Source: Spirochaetia bacterium
GTDB taxonomy: Bacteria > Spirochaetota > Spirochaetia > SZUA-6 > Bin103
Assembly: GCA_965203905.1 (NCBI GenBank)
Contig: CBDBDQ010000005.1
Span: 4,000,001 to 4,064,000, forward strand
DNA length: 64,000 bases
Direction of reading: 5' to 3'
Shown here: positions 1 through 64,000 of the stretch, piece by piece
How positions within the stretch are numbered: position 1 is the first letter of the stretch
Layout of the letters: every line of letters starts with the position of its first letter
The notes under the pieces: model-generated
Seen by the model: the letters and a program-made list of their open reading frames with translations, nothing else
Told to the model about the DNA's origin: nothing
Databases searched by the model: none
Program-made: the position numbers and the translations under genes

Positions 1-1229
1 TGCAGCGAGCGCTCGAGCGCGGCCAGGGTCCGGTCCACCAACTGCGGCGTGTGCGCGCTGCTGATGAACCAATGTGTGTTGGGGTGCAGAAACACGCCGT
101 GGTCGAGCGCGCTGCGGTAAAATACCCGCTTGCGCTCCAGGTCGCGTTCCGGATCGCCGCAGTCGAACAGCAGGAACGGCTGCGGCGGGATCCCCAGCAC
201 CCGTGCCTCGATCCCGCTGGCCGCCACCAGTTCGGTAAGCCCGTCGCTGAAGCGGCGGCCCAGCTCCCAGATGCGCTCCAGGGCGCCCGCCTGCAGTTGG
301 CGCAGCGTCTCCAGCGCCGCCGCCATCTCGAACGTGCTCACCAGGTAGGTGCTGGAGTAGAACACGTCGGCCTCCATGATCTCCGCCTTGCCCACCAGCG
401 CCGAGATCGGGAAACCGTTGGCCAGCGCCTTGCTGATCGCGGTAAGGTCGGGGACCACCCCCAGGTACTGCTGCGCGCCGCCGAGATGGACCCGCGGCCA
501 GGTGCGGATCTCGTCGAACACCAGCACCGCGTCATGGCGGTCGGCCAGCGCCCGCACCCCCTGCAGGAAACCCTCCGGCGGCAACTCGAACTCGAACGGC
601 TGCAGGATGATGCACGCCACCTCCCCTTGATGGCGCTCCAGGGTCCGTTGCAGCGACTGCAGGTCGCCGTAGACGAAGGTGTCGGTCAGTTCCGTGACCT
701 GGTCCGGGACCCCGGCCGCGTCCAGGTACGCGCCCTTGCGCTGGCCCAGCACCTCTCCCGCGCCCTTGCGCCCCAGGCACCAGTCGTGCCAGCCGTGGTA
801 GCCCCAGCGCACCACCCGGTCGCGCCCGGTGTAGCCGCGCGCCAGACGCACCGCCAGGGTGCAGGCGTCGGACCCCGTCTTGGTGAAGAACACCCGTTCC
901 GCGCTCGGCAGCAGCTCGATCAGCCGCTCGGCGAGCCGGTTCTGAATGGTGAACGACAGGTTGGCGATGAAGCCGCGCCGGATCGCCCGGATCGCGGCAC
1001 GGTTGACGCGCCGGTTGTCGTAGCCCAGCACGATCGGCCCGAACGCGCACAGGTAGTCGATATAGCGGTTGCCGTCGACGTCCCAGACGTGGCAGCCGGC
1101 CACCCGCTCGGTGTAGATGGGCCAGTCGGCGCGGTCGCTGAACGAGGTGGGGCGGCGGGCCGCGGTGACGCCGCCGGGGATCAGGCCGCGGGCGGTGGCG
1201 AACTCGGCCTGGGAGCGGGGGAAGCTCAC
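1..1229 (-). CDS. class III PLP aminotransferase (glutamate-1-semialdehyde aminomutase-like), 3' end runs off window
   Basis: Manual translation, not in ORF track: GTG start SFPRSQAEFATARGLIPGGVTAA...CHVWDVDGNRYIDYLCAFGPIVLGY ... GVFLHPNTHWFISSAHT. Confidence 0.85.
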   Translation of the reverse strand, partial: MSFPRSQAEFATARGLIPGGVTAARRPTSFSDRADWPIYTERVAGCHVWDVDGNRYIDYLCAFGPIVLGYDNRRVNRAAIRAIRRGFIANLSFTIQNRLAERLIELLPSAERVFFTKTGSDACTLAVRLARGYTGRDRVVRWGYHGWHDWCLGRKGAGEVLGQRKGAYLDAAGVPDQVTELTDTFVYGDLQSLQRTLERHQGEVACIILQPFEFELPPEGFLQGVRALADRHDAVLVFDEIRTWPRVHLGGAQQYLGVVPDLTAISKALANGFPISALVGKAEIMEADVFYSSTYLVSTFEMAAALETLRQLQAGALERIWELGRRFSDGLTELVAASGIEARVLGIPPQPFLLFDCGDPERDLERKRVFYRSALDHGVFLHPNTHWFISSAHTPQLVDRTLAALERSL

Positions 1230-1338
1230 GGCGCCAGCGGTCCGTGGTGGAACCAGGCGCCGCACCGAGAGCGCCACTCGAATGCAGCCGGAGTCTCGCC
1301 ACGGGCTGCCATGGTCGACGGTGCGATTCCGGACCCGC

Positions 1339-2031
1339 TCAGCGGTCGATCCAGTCGCGGTCGCCGTACACGTCGCGCCAGGCGTCGGTGAAGGCCTGGA
1401 TCCGGAACGCGGTCTCGTGGTCGTGGAACAGGTCGCGGAACACCGGCAGCTTCACCGTGCACAGGTGGGCCCCGGCGAGCGCCGCCTCCACCACCTGGAT
1501 CGGCTCGCGCGCGCCCACCAGCACGCGGGCCGAGTAGCCGTGCCGGTCGACGATCTGTCTGGCCGCGCGGGAGATGCTCGGCCGTTCGCTGCGGTCGACC
1601 GCGATCGGGTTCTTGCTGATGCCGTGCAGCCCGCCCTCGAACAGCGCCACGATGGCGGCCCCCGCCTCGGCCGCCAGGTACGCCTGCAGGGCGTTGTAGA
1701 TGATGGTGGCGGCGGTCTTGATCCCCTCGTCACGCAGCCGCCGGATCACCCCGGCAGCGGGTGCGCCGTCGAACGCGATCTTGACGTGGATGCGCGGTCC
1801 CAGGCCCGCCAGCAGGCGCGCCTCCTCCAGCATCCGCTCCGGGTCGCGGCTCACCACCTGCACCAGCACCGGCCCGGGCACGCGCGCGCTCATCCGCTGC
1901 ACCCGGTCCAGGTAGTCGGTGCGTCCCTCCTCCGCCATCACCAGCGGATTCATGGTCAGGCCGTGGATCAAGCCGGACCCGAGCACCTCCTCCAGGACCT
2001 CTTCATTGAACGTATCGATGCACAGCTTCAT
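1339..2031 (-). CDS. transaldolase / fructose-6-phosphate aldolase family protein
   Basis: MKLCIDT...GLTMNP, Schiff-base Lys in HVKIAF, 230 aa FSA/TalC size. Confidence 0.85.
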   Translation of the reverse strand: MKLCIDTFNEEVLEEVLGSGLIHGLTMNPLVMAEEGRTDYLDRVQRMSARVPGPVLVQVVSRDPERMLEEARLLAGLGPRIHVKIAFDGAPAAGVIRRLRDEGIKTAATIIYNALQAYLAAEAGAAIVALFEGGLHGISKNPIAVDRSERPSISRAARQIVDRHGYSARVLVGAREPIQVVEAALAGAHLCTVKLPVFRDLFHDHETAFRIQAFTDAWRDVYGDRDWIDR

Positions 2032-2166
2032 CGGCTCGCCGCTCTCCTCGGCTTGACCCCCGTGCGATTTCGTGTCTCACTGGGGCGTCTGAATTGCCCG
2101 CAACCGGCCCGGCGCCGGTAACAATCGCAGGGCACATCATAGCTTCCAACAGGGGGAAACGAAACA

Positions 2167-3711
2167 ATGAAACGAATCATCCTGCTTGCCAGCGCACTGC
2201 TGCTCGTGACGGGAACCGCGCTCTTCGCCGGCGGCGGCGGCGAGTCGGTGGCGATCGGCCAGTCGGCCCTGCGCGTGGCGATCGCCGGCGAGCCGAAGTC
2301 GGTGGCCGCGTGGCATACCGGGAGCTGGAACGACCAGATCCCGGGGCGCAGCATCTACCAGGGCCTGGTGGCACTCGACTACGACAGCATGCAGCCGGTG
2401 GGACTGCTGGCCGAGTCGTGGCAGTGGAACGACGACAACACGGCGGTCACCTTCAATCTGCGGCGCGGGGTCAAGTTCCATGACGGCTCCGACTTCGATG
2501 CGGCGGACGTCAAGCACTCGCTGGAAAATGCCGCCAACCCCGAGATCGGGCTCACCGCGCACACCCTGCTGCGCGACCTCGACCAGGTGGAGATCGTCGA
2601 CGACCACACCGTCGTCGTGCACCTGAAGCAGCCCAACAACTCGTTCCTGGCGATCATCATGGACGAGGCGTGGATCGTGCCCGAGGGGATGCTGCCCGAG
2701 GAGCTCAAGACCAACCCGATCGGCACCGGGCCGTTCATGTTCGAAGCCTGGGACCGCGGCCAGGAGATCCGGCTCACCAGGTTCGACGACTACTGGGAAG
2801 AGGGCCTGCCGTACCTCGACGGCGTGGTGATCAAGTTCATCCCGGACATCGACGTGCGCATCGCCCAGTACCGCCAGGGCGACCTGGACATGATCCTCAA
2901 CGTGCCGGCGGCGCGGGTGCCGGAGATGCAGCCGATTTCCAGCATTCCGATTCTTGAAAGCGACAAGATCCTCAACACCGGGATCTACTTCGTGCTGCTG
3001 AACAACCGCATCGCGCCGTTCGACAACGAGCTGGTGCGGCGTGCGTTCAGCTACGCCGTCGACCGCGACCAGTTCATCCGCGGTGTGGCCGGCGGCTACA
3101 GCTCGGCGCGCGCCACCCTGATCGCGGACGACAGCCCGCACTCTATCTCCAACGTCGAGAACGACTACTACCCGCAGAACATCGCCAAGGCGCGTGAGTT
3201 GCTGGCGCAGGCCGGCTACCCCGACGGCATCGAGTTCGAGTTGATGTGGCACCGCACCGGGCCGCAATGGGAGACCGGCGCGCAGATCATCCAGGCCTCG
3301 GTCAAGGACGCGGGGATCAACATCACGCTCAAGGGCGAGGAGGTGGCCACGCTGCTGACCCGGCTGCGCGACTCGCGCGACTACCAGGCCGGATTCTCGG
3401 CCACCGCGGTCAAGCCCACCTACTACCACTCGCTGTGGGACTCGATCGGCCGCCAGCACTCGCACTACGCCGGCATCCCCGAGGGCCATCCCGCGTGGTG
3501 GCAGCGGCTGCAGGACGCGACCGCGCTGGGACCGGACGCATTCCGCGAGGAGATCGCCGACTTGGTGCGCGAGCACGAGGCCGGGCAGTACGTGCTGACC
3601 CTGGGACAACTGGTGGTGTTCGACTCGCTGAGCAAGGACCTGGTCGGCTACCGGCCGCACCCGCAGGGCGCCGGCCGCTACAACTTCGCTCCGATCCGGT
3701 TCGGTGGCTGA
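2167..3711 (+). CDS. ABC transporter substrate-binding protein, family 5 (peptide/nickel type)
   Basis: Signal peptide ending LFAGGGGE; LRRGVKFHDGSDFDAADVK and PIGTGPF motifs. Confidence 0.9.
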   Translation: MKRIILLASALLLVTGTALFAGGGGESVAIGQSALRVAIAGEPKSVAAWHTGSWNDQIPGRSIYQGLVALDYDSMQPVGLLAESWQWNDDNTAVTFNLRRGVKFHDGSDFDAADVKHSLENAANPEIGLTAHTLLRDLDQVEIVDDHTVVVHLKQPNNSFLAIIMDEAWIVPEGMLPEELKTNPIGTGPFMFEAWDRGQEIRLTRFDDYWEEGLPYLDGVVIKFIPDIDVRIAQYRQGDLDMILNVPAARVPEMQPISSIPILESDKILNTGIYFVLLNNRIAPFDNELVRRAFSYAVDRDQFIRGVAGGYSSARATLIADDSPHSISNVENDYYPQNIAKARELLAQAGYPDGIEFELMWHRTGPQWETGAQIIQASVKDAGINITLKGEEVATLLTRLRDSRDYQAGFSATAVKPTYYHSLWDSIGRQHSHYAGIPEGHPAWWQRLQDATALGPDAFREEIADLVREHEAGQYVLTLGQLVVFDSLSKDLVGYRPHPQGAGRYNFAPIRFGG

Positions 3712-3740
3712 GAGTCTGGCGAGTTCCGCCAGACTCTCAG
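3708..3740. terminator. perfect 14-bp hairpin at 3' end of SBP gene (terminator or mRNA stabiliser)
   Basis: ctgagagtctggcg-agttc-cgccagactctcag; no U-run. Confidence 0.45.
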
Positions 3741-3946
3741 CCCCAGGTGGGGATGGGCCGGAACCGTCGCCGCAGGCGCCGATTCCGGGGCGCTGACGCG
3801 GACCATCCGCGAGACATCCAGGCTGGCGCCCTCCTCGGGGGCGCCAGTTTCGTTATGAGGCAGCACGGCCACTCCGTGACACGGAAGACCATGAAAACGA
3901 CGTATGGGGCGGTACCCGGTGGCCGCCATTTTCGGACCAGGCGATA

Positions 3947-5053
3947 ATGCAGTTCGGCCACTTCTCCTATCACATCACCCGCACCGGCCGTGCCGGCGAC
4001 GCCCGCGCCATAGAGGAGGCGCTGGCCGAGGCGCGCCTGGCCGAGCAGCTCGGCTACGACGCGGTGTGGTTCTCCGAGCACCACTTCACCGGCGAGACCG
4101 TGTACGCCGACCCGGTCATGTTCGCCACCGCGGTGGCGATGCAGACCGAACGGGTGAAGCTGGGGTTCGCAGTGCTGGAGATGGCGCTGTACCACCCGGT
4201 GCGGCTGGCGGAGCAGCTCGCACTGCTGGACAACCTCAGCCGCGGCCGGGTGATCGTGGGAATCGCGCGCGGCTCCGCCTTCAACGCCTACGAGTACCGC
4301 GGCTTCGGCACCTCGGTGCAGTTCGGGCGCGAGTGCCTGGACGAGGCGGAAGAGCTGCTGATCAAGTGCTGGACCGCGCGCGACGGGCTGGAATTCCACG
4401 GCAAGTACTGGGACGTGGCGCTGCCGGAGGTGCGGCCGCACCCGGTGCAGCAGCCGCATCCGCCGGTGCTGCGCGCCGCGGTCGGCCCGCCGGCCGTGCG
4501 CCAGATGGCGGCGCAGCGGCGCCCGGTGCTGATGCGCACCTTCTCCACCGAGTCGGCACGGGAGACGGTGCAGCTCTACACCGACGCGTTGCGCGAGGCC
4601 GGATGCGGCGACGCGGAGGTGCGCGACCTGCTGGAGCAGTGCTGGATCTGGCGCGACTGCTACGTGGCGGACTCCGACCGCGAGGCGCGTGCCGGGTTCC
4701 TGCCGCGCCTCACCTCCTGGCTGGAGTACGTCAACGCGATCCGCGCCCGCTGGAACCCCCCCGACCCCGACCAGGAGGTGCGTACGCCGCACATGCCGCT
4801 GCCGGCGGAGGCGTACGGGGAGCATCCCGATCCGGCCGCGCCGGAGCTGTTCGTCGGCTCGCCCGAACGGGTGGCGGAGCAGATCGCCCAGCTCCAGGAA
4901 CTGGGCATCGGACGGGTGATGCTCACCCACTACGGCGCCCTGATGGAGCGGGAGCAACGCGAGCGGTCGATGCGCCTGCTGGCGGAACGGGTGTTTCCAC
5001 GGTTCACGTCCGCGGCCTCCCCGGCGCCGGCCGCAAACTCAGCCGCCGGCTGA
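3947..5053 (+). CDS. LLM-class (luciferase-like) flavin-dependent oxidoreductase
   Basis: AEQLGYDAVWFSEHHF, HPVRLAEQLALLDNLSRGR, VGSPERVAEQI. Confidence 0.92.
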   Translation: MQFGHFSYHITRTGRAGDARAIEEALAEARLAEQLGYDAVWFSEHHFTGETVYADPVMFATAVAMQTERVKLGFAVLEMALYHPVRLAEQLALLDNLSRGRVIVGIARGSAFNAYEYRGFGTSVQFGRECLDEAEELLIKCWTARDGLEFHGKYWDVALPEVRPHPVQQPHPPVLRAAVGPPAVRQMAAQRRPVLMRTFSTESARETVQLYTDALREAGCGDAEVRDLLEQCWIWRDCYVADSDREARAGFLPRLTSWLEYVNAIRARWNPPDPDQEVRTPHMPLPAEAYGEHPDPAAPELFVGSPERVAEQIAQLQELGIGRVMLTHYGALMEREQRERSMRLLAERVFPRFTSAASPAPAANSAAG

Positions 5054-5055
5054 GC

Positions 5056-5844
5056 GTGGACGCCCTCGACCTGTTCGACTGCAACTGCGGGCTGGGGCCG
5101 TCGCGCCGGCACCGGCCCGGTCTGATAACCGACCGCGCGGGACTGCAGGCAGAACTCGATATCCAGGGGATCCGGCGCGCCCTGGTGTACGCGATCTCCG
5201 CTGAGGAATACTTCCCGCGCCACGGCAACCGGTGGCTGCTGGAGCAGATCGGCGGCAGCGACCGGCTGCTGCCGTGCTGGATCGTGATGCCGCACCACAC
5301 CGGCGAGTTTCCCGCCCCGGACGAGCTGCTGGGCCTGATGCGCGAGCACGGCGTACGTGCCGCGCGCATGAACCCGCCGTCGCACAACCGCTACAGCATC
5401 GCGCCGTGGTCGGCGGGGCCCCTGCTCAAGACCCTGGAACAGCACCGCGTCCCGCTGTTCCTCAGCGGCACCGACCTCGGGCGCTACCTGGACGATCCCG
5501 GCACCGGCTTCACCCCGGAGGTGGTGCACGAGCTGTGCCACACCTACCCGCGGCTGCCGTTCGTGATTCTGCGGCTCAACTTCCAGCTCACCCGGGTGGC
5601 GGTGGCGCTGCTGCAGGCGTGTCCCAACCTGTACGCCGATCTCTCCTACCACGACGTGTTCCTGGGCATCGAGCTGCTGTGCCGGGAGGTGGGGGCGGAG
5701 CGGCTGCTGTTCGGGACCGGGCTGCCGATCGGCGGCCGCGGCGCCGCGCTGGTCACGCTGCAGGCGGCGGAGATCGAGGAAGGGGAGCGGCGCCGGATCG
5801 CCGGCGGCAACCTGCAACGGCTGCTCGACGGGGTGCAGTGGTGA
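5056..5844 (+). CDS. amidohydrolase-2 family protein with degenerate metal site
   Basis: GTG start after LLM stop; FDCNC in place of DxHxH, PNLYADLS, GAERLLFGTGLP, RIAGGNLQRLL. Confidence 0.8.
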   Translation: MDALDLFDCNCGLGPSRRHRPGLITDRAGLQAELDIQGIRRALVYAISAEEYFPRHGNRWLLEQIGGSDRLLPCWIVMPHHTGEFPAPDELLGLMREHGVRAARMNPPSHNRYSIAPWSAGPLLKTLEQHRVPLFLSGTDLGRYLDDPGTGFTPEVVHELCHTYPRLPFVILRLNFQLTRVAVALLQACPNLYADLSYHDVFLGIELLCREVGAERLLFGTGLPIGGRGAALVTLQAAEIEEGERRRIAGGNLQRLLDGVQW

Positions 5845-6704
5845 CCGGCAGCGCCGTGGGCGGCGCGTCCGGTGCCGGCCACGGCGCGCGGGTGGCGCGC
5901 GCGGGCCCGCCCTACGACGACCTGGTGATCTTCGACAACCACCTCCACTTCGGCCATGCGCCGGCCGTGTTCGAGGCCACCACCGACCCCGCCGAGCTGG
6001 CGCGCCAGATGAGCCGGATCGGCATCCGGGTGGCGGTGGTGAGCTCGATCTGGGCGATTTTCAGCGGCGACGTGCGCCCCGGCAACGACCAGGTGCTGGC
6101 GGCGCTCGACCGCTTCCCCGACCGCTACCTCGGCTACGTGGTCGTGCACCCCGCCTATCCGGAGCTGCTGGCCAGCGAGCTGGAGCGCTGCCTGCGCCAC
6201 CCGCGCATGCGCGGCGTCAAGCTGCATCCCACCCAGTACAGCCACCCGGTCAGGATCACCGACGCGCGCTACCGGCCGGCGTTCGAGTACGCCCGCGACC
6301 ACGGCTATCCGATCCTGATCCACACCGGCCCCGAGGCGCAGCGCGCCTACTGCGGCGCCGAGGAGGTGGCCAAGGTGGCGCGCGAGTTCCCGACCGTGCC
6401 GGTGATGCTCGCGCACACCATGGGGTTCGACCGCTGGGAGGGGGTGGAGGAGGCGGTGGCCGTGGCGGCGCGGCTGGACAACGCCTACGTCGACCTTTCG
6501 GGCTCGGCCGGGCGCCACTACGGACTGGTGGAGTACGCGGTGCAGCGCGCCGGCAGCGAGAAGATCCTGTACGGCTCCGACGTGCCGCAGCTCACCTTCA
6601 CCTTTCCGCTCGGCCCGGTGCTCTACGCCGACATCCCGGACCGCGACAAGGAGAACATCCTCGGCCTCAACACCGCCCGCATGTTCGACATTCCGCTACC
6701 ATAG
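5841..6704 (+). CDS. amidohydrolase-2 family metal-dependent hydrolase
   Basis: FDNHLH, GVKLHP, ILIHTG, LAH, KILYGSDVP, ILGLNTARMF; GTGA overlap with upstream gene. Confidence 0.88.
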   Translation: MTGSAVGGASGAGHGARVARAGPPYDDLVIFDNHLHFGHAPAVFEATTDPAELARQMSRIGIRVAVVSSIWAIFSGDVRPGNDQVLAALDRFPDRYLGYVVVHPAYPELLASELERCLRHPRMRGVKLHPTQYSHPVRITDARYRPAFEYARDHGYPILIHTGPEAQRAYCGAEEVAKVAREFPTVPVMLAHTMGFDRWEGVEEAVAVAARLDNAYVDLSGSAGRHYGLVEYAVQRAGSEKILYGSDVPQLTFTFPLGPVLYADIPDRDKENILGLNTARMFDIPLP

Positions 6705-6727
6705 CAGCCGCAGGGGGAACCGGCGCC

Positions 6728-7231
6728 ATGTTCTCTATCAATCACTACTGCCTCATCGTCACCGACCTGGAGCGCTCGCTCGCCTTCTACCGCGACGTGC
6801 TCGGCATGAGCCTGCGGTCGCGGGTGACGCGCACGGAAGACATTGCCGCCGCCATCGCGCACCCCGGCATCACCATGCACAACGCCATCCTCTTCTTCGC
6901 CGACTCTCCGCACCCGGCGCTGGAGCTGATCGAATACGAGCCGGCGGGGACCAAGGTGGACCTGCAGATCCCGAATCCCGGCACCTCCCACATCGCGTTC
7001 GGCGTGGCGGACATCCACGCGGCCGTGGCCCATCTGCGTGCCTGCGACGTGGACGTGGTCTCCGATCCCGTGCACCTGGAACCCAACCCCGACACCGGCG
7101 CGCGCGGCGGCACCATCGCCTACTTCAGCGACCCGGACGGCATCTCCCTGGAACTATACCAGGCACCCGCCCCACCCGGCCCCCCGCCGACGGAGGATGA
7201 GCAGCAGGGTGGATCAGCCGCTCCCGGATAG
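6728..7231 (+). CDS. VOC / glyoxalase family protein
   Basis: NHYCLIVTDLERSLAFYRDVLG, HIAFGVADI, YFSDPDGISLELYQ. Confidence 0.9.
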   Translation: MFSINHYCLIVTDLERSLAFYRDVLGMSLRSRVTRTEDIAAAIAHPGITMHNAILFFADSPHPALELIEYEPAGTKVDLQIPNPGTSHIAFGVADIHAAVAHLRACDVDVVSDPVHLEPNPDTGARGGTIAYFSDPDGISLELYQAPAPPGPPPTEDEQQGGSAAPG

Positions 7232-7342
7232 ACGGTCGCGCCGTAGCGAGATCAGTATGTCCTTTTTCGTGTTGGCCGGTGCGGGCTACCATAGTGGCAT
7301 GCCGCGAGGAGAACCGGAGCGCGTTCACTCAGGAGCACATAC

Positions 7343-8590
7343 ATGCTCACCAGACTGACCGTTCGCAACTTCAAGTCGCTACGCGAGGTTACCGTCGAAT
7401 TGCCGCGGCTGGCCGTCCTGTTCGGTCCCAATGCCGTGGGAAAAAGCAACTTGCTGGATGCCATCCAGGCGCTCTCTTGGATGGGGACCGCGCGCACGCT
7501 GTTCGACGCTCTCGGCGGTCCACGCCCGGTACGCGGGTATTCTTTCGAAGCGTTTTCCTTTGCTCCCGATGGGTTGCCGGGGATGGTACGACGAGGATCT
7601 TCCAGTTTCACACTGGAGGCCGATCTTACTGTCGAGAAGGGAAGCTACCGTTACCGGATCGAGCCGGAGTTCGACTTCCGATCGGGCCAACTCACCGTTG
7701 CCGACGAGTACTTGGCTCAGCTTGGAGCATCGGGACAACCGAGGGGAACTGCGGCGATCGAGCGTGTTGACTCCAACTTCCGTATCCGGCGCAAGGGCAA
7801 GCCTGCCCACCCGCGACAGGAGCAGGTCGGGTTGAATCATTCGGTACTGTCCGACCGAAGTCTGAGTGGCACCGGCTATCCGTGGTTGGAGCAGGTTCGC
7901 GCGGAGCTGCTGAACTGGCGCACATACTATTTCGAACCACGGCGGGAGATGCGTGAGGAGGAGTCCCCGGCGGACGTGTCCGACATCGGGATGCATGGGG
8001 AATACATCGCCGCGCTGCTGTACAAGCTTCGCGCTGAGCGCCCGAAGCACTTCGACGCGGTTTGGCGCGCTGTGCGCTCGATCGTTCCGAACATCGAGTC
8101 GCTACGGGTCGAACTGGACGAACGGCGTGGCACGTTGAATCTGTTGGTCCGCCAAGAGGGAGTCGAGCATTCCTCGCGGGTGCTGTCCGAGGGTACGCTC
8201 CGTGTTCTCGCACTCTGCACGGTCGCCGTGAACCCCTGGGGCGGCTCTCTGCTCGCCCTGGAGGAGCCTGAGAACGGCGTACATCCACGGCGTCTGGAGT
8301 TGATCGCTCGGCTGCTGTTCACGCTTGCCGAACAACGGAGGCGGCAGATCGTTGTCACCACTCACTCGCCGCTGTTGGCGGATGCGATGCTGAAGTTGCA
8401 GCGGGAGGCCTCCGAGCCGGGTGACATCGGTCTGTTCAATGTCCGTCTCGGGCCAAAAGGAACCGTAGTCGAGCCATTTCACGTGACCGGCACGCTGTAC
8501 CAGGATACCGAGATAACCGAAGCCCTGGCGAGCCGGTCGCACGACGGCTTACTCGAGAGCCTGTTGCTGCGTGGGCTCATAGATGAGTGA
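7343..8590 (+). CDS. ABC-class (AAA_21 / RecF-like) ATPase
   Basis: Walker A GPNAVGKS, signature LSEGT, Walker B LLALEEPENGVHP, H-loop VTTHSP. Confidence 0.9.
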   Translation: MLTRLTVRNFKSLREVTVELPRLAVLFGPNAVGKSNLLDAIQALSWMGTARTLFDALGGPRPVRGYSFEAFSFAPDGLPGMVRRGSSSFTLEADLTVEKGSYRYRIEPEFDFRSGQLTVADEYLAQLGASGQPRGTAAIERVDSNFRIRRKGKPAHPRQEQVGLNHSVLSDRSLSGTGYPWLEQVRAELLNWRTYYFEPRREMREEESPADVSDIGMHGEYIAALLYKLRAERPKHFDAVWRAVRSIVPNIESLRVELDERRGTLNLLVRQEGVEHSSRVLSEGTLRVLALCTVAVNPWGGSLLALEEPENGVHPRRLELIARLLFTLAEQRRRQIVVTTHSPLLADAMLKLQREASEPGDIGLFNVRLGPKGTVVEPFHVTGTLYQDTEITEALASRSHDGLLESLLLRGLIDE

Positions 8591-9190
8591 CCCACTCGTG
8601 GTGGACCTCTTCGTGGAGGACCGAGCGCATGAGGAGTTCCTGAAGCCACTGCTGATGCGGGTCGCTCGAGACGAGGGAATCACCGTGTGGACGCGGGTCC
8701 GTCGGCTAGAGGCGGTCACGCTCGTGCGATCGCCGAGTTCAAGCTCTACCAGCGAGTCGTTGAGCGTGGCCCGTTGACGAGCGTTTCTGCCGATCTGGTG
8801 GTGGTTGCCATCGACGGGAACTGCTCGACATTCGCCGGTGCCCGAGGTCTCGTGCACGCCGCCGCCGAGCCGTTTGTGCAAGACCGGCTCGTCGCCGCAT
8901 GCCCCGATCCACACGTCGAGCGGTGGTACTTGGCAGATCCGCAGTCGTTCGAAAGGGTCGTGGGAAAACGCCCTGACATCGGCACCAGGAAGTGTGTCCG
9001 GGATCACTACAAGCGGGTGCTGGCTTCCGCGATAGTCCAGGGGGGACACCCGGCCACGCTCGGAGGAGTTGAATTCGCCCCCGAACTGGTGGAAGCCATG
9101 GATCTCTATCGAGCTGGCAGGAACGATTCTTCACTGAAGGCGTTCGTCGACGACTTTCGCGCCAAATTACACCAGTCGGCAGCGCCGTGA
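8583..9190 (+). pseudogene. DUF4276/TOPRIM-like partner of the ATPase, split by a 1-nt frameshift near 8700
   Basis: Frame A MSDPLVVDLFVEDRAHEEFLKPLL...TRVR continues in frame B SARGGHARAI...VVAIDGNC...PHVERWYLAD; may be an assembly indel. Confidence 0.7.
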
Positions 9191-9245
9191 GGGCCGTGTT
9201 CCGATCGCGCTTCTGGCGTGACCCGAGGAATCACAGAGACTACGG

Positions 9246-10334
9246 ATGGCGCTGACCGCCGGCATCGTGGGCACCGGCCGCCGCGGCGGCGGCTTCAAGG
9301 CGGGGCTCGAAGCGGCCGGAATCCGCGTCGCGGCGGTGTGTGACGTGGATGCCGCAGGTCTGGCCGACACCGCTGCCCGCATGGGCGCGCAACAGCAGTA
9401 CGTGAACTACGAGCAGATGCTCGACCGGTCGGGGATCGACGCGGTGATCATCGCCACCCCGATGCAGCTCCACGCGCCGATGGCGGTCGCCGCGCTGGAG
9501 CGCGACATCCACGTCCTCAGCGAGGTGCCGGCGGGCGTGAGCCTGGACCAGTGCCGGGCGCTGGTGCGGGCCTGCCGGCGCAGCCGGGCGGCATACATGA
9601 TGGCCGAGAACTGCGTCTACCTGCGCAACAACATGCTGGTCGCCGAGCTGGTGCGGCGCGGCCGGTTCGGTCAGGTCTACTACGCCGAGGGCCAGTACGT
9701 GCACGAGCTCAAGGAGCGTAACGAGCAGACCCCCTGGCGCCGTACCTGGCAGACCGGGCTCGCCGGCGTGACCTACGGCACCCACAGCCTGGGTCCGATC
9801 CTGCAGTGGCTGCCGGGGGACCGTGTGACGCAGGTGTGCTGCGCAGACGCGGAGGTCCGGCTGCGCGATCCGCGCGGCGTGGAGTACGCGCAGATGACGC
9901 CGCTGATGCTGTGCCGGACCACGCGCGGGGCGCTGATCAAGATTCGCGTCGACATGCTGTCGGACCGCCCACACGGGATGAACAACTACCACCTGCAGGG
10001 AACCGACGGCTGCTACGAGTCGGGTAGGGTCTCCGCGTGCGGCGCCCGGATCTGGTTGCGCGAACTGACGCCGCAACCGCGCTGGTTCGGCATCGACGAG
10101 GTCGCCGGCTACCTCCCGGAGCCGTGGAAGAACCCGCCGCCGGCGGCGCTGACCGCAGGGCACGGCGGCGGCGACTATTTCGAGATCCTCGACTTCGCGA
10201 AGCTGGCGCGCGGCGCCACGGCCCCGTTTGGAGTCCACGAGGCGATGGATATGACGCTGCCGGGGCTGGTCAGCCAGCAGTCGGCGCTGCAGGGTGGAAC
10301 CTGGCTGGAGGTGCCCGACTCGCGCGACTGGTGA
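9246..10334 (+). CDS. Gfo/Idh/MocA family oxidoreductase
   Basis: GIVGTG, DAVIIATPMQLH, HVLSEVP, YMMAENC, GHGGGDY. Confidence 0.9.
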   Translation: MALTAGIVGTGRRGGGFKAGLEAAGIRVAAVCDVDAAGLADTAARMGAQQQYVNYEQMLDRSGIDAVIIATPMQLHAPMAVAALERDIHVLSEVPAGVSLDQCRALVRACRRSRAAYMMAENCVYLRNNMLVAELVRRGRFGQVYYAEGQYVHELKERNEQTPWRRTWQTGLAGVTYGTHSLGPILQWLPGDRVTQVCCADAEVRLRDPRGVEYAQMTPLMLCRTTRGALIKIRVDMLSDRPHGMNNYHLQGTDGCYESGRVSACGARIWLRELTPQPRWFGIDEVAGYLPEPWKNPPPAALTAGHGGGDYFEILDFAKLARGATAPFGVHEAMDMTLPGLVSQQSALQGGTWLEVPDSRDW

Positions 10335-10387
10335 TCCGGCGCCCTCACGCGGTTGACGCGCGGACGCGGCCAGCGTTCCATGGAGCC

Positions 10388-11998
10388 ATGCTGATCCATC
10401 CGCGTTCCCTGCACGACCGCACCTTCGATATCTGGCGCAGTCCCGGCCGCTTCACCAAGAACCCCGACCTGATCGAGCTGCCCGGCGGCCGCCTGATGCT
10501 GGTCTATAGCGACAACGACCAGCACTGGTCGCAGGAGGATCAAATCCTCACCCTGCTGGTCAGCGACGACGGCGGCCGTACCTGGCGCGAGCACCGCCGG
10601 GTGGCGCACACCGACCTGCGCCGCGGCGACGAGCGCATGGTCACCCCGCGCCTGAGCCGGCTGCGCGACGGACGCCTGGTGATCCTCATCGACCTGGACG
10701 ACTTCGGCCACTTCCACGAGCGCCAGCCCAGCGGCATCCTGGCCTACTGGAGCGACGACCAGGGCGACACCTGGCGCGGTCCGCAGGTCACCGGCATCCC
10801 CGGCTACGAGCCGGACCGGGTGGTGGAGCTGCCGGACGGCGCCCTGGGGGTGGTCACCCAGTACCTGACCGACGACCAGGCGCACGGCTGCTTCCTGTTC
10901 ACCTCCGCCGACGGCGGCGCCACCTGGGAGAAGCGCGGCGACGTGGCCTGCGACGGGTACTACCTGTTCTGCGAGGGGGCGCTGGTGCTGCTGCGCGACG
11001 GCAGTCTGGCCTGCGTGATGCGCGAGGACCACTCCGCGGGGCTGCCGAGCCTCGTCACCTTCTCCAGCGACGGCGGCCACACCTGGTCGCCCGCGGAGAT
11101 GCTGCCATTCTCGTTCCACCGCCCCTACGCCAAGCAGCTCCGCGACGGCCGCGTGCTGGTGACCGGGCGCAACGTCAACGGCGGCCTGGGCACCTATGCC
11201 TGGTGCGGCCACCTGCGCGCCGAGGCCGGCTACCGGCTCGGCGGACCGCGCCGCAAGTACGCCGCCCGGCTGGAGGCCGACGCCTTGGTCGTCGACCACC
11301 TGCCCGAGCACGAGTGCCGCTACTGCCTGCTGCCGCCGGAGTCGTCGCGCAGCGGCATCGAATTCGCCGCCGAGTTGAAGGTGGAAGGCCCGGCGGACCA
11401 GCCGCTCGCCTTCCTGTCGATCTCCAAGATCAACGTCGACGCCGGCGGCCGCGCACCGGGCATCGTGCTGTACGTGTACCGCGACCGCCTGGAGCTGGGC
11501 ACCCGCGGCGGTCTGGACCAAGTGCACCGGATTGCAATGACCGACTACCATCACCTCGCCCTGCACCACGACCGCGGCATCCTGGAGCTGCTGGTGGACG
11601 GCACCGCGGTGATGCGCACGATCGTGTTCAACGAGACCCACGCCGTCACCGACAGCTACACCCGCGACCCCGCCAAGCGCACCATGTTCGGCCAGTACGG
11701 CGTCACCGGGCGCAGCTTCTGGCGCCGGGTCAGCTACCGGGTGCGCAACCCCACCGTGCACAGTTGGGAGTGGCAGTGGCGCGCCGGGGACGGCACCTGG
11801 CCCAACCAGTACGAGCGCGAGCGCCTGATCCAGCTCCACGGCAACCACCCCGACTCGCAGCCGAACCCGGACAACGGCTACTCCTCATGGATCGAACGCG
11901 CCGACGGCTCGATCTTCTTCGTCGACTACACCAATCACGGCGACCCGCCGCGCAAGGCCCACCTGGTAGCCACCGAAATCACCCTCGCGGACCTGTAA
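10388..11998 (+). CDS. sialidase-like BNR/Asp-box beta-propeller with inserted beta-sandwich-like domain
   Basis: Asp boxes SDDGGRTW, SDDQGDTW, SADGGATW, SSDGGHTW; C-terminal DNGYSSW; no signal peptide. Confidence 0.8.
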   Translation: MLIHPRSLHDRTFDIWRSPGRFTKNPDLIELPGGRLMLVYSDNDQHWSQEDQILTLLVSDDGGRTWREHRRVAHTDLRRGDERMVTPRLSRLRDGRLVILIDLDDFGHFHERQPSGILAYWSDDQGDTWRGPQVTGIPGYEPDRVVELPDGALGVVTQYLTDDQAHGCFLFTSADGGATWEKRGDVACDGYYLFCEGALVLLRDGSLACVMREDHSAGLPSLVTFSSDGGHTWSPAEMLPFSFHRPYAKQLRDGRVLVTGRNVNGGLGTYAWCGHLRAEAGYRLGGPRRKYAARLEADALVVDHLPEHECRYCLLPPESSRSGIEFAAELKVEGPADQPLAFLSISKINVDAGGRAPGIVLYVYRDRLELGTRGGLDQVHRIAMTDYHHLALHHDRGILELLVDGTAVMRTIVFNETHAVTDSYTRDPAKRTMFGQYGVTGRSFWRRVSYRVRNPTVHSWEWQWRAGDGTWPNQYERERLIQLHGNHPDSQPNPDNGYSSWIERADGSIFFVDYTNHGDPPRKAHLVATEITLADL

Positions 11999-12084
11999 CC
12001 CGGGGCCGGGTAGCTGCTGCCGGTCGTTTGTCCGCCGGCCGTCCTTGGCGCTTGACCCAACCAGCGACCGATTGTTATGTACAG

Positions 12085-12109
12085 CCAACATTGGAAACTC
12101 CAATGTTGG
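12085..12109. promoter_or_regulatory. operator palindrome upstream of hipB-like gene
   Basis: CCAACATTGGA-aac-TCCAATGTTGG, perfect 11-bp inverted repeat downstream of a TTGACC hexamer. Confidence 0.65.
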
Positions 12110-12120
12110 TGGAAAAAGAC

Positions 12121-12462
12121 ATGCCAAGGCTGACTAGAATGGCGGGCTCTCCCCCGGCCGCGGTGGAGGAAGCGCTGCAGCGGCTGGGGCGGAACATCCG
12201 CACGGCACGGCTGCGGCGCGGGCTCCCGCAAGCCGCGCTTGCCGAGCGCATGGGCGTCTCGCGCTTCGTGGTAGCGGACGTCGAGAGGGGCAAGCCGACC
12301 ACGGGCGTCGCCGCCTACGTGGGCGCCCTGTGGGTGCTGGGCCTGCTGGGCGACCTGTCCGAGGTGGCCGATCCGGACCGCGACGAGGAAGGCAAGACGC
12401 TGGAACGCGCCCGCGGCCCGAGGCGGGCGCGGGGCCGCCGGGCGCTCAGCGATGAGTTCTGA
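12121..12462 (+). CDS. XRE-family HTH antitoxin (HipB-like)
   Basis: LGRNIRTARLRRGLPQAALAERMGVSRFVVADVERGKP; overlaps downstream HipA gene. Confidence 0.85.
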   Translation: MPRLTRMAGSPPAAVEEALQRLGRNIRTARLRRGLPQAALAERMGVSRFVVADVERGKPTTGVAAYVGALWVLGLLGDLSEVADPDRDEEGKTLERARGPRRARGRRALSDEF

Positions 12463-13773
12463 GCGCGAGTGCTTCGTCTACATCGTGCCGCCGAGCGCGA
12501 CGGAGTTCGTGACCGCCGGGCGCTTCCGCTGGATCGACGACGGCGCCGCGGCGGTCGGCCAGTTCGTGTATGGACGCTCCTACCGGGAGCGGGCCGACGC
12601 GGTCGAGCTGGACCCGGTCGATCTGCGTCTCTCGACCCAGGTGTACGAGACGGCACGCATGCAGGGGTTCTTCGGTGCGATCCGGGATTCGATGCCGGAT
12701 TTCTGGGGACGGCGCGTGATCGAGCGCAACTCCGGTCTTGGCGAATTCAGCGAGTTCGACTACCTGCTGCAAGGACCGGACGACCGCGCCGGGGCGCTGG
12801 GCTTCGGCCTCTCTGTCGAGTCCCCCGCTCCGAGGCGCCGCTTCAACCGAACGCTGGATCTCGCCGCGCTCCAGCGCGCGGCCGACGCCATCCTCGACGA
12901 CGATCCGGAGCGCGCAGAATCCGCGGCGGCGCCGATCGAGGAGCTGCTTCTCCTCGGCACCTCGATGGGCGGAGCACGTCCCAAGGCGGTGGTGGAGCAC
13001 GCGGGCGGTCTCTGGTCGCCAAGTTCGGCCGCGGTGACCACCGCTGGAACGATTCGCGGGTCGAGCACGGCATGCTCGGTCTCGCCCGGGCATGCGGCCT
13101 GAACGTCGCGGCCAGCCGTGTCGAGACCGTGGCGGGAGGCGACGTGCTGCTGGTGCGCCGGTTCGACCGTGAGCGGGCCGATGCCGGTCGAACCCGCGCC
13201 GGTTTCCGTCGCCACCGGATGGCCAGCGCCTTGACGCTGCTGCGCACCGGCGACGGACTTGGAGACCGCGGCGACTGGTCCTATCTGCTGCTCGCCGATG
13301 AGGTGCGCCGCGTGAGCGCGAGACCGCAAGACGATCTGCGCGAGCTGTTCGGCCGCATGTGCTTCAACGCGGCAGTGTCCAATCTGGACGACCACCCGCG
13401 CAATCACGCGGTCCTCGCCCAGGGACGGCAGTGGCGTCTGAGCCCGGCCTACGACCTGACGCCGGCGCCCGTCGTGGCACGTGAACGGCGCGATCTGGCG
13501 ATGGCCTGCGGCCGTTTCGGGCGCTACGCCGACAGGACCAACCTGCTGAGCGGTCACGGGCGTTTCCTGCTCGCACAGGCGGCGGCGGAGGCGGTGTTCG
13601 ACGGCATCGCCAACACCGTGCGCGCGCGCTGGCATACCGAGATGCGCTGCGCCGGAGCGAGCGAGCGCGACTGTGAGACGATCCGGCCCGCGTTCCTGTA
13701 TGACGGCCTCTTCTACGAGAACGGTGGTATAGGCTCACAACTCCGCCGGATCGGCGATGGGGACGGACGGTGA
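12452..13773 (+). pseudogene. hipA: HipA-family kinase toxin, frameshifted near 13015 (or assembly indel)
   Basis: DSMPDFWG, DRAGAL, GTSMGGARPK in one frame; (V)AKF...LLVRRFDR...NLDDHPRNH...LSPAYDL in the next; ctctggtcgcc lacks one G. Confidence 0.8.
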
Positions 13774-14169
13774 AAGCCGCCGGAATTCGTCGACGTTGTA
13801 CGTCGCGATGACCTCGGCGCCGGCTCCGCTGAGCAGGCGGATGATGAACGCGTCATAGGCGGCCCCTCCCGCCGCAGGGACTGCAACCAGCCGAGCGATG
13901 ATGTCCCATATCGTCGCTGCCGCAAACGGTGCAATACGCGCGTGCTCTTCCACGGTCTCGCGCAGGACGATCTCGGCCTCGGCAGGGGCTACCCGGTATT
14001 GGGCGGGGAGGCGCGTGAGCACGGCGTACGCCTCCAGCACGGAGTGGTGCGCGACGACCACGTCATGCGCTTCGAACGCGGCGTCAAGCCACCGTGCCGA
14101 CGACGCATGAATCGGGTGGTTCGCGTGTACGGCCGCTATGATGACCGACGTGTCTACCCCGATCGTCAC
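13735..14169 (-). CDS. vapC: PIN-domain toxin (VapC family)
   Basis: GVDTSVII, VLEAYAVLTRLP, AYDAFI, TYNVDEF. Confidence 0.85.
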   Translation of the reverse strand: MTIGVDTSVIIAAVHANHPIHASSARWLDAAFEAHDVVVAHHSVLEAYAVLTRLPAQYRVAPAEAEIVLRETVEEHARIAPFAAATIWDIIARLVAVPAAGGAAYDAFIIRLLSGAGAEVIATYNVDEFRRLSPSVPIADPAEL

Positions 14170-14432
14170 GTCAACAGGCCGCCCTTACCGTCCAGGTGTC
14201 CGGTGCGAACTCGGTCGACGGCGAAGATCTCCGCCGGTGCCGTGCCCACACCGGTGTCCACTGCCGCGATGCGGCCGCGGCGGACGATTCGTCGCTTGGG
14301 CATGATCGGCAGCAACGTGATGCCGTCCGGAATCGTGACGATCTCGATCTCGACTCCTGGTTCAAACCGGTACCGCTCGCGTAGCGGTTTCGGTATCACG
14401 AGCCGGCCGGAACGATCGATGCGCGTCTTCAT
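14166..14432 (-). CDS. AbrB/MazE/SpoVT-family antitoxin
   Basis: MKTRIDRSGRLVIPKPLRERYRFEPG; overlaps PIN gene start. Confidence 0.88.
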   Translation of the reverse strand: MKTRIDRSGRLVIPKPLRERYRFEPGVEIEIVTIPDGITLLPIMPKRRIVRRGRIAAVDTGVGTAPAEIFAVDRVRTGHLDGKGGLLT

Positions 14433-14829
14433 GGTAGTCCAGAGTGTCATATTGGATGGCATCTGGCAAGAATAATGGTACTGAACCAATCCAGGAGCAA
14501 ACGGTCTGCACGCCAGACTATGGCGTCGAGCAGCTTGCGACGCTGCTCGACGGGATACGGCTACGGAGGGCGATGCCGGGCTGCGGAAGCTTCGCGGGCG
14601 ACACCGAGGATCTCGAAGCGATGTGCCGGACGAGCTGATCGCGAGTCAGTAATCGGCGGTCCGCTGATCACAAGCCGATGACAGCGCCGATGTTCGCGAG
14701 CGGGACGCCTGGACCGCAAGGGCGGCACCCGGAGTGCTCGCGAAATCACTGCGCCGTCGTGGCGTGGGCGATACGGATCAAGGGCGTCGGTCGCCATGTC
14801 GCGTGGAGGAGGAGGCGCTGAGACTGCCC

Positions 14830-14994
14830 TTACGGATCCTCCTGAGGGGCCGCGCTATTATCTTGCGGTTTATTGTTGGGTCGTTGGCCGGCGGGGTTGG
14901 CCGTCGGCCTTGGGGTCTGCGGTTTCGGCCGTTGTCCACCCCTGCGGAGAACACCTTCGTCAAGGGGGCGGATCACTCTATCTTCGGCTGCCAT
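14830..14994 (-). CDS. small Pro/Gln-rich hypothetical protein (54 aa)
   Basis: GGAGG RBS just before ATG; MAAEDRVIRPLDEGVLRRGGQRPKPQTPRPTANPAGQ... Confidence 0.45.
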   Translation of the reverse strand: MAAEDRVIRPLDEGVLRRGGQRPKPQTPRPTANPAGQRPNNKPQDNSAAPQEDP

Positions 14995-15106
14995 CAGCTT
15001 CCTCCAGGTCAGCGGGGCAGATCGTACCATGCCGGCGCATGCGACCACAGGTTGCACCATCGCGGTGGTCTATCGACAGCGCGGCCGACATCCCACGCAC
15101 TAGCGG

Positions 15107-16535
15107 TCAGTGCTCGCGGGCGGACAGGAACAGGTCGTAGGAGTTGCTCTGCCAGGAGTTCTCCGCTACGAGTCCGTCTCCGGTAGCTCGCATGCGCGCC
15201 ACCAGGCGCTCCTTCATACGGCGCAGGACGTGCTTGAAGGCCACCATCCCGGCGAGGTTATGCAGCTCGCCGGGGTCCGAGCGCAGGTCGTACAGCTCGT
15301 CCTCGGTGGCCGGGTTGTAGACGTACTTCCAGTTCGCCGTGCGGATCATCCGCGTGCTGTACAGCGTGGTCTCGTAGCCGTGGAACTCCGCGAACACGTC
15401 GTCGGGCCAGTCGGCCGGCGTCTGCCCCACCAAGCAGCGGCGCCAGGGAGCGGCCGTCCGCGTCGGCAAGCGGTTCCGCCGCGGCCAGTTCCAGGAGCGT
15501 GGGAGTCAGGTCCACCAGATTCGCGAACGCCGTGGCGGTAACGCCGGGCTCGATGCCGGGGCCGGCAACCAGGAGCGGCACGCGGTGGGTCTCCTCGTAC
15601 ATGTGGAACCCCTTGTTGAACAGGCGGTGGTTGCCGAGCATGTCGCCGTGATCGGAGGTCACCACCACGACGGTGTCATGCCCGTGTCCTGTGCGCTCCA
15701 GCGCAGCGAGCACGCGGCCTATCTGGTGGTCGACGAAGCTGCAGTACCCCCAGTAGGCGGCGATCGCACGCTGCCAGTCGGGCCAGGTCAGGTGGGCGGC
15801 GTTCCAGCGCATCAGCTCCTTCTGCTGGATCAGCGGCTTGCCGTCGAACCGCTCGTCGAAGTTGGCCGGCCGCGGAACCTGGGCCGGGTCGTACCTGGTG
15901 TCGTACGGCTCCGGTACGGAGTAGGGGAAGTGGGGTCCGAAGAAGGAGGCGGCAACCATGAACGGGGCGTTGCCGCTGCCGAACCCGTCGATCATCTCTA
16001 TCGCCCGATCCGCGGTCCACGCTTCCTGGGTGCGGTCGGCCGGCAGCGTGTTGCGGCCCGCGAAGGGCGCTGATCCGCCCCACTCCAGGCGCTGCACCTC
16101 GCTGCGCGCGAAGTCGTAGTCCGGCTGGTCCAGGGAGCGCAGCCACTCGGCGGGCGTATGCCAGCGGTGCACGTGCCACAGTGCGCCGTCATCCTCCCGC
16201 GGCAGATGCCACTTGCCCGTGTAGCCGATCCGGTAGCCCGCGCCGGCGAGCCGGGAGAGCAGCGTCGGCTGGCCGATGAGCCGGTCGTCGAACACGCCGT
16301 TGAAGTTGCCCATGTTGGACAGCTGCCGGTGATTGTGGGGATAGCGGCCGGTGAGCAGCGACGCGCGCGCCGGGGTACACAGCGCGATCGGCGTGAAGGC
16401 GCTGGCGAAGCGCACCCCCGCGGCGGCCACCGAGTCCATGGCCGGCGTCCGGCACACCGGTGCGCCGTTGCAGCTCAGGGCGTCGTATCGAAGCTGGTCG
16501 GCCAGCAGGATGAGTACGTTCGGTGGCTTCGGCAT
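15107..16535 (-). CDS. sulfatase (formylglycine type) with 1-nt frameshift near 15427
   Basis: PNVLILLADQ, CTPAR (CxPxR), GKWHL, SDHGD, YEETHRVPL; C-terminus (ELYDLRSDPGELHNL) in next frame after a G-run. Confidence 0.88.
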
Positions 16536-16693
16536 CGGTGCTCACAGATACCACGACCGCCCGCCGCCGTCGACAGGCCTGCCGCGCTGCTCCGCGGGGT
16601 GACGCCCGTTCTCCGGGGCGAGGTCAGATCGCCGAAGCGCGCCACCGTTGCCGGCATCCGCCAGCGCCATCTAACATGCGGGCCGCCGGAGCC

Positions 16694-17548
16694 ATGAAAG
16701 ACGCAACGCCTTACCGGGAGTGCAGCGCGCTGCTGGACGATGCCACTGCCCTGCGCGCCGCCGCGCGTGACCGCGGCTACCTGTTCTTCCGCGGCCTCCT
16801 GCCCGCCACGGCGGTGCGCCAAGTGCGTCGCGACGTGCTGCAGGAGATCCAGCGCCAGGGGTACCTGGCGCCGGGCACGCCGTGGGACGACGCCGTGGCC
16901 AGGCCCGGCACCTCGCTCTCCGCGTTCGACATCCATCCCGAATACCGGGCCCACTACAACGGGTTGCTGCGGCTGCACAGCTTTCATGCGCTCGCGCTGC
17001 ACCCACTCCTGCTGGAGGTCCTGGAACTGCTGTTCGACGAGCCGCCGTTGATGCACCCGCGGCACATCTGCCACGCGATCTTCCCCGGCGATCCGAAGGA
17101 CGTACGGGTGCCGCACCAGGACTTCTTCGCCGTACGCGGCACCACCGATACCTGGACCGCGTGGCTGCCGCTGGGCGACTTCGGCGCCGAATTTGGCGGT
17201 GGGCTCGGCATCGTTCCCGGTTCGCACCACCGCGGGCTGCAGGACGCCGACGACTGGACCATGGAGGTCAAGATGGCGCCGGGCGTGCGCTGGGCCTGGA
17301 GCCCGATGAACTGCGGCGACGTGCTGCTGTTCCACAGCCTGACCATCCATCACGCGCAGTTGAACACCACCGACCGCGTGCGGCTGGCGGTGAGCTACCG
17401 CAGCCAGCCCGGCAGCCACCCGGTGGCGGCAAGTTCACTGGAGCCTCACATGCAGTTTCTGACCTGGGGCGAGCTGTATCGCGACTGGGCGGCGGACGAT
17501 CCGTTACGCTACTACTGGCGCGTGCTGCAGCCCCGGGTCACGGAATAG
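16694..17548 (+). CDS. phytanoyl-CoA dioxygenase (PhyH) family Fe/2OG dioxygenase
   Basis: PHQD, TAWLPLGD, VPGSH, GDVLLFHSLTIH, RLAVSYR. Confidence 0.9.
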   Translation: MKDATPYRECSALLDDATALRAAARDRGYLFFRGLLPATAVRQVRRDVLQEIQRQGYLAPGTPWDDAVARPGTSLSAFDIHPEYRAHYNGLLRLHSFHALALHPLLLEVLELLFDEPPLMHPRHICHAIFPGDPKDVRVPHQDFFAVRGTTDTWTAWLPLGDFGAEFGGGLGIVPGSHHRGLQDADDWTMEVKMAPGVRWAWSPMNCGDVLLFHSLTIHHAQLNTTDRVRLAVSYRSQPGSHPVAASSLEPHMQFLTWGELYRDWAADDPLRYYWRVLQPRVTE

Positions 17549-17879
17549 CGCATCCCACTTTGGGACATCCAATAATAACAATACCGGGCGACAGGCTGAG
17601 CGCTTAGGAGTCTTGTCGTCGGGACAAGGTCGCTCCGGATCCGGCCGAAGCATCGCACGGGCCAATCGTCTCGCACGTCGCGGGAGCGTCACCACCGGCG
17701 GACGAATGCCAGCGGTGTACGCCCCTCGGCGTGTCGTTATCGTCCCATGGCAGGGCCACTGCCCGTGCAGCCGACTCGGTATCCTGCGCTGGCGCGGCGG
17801 GCCAGCAGCGTGGGCTGTCCGATTACAGGTCCTCGAACACCCCGCTCAAGCTGGCCTGTGGACCCAGTCCACCGCGTGC

Positions 17880-18060
17880 CGCTCCCGATAGCCTGGGAGC
17901 CGATGTTGAACAAACGGTGATTGCCGAGTATGTCCGTATGTCGCCGTGATCCAAGGGCACCGCGTCGTGTCGCTGCCGTGCTCACCGGATTCGCGTGCGG
18001 ACGTGGCCGCATCACCAAGTCCATCGCCGGTATGTGGCACGCCTGAGCCATGTCGCAGTC
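17880..18060 (-). pseudogene. eroded remnant of a second sulfatase gene
   Basis: DILGNHRLFNIG and ACHIPAMDLV match DMLGNHRLFNKG and VCRTPAMDSV of the 15107-16535 sulfatase; the intervening sequence is missing. Confidence 0.6.
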
Positions 18061-18333
18061 TGACGGAATTGTGACGCGCTAATTTGGCCGAAAGAATGAG
18101 AACGATGAGAATGCTCGGCCGTTTACGCAACGGTGTCTCGCTGATACCATTACGACCAAGGCTTTCGAACACTCTGGCCTCCCTAACGAACGCCGCTCGG
18201 AGGTCCGCGGCTGTCCTGACTGACACGAGCCAGTGAAGACTCCGCTTGGAACACCCCAAGCGCGAACTGATTTTGGATCCTCTACTGATCGAAGAGTAGC
18301 TGATCCAACGAAAAGGCACGAAATGGAAGTAAA

Positions 18334-19194
18334 ATGAGAAGACTTCGAGCGCACTTTGATACGAACCTCATTCCTGACCCTCGGACGGTCTCGCAATCCG
18401 ACCCTCAGTCTGCGGGCTCATTCGCCGAACTTGTGAAGGAGGTCGCTTGGTTGTCCAACACTTTTCCGCACCAGCTCTTATTCTTCCGTGGTCAGACGAA
18501 CGACCACAAGAATAGAGCAGGTACAACTACAATTTATCCCAGCATTTATCGTGACGAACCTCTTCACAAGGAAGAAATTATGGCAAAGTACGAGGTGTTG
18601 GAAACGGCGGCCAACGACCTCGCAAATCGATTGTCTCAAAACCGCCATGAAGCACACTCGAGATGATCTAAAGAGGCGAAAGTACGTTCAGTGGAGCATC
18701 TTGCAACATTATATACGACGACTGAGTATGACGTCAAATCGGATCTGGACTTTGATCAACGTCTTGTCAGGAAGTTCTCGATACCGAACCGAGACAGCTT
18801 CTGGAAACCGAATGGTGGTCCTATTTCCGACCGCTTGTTGTTCCCTGAGAGCGATTTCGTCGCCGAGCTTTGTCGGGAGATCAAGACAGTCAGCGATCGG
18901 ATGGCGCTACCCGGAGAAATCGGCTCTTTCGTCCAAGGTTGGTCGCTTCTTGAAAAATCCCTTCCTTATCGTATAGATGTACCTAAGGATCGGATCCTGT
19001 CGACGGCTCAGACGATCACGAGGGGAAAAGAGTTTGGAAATATCACAATGGAAACGGCGGCAAAACTACATAATCTGCGTAGGATCAGGAATCTGGTTGT
19101 ACACGGAGCGCATGGGATCGACCCCGAACAGATTCGGACCGCACTCAACTTGCTCAGCGAGGTCATGTCGGATTTGGATATCGAGGTCGAATAG
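18334..19194 (+). pseudogene. FRG-domain protein with C-terminal HEPN-like helix; frameshifted and internally deleted
   Basis: LFFRGQ...YPSIYR, then WSILQHY in a second frame, expected TPLLD segment absent, then C-terminus with RRIRNLVVHG (RxxxxH) in a third frame. Confidence 0.7.
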
Positions 19195-19809
19195 AAGTTG
19201 TTGCGATTAGGTGGGGAATTATGGACTGATTATTCAGGATAACTGCGTCGATTGAGATGATGGCCAGAGCCTGGGGTGGTGTTCGGAGAGTTAGATCTTC
19301 GGACTCTAGGAGGAGGTTATGGGTGTAGACATTGGGCTCTGGTAGTCGCACAGGGGATGCTTGGTGTCGCTGAGCTTCATTGGTGCGACGAAGGTCAGGG
19401 ATTGGAAAGGTGGAGTTAAGCGGAGTATAGGATTATGGAGAAGTGTCAGTGGGCGACGCGTCGGCGTTGCAGACGTAGTCTAGATTGACGACACAGGCTG
19501 TGCGGTACAACAGCCGGTTGAGGATCAGGATTTGTTGGGGCGGTGGCGCAGGCACGCACCGACGCTGCGGATGATACTCTGAGGATTGACGGAGGCTGGC
19601 AGGGATGAGTGGACGCACCCATGGCCGATCGGAAGTGGCTCGATTTGTGGGGTCCGGCTGGCGGGAGCGTGATTACAGGGGTCTACGCGAGTGCTATAAT
19701 AACCTGGAGCGGAGACCGACGGATTCGCTGGTCGTTACCGGTACGCGTGTATGCGGGTACGGGGGGCGGATGATCGATTCGGCTCCAATGCTCAGCGGGG
19801 ACGCCGCGG

Positions 19810-20165
19810 TCACTTGTTGATGGTGCTGTCCAGGTGTCGGACATGATCTGTTCTTACGGCGTGATCTACAGGATGATCGGGAGCAGGACGTAGTTCATCA
19901 CGGCGGGAACGTAGGAGGGGTCGCAAGTGAGCTTTGGGATGAATTACCGTATCGTCACCTTCAGGGTGGTGGCTGTGCTCGGAGGAGGCTGCCAGGAACA
20001 CATACAGTAGTCCGTTCCAGGATCTGAGGAAGGTGAGCACCGCCGAACTGACCACCACCCGAGTGTCAGAATGACAGCGCGACGACCGACGTACGCCGCA
20101 AGCGAGTAGATCAGGAGCGAAATGACGGTGGGGAACGAGGTTGCCGACTTGGAGCGGAGTCGCAC
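19810..20165 (-). pseudogene. fragments of carbohydrate ABC permease gene
   Basis: VISLLIYSLAAY and AVLTFLRSWNGLLY resemble MalG-type permease segments, broken across frames. Confidence 0.45.
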
Positions 20166-20255
20166 GAAGCCGAACCCCGTCGCGTAGCCCTTAGGCTCTT
20201 AACCAGCGCCTGTGCGGGCAGCTTAGGCGCCATCAGACATGTGCGCGATGCACGT

Positions 20256-20783
20256 CTAATACTGAAACGCCCCAAGCTGGCGATGCCGTTCGGCCAAAGC
20301 CCCACCGAGTAACCAGCAGACCGGGCGTTCTTCACAGATCGTCGGATTGACCCACACGACGCGCGTCAGTTCTTGGACGTCAGCAGAAGCGCAACGCAAT
20401 GCTGAGCGCGCTCCCTCATCTTGGGAAATGACAACAAAATCAGTGGCGATTGCAGCTTCCACAAGATGTACGTCTTTGGCAACTGAATCTCTCTCACTAG
20501 GAATCGCGGTGGCAAGGACTCTCTCCCTGAAGTGCCTGTCATATGCTGTTTCGCTTCGCCAAAATAACTTTCTAGCATGCATGCTCGTGCGCCACCTCCT
20601 AGAGTACTTGGTCTGATGACGACCCCATTCCGAAAGGATCTCATCTGTTAACACCACACAGTGATTGGCGTCAAGTATAGCCAACAACAGCCTCCGACAT
20701 GCGCTTGAAATACGATGCCGCTTCTCGGTGGCAGAACCCAGTACATCAGCATCAACTACCAATCTTCGACATAGTCGCGCCAT
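20256..20783 (-). CDS. PIN-like domain protein, partner of upstream ATPase
   Basis: RLVVDADV ... KDVHLVEAAIATDFVVISQD acidic PIN-like pattern; 1-nt overlap with ATPase stop. Confidence 0.6.
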   Translation of the reverse strand: MARLCRRLVVDADVLGSATEKRHRISSACRRLLLAILDANHCVVLTDEILSEWGRHQTKYSRRWRTSMHARKLFWRSETAYDRHFRERVLATAIPSERDSVAKDVHLVEAAIATDFVVISQDEGARSALRCASADVQELTRVVWVNPTICEERPVCWLLGGALAERHRQLGAFQY

Positions 20784-22159
20784 CAGTCCTCTCTATGTCC
20801 CTCCACGGCATCGAGGTAAGCGCCTTCAGCCATCAACTCGACTTCGGCAAAATCCTCCGGCCAAGTTCCGAATGCTCCATCTTGATCTAAGTCTGCGCTG
20901 TCGATCAGGGTCATTCCACTCTCGGGGCTACGCGAGAACCAGTGTAGCTTGACAATTTGTGGATCGAGTTCACCTGCGGCGATCAACGTTTGAACTTGCA
21001 GAAGTAACAGTGCGCTATGCGTCTCCATGATGAGCTTTACACCCCGTCTTGCTGTCTCAGAAATCATCTGTGCCAGTCTATGTTGAGCGCGCGGATGCAA
21101 ATGTAGTTCCGGCTGTTCGACATAGACTATCTGTCCTCTTTGGGCGACAAGCATCGCAATCAAGATTGGCAGTACCTGAGACACTCCAATGCCTACTTGG
21201 GAGATACTTACAAGATCTGAGTCTCTTCGGTCCGATAGGGCGGCACGGCCGACGAGTATCTCGATCTGTGTATCATTAAGTTGTTTGGCGTAGACGGCTT
21301 TGGTCAGTCCGAGATCGGAGAGCATTCTTGCGAGTTGGGTCAATCTTGTGTCGTTGGTATCATGCCAGTGGGCGATAGTTGTAGCGACATATTTTTCGAA
21401 GGTGCCTAAAAAAGGGGGGCCGGGCGACGTCCTGCTGTGGGCGGGATCATTGGTGCTACGTAGACCAGGGATGTGAATCATGCGGTGCAGTTCGCTAGAA
21501 ACGAGACGCGAAGGAGATAAAAAGAGAAGGCTGCCAATGTTCTCTCGTGAGTCTTCGAGCGGTTCCAGGATGATCGAAAGAAAGCAGCGATCTCGTGAGA
21601 CTGCCAACTCATAACCAGGAGGAATGTATGGTTTGTATTTGAAGTTAGGAAGAAAGTTCGATAGGTACTCTTCCAACTTATTACCTCGTTGGTCTGGTCT
21701 TAGATGGAGACATCCGTGGCCATCTTGGGCTGTAGTACGATCGATTATCATTTCTTTAATCCGAAGTAATTTATTCTTTGAGCGAGCGAACGTGACCTTG
21801 TTTCGTACGTTCATTGGATGCTCTATTTCAACGCTAAAGGATTGATCTTCGGGAACATTCCGCAGACGGGAAAAGACCTGATCGACCGATCGGAACTTCA
21901 CGTGGGGGCCATCAAAGGAGAGGGCGCCAGAGTCGTATCCTGCCTCAAGGGTCTGTTTCAATAGGAAAAGAGGCTGCATTATACTTGACTTGCCAGAGCT
22001 GTTGGCTCCCGCTAGTATTGTCAGGGGACGGATTTCAATCCGGCATTCGTCCGCGAGAGACTTGTAACCTCGTACTGAGATCGCAGTGATCCCGTTGTTT
22101 TGGTCGCGATCGACATCACCGGTGGACGTTTGTTGTGACATAGTAGGCTTCCTTTGCAA
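20783..22159 (-). CDS. ABC-class ATPase (AAA_15/AAA_21) with DUF3696-like C-terminus
   Basis: GANSSGKS, QVGIGVSQVLP, YVEQPELHLHP, METHS, C-terminal DQDGAFGTWPEDF. Confidence 0.88.
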   Translation of the reverse strand: MQRKPTMSQQTSTGDVDRDQNNGITAISVRGYKSLADECRIEIRPLTILAGANSSGKSSIMQPLFLLKQTLEAGYDSGALSFDGPHVKFRSVDQVFSRLRNVPEDQSFSVEIEHPMNVRNKVTFARSKNKLLRIKEMIIDRTTAQDGHGCLHLRPDQRGNKLEEYLSNFLPNFKYKPYIPPGYELAVSRDRCFLSIILEPLEDSRENIGSLLFLSPSRLVSSELHRMIHIPGLRSTNDPAHSRTSPGPPFLGTFEKYVATTIAHWHDTNDTRLTQLARMLSDLGLTKAVYAKQLNDTQIEILVGRAALSDRRDSDLVSISQVGIGVSQVLPILIAMLVAQRGQIVYVEQPELHLHPRAQHRLAQMISETARRGVKLIMETHSALLLLQVQTLIAAGELDPQIVKLHWFSRSPESGMTLIDSADLDQDGAFGTWPEDFAEVELMAEGAYLDAVEGHRED

Positions 22160-22705
22160 TCCAATACGTTTCTATGTGGACTCAAGGGACATCTCTATCG
22201 AGGCCCGTGAACAAAGCGATGCTTCGCGTAAGGAAGTCGGGTAAAGATGGCCTTCGACCTCCAAGTGCATAGCTTCTGGCACTTTCAGCATATCGTGTGA
22301 CGTGAACTTGGTCAAAGCGGCGTTCGGGATTAGACGATCGCGAACCGGTCTCCATGCTGACGATGTTGTATCCGATCCTGCTTAGGCTACCTGCGATGGG
22401 GTGGAGTGGGCGGCCGTTTACATAGGCGCGCACCCGCAAGGGCATAGATAGGAGATTACCAACGAGAGGTCGTTGCCTGCTGGTCCGGGGGCGTTGCACG
22501 TTGCACAGAGCACTATCACGAAGAAATCAACAGGTGGGAGGGAGACGTGCATACCCAATACGACGCTGTGACGCCGGAATGGTCGAAATCAAATACGGGT
22601 TTGCGCACCGCGGTGACCAGGCCGCTACTGGAGCGAGCCATAGGATGCTGCGATCAAGCCCGGCGTCGATGTGCGCCGCGAGGATGGCGGGCTTCGGCGG
22701 TGGGG

Positions 22706-23611
22706 TCAGCCGGCGCGGCGGCGGGCGGCCTCCTCCATCAGGCGCTGGCGGGTGCCGTCCCAGGACGAGTAGTCACCGAGGGTCTCCGAGTGGCGGCTGC
22801 GCACCACCAGGGGCGGCCGGCAACTGTGGTCGAGGGCGGCCTGCAGGGCTTGGTCGCCGATGCGCTCCTGCTCGCTCTGCTCGCGGTAGCCCGGCGTCTC
22901 GCGGAAGCGCACGTCGACGCTCCAGCGCACGTCGTCGCTGCGGTTCACCCTGCTGCCGTGGAAGGTGAGGTTGTGGAACGCCAGGAGGTCACCGCAGCGC
23001 ATCGGCTCGGGCACCGGCGTGCCGCGCTGCTCCACGTCTTCGAAGCTCACCATGTTGTGGTCGGCGCGGCGCGCGCCCGGCAGCAGGCCCCACTTGTGGC
23101 TGCCGGGGATGAGGCACAGGCAGCCGTTGCGTTCGTCCACGTCGACCAGCGGAATCCACACCGAGATCACCAGGATGTGACCGGTTTCCGGGCCGTAGTA
23201 CTGGCTGTCCTGGTGCAGGGGAAAGGCGGTGTGCGGGCTGCCGGGGAGCTTGGGACGCAGGTGATAGTCGCCGTTGAAGGAGATCTCCGCGCCCAGCAGC
23301 GGCTGCAGGGCATCGAGGATCGCCTCGTGCCGCACCAGCGCGTACAGTTCGGGCGAGAACAGGAACGTGTTCCACGAGCGCAGGCGCGACTCCGAGTCGC
23401 GGTAGAGCAGCGCCAGCCGCCGCTCGAAGGAGGCGTCGGCGTGGATCGACTCGATGTCGCCCTTCGCCTGCAGCTCGCGCGCGTGGGCGTCGACGTTGCG
23501 GCCGATGAGATCGCGGATTGGCTGCAGCACGGAGTCGGGCAGCGCGTCGCGTACCACGAAGTAGCCGTCGCGGTCGAATTGCTCGGTCGGGGTAGGGGAG
23601 GTTTCCTGCAT
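22706..23611 (-). CDS. PhyH family dioxygenase
   Basis: FDRDGYFVVRD, PLHQDSQY, SVWIPLVD, IPGSH, FHNLTFHGS, RWSVDVR. Confidence 0.9.
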   Translation of the reverse strand: MQETSPTPTEQFDRDGYFVVRDALPDSVLQPIRDLIGRNVDAHARELQAKGDIESIHADASFERRLALLYRDSESRLRSWNTFLFSPELYALVRHEAILDALQPLLGAEISFNGDYHLRPKLPGSPHTAFPLHQDSQYYGPETGHILVISVWIPLVDVDERNGCLCLIPGSHKWGLLPGARRADHNMVSFEDVEQRGTPVPEPMRCGDLLAFHNLTFHGSRVNRSDDVRWSVDVRFRETPGYREQSEQERIGDQALQAALDHSCRPPLVVRSRHSETLGDYSSWDGTRQRLMEEAARRRAG

Positions 23612-23633
23612 TGTCTCGTTCCTTTCGCTGCGC

Positions 23634-24848
23634 CTACTTCGCGGTGGGAACCCGCCCACCGCTGCGCTGCCGCGTGCGCTGGTATTGGGCCTGGGAATGG
23701 GCCCGTGCCGTCGCGATGTAGGCGCCGTTGTCGCGCGGGTGGTACCACCAGATGTCGCCCTCGGGGTAGAGGTACCAGTCGGAGCGGCTCACCAGGTAGC
23801 CGCGGATCTGCGCCCGCGGCGCGTCGTCGGTCACGTAGTTGACCACGTACAGGTCGCCGCTCGCCAGTTGCACCCAGCCGCTGTAGCCGGTGTCAGGGCA
23901 CACGGCGCGGTCGTTGTCCAGGAACGCGGTGCGCGCCTGGTGGAAGTCCTCGGCCCACTGGTCACGGTCCACCGGTCCGGTGCGCGCCGCCTCGGCCGGG
24001 GTCTCGACGTGCAGCGCCAGGCTGTGGGAGACGCCGGCCCCGTAGCGGTAGGTGATGGCGACCTCGCCGGAGCGCAGCCGCCCCGCCGACGGCCGTCCCA
24101 GACAGGCCTTCATCTGCGCCCGTATCGGCACCGACCAGTTGCGTCCCCCGTCGCTGGACAGGCTCTTCCAGCCCGACAGCGTCTCGGCATCCTCGCGCAT
24201 GTAGCACACCACGGTGCCGTCGTCCAACTCGACGAAGTCGCCCTCGTTCAGGCGCCAGGGCAGCCCGTTGGCGCTCGGAGTGGCGGGATCGGGCACCGCC
24301 GCCGGACCCTCCCAGGTGGCGCCGAGGTCGCGGGAGCGGTACACCAGTTGTTGCTCGCGCATGTCGGCGCGCTTGCCGGTGGGGAAGTGGATGCGCGTCA
24401 CCCCGAGCAGCAGGTCGCCGTCGGAGAGCTGCTTGAGCGACGGCACGATGCCCCAGGTGATGCCGGTCTCCTGCGGACCCTCCCAGGTGGCGCCGCCGTC
24501 ACTGCTGCGGAACAGCAGGATCATGCCCGGGTCCGGCTCCACTTCCGGCTTGTAGAGCAGGTCCACCGCCAGGTACAGGGTGCCGTCGGCGGCACACAGC
24601 AGGCGGGAACAGTTGAGCATGCCCTCGCCGGCGAGCTGCTGCTCCTCGGTGCGCTCCACCACCGTACGCTTCGGCTCCCAGGTACGCCCCTCGTCGTGGC
24701 TGCGGCGCACCACCACCCGCGAGAACGGCTGCGGGCCGTGGCGCAGGCTCTCGCGGTAGGTCACCACCAGGATACCGTCCGGGGTCTGGGCGATGTCGGC
24801 GAACGCCTCGTAGAGGTCGTCGTCGCGGGAGATGGTAATGCGTTCCAT
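23634..24848 (-). CDS. sialidase-like BNR repeat protein
   Basis: SHDEGRTW, SSDGGATW, SRDLGATW, SSDGGRNW; DTGYSGW. Confidence 0.8.
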   Translation of the reverse strand: MERITISRDDDLYEAFADIAQTPDGILVVTYRESLRHGPQPFSRVVVRRSHDEGRTWEPKRTVVERTEEQQLAGEGMLNCSRLLCAADGTLYLAVDLLYKPEVEPDPGMILLFRSSDGGATWEGPQETGITWGIVPSLKQLSDGDLLLGVTRIHFPTGKRADMREQQLVYRSRDLGATWEGPAAVPDPATPSANGLPWRLNEGDFVELDDGTVVCYMREDAETLSGWKSLSSDGGRNWSVPIRAQMKACLGRPSAGRLRSGEVAITYRYGAGVSHSLALHVETPAEAARTGPVDRDQWAEDFHQARTAFLDNDRAVCPDTGYSGWVQLASGDLYVVNYVTDDAPRAQIRGYLVSRSDWYLYPEGDIWWYHPRDNGAYIATARAHSQAQYQRTRQRSGGRVPTAK

Positions 24849-24905
24849 TGCAATTCAAGGTTACACTCAGAAAGCGAACCTGGCACCCCCGCGAAGGAGG
24901 CCCGG

Positions 24906-26012
24906 ATGCAAGCCACTATCGGCCGCACCATCATCATCTACAAGGCGCAACACGCCTACTCGTCGCACGCGTGCATTACACGCCTGCCGGACGGCGATTG
25001 GCTGGTCGCCTTCACCCAGAGCCTGCAGCGTATTCCCTACCAGCATCCGCCCGGCGATCCCCAGTTTCTCGACTTCGTTACCCGTTCCCAGGACCTGGGC
25101 GAGTCCTGGGATGCGCCGCGGGTGGCGCCCGGCTACGACTGGCACGGGGTGGAGGTGCCCGGCATCAGCGCCCTCTCCAGTGGCGAGGTGCTGCTCAACC
25201 AGTGGCGCTTCCTGTGGTACCCCCTGGAACAGGCGCAGGCCCTGGCGGCGAGCGGTGAACGGGAAATCTTCGTGCGCACGGAGCAGGGCTGGCGGCAGCC
25301 GCGCAGCGCCGCCGACTGGGAGCGCCACCCCCATCCCTACGCCCGCGCCGACGGCGGCGCCTGGGTGCACGTCAGCAGCGACGGCGGCCGCACCTGGGAG
25401 CACACCACCGAGGTGGCCATCGCCCCCTACCGGGGCGCGTTCAGCCCCAAGGGCGCGCTGGAGCTGGCCAACGGCGACCTGCTGCTGGCGCTCGGCAGCC
25501 ACGACCACTGCCCGCTGAAGGCGTGTTTCTACGTGCGTTCGCGCGACCGCGGGCGCAGTTGGGACCCGCCGGTGGAGGTGGCCCGTGAGCAGGGGCTGAT
25601 CCTGTGCGAGCCGTCGGCGGCGCAGACCGCTTCCGGCACCATCCTGGTGGCGTCGCGCGAGGAGGCCGGCGGCCACATCCACCTGAGCACGTCGCGCGAT
25701 GGCGGCGCCACCTGGGAGCCGCCGCGCCAGTTGCCGGTGTGGGGCTTTCCCTGCCACTGCGTGGCGCTCGGCGACGGCCGCGCCGTGATCGTCTACGGGC
25801 GGCGGCGCGCCCCGTTCGGGATCCGCGCCATCGTCAGCGCCGACGACGGGGCCACGTGGAGCGACGAGATCGTGATCCGCGGCGACCTGCCCAACCGCAA
25901 CCTCGGCTACCCCGCGGCGATCGAGTATGAACCGGGCAAGCTGTTCACCGCCTATTACGGCGAGGATCGCGACGGCGTCACCTGTATCCAGGGCACCTGG
26001 TTCGTGGTGTGA
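24906..26012 (+). CDS. sialidase-like BNR repeat protein
   Basis: SQDLGESW, SSDGGRTW, SRDRGRSW, SRDGGATW, SADDGATW; NLGYP. Confidence 0.8.
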   Translation: MQATIGRTIIIYKAQHAYSSHACITRLPDGDWLVAFTQSLQRIPYQHPPGDPQFLDFVTRSQDLGESWDAPRVAPGYDWHGVEVPGISALSSGEVLLNQWRFLWYPLEQAQALAASGEREIFVRTEQGWRQPRSAADWERHPHPYARADGGAWVHVSSDGGRTWEHTTEVAIAPYRGAFSPKGALELANGDLLLALGSHDHCPLKACFYVRSRDRGRSWDPPVEVAREQGLILCEPSAAQTASGTILVASREEAGGHIHLSTSRDGGATWEPPRQLPVWGFPCHCVALGDGRAVIVYGRRRAPFGIRAIVSADDGATWSDEIVIRGDLPNRNLGYPAAIEYEPGKLFTAYYGEDRDGVTCIQGTWFVV

Positions 26013-26052
26013 GCCGGCCGGTTGACTTACCGCGGGTTGGGGCGGGGAGCGC

Positions 26053-27228
26053 ATGATCGCCGGCGTCGTGGCGCGCTCCGACGCGGTGTACAAGGCGGTG
26101 CCCGACCTCACCCAGGCCGCCGACGGCACGCTGGTGTGCGTCTACCGCGAGAGCCTGTTCCACCTGTACCACCCGTTCTCGCGCCTCGTGCTCCACCGCA
26201 GCCGCGACGGCGGCCGCAACTGGGACACCGGCACCACGCTCCACGAGCTGGCCGACTACGAGCGCGACGGCGGCCTCAACAACCCGCGCGTGCGCGCCCT
26301 GGCCGGCGGCCACCTGCTGTTGATCTGCGACTGGCACCCGCCGTTGGTGTCGGAGTACTCGCCGGACAGCGAGATCTGGCTGTGGCGCTCGCGCGATGCC
26401 GGGGTCACGTGGGATGGCCCGGTGCGCACGCCCATTCGCCGCCACATCTGTCCCTCGCTGTACCAGCTCGCCGACGGCACCCTGCTGATGGGCGGCGATG
26501 CCTGGGACGGCAGCACCTGGTCGCACAACCTCTACCGCTCGCAGGACGGCGGCGTGACCTGGCAGGGGCCGACTACCGTGGCGGCGTCGCGGCGGCTGAA
26601 CGTTACCGAGGGCACCTACGTGGAGCTGGCCGACGGCACGTTGGTGTGTTACCTGCGCGAGGACGCCGAGCAGCTCCGGGCCTACAAGGCTCTGTCCAGC
26701 GACGGCGGCGCCACCTGGGAGGGTCCCTGTCCCACCGACCTGCTGAACTGCTCGGGCCGTCCCCACGCGGGGACGCTGCGCAGCGGCGAGGTGGTGATCA
26801 CCCACGGCTTCGGCAGGTCGCCGCGCCAGCTCGTGCTGCACGTGGAGAGCCCGCGCCACGCCGCCGCCCGCGACGCGGTGCGGCACGCGCGCCACGGCCA
26901 TCACGTCATGGCCGCCCCCTATCGCCGCCTGTTCATCGACATGGACCGCTCGATCCATCCCGACGGGGCCTACTCCTCGTGGGTGCAGCTCGCCGACGGC
27001 GACCTGTTCATCGTGCAGTACATCGTGGATGATGCCCCGATGGCGCACATCCGCAGTTACCGGGTGAGCCGCGACGACTGGATCCTGTATCCCGAGGGCG
27101 AGTTGCCGCGGATCGAAAAGGTGGACCCGCCGGCCAGCGAGATGCACCGCTACGACCGCAGCAGGAACGTCATCTACCACGACGCGGCGCTCGCGCTCAG
27201 CGAACGCCGATTCAAGGAGCAGCCATGA
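26053..27228 (+). CDS. sialidase-like BNR repeat protein
   Basis: SRDGGRNW, SRDAGVTW, SQDGGVTW, SSDGGATW; DGAYSSW; clear paralog of 23634-24848. Confidence 0.8.
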   Translation: MIAGVVARSDAVYKAVPDLTQAADGTLVCVYRESLFHLYHPFSRLVLHRSRDGGRNWDTGTTLHELADYERDGGLNNPRVRALAGGHLLLICDWHPPLVSEYSPDSEIWLWRSRDAGVTWDGPVRTPIRRHICPSLYQLADGTLLMGGDAWDGSTWSHNLYRSQDGGVTWQGPTTVAASRRLNVTEGTYVELADGTLVCYLREDAEQLRAYKALSSDGGATWEGPCPTDLLNCSGRPHAGTLRSGEVVITHGFGRSPRQLVLHVESPRHAAARDAVRHARHGHHVMAAPYRRLFIDMDRSIHPDGAYSSWVQLADGDLFIVQYIVDDAPMAHIRSYRVSRDDWILYPEGELPRIEKVDPPASEMHRYDRSRNVIYHDAALALSERRFKEQP

Positions 27229-28529
27229 GCACCGAGCTCGAGCATCTCGCGACCGTGGATCCGAGGACGCTGGATCGCGAGGAGATCTTCAGCCACCTGC
27301 CCCCCAACCGGGTGGGAGAGGCGGACCGCCGCTACATGGACGAGGTGCTCGCCGACGGCTTCGGCAACAAGGAGTCGGCCGACATGCCGGCCCGCTTCGA
27401 GCGCGCCTTCGCCGAACGCTTCGGCGTGCCCTACGCCATCTCCTGCAACTCCGGTTCCGGCACCATGCTGGCCTGCCTGCTGGCGGCCGGGGTGGGGCCG
27501 GGCGACGAGGTGATCGTGCCCACGGTAACCATGGCGGCGACCGCCTTCGTGGTGCTGCAGTGCGGGGCGGTGCCGGTATTCGCCGACTGCGATCCGGATA
27601 CCTTCACCATCGATCCCGCGGATGTGCGGCGCAAGGTCACCGAGTTCACCCGCGCCGTGATCCCGGTTACCGTGTTCGGCCTGCCGGCCGACTTCGACGC
27701 CATCGGCGCCATCGCCCGCGACCACGGCCTGGTGGTGATCGAGGACGACGCGCAGTGTTACCTGGCCTGGTACCGCGGGCGGCTGGTGGGCACCATCGGC
27801 GATGCCGCCAGCTTCAGCCTGCAGGGCTCCAAGCACATCACCAGCGGCGGCGACGGCGGCATGGTGATCACCGCCGACGAGGAGCTGGCCACCGGCGCCC
27901 GCAAGGCCGCGATCCAGGGCTACAGCGCGCTCGGCGCCAGCGCCGGCTCCACCATGATGCCGCGCGACATCCGCCAGGACTGGTCCTTCGAGCGCCACAC
28001 CCACATGGGCTACAACTTCCGCATGTCGGCGATGCAGTCGGCGCTCGGCCTGGCCCAGCTCGAACGGCTGGAATACCTGGTGGCGGCGCGGCGCATCATC
28101 GCCCACCAGTATCGGCAGGTGATCCGCGACGAAGGCTGCGAGTGGCTGATCCCGCCGCTGGTGCCCGAGGGCTCCACCCACAGCTACTGGTGCTTCACCT
28201 GCAAGCTGGAGGAGAAGCTGCTGGGCGTGGACTGGCGCAGCTTCCGCCGCACCTTCATCGAGCACGGCGGCGACGGCCTGTACGGGCTGTGGGTGCCGGT
28301 GCACCTGGAGCCGGTGTTCCGCAACCTGTCGTTCTACGGCGCCCCCGAGCGCGCGCCGCACCACGACCCGCGCTACCGCGGCGCGGTCAAGACGTACCGC
28401 GCCGGCGACTGCCCTACCGCCGAGCGGCTGCGCAGCACGCTGTGCCTGTTCAAGACCGGCAGCCAGACGCTTGCCAAGGTGGACGGCCAGCTCGAAGCGC
28501 TGCAGCGCACGATCCGCCACTATGGGTAA
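27225..28529 (+). CDS. DegT/DnrJ/EryC1/StrS aminotransferase
   Basis: GPGDEVIVP, VIEDDAQ, FSLQGSKHITSGGDGGM (PLP Lys), GYNFRM. Confidence 0.92.
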   Translation: MSTELEHLATVDPRTLDREEIFSHLPPNRVGEADRRYMDEVLADGFGNKESADMPARFERAFAERFGVPYAISCNSGSGTMLACLLAAGVGPGDEVIVPTVTMAATAFVVLQCGAVPVFADCDPDTFTIDPADVRRKVTEFTRAVIPVTVFGLPADFDAIGAIARDHGLVVIEDDAQCYLAWYRGRLVGTIGDAASFSLQGSKHITSGGDGGMVITADEELATGARKAAIQGYSALGASAGSTMMPRDIRQDWSFERHTHMGYNFRMSAMQSALGLAQLERLEYLVAARRIIAHQYRQVIRDEGCEWLIPPLVPEGSTHSYWCFTCKLEEKLLGVDWRSFRRTFIEHGGDGLYGLWVPVHLEPVFRNLSFYGAPERAPHHDPRYRGAVKTYRAGDCPTAERLRSTLCLFKTGSQTLAKVDGQLEALQRTIRHYG

Positions 28530-28536
28530 GGGAGCC

Positions 28537-30213
28537 ATGCGCATGCGTACCCTGGAGGGCACCGGCCGCCTGTTCGACGTGTGGCGGATTCCCGAGCGCT
28601 TCACCAAGAACCCCGACATCATCCGCTTCCCGTCGGGCAGGCTGATGCTGGTGTTCTGCGACTGCGACAAGCACTGGCCGGAGGAGTCGAGCCGCATCAC
28701 CACCCTGGAGAGCGGCGACGGCGGCGCCACCTGGGGCAACCCGCGGGTGGTGGCGGAGGCGCTGATCGACAAGGGCGAGGAGCGCTGGCTCACGCCGCGG
28801 CTGAGCCGCCTGCGCAGCGGCCGCCTGGTGATCGTGTGCGACCACGACGACTACCACTACTACCACATCGAGCGCCCGTCGGGGGTGTGGATCTGGTTCA
28901 GCGACGACGAGGGCGCCACCTGGAGCGAGCCGCGCCACACCACCATCCCCGGCATCGAGCCGGACCGGGTGGTGGAGCTGGCGGACGGGGCGCTGATCAC
29001 CACCACCGAGGTGGTGCTGCACGACAACTGGCGGCTGGCGATGCTGGCCAGCCGCTCCCGCGACGGCGGCCTGACCTGGGACCCGCCGAGCGTGGTGGCC
29101 AAGGACCCGGGCCACGACTACAACGAGGGCGCGGTGGTGGTGCTCTCCAACGGCGCGCTGGCCTGCGTGATGCGCGAGGAGAACCACAACGGCTATCCCT
29201 CCTGCGTCGCCTTCTCCTACGACTTGGGCCGCACCTGGAGCGGCGTGCGGCCGCTGCCGTTCTCCGGCGACCGGCCCTACGCCAAGGAGCTGCGCGACGG
29301 CCGCGTGCTGGTGACCTACCGCAACCAGGCCGGCAACCGCGGCACCCACGCCTGGGTCGGCGACCTGACCGACACCGCATACCAGGTGTCAGGGGTGCAC
29401 TACGGTGACGAGGTGCGCCTGACCGGCGACGCCCTGCACATCGCCAACCGCCCGCGCGGCGTCACCCGCTACCTGCTGCAGCCGCCGGAGAACCTGCGCA
29501 GCGACATCCTGCTGGAGGCGCGGCTGCGGGTGGCCGGGCCGCCCGGCGTGCCGCTGGCCACGCTGCACGTGAGCCGGGTGTCGTTCCGCGTGCTGGTGCT
29601 GCGCGACGCCATCTGGTGCGACTTCCGGCGGCGGCCGGCGAGCAGCGCCAACCCCGGCTTCCACGGCTCCACCAGCGGCCCGCGGGTGGACGCCGCGCAC
29701 CCGGTGGACATGACCGAGTACCACACCGTTCGGGTCCAGGCCACGGCCGGCCGCATGTGGGTGAGCGTGGACGGCGAGGAGGTGATCCACGGCGTGGTGA
29801 CCCGCGAGTGGCCGCTGGAGGAGACCTGGTTCGGGCGCGAGCCGGAGGCCGGCGGCGAGGCGTGGTTTCAGCACGTGAGCTACCACATCCGCAACCGGCA
29901 CGAGCCGGAGTACGTGTGGCACTGGAACGCGCGCCGCGGCCGCCTGCCCGACCAGTACCAGCTCGATCACATGCTGGAGATCAGCACCAACCCGCCGGCC
30001 GACCCCGTGGCCTACAGCGAAGGGCACCGCGGCGAGGTCAGCAGCGGCGTGCCCGACAACGGCTACTCGTCGTGGGTGGAGCTGCCCGACGGCAACGTCT
30101 ACTTCGTCGACTACACCAACCACGGCGACCCGGCTCCCTTCGGCCACCTGTACGGCGCCGTGCTGACCCCGGACGATTTTCCACAGCCGGACGCCGGACA
30201 CAGCCGGCGGTAG
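28537..30213 (+). CDS. sialidase-like BNR protein with inserted domain (paralog of 10388-11998)
   Basis: RFTKNPD, TPRLSRL, EPDRVVEL, RPYAK, DNGYSSW, VDYTNHGDP shared with the 10388 protein. Confidence 0.8.
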   Translation: MRMRTLEGTGRLFDVWRIPERFTKNPDIIRFPSGRLMLVFCDCDKHWPEESSRITTLESGDGGATWGNPRVVAEALIDKGEERWLTPRLSRLRSGRLVIVCDHDDYHYYHIERPSGVWIWFSDDEGATWSEPRHTTIPGIEPDRVVELADGALITTTEVVLHDNWRLAMLASRSRDGGLTWDPPSVVAKDPGHDYNEGAVVVLSNGALACVMREENHNGYPSCVAFSYDLGRTWSGVRPLPFSGDRPYAKELRDGRVLVTYRNQAGNRGTHAWVGDLTDTAYQVSGVHYGDEVRLTGDALHIANRPRGVTRYLLQPPENLRSDILLEARLRVAGPPGVPLATLHVSRVSFRVLVLRDAIWCDFRRRPASSANPGFHGSTSGPRVDAAHPVDMTEYHTVRVQATAGRMWVSVDGEEVIHGVVTREWPLEETWFGREPEAGGEAWFQHVSYHIRNRHEPEYVWHWNARRGRLPDQYQLDHMLEISTNPPADPVAYSEGHRGEVSSGVPDNGYSSWVELPDGNVYFVDYTNHGDPAPFGHLYGAVLTPDDFPQPDAGHSRR

Positions 30214-30217
30214 GGTA

Positions 30218-32185
30218 TTGGCCACGACCATTCCCGCGGCCCGCGCGGAGGCTGCGCTGGTAGCCGCCGCGCTGGCAGGCAACGACGAGCGGGTCGACTC
30301 GATCCTGGAGCGGAACCCGGGGCTGGCCACGGAGTCGGTTGCGGGCGCCCTGGTGCTGGCAGACCCGGCAGCAGCGGGACATCTCCGTCCGGAGAACGTC
30401 AACGCTGCCGTCGGGGAGCGCCGCTGGCCGCCCCTGTTGACGCTCTGCAGCTCCCGCTACCGGTATGGCGACGCGGTGATCCGCGCGGCCCGACTGAAGC
30501 TCGCCCGCACGCTCCTGAAACTGGGCGCCGACCCCAACGCCGGCACGCCCGAGAGGGAAACGGTGCGCGGCTACCGCACCGTGCTCGGGGCCGCCGTCGG
30601 CCGGGCCCGACATCCGCAGCTCGTGCGCCTGCTGCTGTCGCAGGGAGCCGATGCCGCCGACGGTCCCACGTTGTATGAGGGCAGCGCCACGTGGGAGGCG
30701 GTGCGGCGTTGCGACCGCGGGAGCCTGGAGGAGTTGCTCGCCGCCGAGCCGCCGCACTGGCACCTCTGCCACGCGCTGCCACAGAGCCTGCTGCACGACG
30801 ACGTCGAGTTGACGCGCCGGCTGCTGCAAGCCGAGGCCGATCCCAACTGGACCATGGGGGCGTGGGGATTCGGCGGCAACTGCCTGCACGAGGCGGTGGC
30901 GCTCGGCACCGGAGCCGCCGTGCTGGAGGCGCTGCTGAAGCACGGTGCCCAGGTGGAATCCCACGACCGGGACGGCCGCACGCCCCTGGCGCTGGCGGTC
31001 TGTCTTGACCGCACCCCGTTGGCCGGGGTGCTGCACGCGGCCGGTGCGCGCGAGCGCGAGGTGCGGAACGTCGACCGCTGGGTCGGCGCCTGTTTCGCCC
31101 ACGACGGCGACCGGGCCCGCAGGATGCTGGTGGCCGGCATCGAGGAGTTGCGAACCGCGGATCACCTGTGGCTCTGCCGGGCTGCCCGCAGCGGCGATGC
31201 GCAGGCGGTGGCCCTCCTGCTCCAGGGCGGCGTCGATGCCCGCTCGGCCGACGATGATGGGCAGCCGGCGATCCACCTGGCCGTGCGCGCCGGCGACGCC
31301 GAGGGGTGCCGGGCGCTGCTCGCCGGCGGCGCCGATCCGTGGGCCCTGAACTACGCCGGCCAGACCGCGCTCGACTGCGTTCCGAAGGTTGCGGACCGTG
31401 CGGCGCGGGACGAACTGGCGCGAGCGCTGGGCCAGGCCCGGCCTCGAGCGCACACGGTTCCCTTCGACGACCCGGAGCTGGCCGCCGCGTTCGAACGCGC
31501 CGCGGACGCGGTCGTCGGCGGCGATCTCGATGGTCTGCGCGCGCTGCTTCGCGAGCGGCCCGAGCTCGCGACGGCACGCTCCTCGCGCCCGCACCGTTGC
31601 ACGCTGCTGCACTACCTGGGCGCCAACGGGGTGGAAGGCGAGCGCCAGAAGACGCCCGCGAACGCGGTGGCGGTGATCGACCTGCTGCTCGCCGCGGGCA
31701 GCGATCCGAACGCGAGCTGCTACACCTATCGCGGCGGCCCGGGGCAGACTGCCGCCGGGCTGTTGGTGGGCAGTGCTGCGCCCAGGGAAGCGCGGCTGAC
31801 GCTGCCAATGATGGCGGCGCTGGCCCGCGGCGGTGCACGCCTGGACGCGGTCTACACCCTGCTGGTCCGGCTGTCCGTGGGAGACCGTGTCGACCTAACG
31901 GCGGAGCTGGCCGGCCGCGCCCTGGTGGAGAGCGTCACGCTGGGCGAGCCGAGGCTCGTGCAGGCGTTGCTGGACGCCGGCGTGGAGGTCGACAGCCGGC
32001 GCGGCGACGGGGCCACCGCGTTGCACCTGGCCGCGTTCGACGGCGACGCGGCAGTGGTCGAGAAACTGCTGGCGCGCGGCGCGGACCGCAGCCTGCGCGA
32101 CAACGTGTTCGACGGCACGCCCGCCGGCTGGGCCCACGCCGGCGGCCACACCGAGCTTGGCAACCGGCTGGCCAAGCCCCTATGA
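30218..32185 (+). CDS. ankyrin-repeat protein
   Basis: LLKLGADPN, DGRTPLALA, GQPAIHLA, GATALHLAA, LLARGAD. Confidence 0.9.
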   Translation: MATTIPAARAEAALVAAALAGNDERVDSILERNPGLATESVAGALVLADPAAAGHLRPENVNAAVGERRWPPLLTLCSSRYRYGDAVIRAARLKLARTLLKLGADPNAGTPERETVRGYRTVLGAAVGRARHPQLVRLLLSQGADAADGPTLYEGSATWEAVRRCDRGSLEELLAAEPPHWHLCHALPQSLLHDDVELTRRLLQAEADPNWTMGAWGFGGNCLHEAVALGTGAAVLEALLKHGAQVESHDRDGRTPLALAVCLDRTPLAGVLHAAGAREREVRNVDRWVGACFAHDGDRARRMLVAGIEELRTADHLWLCRAARSGDAQAVALLLQGGVDARSADDDGQPAIHLAVRAGDAEGCRALLAGGADPWALNYAGQTALDCVPKVADRAARDELARALGQARPRAHTVPFDDPELAAAFERAADAVVGGDLDGLRALLRERPELATARSSRPHRCTLLHYLGANGVEGERQKTPANAVAVIDLLLAAGSDPNASCYTYRGGPGQTAAGLLVGSAAPREARLTLPMMAALARGGARLDAVYTLLVRLSVGDRVDLTAELAGRALVESVTLGEPRLVQALLDAGVEVDSRRGDGATALHLAAFDGDAAVVEKLLARGADRSLRDNVFDGTPAGWAHAGGHTELGNRLAKPL

Positions 32186-32479
32186 ATCGTCGCTCAGCCT
32201 TGAGGGCATGTCCATACGATCATGGAGGATCCGTACCACCACGATGGCGTTGGGTTCGAGGCGATAGAAGATCCGGTGGCGCCCACTGCTTACGGCGCGA
32301 TACTCGGTGGCGGCGAAATCGTACACGCGACCGCTGCGCGGATGCCGAACCACGCGTTCGACGGCTGCGCGCAGTTGTGACAGGTAGTGCTCGGCCTGTG
32401 CCAGGCCCCACATCTCCCGGGTGGCATCGTGGATCTGGTCCAGGTCAGCGAGCGCCGCCGGCCGGTAGAGGACTTGCAC
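32180..32479 (-). CDS. parE: ParE/RelE family toxin
   Basis: AALADLDQIHDAT..WGLAQAEHY...HRIFYR...VVRILHDRMD. Confidence 0.88.
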   Translation of the reverse strand: MQVLYRPAALADLDQIHDATREMWGLAQAEHYLSQLRAAVERVVRHPRSGRVYDFAATEYRAVSSGRHRIFYRLEPNAIVVVRILHDRMDMPSRLSDDS

Positions 32480-32480
32480 C

Positions 32481-32723
32481 TCACCGCGGCCCGGCCCGCT
32501 TGCGTGCCAGAAACTCATCCCAATCCAGCGGTATCGCCGGGCCACTCGCTTCGCCCTCCAGCAGTGCGGCCCGCAACGCCCGCTTCCCGGTTTCGGCATC
32601 CTCCAGCAGTCGAAGGCCGGCACGCACCACTTCACTTGCGTTGCTGAATCTGCCGTCTTTGATCTGCTCTTCGACGAAACGGCTGAAGTGCTCCCCCAGG
32701 GTCACGCTCGTGTTTCTCGCCAT
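32481..32723 (-). CDS. parD: ParD (ribbon-helix-helix) antitoxin
   Basis: MARNTSVTLGEHFSRFVEEQIKDGRFSNASEVVRAGLRLLE. Confidence 0.92.
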   Translation of the reverse strand: MARNTSVTLGEHFSRFVEEQIKDGRFSNASEVVRAGLRLLEDAETGKRALRAALLEGEASGPAIPLDWDEFLARKRAGPR

Positions 32724-32773
32724 GCGGATCTCCCATCGTGAGGTTGTGCTAATACTATATAATACATACTGAC

Positions 32774-34639
32774 ATGGACTATCCCATCACGCCGGTCGCG
32801 TTCACGGCGGTGACCTTTGACGACGGCTTCTGGCTGCCGCGGCTCACGACCAACCGCGAGGTCACCATCCCCTACGACTTTCGCAAGTGCGAGGAGACCG
32901 GCCGCATCGACAACTTCGCCAAGGCGGCGGGCCTCATGGCGGGCCCCCACGAGGGAATCTTCTTCAACGACTCCGACGTGTTCAAAGTGGTCGAGGGAGC
33001 AGCCGGCTCACTGAGCCTCCACCCCGACCCCGAGCTCGACGCCTACCTCGACGACCTCATCGCCAAGATCGCCGGCGCCCAGGAGGAGGACGGCTACCTC
33101 TACACCGCGCGCACCATCGACCCCGCCCGGATGGACCCCGGACGGGAGGGGCTCACGCGCTGGTCCAACCTGCTGGTCAGCCACGAGCTCTATAACGTCG
33201 GCCACCTGTACGAGGCCGCCGTCGCCCACCACCAGGCCACCGGCAAGCGCTCCCTGCTGGCGGTGGCGATCCGCAACGCGGAGCTGATCGCCGGTGTCTT
33301 CGGGCCCGGCAAGATCCGCGACGTTCCCGGTCACGAGGAGATCGAGATTGGCCTGGTGAAGCTCTACCGCGCGACCGGGGAGCGTCGCTACCTCGATCTC
33401 GCGAAGTTCTTTCTCGACCAGCGCGGCCAGCCCGACCGCGGCAACCTGCAGTCGAACTACGACAACCCCGGCTACAACCAGGACCATCTGCCCGTGACCG
33501 AGCAGCGCGAAGCGGTCGGCCACGCCGTGCGGGCGGGCTACCTGTACAGCGGCATGGCCGACGTCGCCGCGCTCACCGGCGACCGTGCCTACATCGCCGC
33601 GCTCGACGCGCTCTGGACCAGCGTCGTGGCCAGACGCATGTACCTCACCGGCGGCATCGGGTCCCGCCACCACGGCGAAACCTTCGGCGAGGACTACGAG
33701 CTGCCCAACGCCGAAGCTTACGCCGAGACCTGCGCCGCGCTCGCCAACGTCCTGTGGAACCACCGGATGTTCCTGCTGCACGGCGACGGAAAGTACCTCG
33801 ACGTGCTGGAGCGCACCCTCTACAACGGGTTCCTCTCCGGAATCTCGCTATCGGGCGACGCCTTCTTCTACGCCAACCCGCTCGCCTCGGACGGCGAGTG
33901 GCCGTTCAACGTCCGCACCGGCGCCGTGCGCTACCCCTGGTTCGAGTGCTCGTGCTGCCCTACCAACGTGGTGCGGTTGCTGCCGTCGCTGCCGGGCTAC
34001 GCCTACGCCCACCGGGACGGCGACCTGTTCGTCAACCTCTACGTCGCCGGCACCGCCACCGTTCCCGCGGCCGCGGGCGACGTGACCCTCACCCTGGAGA
34101 CCGGCTACCCCTGGTCCGGCGCCGTCAAGCTCACCGTCGACCCGTCGCGGGAGTCCGCGTTCGCACTGCGCCTCCGTATTCCCGGCTGGACCCGCGGCGA
34201 GCCCGTCCCCAGCGACCTCTACCGCTACCTGGACGCTGCCTCCGAGGCGCCCTCCCTGCGGGTGAACGGCATGCCCGCCGACCTGGAACTGGAGCGGGGT
34301 TTCGCGGTCATCCGGCGTCGCTGGCGCCCGGGCGATGCGGTCGAACTGCACCTGCCGATGCCCGTCCGGCGGGTCGTGAGCCACGCGGGCATCGCGGGCA
34401 ATCGCGGCCGCGTCGCGGTCGAGCGCGGGCCGCTGGTCTACTGCGCCGAGGGGGTCGACAACGGCGGCAATGCCCTGGAGCTAACCCTGCCGGACGGCGC
34501 CGCGCTCGCGGCCGGGCACGACCCCGCCCTGCTGGGCGGGGTGACGACGATCCGCGGGGACGGGATCACTCTGATTCCGTACTACGCCTGGTCGCACCGC
34601 GGCGCCGGCGAGATGAACGTCTGGCTCAAGCACAGGTAA
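32774..34639 (+). CDS. glycoside hydrolase family 127 (beta-L-arabinofuranosidase-like)
   Basis: NDSDVFK, HELYNVGH, PGHEEIE, GHAVRA, YAETC, WFECSCCPTN, IPYYAWSHRG. Confidence 0.92.
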   Translation: MDYPITPVAFTAVTFDDGFWLPRLTTNREVTIPYDFRKCEETGRIDNFAKAAGLMAGPHEGIFFNDSDVFKVVEGAAGSLSLHPDPELDAYLDDLIAKIAGAQEEDGYLYTARTIDPARMDPGREGLTRWSNLLVSHELYNVGHLYEAAVAHHQATGKRSLLAVAIRNAELIAGVFGPGKIRDVPGHEEIEIGLVKLYRATGERRYLDLAKFFLDQRGQPDRGNLQSNYDNPGYNQDHLPVTEQREAVGHAVRAGYLYSGMADVAALTGDRAYIAALDALWTSVVARRMYLTGGIGSRHHGETFGEDYELPNAEAYAETCAALANVLWNHRMFLLHGDGKYLDVLERTLYNGFLSGISLSGDAFFYANPLASDGEWPFNVRTGAVRYPWFECSCCPTNVVRLLPSLPGYAYAHRDGDLFVNLYVAGTATVPAAAGDVTLTLETGYPWSGAVKLTVDPSRESAFALRLRIPGWTRGEPVPSDLYRYLDAASEAPSLRVNGMPADLELERGFAVIRRRWRPGDAVELHLPMPVRRVVSHAGIAGNRGRVAVERGPLVYCAEGVDNGGNALELTLPDGAALAAGHDPALLGGVTTIRGDGITLIPYYAWSHRGAGEMNVWLKHR

Positions 34640-34659
34640 CCGGTATCACGCGCACGTAA

Positions 34660-35499
34660 CTATTTGTCCAGGAGACGCTCGTACTCGATATCGGAGGAGC
34701 GCTTGACGCCATGCTGCGCGGCCCATTCCCGGAGCGCCCACGGGTCAAGTATCGTGCTGGGATTCTTGTGCGCGCCGATCAACTGCCGCGCGATCGGGTC
34801 GGTTACCTTTTGCAACAGCCAGTCCGGCTGCACGTCGTAGTCGAGCGGACTGATCCAACCGTAACTGTATCCCATCATCAGACACTTTCTGGGGACGTCA
34901 GTCCGATTGAGCCCTACCCTGTGGAAGGTACGGCTCTCGAAGAGAAACGCATCGCCGGCCTGCAACTCCAGTTCCACGGCGCCATCCGGATCGTTCCGAC
35001 CCTCGGGAATCTGGAGGCGGCGGGTAAGATTGTTGCTTCCCGGAAGCAGTATCGTGTTCCCGCTGAGTGCGCTCGTGTCGGTGAGCTGATAGGCAATCTT
35101 GATCAGCATGCGCGGATAGCGGTGGGGCCCGAGGTCGAACGGGCTCTCCATGAAATCCCGGTGCCAGTTGGTCGACGGGCTGGCGTCGGGAGGGTCCGGG
35201 TACTTGTAGATGAGGTGCGACTTGGCAAGGCGGATGTCGAAGCTCAGCAGTTGCACCACCAGCGGCACGGTAGTGTCCCACGTAAGCAGGGACAGAAAGA
35301 CGTCATCCTCAGGCAGCACGTTGTCCAGACTGATGCGCCGGGAGTCTTCGTCCCGGTGCTGGCGGGCGATCCTGTCACATGCCGCGGTAACCCGTTGCAC
35401 CATGTCGGCGGGCAACGCCTGACGTACGACCAGGTATCCGTTGCGGTCGAAGAACTCCCGCTGCTCGTCTTCAAGCCGAGTGAATTTCATTCGTTCCAT
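34660..35499 (-). CDS. PhyH family dioxygenase
   Basis: FDRNGYLVV, WHRD, LPGSN, AGDAFLFESRTFH; lower GC than neighbours. Confidence 0.85.
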   Translation of the reverse strand: MERMKFTRLEDEQREFFDRNGYLVVRQALPADMVQRVTAACDRIARQHRDEDSRRISLDNVLPEDDVFLSLLTWDTTVPLVVQLLSFDIRLAKSHLIYKYPDPPDASPSTNWHRDFMESPFDLGPHRYPRMLIKIAYQLTDTSALSGNTILLPGSNNLTRRLQIPEGRNDPDGAVELELQAGDAFLFESRTFHRVGLNRTDVPRKCLMMGYSYGWISPLDYDVQPDWLLQKVTDPIARQLIGAHKNPSTILDPWALREWAAQHGVKRSSDIEYERLLDK

Positions 35500-35600
35500 T
35501 TGTGCCTCCGAAGGCGTTCGAAGTCAAGCCAGAGCGCACTGAGCACGGCACGGGCCGCAGGTGACAGACGGCCGGTGCAGCCGCTACCCTGTGCAAGCAA

Positions 35601-36674
35601 ATGAAAGCGGCGCTGACGTTCGGACCCGGCGACATACGGGTGGAATCGATGACCGATCCCGTGCCCGATTCCGGAGAGGTCCTCGTCGAGGTGGGCGGCT
35701 GTGGGATCTGTGGCGGCGATTACAGCGGCCACAAGCCGGGCGCGAACCGGTCGGCGAGAGGCCGGGAGCCGACGATCGCGGGACATGAAGTCGCGGGCAC
35801 CGTGGTGGCACGCGGCGCCGGCGTTCAAGGCTTGCCGCTCGGCAGCCGGGTTGCGGTGAGCCCGAATCGTCCCTGCGGACGCTGTCCTCCCTGCCACCGG
35901 GGAATGTCCCACCTGTGTGAGGACCGGATCCCGCACCCACGCCACAAGGGAGGGGGATTCGCCGAACTTACCGCCGTCTTTCCTGAGCAGTGTTACCCGA
36001 TCGACGATGGGACCAGCATGATCGAAGCCGCTGTCACCGAACCGCTCGCCTGCTGCCTGCATTCGACGAGTCGCATCGATGTCCGCCAGGGAGACTGCGT
36101 GGCGATCCTCGGCGGCGGCTTGAACGCACAGTTGTTCCTGCAGTTGACCCGCCTGAAGGGAGCCCGAAGGGTGGTGCTGGTCGACAGCATCGAAGACAGA
36201 TTGCAGGTGGCGTCGCGCCTGGGTGCGGACGAAGTCATCGACTGTTCTGCCATATCGTTCGAGGAAATCGAGTGCCGGTTCGCGCGCGGGGCGGACGTCG
36301 TGATCAACACCCGGGGATCGATGGAATTCACCGAGTTGGCATTCAGACTCTGTGCCATCGGGGCACGTCTCTTGTGCTACGGCGTCGCCCGCGCCGGAGA
36401 TACGGTAGCGGTCGAACCGCACATCATCTGGCGCAAGGAGATTCAGTTGATCGGCGGGCGTTCCTTCAACAATACCTTCGGCGCCGCGGCGGACCTCATC
36501 GACTCGGGGCGGATTCAGGTCGCTCCCTTGGTCACGCGCACCGTGAACCTGGAGCGCTACGCGGAGGTTGTAACCGCTCCGTCCGGCAATCACATCAAGA
36601 CGGTCGTGGTTCCCGATCAGGTGGAGGCGGAGAGTTGCGTCGATTCGGAGGCGGCCAAGCTCCGCCCAGCGTAG
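35601..36674 (+). CDS. zinc-dependent medium-chain dehydrogenase
   Basis: CGICGGD, GHEVAG, CGRCPPC...C, EPLACC. Confidence 0.9.
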   Translation: MKAALTFGPGDIRVESMTDPVPDSGEVLVEVGGCGICGGDYSGHKPGANRSARGREPTIAGHEVAGTVVARGAGVQGLPLGSRVAVSPNRPCGRCPPCHRGMSHLCEDRIPHPRHKGGGFAELTAVFPEQCYPIDDGTSMIEAAVTEPLACCLHSTSRIDVRQGDCVAILGGGLNAQLFLQLTRLKGARRVVLVDSIEDRLQVASRLGADEVIDCSAISFEEIECRFARGADVVINTRGSMEFTELAFRLCAIGARLLCYGVARAGDTVAVEPHIIWRKEIQLIGGRSFNNTFGAAADLIDSGRIQVAPLVTRTVNLERYAEVVTAPSGNHIKTVVVPDQVEAESCVDSEAAKLRPA

Positions 36675-36699
36675 CGATCCGGCAGCGGGCTACCGGGGC

Positions 36700-37512
36700 T
36701 CATCCTCGCGGCGCGGCGTGCGGCCTCACCCAGTGGCGGTAGAGAGGCTTGACGTCCTCGGGAAGCGCTGCGTAGATCTCCGGCGGCACGGCGGCAACCT
36801 CGTTTTCCGCCAGCCCCGTCGCCTCCAGCATCCGCGCCCGCTCCGGTGACCCGGGCATCAGGATGTCGAGGTTCAACCACCAGGGCGCGTAGCGAACCAC
36901 CAGGCCCACCCGCGCCTCGGTGCTGGTGTTGGGGGTGACGGCGTGCCACAGCCGGCTGTCGCACAGCAGCACGCTGCCGGGTTCTCCGGTAGCGCGGATC
37001 TCTCCGGGATGGGGCCGCCACGGATCGACACCATTGTCGCCGGAAGGATTGTTCGCGGAGCGGTGGCTGCCCGGCACGATGGCGGTGGCTCCGGTCTCGA
37101 TGGAGAACCGAGACAGCATCCAGATCGTGGTCAGGTGGATGACGGCGTCGGGGTAGGGCGCCGGAATGTGGCCGGCGTTGCCCTGGTTGAAGGGCCAGTC
37201 GGCGTGCAGGTTGCCGCGGGTGCAGCCGGGATAGTTGATCTGGCCACTGGTGAATGAGATGCGCACGTGGGGGCCGAACAGCGCCTCGGCTACGCCAAGC
37301 ACCCGGCGGTCGGCGAGATGGCACGCGAAAGATTGCTCGTAGGCGATCAGGCCCTTGCGGTTGCCCACCCGACTCGCCTCGTCGATGGTGCCGTGATGCC
37401 GCACCGCCAACTCGACACGCCGCCGAATGTGGTCCACCTCGTCACCGGGGATGACGCCCTCCAGCACGCAGTAGCCCTGCAGCCGCAGCCGCTCCAGCGC
37501 CGGTTCAGTCAT
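36700..37512 (-). CDS. PhyH family dioxygenase
   Basis: QGYCVLEGV, LHADWP, VPGSH, DSRLWHA. Confidence 0.88.
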   Translation of the reverse strand: MTEPALERLRLQGYCVLEGVIPGDEVDHIRRRVELAVRHHGTIDEASRVGNRKGLIAYEQSFACHLADRRVLGVAEALFGPHVRISFTSGQINYPGCTRGNLHADWPFNQGNAGHIPAPYPDAVIHLTTIWMLSRFSIETGATAIVPGSHRSANNPSGDNGVDPWRPHPGEIRATGEPGSVLLCDSRLWHAVTPNTSTEARVGLVVRYAPWWLNLDILMPGSPERARMLEATGLAENEVAAVPPEIYAALPEDVKPLYRHWVRPHAAPRG

Positions 37513-37528
37513 GGTTCGTGCCTTCCGC

Positions 37529-38665
37529 TCAGCGCTCGAAGCGCGGCTGGCGCGGGACAGAGTGGCGCTCCAGGCGCAGGTCGCTGCCATCTAGCGGCAG
37601 CCGCACGCGGGCGCCGCCGCGGCGGTGCGACTCGATGCAGGCGAAGATCAGCTCCGTGTTGGCGCGTGCGATGCGGACCCCGCCGCGTGGCGGCTGACCG
37701 GTATCCAGCGCGTGCACCAGGTCCATGATCAGGTTGACGGTAGAACTGCTGCGGGTGAACGGAGGGAAGCTGCCGTGGCGCAGAGTGGGGTGTCCGCGAT
37801 GGTTCACTCCGCCCGGCTCGCGCAGCAGAAATTCGTTGTCCGTCCCCACGGAGCTGATCACCGCCTGCTCGCACACCACCTCGACCTCGAACCGACGGCC
37901 GCTGTCGCAGGCGAACGCGACCACGCCGTTGGCGAACTGCAGGCGCCCGCCGCCGCTCGGATCGCTGTCGAGCAGACCACCGGCAAGCTCGTCGCCGCCC
38001 TGCGCCAGGTGGAACTGCACCCACTCCACCGGCTGGTCGTTGTTGAGCCACAGCAACAGGTCGAAACCATGGCTGCCCATGTTGAACAGGCCGTGCTCCT
38101 GGTGAACCGTCATCGACCGCAGGGTGCCGTACCGGCCGCCGTGGATCAGTTCCTTCATGGCGTCGTAGGGGGTGTCCCAGCGCCGGTTGGTGCCCATGTT
38201 GAAGGCCACGGCGTGGCGCTCCACCGCCGCCACCATGGCGTCCGCCTGCGCGAGTGAAGCGGCCATCGCCTTCTCCGCGTAGATCGCGCGCGCACCATGC
38301 TCGGCGGCATAGATCACGATCTCGGCGCGCTGCTCCGGCTGCGTGGCCACGCTCACGATCTCCGGCCGCTCGCGCGCCAGCATCTCGCGGTAGTCGCGGT
38401 AGCGGTGCGCCGGCGCTACGCGGTAACGCTCGCCGGCGTGCTCCATCACCTCGGCGCGTGGGTCGGACAGTGCCACCAGCTCGGTGCGCGGGCACGCCAG
38501 GTAACCGGCGGCGTGGGAGTAGGCGTGCGGCGAGGCGACCTCGTTGTCGATGAAAGCGCCCATGCGCCCGCAGCCGATCAGGGCGGCCCGATAGCGGCGT
38601 GGCGCTTGCGCACCTGGCGTGTCCGAACCGGCGCGGGCACCGGTCCGGTAACGGTAACTGGTCAT
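37529..38665 (-). CDS. Gfo/Idh/MocA family oxidoreductase
   Basis: IGCGRMG, YRDYREML, YAEKAMA, GSHGFD. Confidence 0.88.
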   Translation of the reverse strand: MTSYRYRTGARAGSDTPGAQAPRRYRAALIGCGRMGAFIDNEVASPHAYSHAAGYLACPRTELVALSDPRAEVMEHAGERYRVAPAHRYRDYREMLARERPEIVSVATQPEQRAEIVIYAAEHGARAIYAEKAMAASLAQADAMVAAVERHAVAFNMGTNRRWDTPYDAMKELIHGGRYGTLRSMTVHQEHGLFNMGSHGFDLLLWLNNDQPVEWVQFHLAQGGDELAGGLLDSDPSGGGRLQFANGVVAFACDSGRRFEVEVVCEQAVISSVGTDNEFLLREPGGVNHRGHPTLRHGSFPPFTRSSSTVNLIMDLVHALDTGQPPRGGVRIARANTELIFACIESHRRGGARVRLPLDGSDLRLERHSVPRQPRFER

Positions 38666-38733
38666 TGTGACTCTCCCCCTGACCGTAACGCGTTGTTGAC
38701 GATGACGCCACTGCCACGGCGTAATTCGGTGAC

Positions 38734-39813
38734 GTGAAAAGATACCGCGTGGGCATCGTGGGGCTGGGGCGGATGGGCAGCACCATCGACGACGAGGGGC
38801 ACACCGACCAGCCGTACTCCATCGCCGCGTCTTGTTCGGCCAGCGTGCGTCTCGAGCTCGTGGCCGGTGCCGACCCGCTGGAGGAACGAAGAGAAGCGTT
38901 CGGGGAGCGCTGGGGGGTGCCCGCGCTGTACGCCGACTACCGGCGGATGGTGGCCCGGGAGACGCCCGACCTGGTGGCCGTCTGCACTACCGCTTCCGGG
39001 CTGCCGAAGCCGGCGTCAGAGGCGCCGGACGCGGAGTTTCGTCGCGATTCGCACGCCGAGTTGACGGTGGCGCTGGCGGCGGCGGGCATCCCGATGCTGT
39101 ACGTGGAGAAGGCGATGGCCAGCTCGGCGCGGATGGCGGACGCCGCGCGCGCCGCCTGCGAGCGCCACGGCACGATGTTCAACACCGGCGTGCTGCGCCG
39201 CTTCGACAACCGTTATCGTGCGGTACGGGAAGCGATAGCCGCCGGCGCGATCGGGTCGCCGCTTGCCGCGATCCACTTTGCCGCCACCAACCTGATGCAC
39301 GGCCACGTACATTCCATCGATACCCTCTCCTACCTGCTCGGCGACCCGCCCATCGAGGCGGTGCGCGGCGAATTGATCCCGCGCGAGATGCGGATCGCCG
39401 GCGACCACCTGCCGCGCGACCCCGACGCCACCTTCCGGCTCCGTTTCGCCGGCGGTGTGGAGGCGTGGTCAGTGCCGGCAGGAGGTTGGGAGTTCGAGGT
39501 CCTCGGCACCGAGGGCAGCATCCGCTCCCTCAACAACGGGGCCGGAGTGACCCTGCGCCGGACCGCCGGCGCCCGGCGGCGCCCGGCGTGGAGCGAGAAG
39601 CCGTTCGCGTTGCCGGAGCCGGTCAGCCCGGTGGTCGCCTGCCTGGAGGATCTGGTCGCGGCCCATGAGTCGGGCCGGCCCACGCTCAGTCCCGTGGACC
39701 GGAGTGCCCACGTCGTCGAGGCCTGCCTCGCCGTGGCCGAGAGCCACCGCCGCGGCGGCGCCTGGGTGGAACTGCCGCTGGCGCAACGCGACCTCTACAT
39801 CTTCCACGTGTGA
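38734..39813 (+). CDS. Gfo/Idh/MocA family oxidoreductase
   Basis: VGLGRMG, YADYRRM, YVEKAMA, HVHSID. Confidence 0.88.
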   Translation: MKRYRVGIVGLGRMGSTIDDEGHTDQPYSIAASCSASVRLELVAGADPLEERREAFGERWGVPALYADYRRMVARETPDLVAVCTTASGLPKPASEAPDAEFRRDSHAELTVALAAAGIPMLYVEKAMASSARMADAARAACERHGTMFNTGVLRRFDNRYRAVREAIAAGAIGSPLAAIHFAATNLMHGHVHSIDTLSYLLGDPPIEAVRGELIPREMRIAGDHLPRDPDATFRLRFAGGVEAWSVPAGGWEFEVLGTEGSIRSLNNGAGVTLRRTAGARRRPAWSEKPFALPEPVSPVVACLEDLVAAHESGRPTLSPVDRSAHVVEACLAVAESHRRGGAWVELPLAQRDLYIFHV

Positions 39814-39882
39814 GCGGGCACGCACGCTCCGCGCCACGGGAGTCCATGCCAAACGACGCCCGCGACGGTCCGCTCGCCAGCG

Positions 39883-40875
39883 CTACGGAGTGCTGCTTGC
39901 CGCCGCGCTCGGGTTCAGTTCGCCGATGAGTTGCTCGCGGGAGATCAGTTCCACCGCCGGCGTGTCGAAGCGGCCGTAGCCGTTCCACACCTTCAGGCCG
40001 ACCAGCTCCTTGAGGCGCAGCGGCGCCGCGGCCAGCACTTCCGGCAGCAGGCCGAGGGTGTAGTTCTCCTGCGGTCGGAACTGGGGGCCGCAGTAGGTGT
40101 TGAGCAGGCCCATTCGCGGCTCGTCGGTGCGGTTGGTGCCGGAGCCGTGCCACAGCCGGCCTTCGAAGAACATCGCGCTGCCGGCCGGGGCCTCGATCGC
40201 CACCAGGTCCTCGTCGCGGTACAGCTCCGGCTTCGGCTGGCGGCCGCTCAGGTGGCTGCCCGGCACGACCCGGGTGGCGCCATTGGCGGCGTGGAAGTCC
40301 ACCAGCAGCCACATGCTGTTGACGCAGGCCGGCGGCGCTATCATGGCGGCCGCGTCGCCGACCTCGCCCGCCTCTGCGCGGCTGATCGATCCCACCGGCA
40401 GCCCGAACTTCCCCTTGGGCACCGGCGGCGGCATCCACCAGGCGTCCGTGTGCAGCTCCATGGGAGCGGCGCCCTTGCCAATGATGTTGGCGGTGCTGCA
40501 GGAGAGCTGGTAGTGCTCGCCGAGCACGTGCCCGACCAGCTCCAGGGCCTCCTCCATGAGCACGAGGTCGTGGAAGATCCGGCCCTTGTTGAGCAGCATG
40601 AAGAGGCGCTGGCTCACGCCTCCGGCGGTGACGGAGAATCCCGTCTCGCGCACTTTGCCGGCGGCGTCCGTGAACGCGCCCCAGCGCTGGTCCGGAGCGC
40701 CGTCCATGTAGGCCACGCCGCGCTCACGCTCGGCGGCGCCCTGGGCGGCGAGCCGCTCCCGCGCCTCCCGCAGCGCAGCCGGCGTCAGCGCGTCCGCCAG
40801 CAGGCAGTAGCCGCAGCGCTCCAGGTCCGCCTTGCAGCGCTCCAGATCGGTGGTGAGTCGGGGCAGCTCGGTCAC
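39883..40875 (-). CDS. PhyH family dioxygenase
   Basis: GYCLLADAL, LHTD, NGATRVVPGSH, EGRLWHG, RPQEN; start taken at GTG (VTELP). Confidence 0.85.
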   Translation of the reverse strand: MTELPRLTTDLERCKADLERCGYCLLADALTPAALREARERLAAQGAAERERGVAYMDGAPDQRWGAFTDAAGKVRETGFSVTAGGVSQRLFMLLNKGRIFHDLVLMEEALELVGHVLGEHYQLSCSTANIIGKGAAPMELHTDAWWMPPPVPKGKFGLPVGSISRAEAGEVGDAAAMIAPPACVNSMWLLVDFHAANGATRVVPGSHLSGRQPKPELYRDEDLVAIEAPAGSAMFFEGRLWHGSGTNRTDEPRMGLLNTYCGPQFRPQENYTLGLLPEVLAAAPLRLKELVGLKVWNGYGRFDTPAVELISREQLIGELNPSAAASSTP

Positions 40876-41054
40876 GGCGGCAGTATAGCCCGGCGACCGA
40901 ACCGCGAGAACAGCTGCCGTCCCGACCGTCCTGACCGATACATCCATGAGCCCATCAACTGACAGCCGCACCGCAGCGACCGGGACCATCGCTGCCGTCC
41001 GGCCCACGTCGGGATACTCTCCATCCCGTACGCCGGCGCCCGTGCTGGCGCTGG

Positions 41055-41546
41055 TCAGAACTGGTAGACGAGCGGCGGGTCGGCGGCGGGCGCCGGGTAG
41101 AAGAGAAGCAGGACGGTGCCGGAGTGCTGGCCGTAGGCTGCCCGGTAGCGCTCCCTGATCGGCGCGAGATCGAAGCGGAGCTGCCGGGTTGGATAGGCTT
41201 CGCAGGGGTCCTCGTTGGCGTCATGGGTGAGCACCACAGGCAGTTGGACGGGGGAAGACTCGCGGAAGGATTCGGCCGCGGTCAGGACGAACACGTGGCT
41301 GCGACAGCCGCCGCTGTAGGAAACCGAGACGGTGAGGATGTGGCCGCTCACCGCGGCGCCATTCAGGGTGAACGGATCGGTGTGCCGATCGGCAGTGGGG
41401 CCGAAGAGTACCGGCACCAGGGGCTCGGGCCGGGTCGGAGGCACCTCGTCGCGACCGATCGAAACAGGAGCGGCGGCGGCGCGGCAACCGGCCGCGAGGC
41501 AGGCGGCCGCCACCAGCAGCGCGAGGTAAGAGAGAAGTCGCTTCAT
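41055..41546 (-). CDS. lipoprotein, NigD-C-like beta domain
   Basis: MKRLL...LAAGC lipobox; YSGGC...HDANEDPCEA motif. Confidence 0.6.
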   Translation of the reverse strand: MKRLLSYLALLVAAACLAAGCRAAAAPVSIGRDEVPPTRPEPLVPVLFGPTADRHTDPFTLNGAAVSGHILTVSVSYSGGCRSHVFVLTAAESFRESSPVQLPVVLTHDANEDPCEAYPTRQLRFDLAPIRERYRAAYGQHSGTVLLLFYPAPAADPPLVYQF

Positions 41547-41806
41547 GCTACGCACCCCACCGATTGTGTCTCCCGGCCCCCCGGCCGGCCGGCCCAGCCG
41601 GCTCCACCCCATTCGCCAGTAATGATACCATACGGCCTGACCTGCTTGGCGCGGTCCCTCGCCTACCGGATCGTAGCCAGGGCTGGCCGTACGCAGCCGG
41701 ATACCGTCCCACTCGGCGATGCCGCGGCGGTCGAAGGAGAGGCGCCGTCATCGCCCCGCGATGCCGGTGCGTACGCCCGGCGGTAGTCCCAGCGGCAGCG
41801 GGCAAT

Positions 41807-42563
41807 GCTGCGCGACAAGCCGGCTGCAAAATCGTTGCTCCCGCTACCCTCGACCGACACCCGACCGCCCAACTCTCACCCCGCCGAGCGCCGATCACAT
41901 GGCCCCGTCTGGCGGCGGCCCGTCCTCCCGATGCCGGAAGCGGTGGTGAGCAGAACAACGAAGCCTGAGATTACCCGGCTCAGCACTGCCGCCGAGCGCG
42001 AAGGGAACGATGTGGTCGAGTTCCAGCAGGAAGCGGGAGCCGCAGCGCCGCCCGCTATGCGGATCGACGAAACTGCAGCAGCCGCCGTCGCGGCGCCACA
42101 CCTCGCGCCGCACTGGTGCCGGAATGTACCGGGATCGACGCGCCCGGTGGGACGGCTGCGCGCTGCCTGCGGACGGGCCGGCTGGCGCCGCCTGCGTGCG
42201 CGAACGGCCATCGAGCGGCGCTCCTGCCCGCGTTGCCGCCCCTGCCCGCTTCGCTGGCGAAGGAGCGTGGCGACCGCGGTCCACCGCTGCCCGCGCGGTC
42301 GGCATGCTCTGGTCTGCCGGCGGCGTCGGTACGGGGGCGCGGGACCCGCAACCAGCCACCAACTTCGCCGCCGAAGGAGTGGTGCCGGGCGCCGCCAGCG
42401 CTGGCTTTGCACGCACCGGGGAGCTGCCCCTGCAAGTCTCGCGCCCCGCCGGCGGCGCGGACAGCGCTGCCACCGCCGAGGTGCCGGCGCCGCCAATCCC
42501 GCGCGCGGGTTCCGCTACGGACAGCGCTGCCGGCGCCGGGGTGCTGCCACCGGCGCTCGTGCC
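41807..42563. repeat. dispersed repeat, homologous to 63277-64000
   Basis: Alignable by eye over 3' tail, HNH domain and linker, with substitutions and in-frame indels. Confidence 0.95.
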
Positions 42564-43490
42564 CTCCGACGGCGTCGCCACTCCGGGTTGCTCTTGCGCG
42601 CCCGACTTCGCTGGCGAAGTCGCCCCGCCTGCCGGCCCTTGCTGCGCCTTCGGCTCCGGCGCCTGGCCCGCGCTTGCCTCCCGGCGCCCACCTCTGCGCC
42701 CGCGCGGCGGCCGCCCCGGGTCGTAGCGCTGCAGGCCGTCCTGCACCAGCCGCTCCACGAGCTGCCCGACCGTCAGGTGCGGGTCCACGTGCGACAGCAG
42801 TGCCCGTAGCTGCTCGATCCCGCACTGACACGCGGCGTCGATCACCACCTTCAGCTCCCAGCGGCCGTCGCCCAGCGCGCGCATGCGATCGGCCGGCCGC
42901 GCCAGCTTGGGAGCCACCCCGGCCAACAACTGCTTCACCTCGCGGGTGCTCTTGCCGCTCGCCTGCTCCACCAGCTCCTGCCGCTGCGCCGCGTCCAGCG
43001 CCGGCACCGGTCGCGCTGGCGCCGCTGCCGCGGCCCCCGAAGCCCCCGCCTCCAGCGCCGTCCCCGTGCCGGCCGGCAGCAGCTCCGGTGCCGCGGATGC
43101 CGAGCCGGGGTCCGTGGCGGCGGTCGCCGTGCGCTGCAGGAGATCGAAGGTGTTCTGCAACTGCGCCGCCGCGCTCAGGGAGAGCGAGCCGTCCTGCAGC
43201 CGCTCGCGTGTCCCGGCGGTATCGGAGCACAGGCGCATGGCTTTGATACGGCGCCAGGCGGCACCCTCGCTATAGCCCAGCTCGCGCACGGCGTAGTCGA
43301 ACAGGCTGGAGAACCCGAGGCGCAGATGGAGGTGGCGTGCGTGGATCTCGCGCAGGTGGTCGAGGACGGCGAGCTGCAGCGCCTGCTCGTGCAGGACGAG
43401 GGACCTGGTGTGCGCCAGCAGCACTTGGTCGGGGAGCCCGGAGAGCGAGGAGGAGAAGCTGGTGGCGGTCGCGGAATCCACGGAATCCAT
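41895..43490 (-). CDS. HNH endonuclease with DUF222-like N-terminal domain and long low-complexity linker
   Basis: LGFSSLFDYAVRELGYSEGAAWRRI N-terminus; RYIPAPVRREVWRRDGGCC...RC...LELDHIVPFALGG...NLRLRCSAHH. Confidence 0.88.
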   Translation of the reverse strand: MDSVDSATATSFSSSLSGLPDQVLLAHTRSLVLHEQALQLAVLDHLREIHARHLHLRLGFSSLFDYAVRELGYSEGAAWRRIKAMRLCSDTAGTRERLQDGSLSLSAAAQLQNTFDLLQRTATAATDPGSASAAPELLPAGTGTALEAGASGAAAAAPARPVPALDAAQRQELVEQASGKSTREVKQLLAGVAPKLARPADRMRALGDGRWELKVVIDAACQCGIEQLRALLSHVDPHLTVGQLVERLVQDGLQRYDPGRPPRGRRGGRREASAGQAPEPKAQQGPAGGATSPAKSGAQEQPGVATPSEGTSAGGSTPAPAALSVAEPARGIGGAGTSAVAALSAPPAGRETCRGSSPVRAKPALAAPGTTPSAAKLVAGCGSRAPVPTPPADQSMPTARAAVDRGRHAPSPAKRAGAATRAGAPLDGRSRTQAAPAGPSAGSAQPSHRARRSRYIPAPVRREVWRRDGGCCSFVDPHSGRRCGSRFLLELDHIVPFALGGSAEPGNLRLRCSAHHRFRHREDGPPPDGAM

Positions 43491-43496
43491 GGCGTA

Positions 43497-43504
43497 AATA
43501 TAAG
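43497..43504. promoter_or_regulatory. overlapping divergent -10 elements (leaderless HNH mRNA / + strand RNA)
   Basis: Minus-strand TATATT (43497-43502) 6 nt before the ATG with no RBS; plus-strand TATAAG (43499-43504). Confidence 0.45.
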
Positions 43505-43505
43505 C

Positions 43506-43705
43506 ATGGCTGAGAAATGACGGGTTTCGGTGAGTCCCGGACCGGCATCGGGAAGGGCTCAGGCCGGCGCTGGTGGGGTGCTGGAGGGCCTGGAAGGCCA
43601 GGCGGGATGTTCGCAGGGTCGGAAGGGCCGGAACGTGCGGCAGGAGGCCGTCACGAGCAGCGCCAAACCCGTCAAGTGCTCAGCGCATTTTTTGGGCACC
43701 TTTTC
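43506..43705 (+). ncRNA. candidate structured ncRNA divergent from HNH gene
   Basis: Closing stems 43518-27/43665-74 and 43509-14/43679-84, five or more internal helices with G-U pairs favouring + strand, T6 at 43688-93. Confidence 0.55.
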
Positions 43706-44066
43706 TGCTGAATCCTGCACCGCGGCGCCGACATGCCCAGCAACGCATCGGCGGAGACCGGCGCGTTGCTGGTGGCGGCTATCCCCTCTTTTCTGGACAC
43801 GTCGTACAGCGAACGAGCCACACACCCAGAAGGCGGCGATCTGGCAGGCGCCGCGCCGGGGCCATCACCGCAGCTCGCCCACGCACGGAATGCAGACGTC
43901 ATTCAGCATGGGATCGCCTTGGTCCGCCCGCACGCGACCCACACCCGGCACGCAGCGCAGGCGCCGGCGTGCTGCCGGCAGACGTGTCTGCGGCATGTGT
44001 GCCACACTCCGCGTCGGTGTTGCGACACGGCGAGGCGATGCCCGCTGCCAATACCACCCGCTCCTC

Positions 44067-46091
44067 ATGGCGACAGCATTGGATTCTCGTCTTGGCCGCC
44101 TCCGGACGCCGTCTCGGGCCGCGCCTCGCCTTGCGAAGTGGGCCCCGGCAAGCCTGGTGGGGATTGCGCTGGTGCTGCTCGGTGCCTGCGCCAGCAGCGC
44201 CGCCGTGGTGCGCGACGGCGCCGATCGGCCGTTCCTGATCGTCGACGCGAGACAGCCGACCCCGGTCGGAGGCGCGGGGCTTCAGCTCCGGTTTTCGGTG
44301 CGCATGTCGGACGGCACGGATCCTCCGGAGCTGGGGTCGGAAGAGATCGCGGTGATGAACGACGAGGCGGGCCACGACTTGGGCGCCGGCGGGGAGGATG
44401 GGAGCCGGTCGGCGCCGCGGCTTCCCGCCGACCTCGCACTGCTGACGGTGCTGGTCCTCGATTTCTCCGACTCGGTGTTCAAGGAAGAGCTCCCGGATCA
44501 CATCCGCAGAGGAGTGGACGGCTATCTGCAGGCGCTGCTGGTGCAGTCGGACGGTGACAGCGCCGAGCTGACGACGGTAAAGGGGAATCATCGGCTCGCC
44601 CTGGTGCAGCTCGGTCGCACCCGGGAGGTCAGGACAGCCCTCGATTTCACCGCCGATCCGGCGGAGGTCGAGCAGGCCGTGGCGGCGCTGGCGGCTGCGG
44701 GCGGACTCGGTACTACCAACCTGTATGCCGGCTACGGCGCCGGGATCGATGCCGTGACGGGCGAGGAAGTGGCGTCACCGTCGGTGCAGCGCGTCGTGAT
44801 CCTGGTCACCGACGGCGCCCACCGGGCCGGGAATACGGAGCAGTTGAGGGCTCAGGCGCTGGACCTGCGGGAGCGGACCGAGAGCGCCGTGTTCACTGTC
44901 GGTGTCGGCGACGGTGAGCACCTGCAACCGGTGCGGGAGCTTGCCTCGCAGCCGCGGTTCTTCCGCGCGACCGACGCCGAGGGAGTGGCGCGGGCGTTTC
45001 AGGAGATTGCCTCCGACATCGTCCGCCTGGCACGCAGCCACTACGTGGTGGGGATCTGCACGCCGGTCGAGCTGGGCAGCCCGACGCTGACGCTCCGGGT
45101 CACCGCGGGCGAACTGTCCGCGGCGCACACCGTGGTCTACGCCACCGACATGCTGGACGGCAACACGACCGACTGCGATCCCGACCAGGTGGCCGCCGCG
45201 TACGCCGGCGCCGATGCCGGCTCCGGCGCCACCCCGCCAGCGCAGGTCGAGCTGCTGCCGGCGCCGGGCGCGGACGCCGAGGAAGCCCGGCCGCAGCTCG
45301 CGGAGGAGGAGCGTCGGCCCCCGGGCAGCCGGTTCCGGGACTGCACCGAGTGTCCGGAGATGGTGGTGGTGCCCGCGGGCAGCTTCCTGATGGGCTCGCC
45401 GCAAACGGAACCGGGGCGGGAGGCCGACGAAGGGCCGCGCCATCGCGTGTGGCTGCCGCGGGCCTTCGCCGTGGGCGTGTACGAGGTGACGTTCGCCGAG
45501 TGGGATGCGTGCCTGCGCGCCGGGGGTTGTGACTGGTATCCGCAGGATGAGGACTGGGGACGCGGCAGGCGTCCGGTCATCAACGTGAGTTGGCAGGATG
45601 CGCAGCAGTACGTGGCGTGGCTGAGCAGCCGCACCGGCGAGCGGTACCGGTTGTTGAGCGAGGCGGAATGGGAGTACGCGGCGCGCGCGGGAACGACGAC
45701 TCCGTTTCACACGGGACCGACGATCTCCCCGGAGCTGGCCAACTACAATGGAGAGCTCACCTACGCAGGTGGCGCCAGCGGCATCTACCATCGCCGGACG
45801 CTGCCGGTAGGATCGTATCCCGCGAACGAGTTCGGGCTGCACGACGTGCACGGCAACGTGTGGGAGTGGGTAGAAGATTGCTGGCACGGAGACTACGACG
45901 GTGCGCCGAACGACGGCAGTGCCCGGGGAGATGCCCGCGCCAGGGCCCGCTGCAACTGGCGGGTGGTACGCGGCGGCGCCTGGTTCTACGATCCGCGGCT
46001 GCTGCGCTCCGCGTACCGGAGCTGGAACTTCGCCGGCAACCGATCGAGCGAGTTCGGCGGCTTCCGGGTGGCCCGGACGCTGGGCCCTTGA
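44067..46091 (+). CDS. lipoprotein with vWA domain and C-terminal FGE-sulfatase (SUMF1/CLec-fold) domain
   Basis: LVLLGAC lipobox; MIDAS DFSDS...TDG; RDCTECPEMV, RPVINVSW, RLLSEAEWEYAAR, GNVWEW, RGGAW, GFRVAR; start uncertain. Confidence 0.82.
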   Translation: MATALDSRLGRLRTPSRAAPRLAKWAPASLVGIALVLLGACASSAAVVRDGADRPFLIVDARQPTPVGGAGLQLRFSVRMSDGTDPPELGSEEIAVMNDEAGHDLGAGGEDGSRSAPRLPADLALLTVLVLDFSDSVFKEELPDHIRRGVDGYLQALLVQSDGDSAELTTVKGNHRLALVQLGRTREVRTALDFTADPAEVEQAVAALAAAGGLGTTNLYAGYGAGIDAVTGEEVASPSVQRVVILVTDGAHRAGNTEQLRAQALDLRERTESAVFTVGVGDGEHLQPVRELASQPRFFRATDAEGVARAFQEIASDIVRLARSHYVVGICTPVELGSPTLTLRVTAGELSAAHTVVYATDMLDGNTTDCDPDQVAAAYAGADAGSGATPPAQVELLPAPGADAEEARPQLAEEERRPPGSRFRDCTECPEMVVVPAGSFLMGSPQTEPGREADEGPRHRVWLPRAFAVGVYEVTFAEWDACLRAGGCDWYPQDEDWGRGRRPVINVSWQDAQQYVAWLSSRTGERYRLLSEAEWEYAARAGTTTPFHTGPTISPELANYNGELTYAGGASGIYHRRTLPVGSYPANEFGLHDVHGNVWEWVEDCWHGDYDGAPNDGSARGDARARARCNWRVVRGGAWFYDPRLLRSAYRSWNFAGNRSSEFGGFRVARTLGP

Positions 46092-46113
46092 CCTGCTACC
46101 ATGGCGCCCAACC

Positions 46114-46968
46114 ATGGCCGATTCAGCTCGCTGGCACGTACGTGCCGAGAACGATTGCCTGTTCGTCGACGACGCCGAGCAGGGCGGGGTGGTCCTGCAG
46201 CACAACGCGCGCACCGGGGTGGGGGCGTACATTCACCCGTTGCGCCTGGACGGCGCCTGCCTGACCGCGGACAGCCCCTGGCACCACCCGCACCAGCACG
46301 GCATTCAGACCCGCTTCGTGGGGATCGACGGCAGCGATTTCTGGCACTACCCCGGGCAGCGGCCGGGCCAGACGCTGGGCCGGATCAACCCCGCCCCGCC
46401 ACGGGTGGCCGGCACGGCACCGCCGCGCTGGACCATCGAGGCGCTGTGGCAGCACGCCGACGGCCGGCAGGTGCTGGCCGAGCGCCAGGAGTGGACGTTG
46501 CGCGACGCGGATGGACTCCTGCTGCTGGACCTGGACTGGACCCTGCGGGCGATCCCGGCGCTCACCTTCGCGCCCTACCCCTATGGCGGCCTCTACGTGC
46601 GCATGCCGTTCCACTTCCACCTCGGCGCCTCGGTGGTCACCTCCACCGGCCACCGCGACGGCGCCGCCGAGCAGCAGGCCGCCACCTGGGTGGACCTGCA
46701 GATGCCGCTGGAGCACGGTGGCTGCCGCAAGGGCGACGAGCCGATCAGCGCCGGCATCGCGGTGTGCGACCATCCCGCCAACCCCGGCCACCCCGCCTGC
46801 TGGCGCGTCGACGGTTTCTACGGCATCAATCCGGCGCCGACCATCGCCGGCCCCATCGAGCTGGCCGCCGGTGCGGCCCTGCGCCTGCGCTACCGCCTGA
46901 TCGCGCATCGAGGACCACTGGCGGCGGCGCGGATCGAGGAGCTGTGGGCCGACCACGCGGCACCGTAG
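46114..46968 (+). CDS. DUF6807/PmoA-like family protein
   Basis: YIHPL...HHPHQHG...DFW...YGGLYVRM...DHPANP...LRYRL. Confidence 0.7.
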   Translation: MADSARWHVRAENDCLFVDDAEQGGVVLQHNARTGVGAYIHPLRLDGACLTADSPWHHPHQHGIQTRFVGIDGSDFWHYPGQRPGQTLGRINPAPPRVAGTAPPRWTIEALWQHADGRQVLAERQEWTLRDADGLLLLDLDWTLRAIPALTFAPYPYGGLYVRMPFHFHLGASVVTSTGHRDGAAEQQAATWVDLQMPLEHGGCRKGDEPISAGIAVCDHPANPGHPACWRVDGFYGINPAPTIAGPIELAAGAALRLRYRLIAHRGPLAAARIEELWADHAAP

Positions 46969-46989
46969 ACAAAGCGCGGCGGTAGCAAG

Positions 46990-47775
46990 GTGGACTTCGA
47001 TCCGTCCATCATTCCCACGCAGCTCAATCCCGACCTCAGCCCCGCGCTGGCGCAGGAGGTGAGCTTCTTCCGCAAGTGGGGCTACCTGGTGGTGGACGCT
47101 GCCCTGACCGTGGCCCAGGTGGAGACCCTGCGCGCCGCGCTGGACGAGACCGCGGCGCGCCTGCCGGCGCGCGATCCCTCAGGCCGCCGCGTCGCGCCCG
47201 GCAAGGGCCAGTTCTACCACCAGCTCCTGGAGGCGGACGAGCGCTTCGTGTTCCTGCTCGACCATGCCCCGGTGCTGACCCGCATCAAGGCACTGCTCGG
47301 CACCTGCGTGCAACTGCACAGCGCCACCGCGCGGGTCACCCGGCCGGGCGCCCCCGACCAGGACTGGCACCGCGACGGCCCCTGGCCGGTCGACCCCGAC
47401 GGCACGCCGATCGGCAGCACGCCGGCGCAGATCAACTGTGGCTACTATCTCGACCGCCTGACCCCCGACAACGGCCCGATCGCCATCGTGCCGGGCAGCC
47501 ATCGCGCTCCCTTCAAGCCGCCGCAGGGACATCCCGAGTTTCCGGACCAGGTCATGGTGCTGGCGCGCCCCGGCCAGGCGGTGCTGTTCAACGGCTGGCT
47601 CTACCACCGCGGAGTGGCGAACCGCTCCGAGCGGCCGCGCCGGGCCTGCATGATGTGCTACCAGAACGCCTGGATGAAGTCGTTCGAGCCGTTCGACGGG
47701 CCGCGCGTCACCCGGCTGCGGGAGCACGGCACGCCGGAGCAGAGACTGCTGCTCGGCGGCGTCCCGCGCTGGTAG
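46990..47775 (+). CDS. PhyH family dioxygenase
   Basis: WGYLVV, WHRD, NGPIAIVPGSH, GWLYHRG. Confidence 0.88.
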   Translation: MDFDPSIIPTQLNPDLSPALAQEVSFFRKWGYLVVDAALTVAQVETLRAALDETAARLPARDPSGRRVAPGKGQFYHQLLEADERFVFLLDHAPVLTRIKALLGTCVQLHSATARVTRPGAPDQDWHRDGPWPVDPDGTPIGSTPAQINCGYYLDRLTPDNGPIAIVPGSHRAPFKPPQGHPEFPDQVMVLARPGQAVLFNGWLYHRGVANRSERPRRACMMCYQNAWMKSFEPFDGPRVTRLREHGTPEQRLLLGGVPRW

Positions 47776-47827
47776 CTCCCGCGTACGGCGGCCGGTCCGC
47801 CGTCCAGGGTGACGATTCAGGTATGCG

Positions 47828-47942
47828 CTACTGGGCGGCCTGCCACTGGTGGTTAGCCTCGGCGGTCAACTCATCGCCGCCGACCTTGCGCCACTGCGCC
47901 ACGTAGGCGTCCCACTCGGCGTCGGCGTCCACCTCGCCCGCG
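47828..47942 (-). pseudogene. 3' remnant of a family-1 extracellular solute-binding protein gene
   Basis: AGEVDADAEWDAYVAQWRKVGGDELTAEANHQWQAAQ*, typical LplA-type C-terminus with no upstream gene body. Confidence 0.6.
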
Positions 47943-47976
47943 GACCCGATGGAACGAGGACGGGCCGATGTTTTCG

Positions 47977-48006
47977 TTGACCGGGCTCGCCGTGGCGTGG
48001 TAGCTT
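47977..48006 (+). promoter_or_regulatory. sigma70 promoter of rplU operon
   Basis: TTGACC-18nt-TAGCTT with extended -10 TG. Confidence 0.55.
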
Positions 48007-48037
48007 AGCGGCCGGAATTCGGAGTTCGGTTGCAGCG

Positions 48038-48361
48038 ATGTACGCGTTGGTAGAGATTCAGGGCCGGCAGTATCGGGTGCGCGAGGGTGCGCACGTTACC
48101 GTGGAGCGCATGGCCGGCGCCGGTGACACGGTGGAGTTGCACAATGTGCTGCTGGTGGCGCCCGAAGAGGAGGGCAGCGAGCCCCTCATCGGTCGGCCCT
48201 ACGTAGCCGGCGCCAAGGTCACGGCGACCCTGGAGGACCACCCGCGCGGGCGCAAGCTGGTGATATACAAGTACCGCCGGCGCAAGCACTATCGCCGCAA
48301 ACGTGGCCACCGGCAGCCACTCACCCGGCTGCGCATCGACAAGATCGAAGCCGGTTCCTGA
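48038..48361 (+). CDS. rplU: 50S ribosomal protein L21
   Basis: MYALVEIQGRQYRV...YRRKRGHRQ. Confidence 0.97.
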   Translation: MYALVEIQGRQYRVREGAHVTVERMAGAGDTVELHNVLLVAPEEEGSEPLIGRPYVAGAKVTATLEDHPRGRKLVIYKYRRRKHYRRKRGHRQPLTRLRIDKIEAGS

Positions 48362-48715
48362 TTGCGGCGTGACGAGCGGCCGGTGCTGAGCGTCACGCTG
48401 CACGCCGACGGCGCCGGCTGCCTGCGCCGGCTGAAGGTACGCGGCCACGCGCCGGCGATCGCCTGCGCGGCGATTACCGCCCTGACCCGCAGTGCCGCGA
48501 CGTTGCTGGCGGCGCAGCCGACCCTGGAGTGTCGCGGCGCGGCGCCGCGGCCCGGCGTGCTGGAGTTGCATGTCGGTACCGTGCCCGCGCAGCACCGTGA
48601 CTGGGTACGCGGCATCAGCGCCATGGTCGAGCATGGCGTGCACGCGGTGGCGGCCGAGTATCCGCAGGGTGTCGTGGTAGAGGCCGTGCGCTGGGACCGC
48701 GACGCCGAGGATTGA
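48362..48715 (+). CDS. prp: Prp/YsxB-like ribosomal-processing cysteine protease
   Basis: Between rplU and rpmA; GHA...C motif ([13 protein letters not shown]), C-terminal AAEYP. Confidence 0.7.
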
Positions 48716-48726
48716 GGAGAGCGCAA

Positions 48727-48981
48727 GTGGCACACAAGAAGGGTGGAGGAAGTTCCCGCAACGGGCGTGACTCGCGAGGCAAGCGTCTCGGGGTGAAGCG
48801 GTACGGTGGCGAGTTGGTGGCAGCCGGAACGATTCTGGTGCGCCAGCGTGGCACCCGGGTGCATCCCGGCGACAACGTCGGCGTCGGCCGCGATTATACC
48901 TTGTATGCCCGGGTCACCGGCACCGTCGTGTTCAAGAACCGTCTCGGGCGGAAGCTGGTCGCAATCGAACCGTTCGCCTGA
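48727..48981 (+). CDS. rpmA: 50S ribosomal protein L27
   Basis: [30 protein letters not shown] before GTG. Confidence 0.97.
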
Positions 48982-48993
48982 TCCGGGTCGTGA

Positions 48994-50028
48994 GTGGGGG
49001 CGCGATTGGTCGCCGGCGCCGTCTCCCGGTTCGTCGACCGCACGACGATCACCGTTAGCTCGGGCAGCGGAGGGAACGGCGCGGTATCCTTCCGCCGCGA
49101 GAAGTACGTTCCGCGCGGCGGCCCCGACGGCGGTGACGGCGGCCGCGGCGGCGATGTCCTGTTTACCGTCCGCGGCAACGTCCACACGCTGGCACATCTC
49201 GCCGGGCGTCACCACTATCGCGCCGAGAATGGAGCGCCGGGAAGCCGCCGCCGCCGCCATGGAGCGGCCGGCAAGCCGGTGCGCATCGCCGTACCGCCCG
49301 GCACGGTGGTGCGCGACGCCGCCAGCGGCCAGGTGCTGCACGACCTCACCAGGCCCGATGAGGAATGGCTGTGCCTCCGCGGCGGGGCGGGAGGCGCCGG
49401 CAACGCGCGTTTCGCCACCTCGGTGCGCCGGGCACCGCGCTTCGCCACGCCCGGGCGCCCCGGCCGTGAGTTGCTGCTGCAGCTGGAGCTGCGCAGCATC
49501 GCCGACGTCGGCTTCGTCGGTTTCCCGAACGCGGGCAAGTCGACCCTGCTGGCGGCCCTGACCAACGCGCGGCCGCGGATCGCGGCCTACCCCTTCACCA
49601 CCACGACTCCGCAGTTGGGCATGATGCGGCTCGGATCGCCCCCCGCCGCGGACTGGCACGACGCACAGGAGATCGTGCTGGTCGACATTCCTGGCATCCT
49701 GGAAGGCGCCTCGACCGGTGTCGGCCTGGGCTTGCAGTTCCTCGACCACATCGCCCGGGTTCACCTGCTGGCCTTCGTGATCGACCTTACGGGCACGGGA
49801 GATCCGGCGGCGGCGCTGGAACGGGAACTGCGCGCCTACGACCCTGCGCTGGCGCAGCGTCCCCGACTGGTCGTGGGCACCAAGCGGGATCTGGATCCGG
49901 ACGGCGCACTGAGCACCGGGCTGCGCCGCCGCTATGACCGGGAACAGGTGGTCACCGTGTCCGCCCATACGGGCGCGGGCATGGACGATTTGCGCGCTGC
50001 GCTGAGCAGGCTGGCACGCGCGGCGTGA
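48994..50028 (+). CDS. obgE: GTPase ObgE
   Basis: FRREKYVPRGGPDGGDGG, GFPNAGKST, YPFTT, DIPG. Confidence 0.96.
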   Translation: MGARLVAGAVSRFVDRTTITVSSGSGGNGAVSFRREKYVPRGGPDGGDGGRGGDVLFTVRGNVHTLAHLAGRHHYRAENGAPGSRRRRHGAAGKPVRIAVPPGTVVRDAASGQVLHDLTRPDEEWLCLRGGAGGAGNARFATSVRRAPRFATPGRPGRELLLQLELRSIADVGFVGFPNAGKSTLLAALTNARPRIAAYPFTTTTPQLGMMRLGSPPAADWHDAQEIVLVDIPGILEGASTGVGLGLQFLDHIARVHLLAFVIDLTGTGDPAAALERELRAYDPALAQRPRLVVGTKRDLDPDGALSTGLRRRYDREQVVTVSAHTGAGMDDLRAALSRLARAA

Positions 50029-50660
50029 GCGGTTCCGAAGCGTACCGCGATACGCGGGCCGGAAGCGTGCGCCCGCGGCAGCCGCGGGTCGCACTGCTCG
50101 GGGGCTCGTTCGACCCGGTGCATCTCGGCCACCTGCACGTAGCCGAGGTGGTGCTCGCCACCGGCCGCTACGACCAGGTGCTGTTCGTGCCGGCTCACCT
50201 GCCGTCCCACAAGCCCGGCACCCTGGCCGCTCCCGACCACCGGCTGAGCATGCTGCGCCTGGCCATCTCCCGTCGTTCCGGTCTCGCGGTATCCGACATC
50301 GAGCTGCGTCGCGGCGGAGTGTCCTACACCGTCGACACCGTGCGCCAGTTGCAGCGCACCGGCACGCTCGGCGTGCGGCCGGGGTTGGTGGTTGGCGACG
50401 ATCTGGGTGCCGAGCTGGACACCTGGCGCGAGGCGGAGACGCTGTTCGGCATGGTGGAACTGCTGGTTGCGCGCCGCATTCGGCAGGCGGCTCCGCTGGC
50501 GTTCCCGCACCGCCGCTTGGCGAACCACCCATTGCCCCTCTCCTCCTCGGAGTTGCGCCGGCGGGTTCGAGCCGGTCAGGTGATTCGCGCTCTGGTGCCC
50601 GACTCCGTCGATGCCTACATCCGGGAGCATGGGTTGTATGGCCGCCGCGGCGAGGGTTAG
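50025..50660 (+). CDS. nadD: nicotinate-nucleotide adenylyltransferase
   Basis: GGSFDPVHLGH, SYTVDT, LSSSELR. Confidence 0.93.
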   Translation: MSGSEAYRDTRAGSVRPRQPRVALLGGSFDPVHLGHLHVAEVVLATGRYDQVLFVPAHLPSHKPGTLAAPDHRLSMLRLAISRRSGLAVSDIELRRGGVSYTVDTVRQLQRTGTLGVRPGLVVGDDLGAELDTWREAETLFGMVELLVARRIRQAAPLAFPHRRLANHPLPLSSSELRRRVRAGQVIRALVPDSVDAYIREHGLYGRRGEG

Positions 50661-51846
50661 GCGCTCGCGCCGTCGTTCCGACGGCCGCCGCGACCGGAGT
50701 TATCTGTTGCTGGTCCTGATCGTGGTTCTGATTGCCGCCACCGCCTGGTTTGCGGTGACTCAGCTCCGCACCGACGAGGTGGCCGAGTGGCTGCAGGAGC
50801 TGGATCTCCTCGTCGGGCTCAGCGTGGTCTCCGATCCGCATCAGCGGATCGCGTTCGAGGTGCTCCTGATCGACCCGCACACCCGGCGCGCCGGGCTGCT
50901 GTTCATGCCCGGGAATGTCGGCGTCCTGGTGGCCAGCCGCCAGCGCATGGACGCGCTGGAGAGTCTTTACCAGGAGGGCTCCCTGGATCCGCTGTACGAC
51001 CAGATCGCGAAGCTGCTCGGCGTACGCCCCCTGTTCCACCTCGATCTCACCGGTACCCGCATCGCCGACCTGGTGGACCTGATAGGCGGCGCCGAAGTGT
51101 ACATTCCCCACCCGCTGGAACCCAAGCAGGGGGGTGCAACGGGTGGGCTGCCATCGGGATCGGTGCGCCTCGACGGCGACAAGGCCGCGGCCTACCTGAG
51201 CTACTTCACTGCAGGCGAGCCATACCTGGAGTGGGCGGGGCGGGTGCACCGCCTGCACCAGGGGATGATCCGGGGATTGCAGCGCGAGTCACGGATGCTG
51301 CAGCACCGCGACGTGCAGCACTTTATGCATCGGCACATCGGCACCGATCTCTCGGCGGCAGGTCTGGGCACGCTCCTTGCCACCCTGGCCGCGGTGGACG
51401 GCGAGCGGCTGATCTTCCAATACACTATCGGCCAGCCGCGGAACGTGGACGGCCGGCCGCTGGTGTTTCCCCACTACGACGGCGCGCTGTTGCGGGAGGC
51501 GGTGTCGCTCGTGGTGGCGACGTTGGCCGGCGAGCACCAGGAGCCGGCCGCCACGGTAGCGGTGGAGATCCTCAATGGGACCCCGGTCCCCGGCCTGGCG
51601 CGCAATGCCACGCCCGTGCTGCAGAGCTTCGGCTACCGGGTGGTGCGGATCGGGAATGCCGAGCATCATGAGCACGCCACTACGCGGGTGCTCGATCGGC
51701 GCGGCCGACCGGAGCTTGCGGCGCGGGTGGCAGAGTTGATGAAATGCAGCGGGGCGGGCTCCGAACCGGATCCCGCCGTCGATCCGGAGGTCGACGTGAC
51801 CATCGTACTGGGAGGTGATTTCAACGGCCGACGTTGTACCGAGTGA
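50638..51846 (+). CDS. LCP-family protein with LytR C-terminal domain
   Basis: N-terminal TM; LVDLIGG, LDGDKA; VEILNGT..PGLA...VTIVLGGDF. Confidence 0.85.
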   Translation: MAAAARVRRSRRRSDGRRDRSYLLLVLIVVLIAATAWFAVTQLRTDEVAEWLQELDLLVGLSVVSDPHQRIAFEVLLIDPHTRRAGLLFMPGNVGVLVASRQRMDALESLYQEGSLDPLYDQIAKLLGVRPLFHLDLTGTRIADLVDLIGGAEVYIPHPLEPKQGGATGGLPSGSVRLDGDKAAAYLSYFTAGEPYLEWAGRVHRLHQGMIRGLQRESRMLQHRDVQHFMHRHIGTDLSAAGLGTLLATLAAVDGERLIFQYTIGQPRNVDGRPLVFPHYDGALLREAVSLVVATLAGEHQEPAATVAVEILNGTPVPGLARNATPVLQSFGYRVVRIGNAEHHEHATTRVLDRRGRPELAARVAELMKCSGAGSEPDPAVDPEVDVTIVLGGDFNGRRCTE

Positions 51847-52216
51847 GCCTGATCAGCCGGCGCCGCCCGCAGTCGGTTCTCTGGGCGAAGCGCAGGCACG
51901 AGCCCTGCGACAACTACTCGATGAGCACCGTTGCGAGGATGCGCTGGTGCTGGATATCACCGGGGTCAGCGATGTCGCCGACTTCTTCGTGATCGCTACC
52001 GTGCGCAGCTCCACCCATCTGCTCGGGGTATACGGGTACCTGATGGAGTATCTCAAGAGGCAGCGACTGGAACCCCTCACGGGGCCGAAGCGGGTACGTG
52101 ACAACCCATGGCTGCTGGTAGATCTCGGACCTATCGTGGTGCACCTGATGGAACGCGACACCCGTGCGTTCTACGAGCTGGAGAAGCTCTGGTTCAGCGG
52201 GCGGATACTGCACTGA
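51815..52216 (+). CDS. rsfS: ribosome silencing factor
   Basis: ADFFVIAT, WLLVDLGPIVVHLM...RAFYELEKLW; start uncertain. Confidence 0.92.
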   Translation: MISTADVVPSEPDQPAPPAVGSLGEAQARALRQLLDEHRCEDALVLDITGVSDVADFFVIATVRSSTHLLGVYGYLMEYLKRQRLEPLTGPKRVRDNPWLLVDLGPIVVHLMERDTRAFYELEKLWFSGRILH

Positions 52217-52298
52217 GAGCCTGCCCGCGGAACCACCGGACTGTTCCCGCGCCGCTGGCGCGGAACTCTGAACCGAGCCCGCGCGTACCCCGGGCGCC

Positions 52299-52694
52299 CT
52301 AAGGGTCGAATTCCTCGAAGTCGGCGTCGGCTTCGTCCAAGGTGTCACCGTCGACGCTGAATCCGTCGGAATCCTCGTCAAGGTCGTCATCCCCGTCGCC
52401 TTCCTCGAAGGTGTCATCGTCATCCGCACCATCATCGAAGGCAGCGTCGAAGTCGTCGTCCTCGTCGTCATCATCGAAGTTGTCGTCCTCGTCGTCGTCG
52501 AAGTCGTCGTCGTCCAATTCATCGTCATCGAGCTCGTCTTCGTCTTCGTCGAAGTCGTCATCGAAGTCGTCGTCGAAGTCGTCCACGTCGCTGCCGTAGC
52601 TCCGCAACTCCTCGAAGCCGATTGCAGGGTCGGCGACCGTGGAGAGCGGGTTACCGAAGACGGCGCGCGGCGTTACAGGCAATAACCGAATCAA
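52299..52694 (-). CDS. extremely acidic (D/E-rich) small protein
   Basis: AGAGAGGAAGG before TTG start; ~95-aa tail about two-thirds D/E with periodic Phe/Leu. Confidence 0.65.
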   Translation of the reverse strand: MIRLLPVTPRAVFGNPLSTVADPAIGFEELRSYGSDVDDFDDDFDDDFDEDEDELDDDELDDDDFDDDEDDNFDDDDEDDDFDAAFDDGADDDDTFEEGDGDDDLDEDSDGFSVDGDTLDEADADFEEFDP

Positions 52695-52750
52695 ACCTTC
52701 CTCTCTACCGATGTCCTGTCCGCCACCAGCGTCCCGGGTGGCACCACTGC

Positions 52751-52781
52751 AATGTAGATTCCACTCGCCCCGTCGTGTCAA
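52751..52781 (-). promoter_or_regulatory. possible promoter of acidic-protein gene
   Basis: TTGACA-19nt-TACATT on minus strand (spacer long). Confidence 0.4.
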
Positions 52782-52859
52782 CGGTGCTGCAACCAAAACG
52801 TGGTTCCGCCGAACGGCCGCCGTACGGGCGAGAGCGAGCGAGCCGGCGCGGTCGCACGC

Positions 52860-52889
52860 TGGACAGGTCGCCATCGGTGATGGTATACT
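52860..52889 (+). promoter_or_regulatory. sigma70 promoter of spoVG
   Basis: TGGACA-18nt-TATACT with extended -10 TG. Confidence 0.6.
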
Positions 52890-52941
52890 TTGCTGGTTCA
52901 ACTGGAGGGGTGCCTTGAACCGGCTCCCTCGGAGGGTGCTC

Positions 52942-53223
52942 GTGGAGATCACCGACGTCCACATTACCCGAACCGCCGCTGACGGCAAGCTGCTGGCCTA
53001 CGTCACGGTGACCTTTGATCGCTGTTTCGTCGTGCACAATATCAAGATCATCCTCGGTCGTACGGGCCCCTTCGTCGCCATGCCCAGTCGCAAAACCAAG
53101 AGCGGTCTCTACCGGGACATCGCCCATCCCATCACCTCCGCGTTTCGCGACCTGCTGCAGAGTCGTATCCTGGAGGCCTACGAGCGTTCCGTGCCGGCGC
53201 CCGCGGCCAACGCGGCACCCTGA
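52942..53223 (+). CDS. spoVG: SpoVG nucleic-acid-binding regulator
   Basis: EITDV...FDRCFVVHNIKII...FVAMPSRK...DIAHPI; GGAGG RBS. Confidence 0.95.
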   Translation: MEITDVHITRTAADGKLLAYVTVTFDRCFVVHNIKIILGRTGPFVAMPSRKTKSGLYRDIAHPITSAFRDLLQSRILEAYERSVPAPAANAAP

Positions 53224-53297
53224 GCGGGAGGGCGCCGGCCCGCCGCCCGGGAGGGATTCTCAGCCGGGCCCCGCTATGGCACAATGGAGCTTTCCGT

Positions 53298-53369
53298 TGG
53301 GACGTCGGCAAGTGGTAAGCCACCGGTTTTTGGTACCGGCACTCGCAGGTTCGAATCCTGCCGTCCCAG
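53298..53369 (+). tRNA. tRNA-Gln (TTG)
   Basis: Acceptor TGGGACG/CGTCCCA, anticodon arm CCGGT-TTTTGGT-ACCGG, T-arm GCAGG-TTCGAAT-CCTGC; CCA not encoded. Confidence 0.96.
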
Positions 53370-53516
53370 TCGCCGTCACGCCGCGACCGTCACGGAGTGA
53401 GCGCACTCGGTGACGGTGCGAGAGACCACGCAGTGACACCACCCGCTCCGGGAACACCACCGCGTATCGCGTAACGCGTGCATCCCGTGACGGGAGCCCG
53501 AACAGGAGATCAACGT

Positions 53517-54143
53517 ATGGCTGACAGAAACCTGACCGCGCAGCTGCGGACCGAGACGAAAAAGGGTGCGGCGCGCCGGCTGCGACGGGCGGGACGCATC
53601 CCGGCCGTCATGTACGGACACCGCGAACCACTTCTGCTGAGCATCGACGCGCGTGAGTTCTCGCGCAAGTTCCAGCAGATTTCGGAGAGCACCATCATCC
53701 ACCTGGCCGCCGGCGACGCCACCTACGACGTGTTGGTGAAGGACTTCCAGGCCAACAACATCATCGAACGTCTGGAGCACATCGACTTCTTCGAGATCGA
53801 GCGCGGCAAGGTGCTGCGTGCCCGCGTGCTGCTGCACTACGTGGGCAACCCCGTAGGGGTTCGCGAAGGGGGCCTGCAGGAACTGCTGGTGCACGAGGTC
53901 GAGGTAGAGTGCCTGCCCCGCCATCTCCCCGAGCGGATCGACGTCGACATCGAGAATCTGGGGGTGGGGCAGTCGCTGCACGTGGCCGACATGCCGGTGC
54001 CGGAGGGAGTCCGCGTCACTACTCCACCCGAGCAGGTCCTCGCCCTGGTCGCCCATAAGGTCGAGGAAGTCGATGAGACCGAAGAAGAGCTTGGCGACGA
54101 GGAACTGGAGGCGGCCGACGAGGAGGGCGCCGACGAGGAGTGA
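53517..54143 (+). CDS. rplY: 50S ribosomal protein L25/Ctc
   Basis: ARRLRRAGRIPAVMYG, EHIDF, GVREGG, acidic tail. Confidence 0.96.
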   Translation: MADRNLTAQLRTETKKGAARRLRRAGRIPAVMYGHREPLLLSIDAREFSRKFQQISESTIIHLAAGDATYDVLVKDFQANNIIERLEHIDFFEIERGKVLRARVLLHYVGNPVGVREGGLQELLVHEVEVECLPRHLPERIDVDIENLGVGQSLHVADMPVPEGVRVTTPPEQVLALVAHKVEEVDETEEELGDEELEAADEEGADEE

Positions 54144-54236
54144 TCTCCGCGACGGGGCACCGGCGTGGTTCCGCGCTCGCGGCACCGTCCGGCCGGAGTG
54201 TGCCGCCCGCATCTGCCGAGTTGACTTGCGGACCCG

Positions 54237-54818
54237 ATGCGACTGGTGATAGTCGGCCTGGGTAATCCCGGCCGGCGTTATGATCGCACCCGCCACAACG
54301 CCGGGTTCCAGGTGGTGGACTGCATGGCACGGCGCGTCGGGGCTCGCCTCAAACGCCGCCGGAGGCGCAACTATGCCGTGGCCCGCACACTGGTGGGCGG
54401 GCGGCGCCTGACCCTGGTGCAGCCGCTCACCTACATGAACACCTCCGGAGAGGTCATCAAGCCGGTGCTTGCCGAGTGCGACGCCGCGATCGAGGATCTG
54501 CTCGTGGTGTGCGACACCATGGACCTCGACCCGGGAGCCAGCCGTCTGCGTCTCGCCGGATCGTCCGCGGGCAACAAGGGCCTGGCATCGGTGCTCAAGG
54601 TGCTGGGCACCGAGCAGGTGAAGCGCATCTACGTTGGGGTCGGCCGTCCGCTGCCGGGAGTAGCCGTCATCGACCACGTTCTGAGCCGGCCGCCACCCGC
54701 CGCGGCGCGTGCCGTGGCGCAGGCCGTCGACCGGGTGTGCGGTCACCTGGAGGTGCTGCTCGACGGCGATTACCAGCGCGCCATGAACCTGATCAACCAG
54801 CGTGGCGTGCCTGCCTGA
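54237..54818 (+). CDS. pth: peptidyl-tRNA hydrolase
   Basis: IVGLGNPG..Y..TRHNAGF, PLTYMNTSG. Confidence 0.95.
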   Translation: MRLVIVGLGNPGRRYDRTRHNAGFQVVDCMARRVGARLKRRRRRNYAVARTLVGGRRLTLVQPLTYMNTSGEVIKPVLAECDAAIEDLLVVCDTMDLDPGASRLRLAGSSAGNKGLASVLKVLGTEQVKRIYVGVGRPLPGVAVIDHVLSRPPPAAARAVAQAVDRVCGHLEVLLDGDYQRAMNLINQRGVPA

Positions 54819-55851
54819 CCGGGGCAGCAGCGGCACGGCGGGCGATCCGCTGGCGGCGGCGCGGGCGGCATTGCAGCAGGCCGCTCTGCCGTGCCCGGCC
54901 ACCATCGTGGTCGGCGTCTCCGGCGGCGCGGACTCGCTGGCACTGGCACTGGTGCTGGCGCGGCTGGCTCCCGAGTTGAAGCTGCGCGTGGTGGCGGCCC
55001 ACTACGATCACGGTCTGCGCGCCGCGGCCTCCTGTGCCGCCGAACGCGCGGCGGTGCGCCGGCAGGCGCAGTGCCTCGGCCTGCAGCTGCGCGAAGGTGC
55101 CGCGCCGGCCGGGTTGCTGCGCCGGCTTGCCACGGGGCGCAGCGTGGAAGAGATCGCCCGCGTGCACCGCTATGCATTTCTGTTGCGGGTGGCCGCCGAT
55201 TGTGGCGCCTGCGCCGTGGCCGTGGGGCACCACCGCGACGACGACCTGGAGACGATTCTGATGCGTGCCTTGCAGGGGAGCCTGCGTGGCGGCGGCATTC
55301 CGCGGCGCAGCGGGCTGGTGCTGCGTCCGCTGCTCGGCGTACGCCGGGCGGCTTTGGGCCGCTACGTCGCGGCGACCGGACTTCCGGTTATGGAAGACCC
55401 GAGCAACGCCGACCGGCGCATGCTGCGCAACCGGATCCGCCGTCTGCTGCCGGCCCTGGAAGCGGCGGTGCCGGGGAGTGCCGACAACCTCCCGCGGCTG
55501 GCGGCGAGCGCCGCTTCCTCCTGGCGCCGCGTGGAACGGGACGCGCGCCGGGAGATCCCGTGGCGCTATGCCCGCGGCAAGTGCGGCGCGGTGCGCTATC
55601 GCGTCGCCGCGGCGACGTTCTGGGCCGCCGCCGGGCCGGTGCGCGAGGCCGCGCTGTACCAGGTCTGCGACGCCGTTCTCAGCCGGGGCCACAGCGCCCG
55701 TCATGCACGGCCGCGGCTGCCGCGGCGCTTTCTGCAGCCGCTGCTGCAGGACCTGGCGGAGGTGCGCAGCTTGTGCCTGGAAGGTCACGGGCTGCGCATT
55801 TCGTGCGACCGGGAGCGGGTGCTGGTGTCGCGCCGCGGCGATCGCCGGTGA
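54802..55851 (+). CDS. tilS: tRNA(Ile)-lysidine synthetase (short C-terminus)
   Basis: SGGADS PP-loop, HYDHGLR, GHHRDDDLET, LRPLL, EDPSN, RNRIR. Confidence 0.92.
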   Translation: MACLPDRGSSGTAGDPLAAARAALQQAALPCPATIVVGVSGGADSLALALVLARLAPELKLRVVAAHYDHGLRAAASCAAERAAVRRQAQCLGLQLREGAAPAGLLRRLATGRSVEEIARVHRYAFLLRVAADCGACAVAVGHHRDDDLETILMRALQGSLRGGGIPRRSGLVLRPLLGVRRAALGRYVAATGLPVMEDPSNADRRMLRNRIRRLLPALEAAVPGSADNLPRLAASAASSWRRVERDARREIPWRYARGKCGAVRYRVAAATFWAAAGPVREAALYQVCDAVLSRGHSARHARPRLPRRFLQPLLQDLAEVRSLCLEGHGLRISCDRERVLVSRRGDRR

Positions 55852-56011
55852 GGTGCCGCGGCCCGCGCCCCAAAACGCGGCCATGCGTGCGCAGCGCGGA
55901 AATGGCGGCAATATCGGGCCGGTTGTCGCCCATCCGCATTCGCGCTATCTTAGGGCTGACTGGGTGGGCCCGCTGCCGGCGCGGGCACGCCGAGCGACCC
56001 GAGGGGGGAGC

Positions 56012-57904
56012 GTGAGTAACGGCGACAACGACAACCCGCAGAAAAAGGGTCCCGACTCAGGATTCCCGAAATTCAACTTCAACAACCGCGTCGCACTCAT
56101 CACGCTGCTTATCCTGATCGTCTTCTTCATCTTTTTCTTCGTCTACAATCAAGGATCTTTGACCCAGGAAATCGCCTACTCGGTGTTCCTGAACTACCTC
56201 AACCAGGACATGGTGGAAGCCGTCAAGATCATCGACGGGTACGAGATTCAGGGGCAGCTCAAGGGTCGCCCGGGCGAGTACTTCAAGACCACCATTCCCT
56301 ACTCCGATCCCGAACTGTTACGCAAGTTGCAGGAAAAGACGGTCCAGATAACCGGCGGACCGCGTAACGTATCGCCATTACGCGTGTTCATCGACTTTCT
56401 CCCGTGGGTGCTCGGGTTCTTCTTCATCTGGTTCATGTTCCGCCAGGTTCAGGGCAGCGGCAACCGCGCCTTCTCGTTCGGCAAGAGCCGTGCCAAGCGT
56501 TACGTGGAGTCCAGCAAGAAGATCAACTTTACCGACGTCGCGGGTCAGGACGAGGCCAAGTACGAACTCCAGGAAGTCGTCGAGTTTCTCAAGAATCCGG
56601 GCAAGTTCGCAAAGATGGGAGCGCGCATCCCCAAGGGCGTGCTGCTGGTAGGCATGCCGGGCACCGGCAAGACCCTGCTGGCCAAGGCGATCGCCGGCGA
56701 GGCCAACGTACCGTTCTTCCACATGTCCGGTTCCGATTTCGTCGAGATGTTCGTGGGCGTGGGCGCCAGCCGGGTACGCGACCTGTTCGACCAGGGCCGC
56801 AAGAACGCCCCGTGCATCCTGTTCATCGACGAGCTCGACGCGGTCGGCCGCACCCGTGGCGCCGGCTACGGCGGCGGCCATGACGAGCGTGAGCAGACCC
56901 TCAACCAGATGCTGGTGGAGATGGACGGCTTCGACACCAAGGAGGGCGTGATCATCATCGCCGCCACCAACCGGCCCGACGTTCTGGATCCCGCGCTGTT
57001 GCGGCCCGGCCGCTTCGACCGCCAGGTCGTGGTGGACATGCCGGACGTGCGCGGTCGCGAGGAGATCCTCGGCATCCACATCAAGAAGATTCCGATTGCG
57101 GCCGGCGTAGACTTGAACCGGGTGGCCCGCGCCACTCCCGGCACCTCCGGCGCCGACCTGGCCAACATCGTCAACGAGGCGGCGCTGCTGGCGGCGCGCC
57201 AGAACAAGGAACGGGTGGAGATGATCGACTTCGAGGAGGCCCGTGACAAGATCATGATGGGGGTGGCACGGCGCTCCAAGGTGGTGGAGCCGCAGGAGCG
57301 GGAGATGACCGCCTACCACGAGTCCGGTCATGCGCTGCTGCACTACTACCTGGAGAACGCCGACCCGTTCCACAAGGTGACCATCGTCCCGCACGGGCGT
57401 GCGCTGGGGATCGCCTTTTCGCTGCCGGAGAAGGACTACTACTCGCGCGGCAAGGCCTGGCTACTCGATCGGATCGGCATCACGATGGGCGGCTACGCCG
57501 CGGAGACGATCATCTACGACGAGACCACCACCGGCGCCCAGAACGACATCGAGCAGGCCACCGACCTGGCCCGCAAGATGGTATGTGAGTGGGGCATGAG
57601 CGACGTCCTGGGTCCGATCGCCTACGGCCAGAAGGAGGAACCGATCTTTCTGGGGAAGGAGATCGCCCGGCACAAGGACTACTCCGAGGAAACCGCCAGG
57701 GTGATCGATGCCGAGGTCAAGGAGATCGTGCGTTCGCGGCTGGAGCGGGCCATCGAGCTGCTCCGGGAGCATCGGGATCAGCTCGTGCTGCTGGCCACCA
57801 CCCTGGTCGATAAAGAAACCCTGGATGACGTCGAAATTCGTGAGTTGCTCGGCTTCCCGCCACGCTATCCTGCCGACGGAGACACCACGCAGAAGGCGAG
57901 CTAG
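56012..57904 (+). CDS. ftsH: ATP-dependent zinc metalloprotease FtsH
   Basis: Two TMs, [26 protein letters not shown]. Confidence 0.98.
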
Positions 57905-57910
57905 CGCCCC

Positions 57911-57938
57911 AAGAGCGACGCCTGCCGGCGTCGCTCTT
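57911..57938. terminator. perfect 12-bp hairpin after ftsH
   Basis: aagagcgacgcc-tgcc-ggcgtcgctctt. Confidence 0.5.
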
Positions 57939-57986
57939 GACCCAGCCTCGCCTTTCCGCCCGGCTCCTGGCGCCACGTCGGTCGCG

Positions 57987-59816
57987 ATGAACACGAGAGA
58001 GTCACGGGCGCGCGCCGTGGCCGGCGCCCTGGCGGCACTTCCGCTGCTGGCGCTGGCCGGTTGTGCCAGCCACGCCCCGGAGGGGCTGAAGACTCCCACC
58101 ACCGCCTACGTCGTGGCACAGATAGAACGGCAGATCGCCGGTGGCGAGTCGCTGAGCGCGATGCAGCGCATCTGGGCCCTGGAGCGCGACTCGACGGCCC
58201 AGGTCGGCGCCGAGGAGCTGGCCGGACTGCGCAGCGCCGCGCTGAGCTCGATGCGCGGTGAGCTGGAGTTGGCATGGCAGGAACAGCGCTACCTGGATGC
58301 GGCGGCACTGGTGCAATCCCTGGCAACAGCCGCTGAGGTGGCCTCGGCCGGGCCGGCCGCCGGTGGCACCGAGGTCGCCGGCCGGTCGCTGCCCGAACTG
58401 TATCGCCACGAGGTGCGGCGCCTGACCGCCGCCGGAGACGAGGTCAGCGCACTGCTGCTGGGACTGCGTGCCATTGCCGAGCAGCCGTATACGGTCACGG
58501 ACCTGCGCACGCTGCGCGATCTGGCTGCGCGCAACGGCAATGCGCGCGCGCTGACGCTGCTGGCGGAGGCGGCAGCGGAGCGCGATCTGGTCCTGTCGGT
58601 CCCGGAGGTGCCGCCGCCACCCCCATTCGCGGACATGCTCGGCGGAATGGTGACCGTCTGGGTGGACCGCGGCGTCGAGCTGCACCGTGGCGTGGGCATA
58701 CCCGACCGGGTGATCGGCAGCGGCTTCTTCATCGATCGCCGGGGGCACCTGCTGACCAACTACCACGTCATCCAGAGCGAGGTGGACCCGAAGTACGAGG
58801 GCTATTCGCGGCTGTTCGTGCGTCTCTCCAGTCAAGGCGACGAGCGGGTGCCGGCCAAGGTCGTCGGCTACGACCGCATCTTCGATCTCGCCCTGTTGAA
58901 AGCCGAGGTGGAGCCGGGTTACGTGTTCGGCTCGGCGGCAGCCGGGACATTGAGTCCGGGGGACCAGGTAGTGGCGATCGGCACCCCCGGCGACGTGTCC
59001 CTCGCCAAGACGGTCACTTCCGGCATCATCTCTGCCACCGGCCGGCGCTTCCTGCAGATGGGCGACGCCCTGCAGGTGGATGCGCCGCTCAATCCGGGCA
59101 ACAGCGGCGGGCCCCTGCTGAACGCGAGCGGGGAGCTGGTGGGCGTGACCTTCGCCGGACTGGAGCAGTTCGAGGGGATCAACTTCGGAATCTCCGACCA
59201 CTGGATTCAGCGCGTGCTGCCGAAGCTGTACCGGGGCGGTGCGGTGGAGCACCTGTGGCTCGGAATCAGCGTGCACCGCGACGGCACTGCACTGGTGGTG
59301 ACCTACGTCCTGCCGGGTTCGCCGGCGGCAGGCGCCGGGATCGTCCCGGGTGACCGGCTGGTACGCGTGGCGCACCACGTGGTGGAGGACATCGTAGGCG
59401 TGCAACGGCATCTCCTGGGCTACCACGGACCTACCCTCGTCGAGCTGGTCGTGGAACGGGACGGTGACCGGCTGCGCCGGCTGGTGGGGCTGGAGCGGCG
59501 CCCGTTCTCTCCCGTTGAGGTGGCGCTGCAGCGCGACACCCGCGACCACGCGCTGCTGCCCCTGTTCGGCCTGGGGGTGCAACGGATCGGCCGCACCCTG
59601 GTTCGCGAAGAGCACCGCGTGACGCGGGTGGTGCCGGGCTCGGTTGCCGACGAGTCGCGGATCTCGGTCGATGACCCGGTGCGAATCGAGGAGTTCGGCG
59701 TGGACCAAGCGTCGCGCACCGCCTGGCTGCGGGTGCTGGTCAAGAAACGGCGCGCCGGCTACCTGCAGGCCTCGGTGCTGTTGGCGGCGGCCCTGGAGCA
59801 GAACCACTTCCTGTAG
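57987..59816 (+). CDS. S1C (HtrA-like) serine protease lipoprotein with PDZ domains
   Basis: LAGC lipobox; GSGF, LTNYHV, DLALL, NPGNSGGPL; PGSPAAGAGIVPGD. Confidence 0.9.
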   Translation: MNTRESRARAVAGALAALPLLALAGCASHAPEGLKTPTTAYVVAQIERQIAGGESLSAMQRIWALERDSTAQVGAEELAGLRSAALSSMRGELELAWQEQRYLDAAALVQSLATAAEVASAGPAAGGTEVAGRSLPELYRHEVRRLTAAGDEVSALLLGLRAIAEQPYTVTDLRTLRDLAARNGNARALTLLAEAAAERDLVLSVPEVPPPPPFADMLGGMVTVWVDRGVELHRGVGIPDRVIGSGFFIDRRGHLLTNYHVIQSEVDPKYEGYSRLFVRLSSQGDERVPAKVVGYDRIFDLALLKAEVEPGYVFGSAAAGTLSPGDQVVAIGTPGDVSLAKTVTSGIISATGRRFLQMGDALQVDAPLNPGNSGGPLLNASGELVGVTFAGLEQFEGINFGISDHWIQRVLPKLYRGGAVEHLWLGISVHRDGTALVVTYVLPGSPAAGAGIVPGDRLVRVAHHVVEDIVGVQRHLLGYHGPTLVELVVERDGDRLRRLVGLERRPFSPVEVALQRDTRDHALLPLFGLGVQRIGRTLVREEHRVTRVVPGSVADESRISVDDPVRIEEFGVDQASRTAWLRVLVKKRRAGYLQASVLLAAALEQNHFL

Positions 59817-59819
59817 CCG

Positions 59820-61631
59820 ATGTCATCCAGCATGAGCCTGACCACCCGCAACTTCTGCATCATCGCCCATATCGATCACGGCAAGTCCACCTTGGCCGAC
59901 CGTTTCATCCAGCGCGCACGCATGGTGTCCGAGCGCGAGTTCCACGATCAGATGCTCGACTCCATGCCGATCGAGCGGGAGCGGGGCATCACCATCAAGT
60001 CCCAGGCGGTTTCGATCCCCTACCGGGTGAACGGTACCGAGTATCGTCTCAACCTGGTGGACACCCCGGGCCACGTCGACTTCACCTACGAGGTGTCGCG
60101 CGCCATCAGTTCCTGTGAAGGGGCGTTGCTGCTGATCGATGCCACCCAGGGTGTCGAGGCGCAGACGCTGTCCAACTTCTACCTGGCGCTGGAGCAGGAC
60201 CTCGAGATCATCCCGGTGATCAACAAGACCGACCTCCCGGGCATCGACTACGACTGGCTGGCCGAGCAGATCGACCGCGACCTGGGGCTGGATCCGGAAC
60301 GGGCGATCCGCGTGTCCGCCAAGCACGGCACCGGCATGGACCAACTGCTGGAGGCGATCGTCACCCAGGTGCCGGCGCCGAGCGGTGCCGCGGAGGATCC
60401 CCTGCGGGCCCTGATCTTCGACTCCGCCTACGATCCCTACCGCGGGGTGGTGGTCCACGTCCGCGTGTTCGACGGCGCCATCGCATCCGGCATGCCGCTT
60501 CGCTTCTGGGCGACCGGCGGCATCCATACCGTCGAGGAGACGGGGACGTTCGGCGTCGGCAGCACCAAGCGTACGCCGCGCCTGGTTGCCGGCGATGTCG
60601 GTTACGTGGTGGCGGGTGTAAAGCAGATCGCCGACGCGCGCGTGGGCGACACCGTGACCTGTGACGACGCGCCATGTATCGAGCCGCTGGACGGGTTTCG
60701 CGAAGTGAAGCCGGTGGTGTTCGCGTCGGTCTATCCGGTCGACGCCGACGACTACGACGAGCTCACCGCAGCCCTGGACCGCCTGGCTCTCAACGATGCC
60801 GCCCTCAGCTTCGAGAAGGACAGCTCCGCCGCACTCGGCTTCGGTTTTCGCTGCGGCTTCCTCGGCATGCTCCACCTGGAGATCGTGCAGGAGCGGCTGG
60901 AACGGGAGTTCGACCTGGCGGTGATCGTCACCGTGCCCACGGTGCGCTACCGGGTCGTGGCGACGGATGGCAGCGAGCTGATGATCGACAACCCGCTGGA
61001 GTACCCCGATCCCGCGCACGTGGAGCTTGCCGAGGAGCCGTTCATTCGTGCGAGCATCATCACCCCCACCGACTACGTGGGAGCCGTGATCAAGCTGTGC
61101 CTCGACAAGCGCGGCGTGCAGCACGCCATGAACTATCTCGATGAGCGGCGGGTGGAGCTGGTGTACGACATGCCGCTGGCCGACGTCGTGTACGAGTTCT
61201 ACGACACCCTCAAGTCGGTAAGCCGCGGCTATGCCTCGTTCGACTACGAGGTCACCGGATACCGCACCTCACGGCTGGTAAGGCTCGACATCCTGCTCAA
61301 CGGACGTCCGGTGGATGCCCTGGCACAACTGGTGTTCAGCGACAACGCCCGCCAGCGCGCGCACGAGATGTGCCGCCGCCTGAAGGACGAGATTCCCCGC
61401 CATCAGTTCAAGGTGCCGATCCAGGGGGCCGTCGGCAGCCAGATCATCGCCCGCGAGACCGTTTCGGCGGTGCGCAAGGACGTTACCGCCAAGTGCTACG
61501 GCGGCGATATCACGCGTAAGCGCAAACTGCTGGAACGACAGAAAGAGGGCAAGAAGCGGATGAAGCAGATCGGCGACGTGCAGTTGCCCAAGTCCGCGTT
61601 TCTCGCGGTGCTCAAGCCGGCCGCGGATTAG
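59820..61631 (+). CDS. lepA: translation elongation factor 4 (LepA)
   Basis: RNFCIIAHIDHGKSTLADR, ERGITIK, GFRCGFLGMLH, KCYGGDITRKRKLL. Confidence 0.98.
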   Translation: MSSSMSLTTRNFCIIAHIDHGKSTLADRFIQRARMVSEREFHDQMLDSMPIERERGITIKSQAVSIPYRVNGTEYRLNLVDTPGHVDFTYEVSRAISSCEGALLLIDATQGVEAQTLSNFYLALEQDLEIIPVINKTDLPGIDYDWLAEQIDRDLGLDPERAIRVSAKHGTGMDQLLEAIVTQVPAPSGAAEDPLRALIFDSAYDPYRGVVVHVRVFDGAIASGMPLRFWATGGIHTVEETGTFGVGSTKRTPRLVAGDVGYVVAGVKQIADARVGDTVTCDDAPCIEPLDGFREVKPVVFASVYPVDADDYDELTAALDRLALNDAALSFEKDSSAALGFGFRCGFLGMLHLEIVQERLEREFDLAVIVTVPTVRYRVVATDGSELMIDNPLEYPDPAHVELAEEPFIRASIITPTDYVGAVIKLCLDKRGVQHAMNYLDERRVELVYDMPLADVVYEFYDTLKSVSRGYASFDYEVTGYRTSRLVRLDILLNGRPVDALAQLVFSDNARQRAHEMCRRLKDEIPRHQFKVPIQGAVGSQIIARETVSAVRKDVTAKCYGGDITRKRKLLERQKEGKKRMKQIGDVQLPKSAFLAVLKPAAD

Positions 61632-61658
61632 CTGCCCACGGGGCGCTGGCGCTAGCGG

Positions 61659-63206
61659 CTAGAATGCGGCTTGCGTGGGCGGCCCCTGGACCGGCGTGGC
61701 CAGAGCGCGCAGGAAGCGGGCGTAAGCCTCGTCGAAGTTGTCGACCAGCCGGTCGGAGTCGTACACCTGTGCCCGCATGTCCTGGTCCAGGGCCGAGGCC
61801 ACGAAGTAGCCGTGGTAGTTGTCCACCTGTTCCAGCACCGTTTCGTCGGCGTTCCGCTCTTCCAGCAGCTCCAGTACCAGGATCTGGTTGTCGAGCACGA
61901 TCGGTTCCGAGATCTGTCCTGCCTCGAGGCTGAAGGCGCGTCGGAAGAACTCCTCGTAGAAGGGCGCGGTGCGCAGTGCGTCGCTGTCTCCGGCTCGTAC
62001 GGTGCTCACCAGGATCAGGTTCTGAAAGTTGACCGGGAAGAAGTCGCTCTCGACTACCTCGACGCCCATTGTCGCTGCGGCGGGGCCGAAACCGTCGCTT
62101 TGGGCCTGCTGCTGGAACTGCGTCGCCTGTTCCGCGTAGTAGTCCTCGACCTCGCCGCGCTGGTAGCGACCGAGGTAGTCCTGCACCGCGGCGAGGACCT
62201 CGGGGTCGGTGAAGTCGGGCGCCACTTCCGCGGCGTCGGCGCGATAGATCACCTCTCCGAAGCGGCTGGTCAACACCTCGGTGTGCTCCCCGGCGCCCAG
62301 GGCGAAGATCGTCTCCACGGGCGCGGCGCTCTCGAAGTCGCGTTCCAGGTCGTAGAAGTACTTCCACCCCACCTCGCCGCCGGTAGCGATGTCGTCCACC
62401 GAGTACAGTCGCGCCAGCTCCTCGAAGGTGGCCGACCGGTCGCGCAGGCGGCCCAGCACGTCCTCGGCTTCACCGCTGCCGCCACCCAGCAGAATGCGGC
62501 TCAGCTTGATACGCCGGAACAGCGCCGCGTTGTCGCTTCCGTACTGGCCGAGCTCCGCTTCCGGCAGTCCGCTGAAGCGGAACGACGCTACCGCAAAGCG
62601 CCGCTCGGTGGTTGCCATCTGGCGGAAGAACGCGGCGGCCTGCGAGCTGGTCTTGAGGGCGCCCAGATCGGAGAAGTACTGGCGCTCCAGGATCTGTTCC
62701 TCGACCAGCCGGCGATTGGTCTTCTTCTGCGATGCCGGCGTTGCGTTGTACTGCTCTTCGCTGAAGACGCCGCGGATCACGTAGGGCCCGGAGCGGATCA
62801 GCTCGCTGTCGATGCGTTCCTCGGAGACCGCAAGGTTGGCGCCGGTGGTCTCGGCCAGCACCGCAACCCGAAACGCCGCCCGCCGATACGCCTCCCGCAC
62901 CACCGCGCGCGCCTCGGCCGCGGTATCCTCGGTGGCCATCGCGCGCCGCTGCTGCGAGATGCTCAGAATCTGCCGATCGAAGTAGTTGCCCCTGCGATAC
63001 TCGATGTCGATGCCGTCGTAGCTGCCGAACACCGTACCTGAGCCGCCGCTGGCGAAGCGCCCGATGGCGGGGGTGCCGATGAAGGTGACGGTGATGATGA
63101 CGAGGACGATCAGACTGCCCACGTAGAGCAGCGGGTTCTTGGAGCGCTGCGCCGCTATGGCGGCATGGGGGCGCGCCGAACTGGGGCGGTTACGTGTCTT
63201 GGCCAT
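61659..63206 (-). CDS. membrane-anchored SurA/PpiD-like chaperone (parvulin-like domain)
   Basis: N-terminal TM, FGSYDG, FEELARLYSVD..TGGEVGW, AFSLEAGQISEPI. Confidence 0.8.
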   Translation of the reverse strand: MAKTRNRPSSARPHAAIAAQRSKNPLLYVGSLIVLVIITVTFIGTPAIGRFASGGSGTVFGSYDGIDIEYRRGNYFDRQILSISQQRRAMATEDTAAEARAVVREAYRRAAFRVAVLAETTGANLAVSEERIDSELIRSGPYVIRGVFSEEQYNATPASQKKTNRRLVEEQILERQYFSDLGALKTSSQAAAFFRQMATTERRFAVASFRFSGLPEAELGQYGSDNAALFRRIKLSRILLGGGSGEAEDVLGRLRDRSATFEELARLYSVDDIATGGEVGWKYFYDLERDFESAAPVETIFALGAGEHTEVLTSRFGEVIYRADAAEVAPDFTDPEVLAAVQDYLGRYQRGEVEDYYAEQATQFQQQAQSDGFGPAAATMGVEVVESDFFPVNFQNLILVSTVRAGDSDALRTAPFYEEFFRRAFSLEAGQISEPIVLDNQILVLELLEERNADETVLEQVDNYHGYFVASALDQDMRAQVYDSDRLVDNFDEAYARFLRALATPVQGPPTQAAF

Positions 63207-63222
63207 GAAAGGGATCGCAGAG

Positions 63223-63251
63223 ATGATAATGAAGCGCAACGGTCGCGACAA
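63223..63251 (-). promoter_or_regulatory. promoter of SurA/PpiD-like gene
   Basis: TTGTCG-17nt-TATCAT on minus strand. Confidence 0.55.
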
Positions 63252-63276
63252 GGGCCGGGGGGCAGGACTCTCCTAC

Positions 63277-64000
63277 GCTGCGCGACAAGCCGGCTGCAAG
63301 TCGTTGCTCCCGCTGCCCTCGGACCGACACGCGAACCCTCAACTCGCACCCCGGGGAGCGCCGATCACGTGGCCCCGTCTGGCGGCATTCCGTACTCCCG
63401 ATGCCGCAAGCGGTGGTGGGCGGCACACGACAAGGACAAGTTCCCTGGCTCGGCGCTGCCGCCGAGCGCGAAGGGAACGATGTGGTCGAGCTCCAGCAGG
63501 AAGCGGGAGCCGCAGCGCCGCCCGCTGTGCGGATCGACGTAAGTGCAGCAGCCACCGTCGCGGCGCCACACCTCGCGCCTCACTGGTGCCGGAATGTACC
63601 GTGATCGCCCCGCCCGGTGGGGCGGCTTCACGCTGCCTCCGGACGGGCCGGCTGCCTCGGGCTGCGGCCGCGAACGGCCATCGAGCTGCGCCGCCCCTCC
63701 CCGCTTCGCTGGCGAAGGAGCGTGGCGGCCGCGGCCCGCCGCTGCCACCGCGGTCGGCACGCTCTGGTCTGCCGGCGGCGTAGGTACGGAGGCGCGGGAC
63801 CCGCAACCAGCCACCAACTTCGCCGCCGAAGGAGTGGTTCCGGGCGCCGCCACCGCTGGCTTGCCACGAACCGCGCCCCTGCAAGTCTCGCGCCCTGACA
63901 GCGCTGCCATCGCCGAGGCGTCGGCGCCGCCACTCCCGCGCGCGGGTTCCGCTGCGGACAGCGCTGCCGGCGCCGGGGTGCTGCCACGGGTGATCGTGCC
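63277..64000 (-). mobile_element. putative HNH element, copy 2 (partial, runs off window)
   Basis: Same 3' tail, HNH domain and linker as copy 1. Confidence 0.65.
63365..64000 (-). CDS. HNH endonuclease, second copy (C-terminal part)
   Basis: Open to window edge; RYIPAPVRREVWRRDGGCC...DHIVPFALGGSAEPGNLSLSCAAHH. Confidence 0.88.
   Translation of the reverse strand, partial: GTITRGSTPAPAALSAAEPARGSGGADASAMAALSGRETCRGAVRGKPAVAAPGTTPSAAKLVAGCGSRASVPTPPADQSVPTAVAAAGRGRHAPSPAKRGGAAQLDGRSRPQPEAAGPSGGSVKPPHRAGRSRYIPAPVRREVWRRDGGCCTYVDPHSGRRCGSRFLLELDHIVPFALGGSAEPGNLSLSCAAHHRLRHREYGMPPDGAT

Follow-up and report, generated by a model that had tools for sequence, protein, structure and literature searches.

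A multicopy HNH nuclease gene in a spirochaete genome is probably the passenger of a transposase-less ISAs1-type insertion cassette

MIC231 is reportedly a mobile insertion cassette (MIC) of the IS231/IS4 group, and we know of no such cassette derived from the ISAs1 family. REP13E12, the '13E12 repeat' of mycobacteria, consists of multicopy DUF222-HNH genes whose products have a helical N-terminal part and a C-terminal HNH domain. The available portions of the literature on DUF222 with HNH, on HNH genes with terminal inverted repeats (TIRs) and target-site duplications (TSDs), and on REP13E12 describe no cassette of the kind reported here. The ends of ISAs1 elements are given as inverted repeats of 14-22 bp beginning CAGGG with 10-bp direct repeats (PMC11946415), and those of ISArsp11 as inverted repeats beginning CAGGGCT, also with 10-bp direct repeats (PMC6305408, Table 3). 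The HNH unit analysed here resembles an ISAs1 insertion sequence (IS) in the length and start of its inverted repeats (16-17 nt, CAGGG or CAGGA), in TSDs of 8-10 bp, mostly 9 bp, and in ends that are also found on a transposase-encoding member of the family. It has no DDE transposase of its own, its sole ORF being the HNH gene. Because the unit lacks this transposase and the genome holds only fragments of one, we regard it as an ISAs1 derivative and not as an IS.

The unit lies in a window of 64,000 nucleotides, which is the whole stretch of DNA analysed. A first-pass annotation had described two diverged copies about 21 kb apart. The second copy is confirmed, with 85.7% identity to the window copy over 760 nt; its part in the window occupies 63263/63277-64000, and the rest lies past the window end. 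The number two does not stand: blastn finds 70 matching places across the 8-Mb genome, of which 38 are near-full copies, and the total number of HNH cassettes genome-wide is about 45. An intact ORF of 480-570 aa is present in 35 of the 38 near-full copies. Both frames in the window were rightly called open, since the first encodes 531 aa and the second, read to completion from the genome, an intact 520 aa. Length variation is confined to the disordered linker and preserves the frame, in agreement with the in-frame indels noted earlier, and the unit itself contains no transposase, integrase or reverse transcriptase gene. Its limits had been placed at 41807-43705, whereas the window copy in fact spans 41780-43921 (Table 1). 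Nearest-neighbour dS among the HNH copies is 0.043-0.184, with no near-identical pair. For one DDE-encoding IS of this genome, four further full or near-full copies match the query copy at 99.2-100% identity.

Table 1. Features of the HNH unit in the window, listed from its 5' to its 3' end, and the second copy.
Feature	Position	Strand	Remark
TSD copy beside 5' inverted repeat, CGGGCGGAC on minus strand	43922..43930	-	8/9 match to the 9-mer past the degenerate 3' repeat
5' terminal inverted repeat CAAGGCGATCCCATGCT, ISAs1 type	43905..43921	-	17-nt motif also on a congener's ISAs1 transposase element
5' non-coding stretch, approximately neutral rate of evolution	43691..43904	-	Pairwise diversity 0.14-0.20, as in linker and 3' tail
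Conserved upstream block with invariant CTTGACGGG, possibly regulatory	43504..43690	-	Diversity 0.07-0.15
TATATT, -10-like hexamer, 6 nt ahead of ATG	43497..43502	-	
Passenger ORF, 531 aa: helical N-terminal domain, disordered linkers, middle domain, C-terminal HNH	41895..43490	-	
N-terminal helical domain, aa 20-125	43116..43433	-	pLDDT >90; faint ParB/KorB-type DNA-binding likeness
Attachment site of 67-70-kb islands elsewhere in the genome, codons ~62-68	43288..43307	-	Undisturbed in the window copy
HNH nuclease domain, aa 455-522	41925..42128	-	Pfam PF01844 and structural matches
3' non-coding tail, common to other copies	41807..41894	-	
13-nt insertion, window copy only	41794..41806	-	
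Degenerate 3' inverted repeat, GCTGGGACTACCGC versus the family's GCGTGGGATAGTCCTG	41780..41793	-	
TSD, 3' copy, CGGGCGTAC	41771..41779	-	
3' portion of second copy of the same element	63263..64000	-	Remainder outside the window, reaching genome C5:4065352

Both ends of the unit could be located in 25 of the 33 full-length copies examined, each terminated by a 17-nt motif. The consensus of the TIRs is CAGGrnnATCCCAyGCT, with the 5' end reading CAGGGCCATCCCATGCT and the 3' end, as reverse complement, CAGGACTATCCCACGCT; a copy with both repeats lies, for example, at C5:1450945-1453083. The motif CAGGRNNATCCCAYGCT, with at most one mismatch, occurs 73 times in the genome compared with 0 times for the reversed control. 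A 16-mer scan allowing up to three mismatches gives 174 matches, 53 of them within known copies. At permitted lengths of 8-10 bp, 8 of the 25 copies have a perfect TSD and 13 have one matched to at least 85%; among 600 mismatched left/right pairings used as a control, two TSDs were perfect and three reached 85%. The target-site duplication that the first pass did not find is present, together with the inverted repeats. The 13 recognisable TSDs are 13 different 9-mers, and the single conserved recognition site of a homing endonuclease gene is not seen. To account for the 12 of 25 copies without a TSD match, a further process would probably be needed, for example recombination among the copies.

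One of the copies with perfect TSDs was compared with its orthologous site in five congeners, and all five lack it, so the pattern of fixed syntenic loci with no empty alleles is not seen for the copy tested. Among the contigs of four runs, a single one, from run X2, joins the flanks without that copy, and 39 unrelated letters stand between them; stretches of these data that lack coverage carry no weight. These empty sites belong to diverged relatives and are not base-exact alleles; in the five congeners, divergence of the intergenic DNA prevents an alignment that reaches the insertion point, and no base-exact site was found there.

The same ends are found on other kinds of element. In congener G010 the motif flanks a 2,130-bp element that encodes an ISAs1 transposase (NF033564, 150.7 bits against a cut-off of 70; also PF13808 and PF01609), with perfect 9-bp TSDs in both of the two copies examined. 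Between this element and the HNH unit, 13-15 of the terminal 17 nt are identical. Congener G008 has 106 motif matches, many paired about 124 nt apart, and about 50 miniature elements; the single copy read is 141 bp long and has a perfect 9-bp TSD. In G006 these ends surround a canonical DUF222-HNH gene (PF02720, E 2e-20), and in the studied genome they surround a YhgA-like gene (PF04754, E 1e-15). No subterminal homology was found between the HNH unit and the ISAs1 element, the miniature element or the other cassettes, the match stopping at the terminal 17-23 nt. An intact ISAs1 transposase was not found in the studied genome: the HMM yields one 28-bit fragment, and tblastn with the congener's transposase recovers only aa 419-550 and 563-590. 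Otherwise, the partner search in this genome returned YhgA-like passengers. Within the unit itself, blastx gave no significant ISAs1 transposase remnant (best E 0.034).

A second family of IS provides a parallel. HNH subfamily 2 of the studied genome and the HNH copies of G010 have ISKra4-type ends, and autonomous ISKra4 elements with those ends are present (NF033572, 214.6 bits, cut-off 205). Subfamily 2 and its parent IS have arms of about 150 nt and 300 nt in common. A blastx search for remnants of two ISKra4 transposases inside the unit was not significant (best E 0.07). In some congener copies most of the upstream region is missing and the repeat abuts the promoter. We also considered YhgA-like genes as general ISKra4 riders in G010 and rejected this, as both repeats were found at 0 of 10 loci and one repeat at 3 of 10.

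Based on the ISAs1 ends and TSDs, and on the ISKra4 parallel in which the partners are present, a non-autonomous cassette is the best reading: we put at roughly 80% the probability that the HNH unit is a non-autonomous mobile insertion cassette of the ISAs1 family, moved in trans by a DDE transposase. It has the ends and TSDs of an IS and a passenger gene, without a transposase. The autonomous ISAs1 partner is absent here, and the case for mobilisation in trans therefore draws on the congener's element. The cassette would comprise ISAs1 ends and a single passenger, with no transposase. The passenger gene is probably leaderless, and its product combines a C-terminal HNH nuclease with a helical N-terminal part that probably binds DNA. 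Judging from the known behaviour of the family, an ISAs1 DDE transposase supplied in trans would have bound the 17-nt inverted repeats and inserted the cassette through a 9-bp staggered cut. The HNH protein would not be the transposase, and would have been maintained by selection as the family spread. Lying inside transposase-less ISAs1 ends, the HNH gene most likely spread via a transposase made elsewhere; since that transposase is no longer intact in the genome, the roughly 45 copies are most likely immobile now.

Several observations count against the cassette reading. The ORF is unusually well kept for a mere passenger (35 of 38 intact, dN/dS 0.25-0.33), the passengers of these shells are all nuclease-like, which is unexpected under random capture, and there is neither a clear transposase remnant nor, in 12 of 25 copies, a TSD match.

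The passenger had been described as DUF222-like, with intact HNH and zinc residues. Its nuclease part bears this out: as in DUF222-HNH proteins, the window ORF ends in a C-terminal HNH domain with intact catalytic and zinc motif (PF01844, E 2e-4), whose D-H, N, H-H and Cys residues do not vary among 15 relatives. The best structural matches of this domain are McrA, IscB-HNH, GVE2 HNH and Gme HNH, with Z of 5.6-7.2. The DUF222 assignment is weakly supported: PF02720 does not match the window protein at E up to 0.1, and two of 14 relatives, both distant, match below the cut-off of 24.4 bits (E ~1e-3, 17.6-18.4 bits). For this protein, Foldseek found nothing in the PDB at E ≤0.001, and the VIA-align matches were limited to HNH domains and weak ParB/KorB-like ones, the latter to the N-terminal domain (KorB, Z 5.7; ParB, Z 5.6) and under the trust level for helical folds. 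The modelled fold suggests that the N-terminal part may bind DNA. The dN/dS of the passenger is 0.33 in the N-terminal domain, 0.91 in the linker and 0.25 in the HNH domain; both folded domains are under purifying selection, and the linker is not.

Such selection raises the question whether the HNH protein promotes the cassette, for example by cutting transposase genes or full-length IS copies, which would then be converted through repair from an HNH-bearing copy (homing into IS shells), or by otherwise raising copy number, with a DDE transposase still carrying out the insertion. We regard this as unlikely, if worth keeping in view. It would fit the selection on folded domains and not on the linker, and the 35 HNH copies that are intact in a genome where the ISAs1 transposase is extinct, but host benefit or gene conversion among copies could likewise keep the ORFs open. 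It would also fit the finding that a single bacterial family houses these HNH genes in shells of two unrelated types, ISAs1 and ISKra4, and that an ISAs1 shell in G006 contains a canonical DUF222-HNH gene. In that bacterial family, 20 genomes were positive for HNH genes. The 13 copies with a recognisable TSD have about 0.4 mismatches per 9 bp, compared with a neutral inter-copy diversity of 0.14-0.20, suggesting, for a subset biased by being picked for good TSDs, that the copies diverged mostly in propagating lineages, ahead of their insertion. The arms that subfamily 2 has in common with its parent IS are predicted equally by a simple internal replacement. Cutting itself is a conjecture, and the YhgA-like genes of G010 are not generally found in such shells (both repeats at none of the 10 loci).

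It is very improbable that the HNH protein is itself the transposase of an autonomous TIR transposon, of a new catalytic class with ISAs1-like ends. The HNH gene is the sole ORF of the unit, purifying selection acts on it and 35 of 38 copies are intact, in a genome without an intact ISAs1 transposase, and its N-terminal domain may, on weak evidence, bind DNA. Against this, the same ends and TSD length are found in congeners on a DDE-encoding ISAs1 element and on passenger-free 141-bp elements, the same protein family lies elsewhere between the very different ISKra4-type ends, and the 35 intact genes include no recent copy. We know of no ββα-Me (HNH-fold) nuclease that serves as sole transposase, and the available portions of the literature on HNH with terminal inverted repeats, TSDs and transposases mention none that acts alone in this role.

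Upstream of the ORF, TATATTTAC is invariant in 28 copies, and in a congener the promoter reads TTGACT, 17 nt, TATATT, 6 nt, ATG. The sequence suggests that the passenger mRNA is leaderless, starting from the -10-like hexamer 6 nt before the ATG. Homology with the second HNH subfamily begins in the conserved upstream block. The opposite strand has a terminator-like hairpin at 43676-43699. The first-pass annotation had proposed a divergent structured region and an RNP-based element. Neither was borne out: the upstream region has no Rfam match, its single-sequence fold has z = -1.84, and RNAalifold on 28 copies predicted 36 pairs, none of them with a compensatory change, a weak test given the roughly 90% similarity of these copies. 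Against the IscB model, the HNH protein aligns only over aa 460-522 (15.9 bits, cut-off 175), no RuvC split by HNH is present, and the predicted structure contains no further RuvC-like folded domain. We therefore give next to no credence to an RNA-guided nuclease of the IscB/HEARO type with a guide or scaffold RNA encoded in the ~430-nt upstream region, for which the conserved block (diversity 0.07-0.10 against a neutral 0.14-0.20), the hairpin and the resemblance to the IscB HNH (Z 6.0-6.6) might speak, and against which stand, besides the absence of RuvC and of a demonstrable RNA partner, the congener copies that lack most of the region and the TIRs with 9-bp TSDs at varied targets, which IS200/605-type elements are not known to leave.

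Returning to the non-autonomous ISAs1 cassette, what had been proposed as a new mobile nuclease system is still a selfish mobile unit, present in many copies, that has an intact HNH gene and no transposase; the new mechanism gives way to ISAs1 ends and to the transposase element of the congener. A candidate nuclease-driven or RNA-guided system thus becomes an explained case, with ends that point to a borrowed ISAs1 transposase. This raises the question why nuclease genes of this type turn up time and again as passengers in several IS families, with dozens of copies under selection. One speculative answer, to which we give little weight, is that DUF222-type HNH genes are habitual IS parasites, which replace the transposase inside unrelated IS ends (here ISAs1 and ISKra4), are kept functional by cassette-level selection and may use the nuclease to convert or outcompete the parent IS. 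If true, this would explain why such genes, REP13E12 among them, are multicopy although they have no visible means of moving. Should the nuclease help the cassette to displace its parent IS, this would amount to hyperparasitism among bacterial transposons and would give a lead on the unexplained DUF222-HNH repeats that actinobacteria have in many copies. For annotation, multicopy 'HNH endonuclease' genes may flag dead IS shells.

Compared with an ISAs1 IS, the unit differs in having neither a DDE transposase nor a clear remnant of one. With IscB/HEARO (OMEGA) it has in common an HNH domain of similar fold and a transposon-borne nuclease without its own transposase, but it has no RuvC or detectable partner RNA, and its TIR/TSD ends are those of a DDE family. 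REP13E12 is likewise multicopy, has an HNH at the C-terminus behind a helical N-terminal part, and likewise serves as the attachment site of an integrating element: three 67-70-kb islands have entered one ORF site here, the three split HNH copies overlapping at q744-763. The HNH protein described here falls short of Pfam DUF222, and its islands carry a tyrosine integrase, about 800 bp from the island junction in all three, whereas phiRv1 uses a serine integrase. From described MICs, the unit differs in its parent family ISAs1, its copy number of about 45, a nuclease passenger under selection and a missing autonomous partner. It resembles them in IS-type inverted repeats, target duplications, the lack of a transposase, a single passenger, presumed mobilisation in trans, and the related gene-less miniature elements found in a congener.

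The HNH gene lies in a unit of ~2.1 kb that is repeated throughout G000, the Spirochaetia genome containing the window (five contigs, 7.99 Mb, 66% G+C; the window is C5:4000001–4064000). By blastn the region matches 70 places in this genome, 33 of them at full length, and per-position coverage is raised from 1 to 36–59 between ~41805 and ~43920. The first-pass annotation was right to describe a multicopy unit at 41807–43705, but it counted only two copies and placed the 5′ boundary ~200 nt short. Its second, diverged copy is real: it begins at 63277 with 85.7% identity over 760 nt (78.8% over 222 aa) and extends past the window end, and therefore only its 3′ third had been seen. The ORF is covered at 38 places, at 35 of which the frame is open from the conserved ATG through the HNH motif. 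About a dozen further places hold a second subfamily, with ~55% protein and ~75% DNA identity to the main one. At C5:5072037–5072269 an internally deleted copy of ~230 bp retains both ends. Elsewhere in the window, positions 18001–23000 have a G+C content of 49–61%, compared with 64–75% in the rest, with a strong GC-skew spike at 19001–20000; this stretch may be foreign DNA. Dozens of copies of the HNH family occur in each of 20 of the 23 genomes of the bacterial family, and none were found in 17 genomes from the order's other families; both counts are lower bounds because the search began with a stricter first look.

Alignment of the ends shows that the unit start, CAGGGCCATCCCATGCT, and the unit end, AGCGTGGGATAGTCCTG, form an imperfect inverted repeat of 16–17 nt. 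Of the 33 full-length copies, 25 have both ends. With the duplication length set to 9 bp, the two flanks agree at all nine positions in six copies, at eight in three and at seven in one; those of the window copy agree at eight of nine. When lengths of 8–10 bp are allowed, the duplication is perfect in 8 of the 25 copies and at least 85% matched in 13, compared with 2 and 3, respectively, among 600 wrong left/right pairings. The earlier finding of no target-site duplication is thus overturned. The 13 recognisable duplications are 13 different words, and therefore there is no single target. The 12 copies in which no match is observed may have exchanged sequence with other copies.

Coordinates of the window copy, of islands that split other copies and of other nuclease-like genes within ISAs1-type ends
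Feature	Location	Strand	Detail
HNH ORF	window 41895-43490	-	531 aa; ORF list of window
5′ repeat	window 43905-43921	-	good; window copy ends
3′ repeat	window 41780-41793	-	degenerate, after a 13-nt insertion, 3′ end of window copy; end alignment
Island splitting an HNH copy	G000 C5:1894039-1960757
Island splitting an HNH copy	G000 C5:4749553-4817210
Island splitting an HNH copy	G000 C3:29559-99788
YhgA-like/PD-(D/E)xK-like gene	G000 C5:5515052-5516341
YhgA-like/PD-(D/E)xK-like gene	G000 C5:3261700
YhgA-like/PD-(D/E)xK-like gene	G000 C5:6957520
YhgA-like/PD-(D/E)xK-like gene	G000 C5:6668207
YhgA-like/PD-(D/E)xK-like gene	G006 C156		locus L178

The ends point to the ISAs1 family. We searched 24 genomes of the bacterial family for CAGGRNNATCCCAYGCT with at most one mismatch; controls gave 0–1 matches. 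The motif occurs 73 times in G000 and 106 times in the congener G008, where many matches are paired ~124 nt apart, and less often in the remaining genomes. In a second congener, G010, it flanks a 2,130-bp element, whose 9-bp duplication is perfect in both copies examined, and the 604-aa frame of this element is an ISAs1-family transposase (NF033564, 150.7 bits, cut-off 70; also PF13808 and PF01609) with a DruA-like N-terminal domain ahead. In G008, a 141-bp miniature element with ends of ISAs1 type is present ~50 times; the one copy read (C8:9434–9574, L179) has a perfect 9-bp duplication, and the search for the HNH protein family gave no match in this genome. In a third congener, G006, the same ends surround a canonical DUF222-HNH gene (PF02720, E = 2e-20). 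They also surround a YhgA-like ‘Transposase_31’ gene (PF04754) and a second PD-(D/E)xK-like gene in G000, which may bear on why such nucleases are called putative transposases. Published ISAs1 inverted repeats are 14–22 bp long and start with CAGGG, with a direct repeat of 10 bp (PMC11946415), and those of ISArsp11 start with CAGGGCT, also with a 10-bp direct repeat (PMC6305408, Table 3). These descriptions agree with the cassette ends.

A search of G000 for an intact ISAs1 transposase found only fragments. The unit is most probably an ISAs1 derivative that has no transposase and carries a passenger gene; such derivatives are known as mobile insertion cassettes. From its ends, the length of its duplications and the ISAs1 element of G010, we infer that the cassette would have been spread by an ISAs1 transposase acting in trans.

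The ends of the G010 HNH copies differ (GGGCGCAYTTCCAA...) and are flanked by duplications of 9 bp. This motif occurs 95 times in G010, compared with once for a control, and also bounds at least eight units of 1,523 bp (eight motif pairs with identical spacing), of which the one fully read encodes an ISKra4-family transposase (467 aa, 214.6 bits, cut-off 205). One full related element is present in G000 (~C5:2122460–2124030, duplication CAATCCTGG). Its ends are those of the second HNH subfamily, whose units retain a fragment of the ISKra4 transposase C-terminus. At two G010 loci (L076 and L095) the 5′ non-coding part of the cassette runs on into an open frame, which we take to resemble DNA methyltransferase C-termini, and a copy of the 3′ repeat core lies internally, ~110 nt upstream of the HNH start; both may be traces of gene capture.

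Across these genomes, a DruA-like domain (formerly DUF4338) occurs with three IS families: as a fusion to the ISAs1 transposase of G010 (L175), as a separate ORF next to an IS66-family transposase in G000 (L035), and as a tblastn match inside a 2.9-kb element (G000 C5:5005554–5008474) whose 537-aa frame resembles an ISKra4 transposase (34.7% identity over aa 298–446). The IS66-type IS, 2.6 kb long (PF03050 transposase, PF14236 DruA-like protein), has inserted into two cassette copies, each time no more than ~50 nt from the HNH start codon (L035, C5:4667500–4672600; L036, C5:7575500–7580700). Its DruA-like protein has six identical matches in G000, so two of six copies lie in this small target.

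The sole database matches of the window ORF are a weak Pfam match to HNH (PF01844, E = 2e-4, aa 482–521) and, over the same stretch, a match below threshold (15.9 bits, cut-off 175) to the HNH portion of IscB. Fifteen family members (47–53% identity) align as a conserved N-terminal domain, a variable spacer, a middle domain, a long variable linker and an HNH domain; the HNH residues (D-H, N and H-H) and three cysteines are invariant in all 15. Together with the 35 open frames, this bears out the open frames and intact HNH residues initially described. AlphaFold predicts confident helices at aa 20–125 (pLDDT >90) and a confident HNH domain (81–90), with a moderate middle domain and disordered linkers. 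Structure searches with the C-terminus return only HNH nucleases (McrA, IscB-HNH, GVE2 and Gme; Z 5.6–7.2), and those with the N-terminus weak ParB/KorB/Spo0J-like matches (Z 4.5–5.7), under the trustworthy level for helical folds. A profile search yields 27,434 cluster representatives at E ≤1e-3. Pfam DUF222 does not match the window ORF and is touched, below threshold, by two of 14 representatives scanned. Thus, of the proposed DUF222-like/linker/HNH architecture, the linker and HNH parts stand, and ‘DUF222-like’ denotes distant likeness rather than membership.

Over the 595 pairs formed by the 35 intact copies, dN/dS is 0.33 for the N-terminal part, 0.91 for the linker and 0.25 for the HNH domain. 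A cassette leaves the open frames and the purifying selection on the folded domains unexplained. In the 13 copies whose duplication can be recognised, a subset biased toward young insertions, the duplications differ by ~0.4 mismatches per 9 bp, far below the neutral diversity of 0.14–0.20 between copies, which suggests that most of the divergence accumulated in lineages that were propagating and in which the HNH gene mattered. In addition, all passengers observed in these shells are nuclease-like, and the HNH family is found in two shell families, ISAs1 and ISKra4. On these grounds we considered that the nuclease contributes to cassette success, for example by converting parent IS copies. We regard this as unlikely; against a broader rule, none of ten YhgA-like genes in G010 has both repeats.

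The RNP-based element that the first-pass annotation inferred, with a divergent structured region, is not supported as an RNA-guided system. Diversity is 0.14–0.20 in the first ~240 nt, the long linker and the 3′ tail, 0.07–0.15 in the block 43504–43690, and down to 0.02–0.04 in parts of the ORF. The upstream region has no Rfam match and a fold z of −1.84; none of 36 predicted pairs shows compensatory change, a weak test as the copies are ~90% alike; and some congener HNH copies are without most of this region. Within the conserved block, a terminator-like hairpin with a T-rich run after it lies at 43676–43699 on the plus strand, opposite the HNH gene, and its A-run is nearly invariant across copies. 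The ORF start had been called leaderless, and the sequence before it fits: all 28 aligned copies share TATATTTAC and, after it, GCC (replaced once by CCC and once by GGCC) and ATG, and the congener has TTGACT, 17 nt, TATATT, 6 nt and ATG. On this basis the mRNA is predicted to be leaderless. An autonomous HNH transposon, our first reading of the inverted repeats and duplications, was dropped after the parent ISKra4 and ISAs1 ends were identified.

The ages of the copies are consistent with a family left stranded once its helper was lost. Nearest-neighbour dS among HNH copies is 0.043–0.184, with no close pair; for comparison, a DDE-bearing IS in G000 is represented by the query copy and four others, full or near full, that are 99.2–100% identical to it. 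One cassette copy with a perfect duplication is missing at the orthologous intergenic site in all five congeners, where the flanking genes are 83–89% identical, and in one of four runs with contigs (X2) a single contig joins the flanks, 39 unrelated letters replacing the element and ~90 nt of flank. These are element-free alleles in diverged relatives rather than base-exact examples of the empty sites to be sought in sister MAGs. A multicopy, transposase-free HNH element is retained from the original proposal; a new RNA-guided system is not, and the ends are those of ISAs1.

Among known systems, the lack of a transposase excludes an IS; the missing RuvC domain, the failure to detect an RNA partner and the wrong kind of ends exclude IscB/HEARO; and the varied targets exclude a homing endonuclease gene. 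Its protein is distantly like Pfam DUF222 but not a member. Three islands of 67–70 kb split three cassette copies at one place in the ORF (~codons 62–68), the pieces overlapping by 18–20 nt, and each has a tyrosine integrase gene (435–445 aa frame) ~800 bp from the junction. Prophage phiRv1 integrates in REP13E12, where the gene serves as the attachment site, and the likeness to REP13E12 lies in this use of the gene. The unit counts as a mobile insertion cassette derived from ISAs1, would work in the same way, and is a further case of this known element type.
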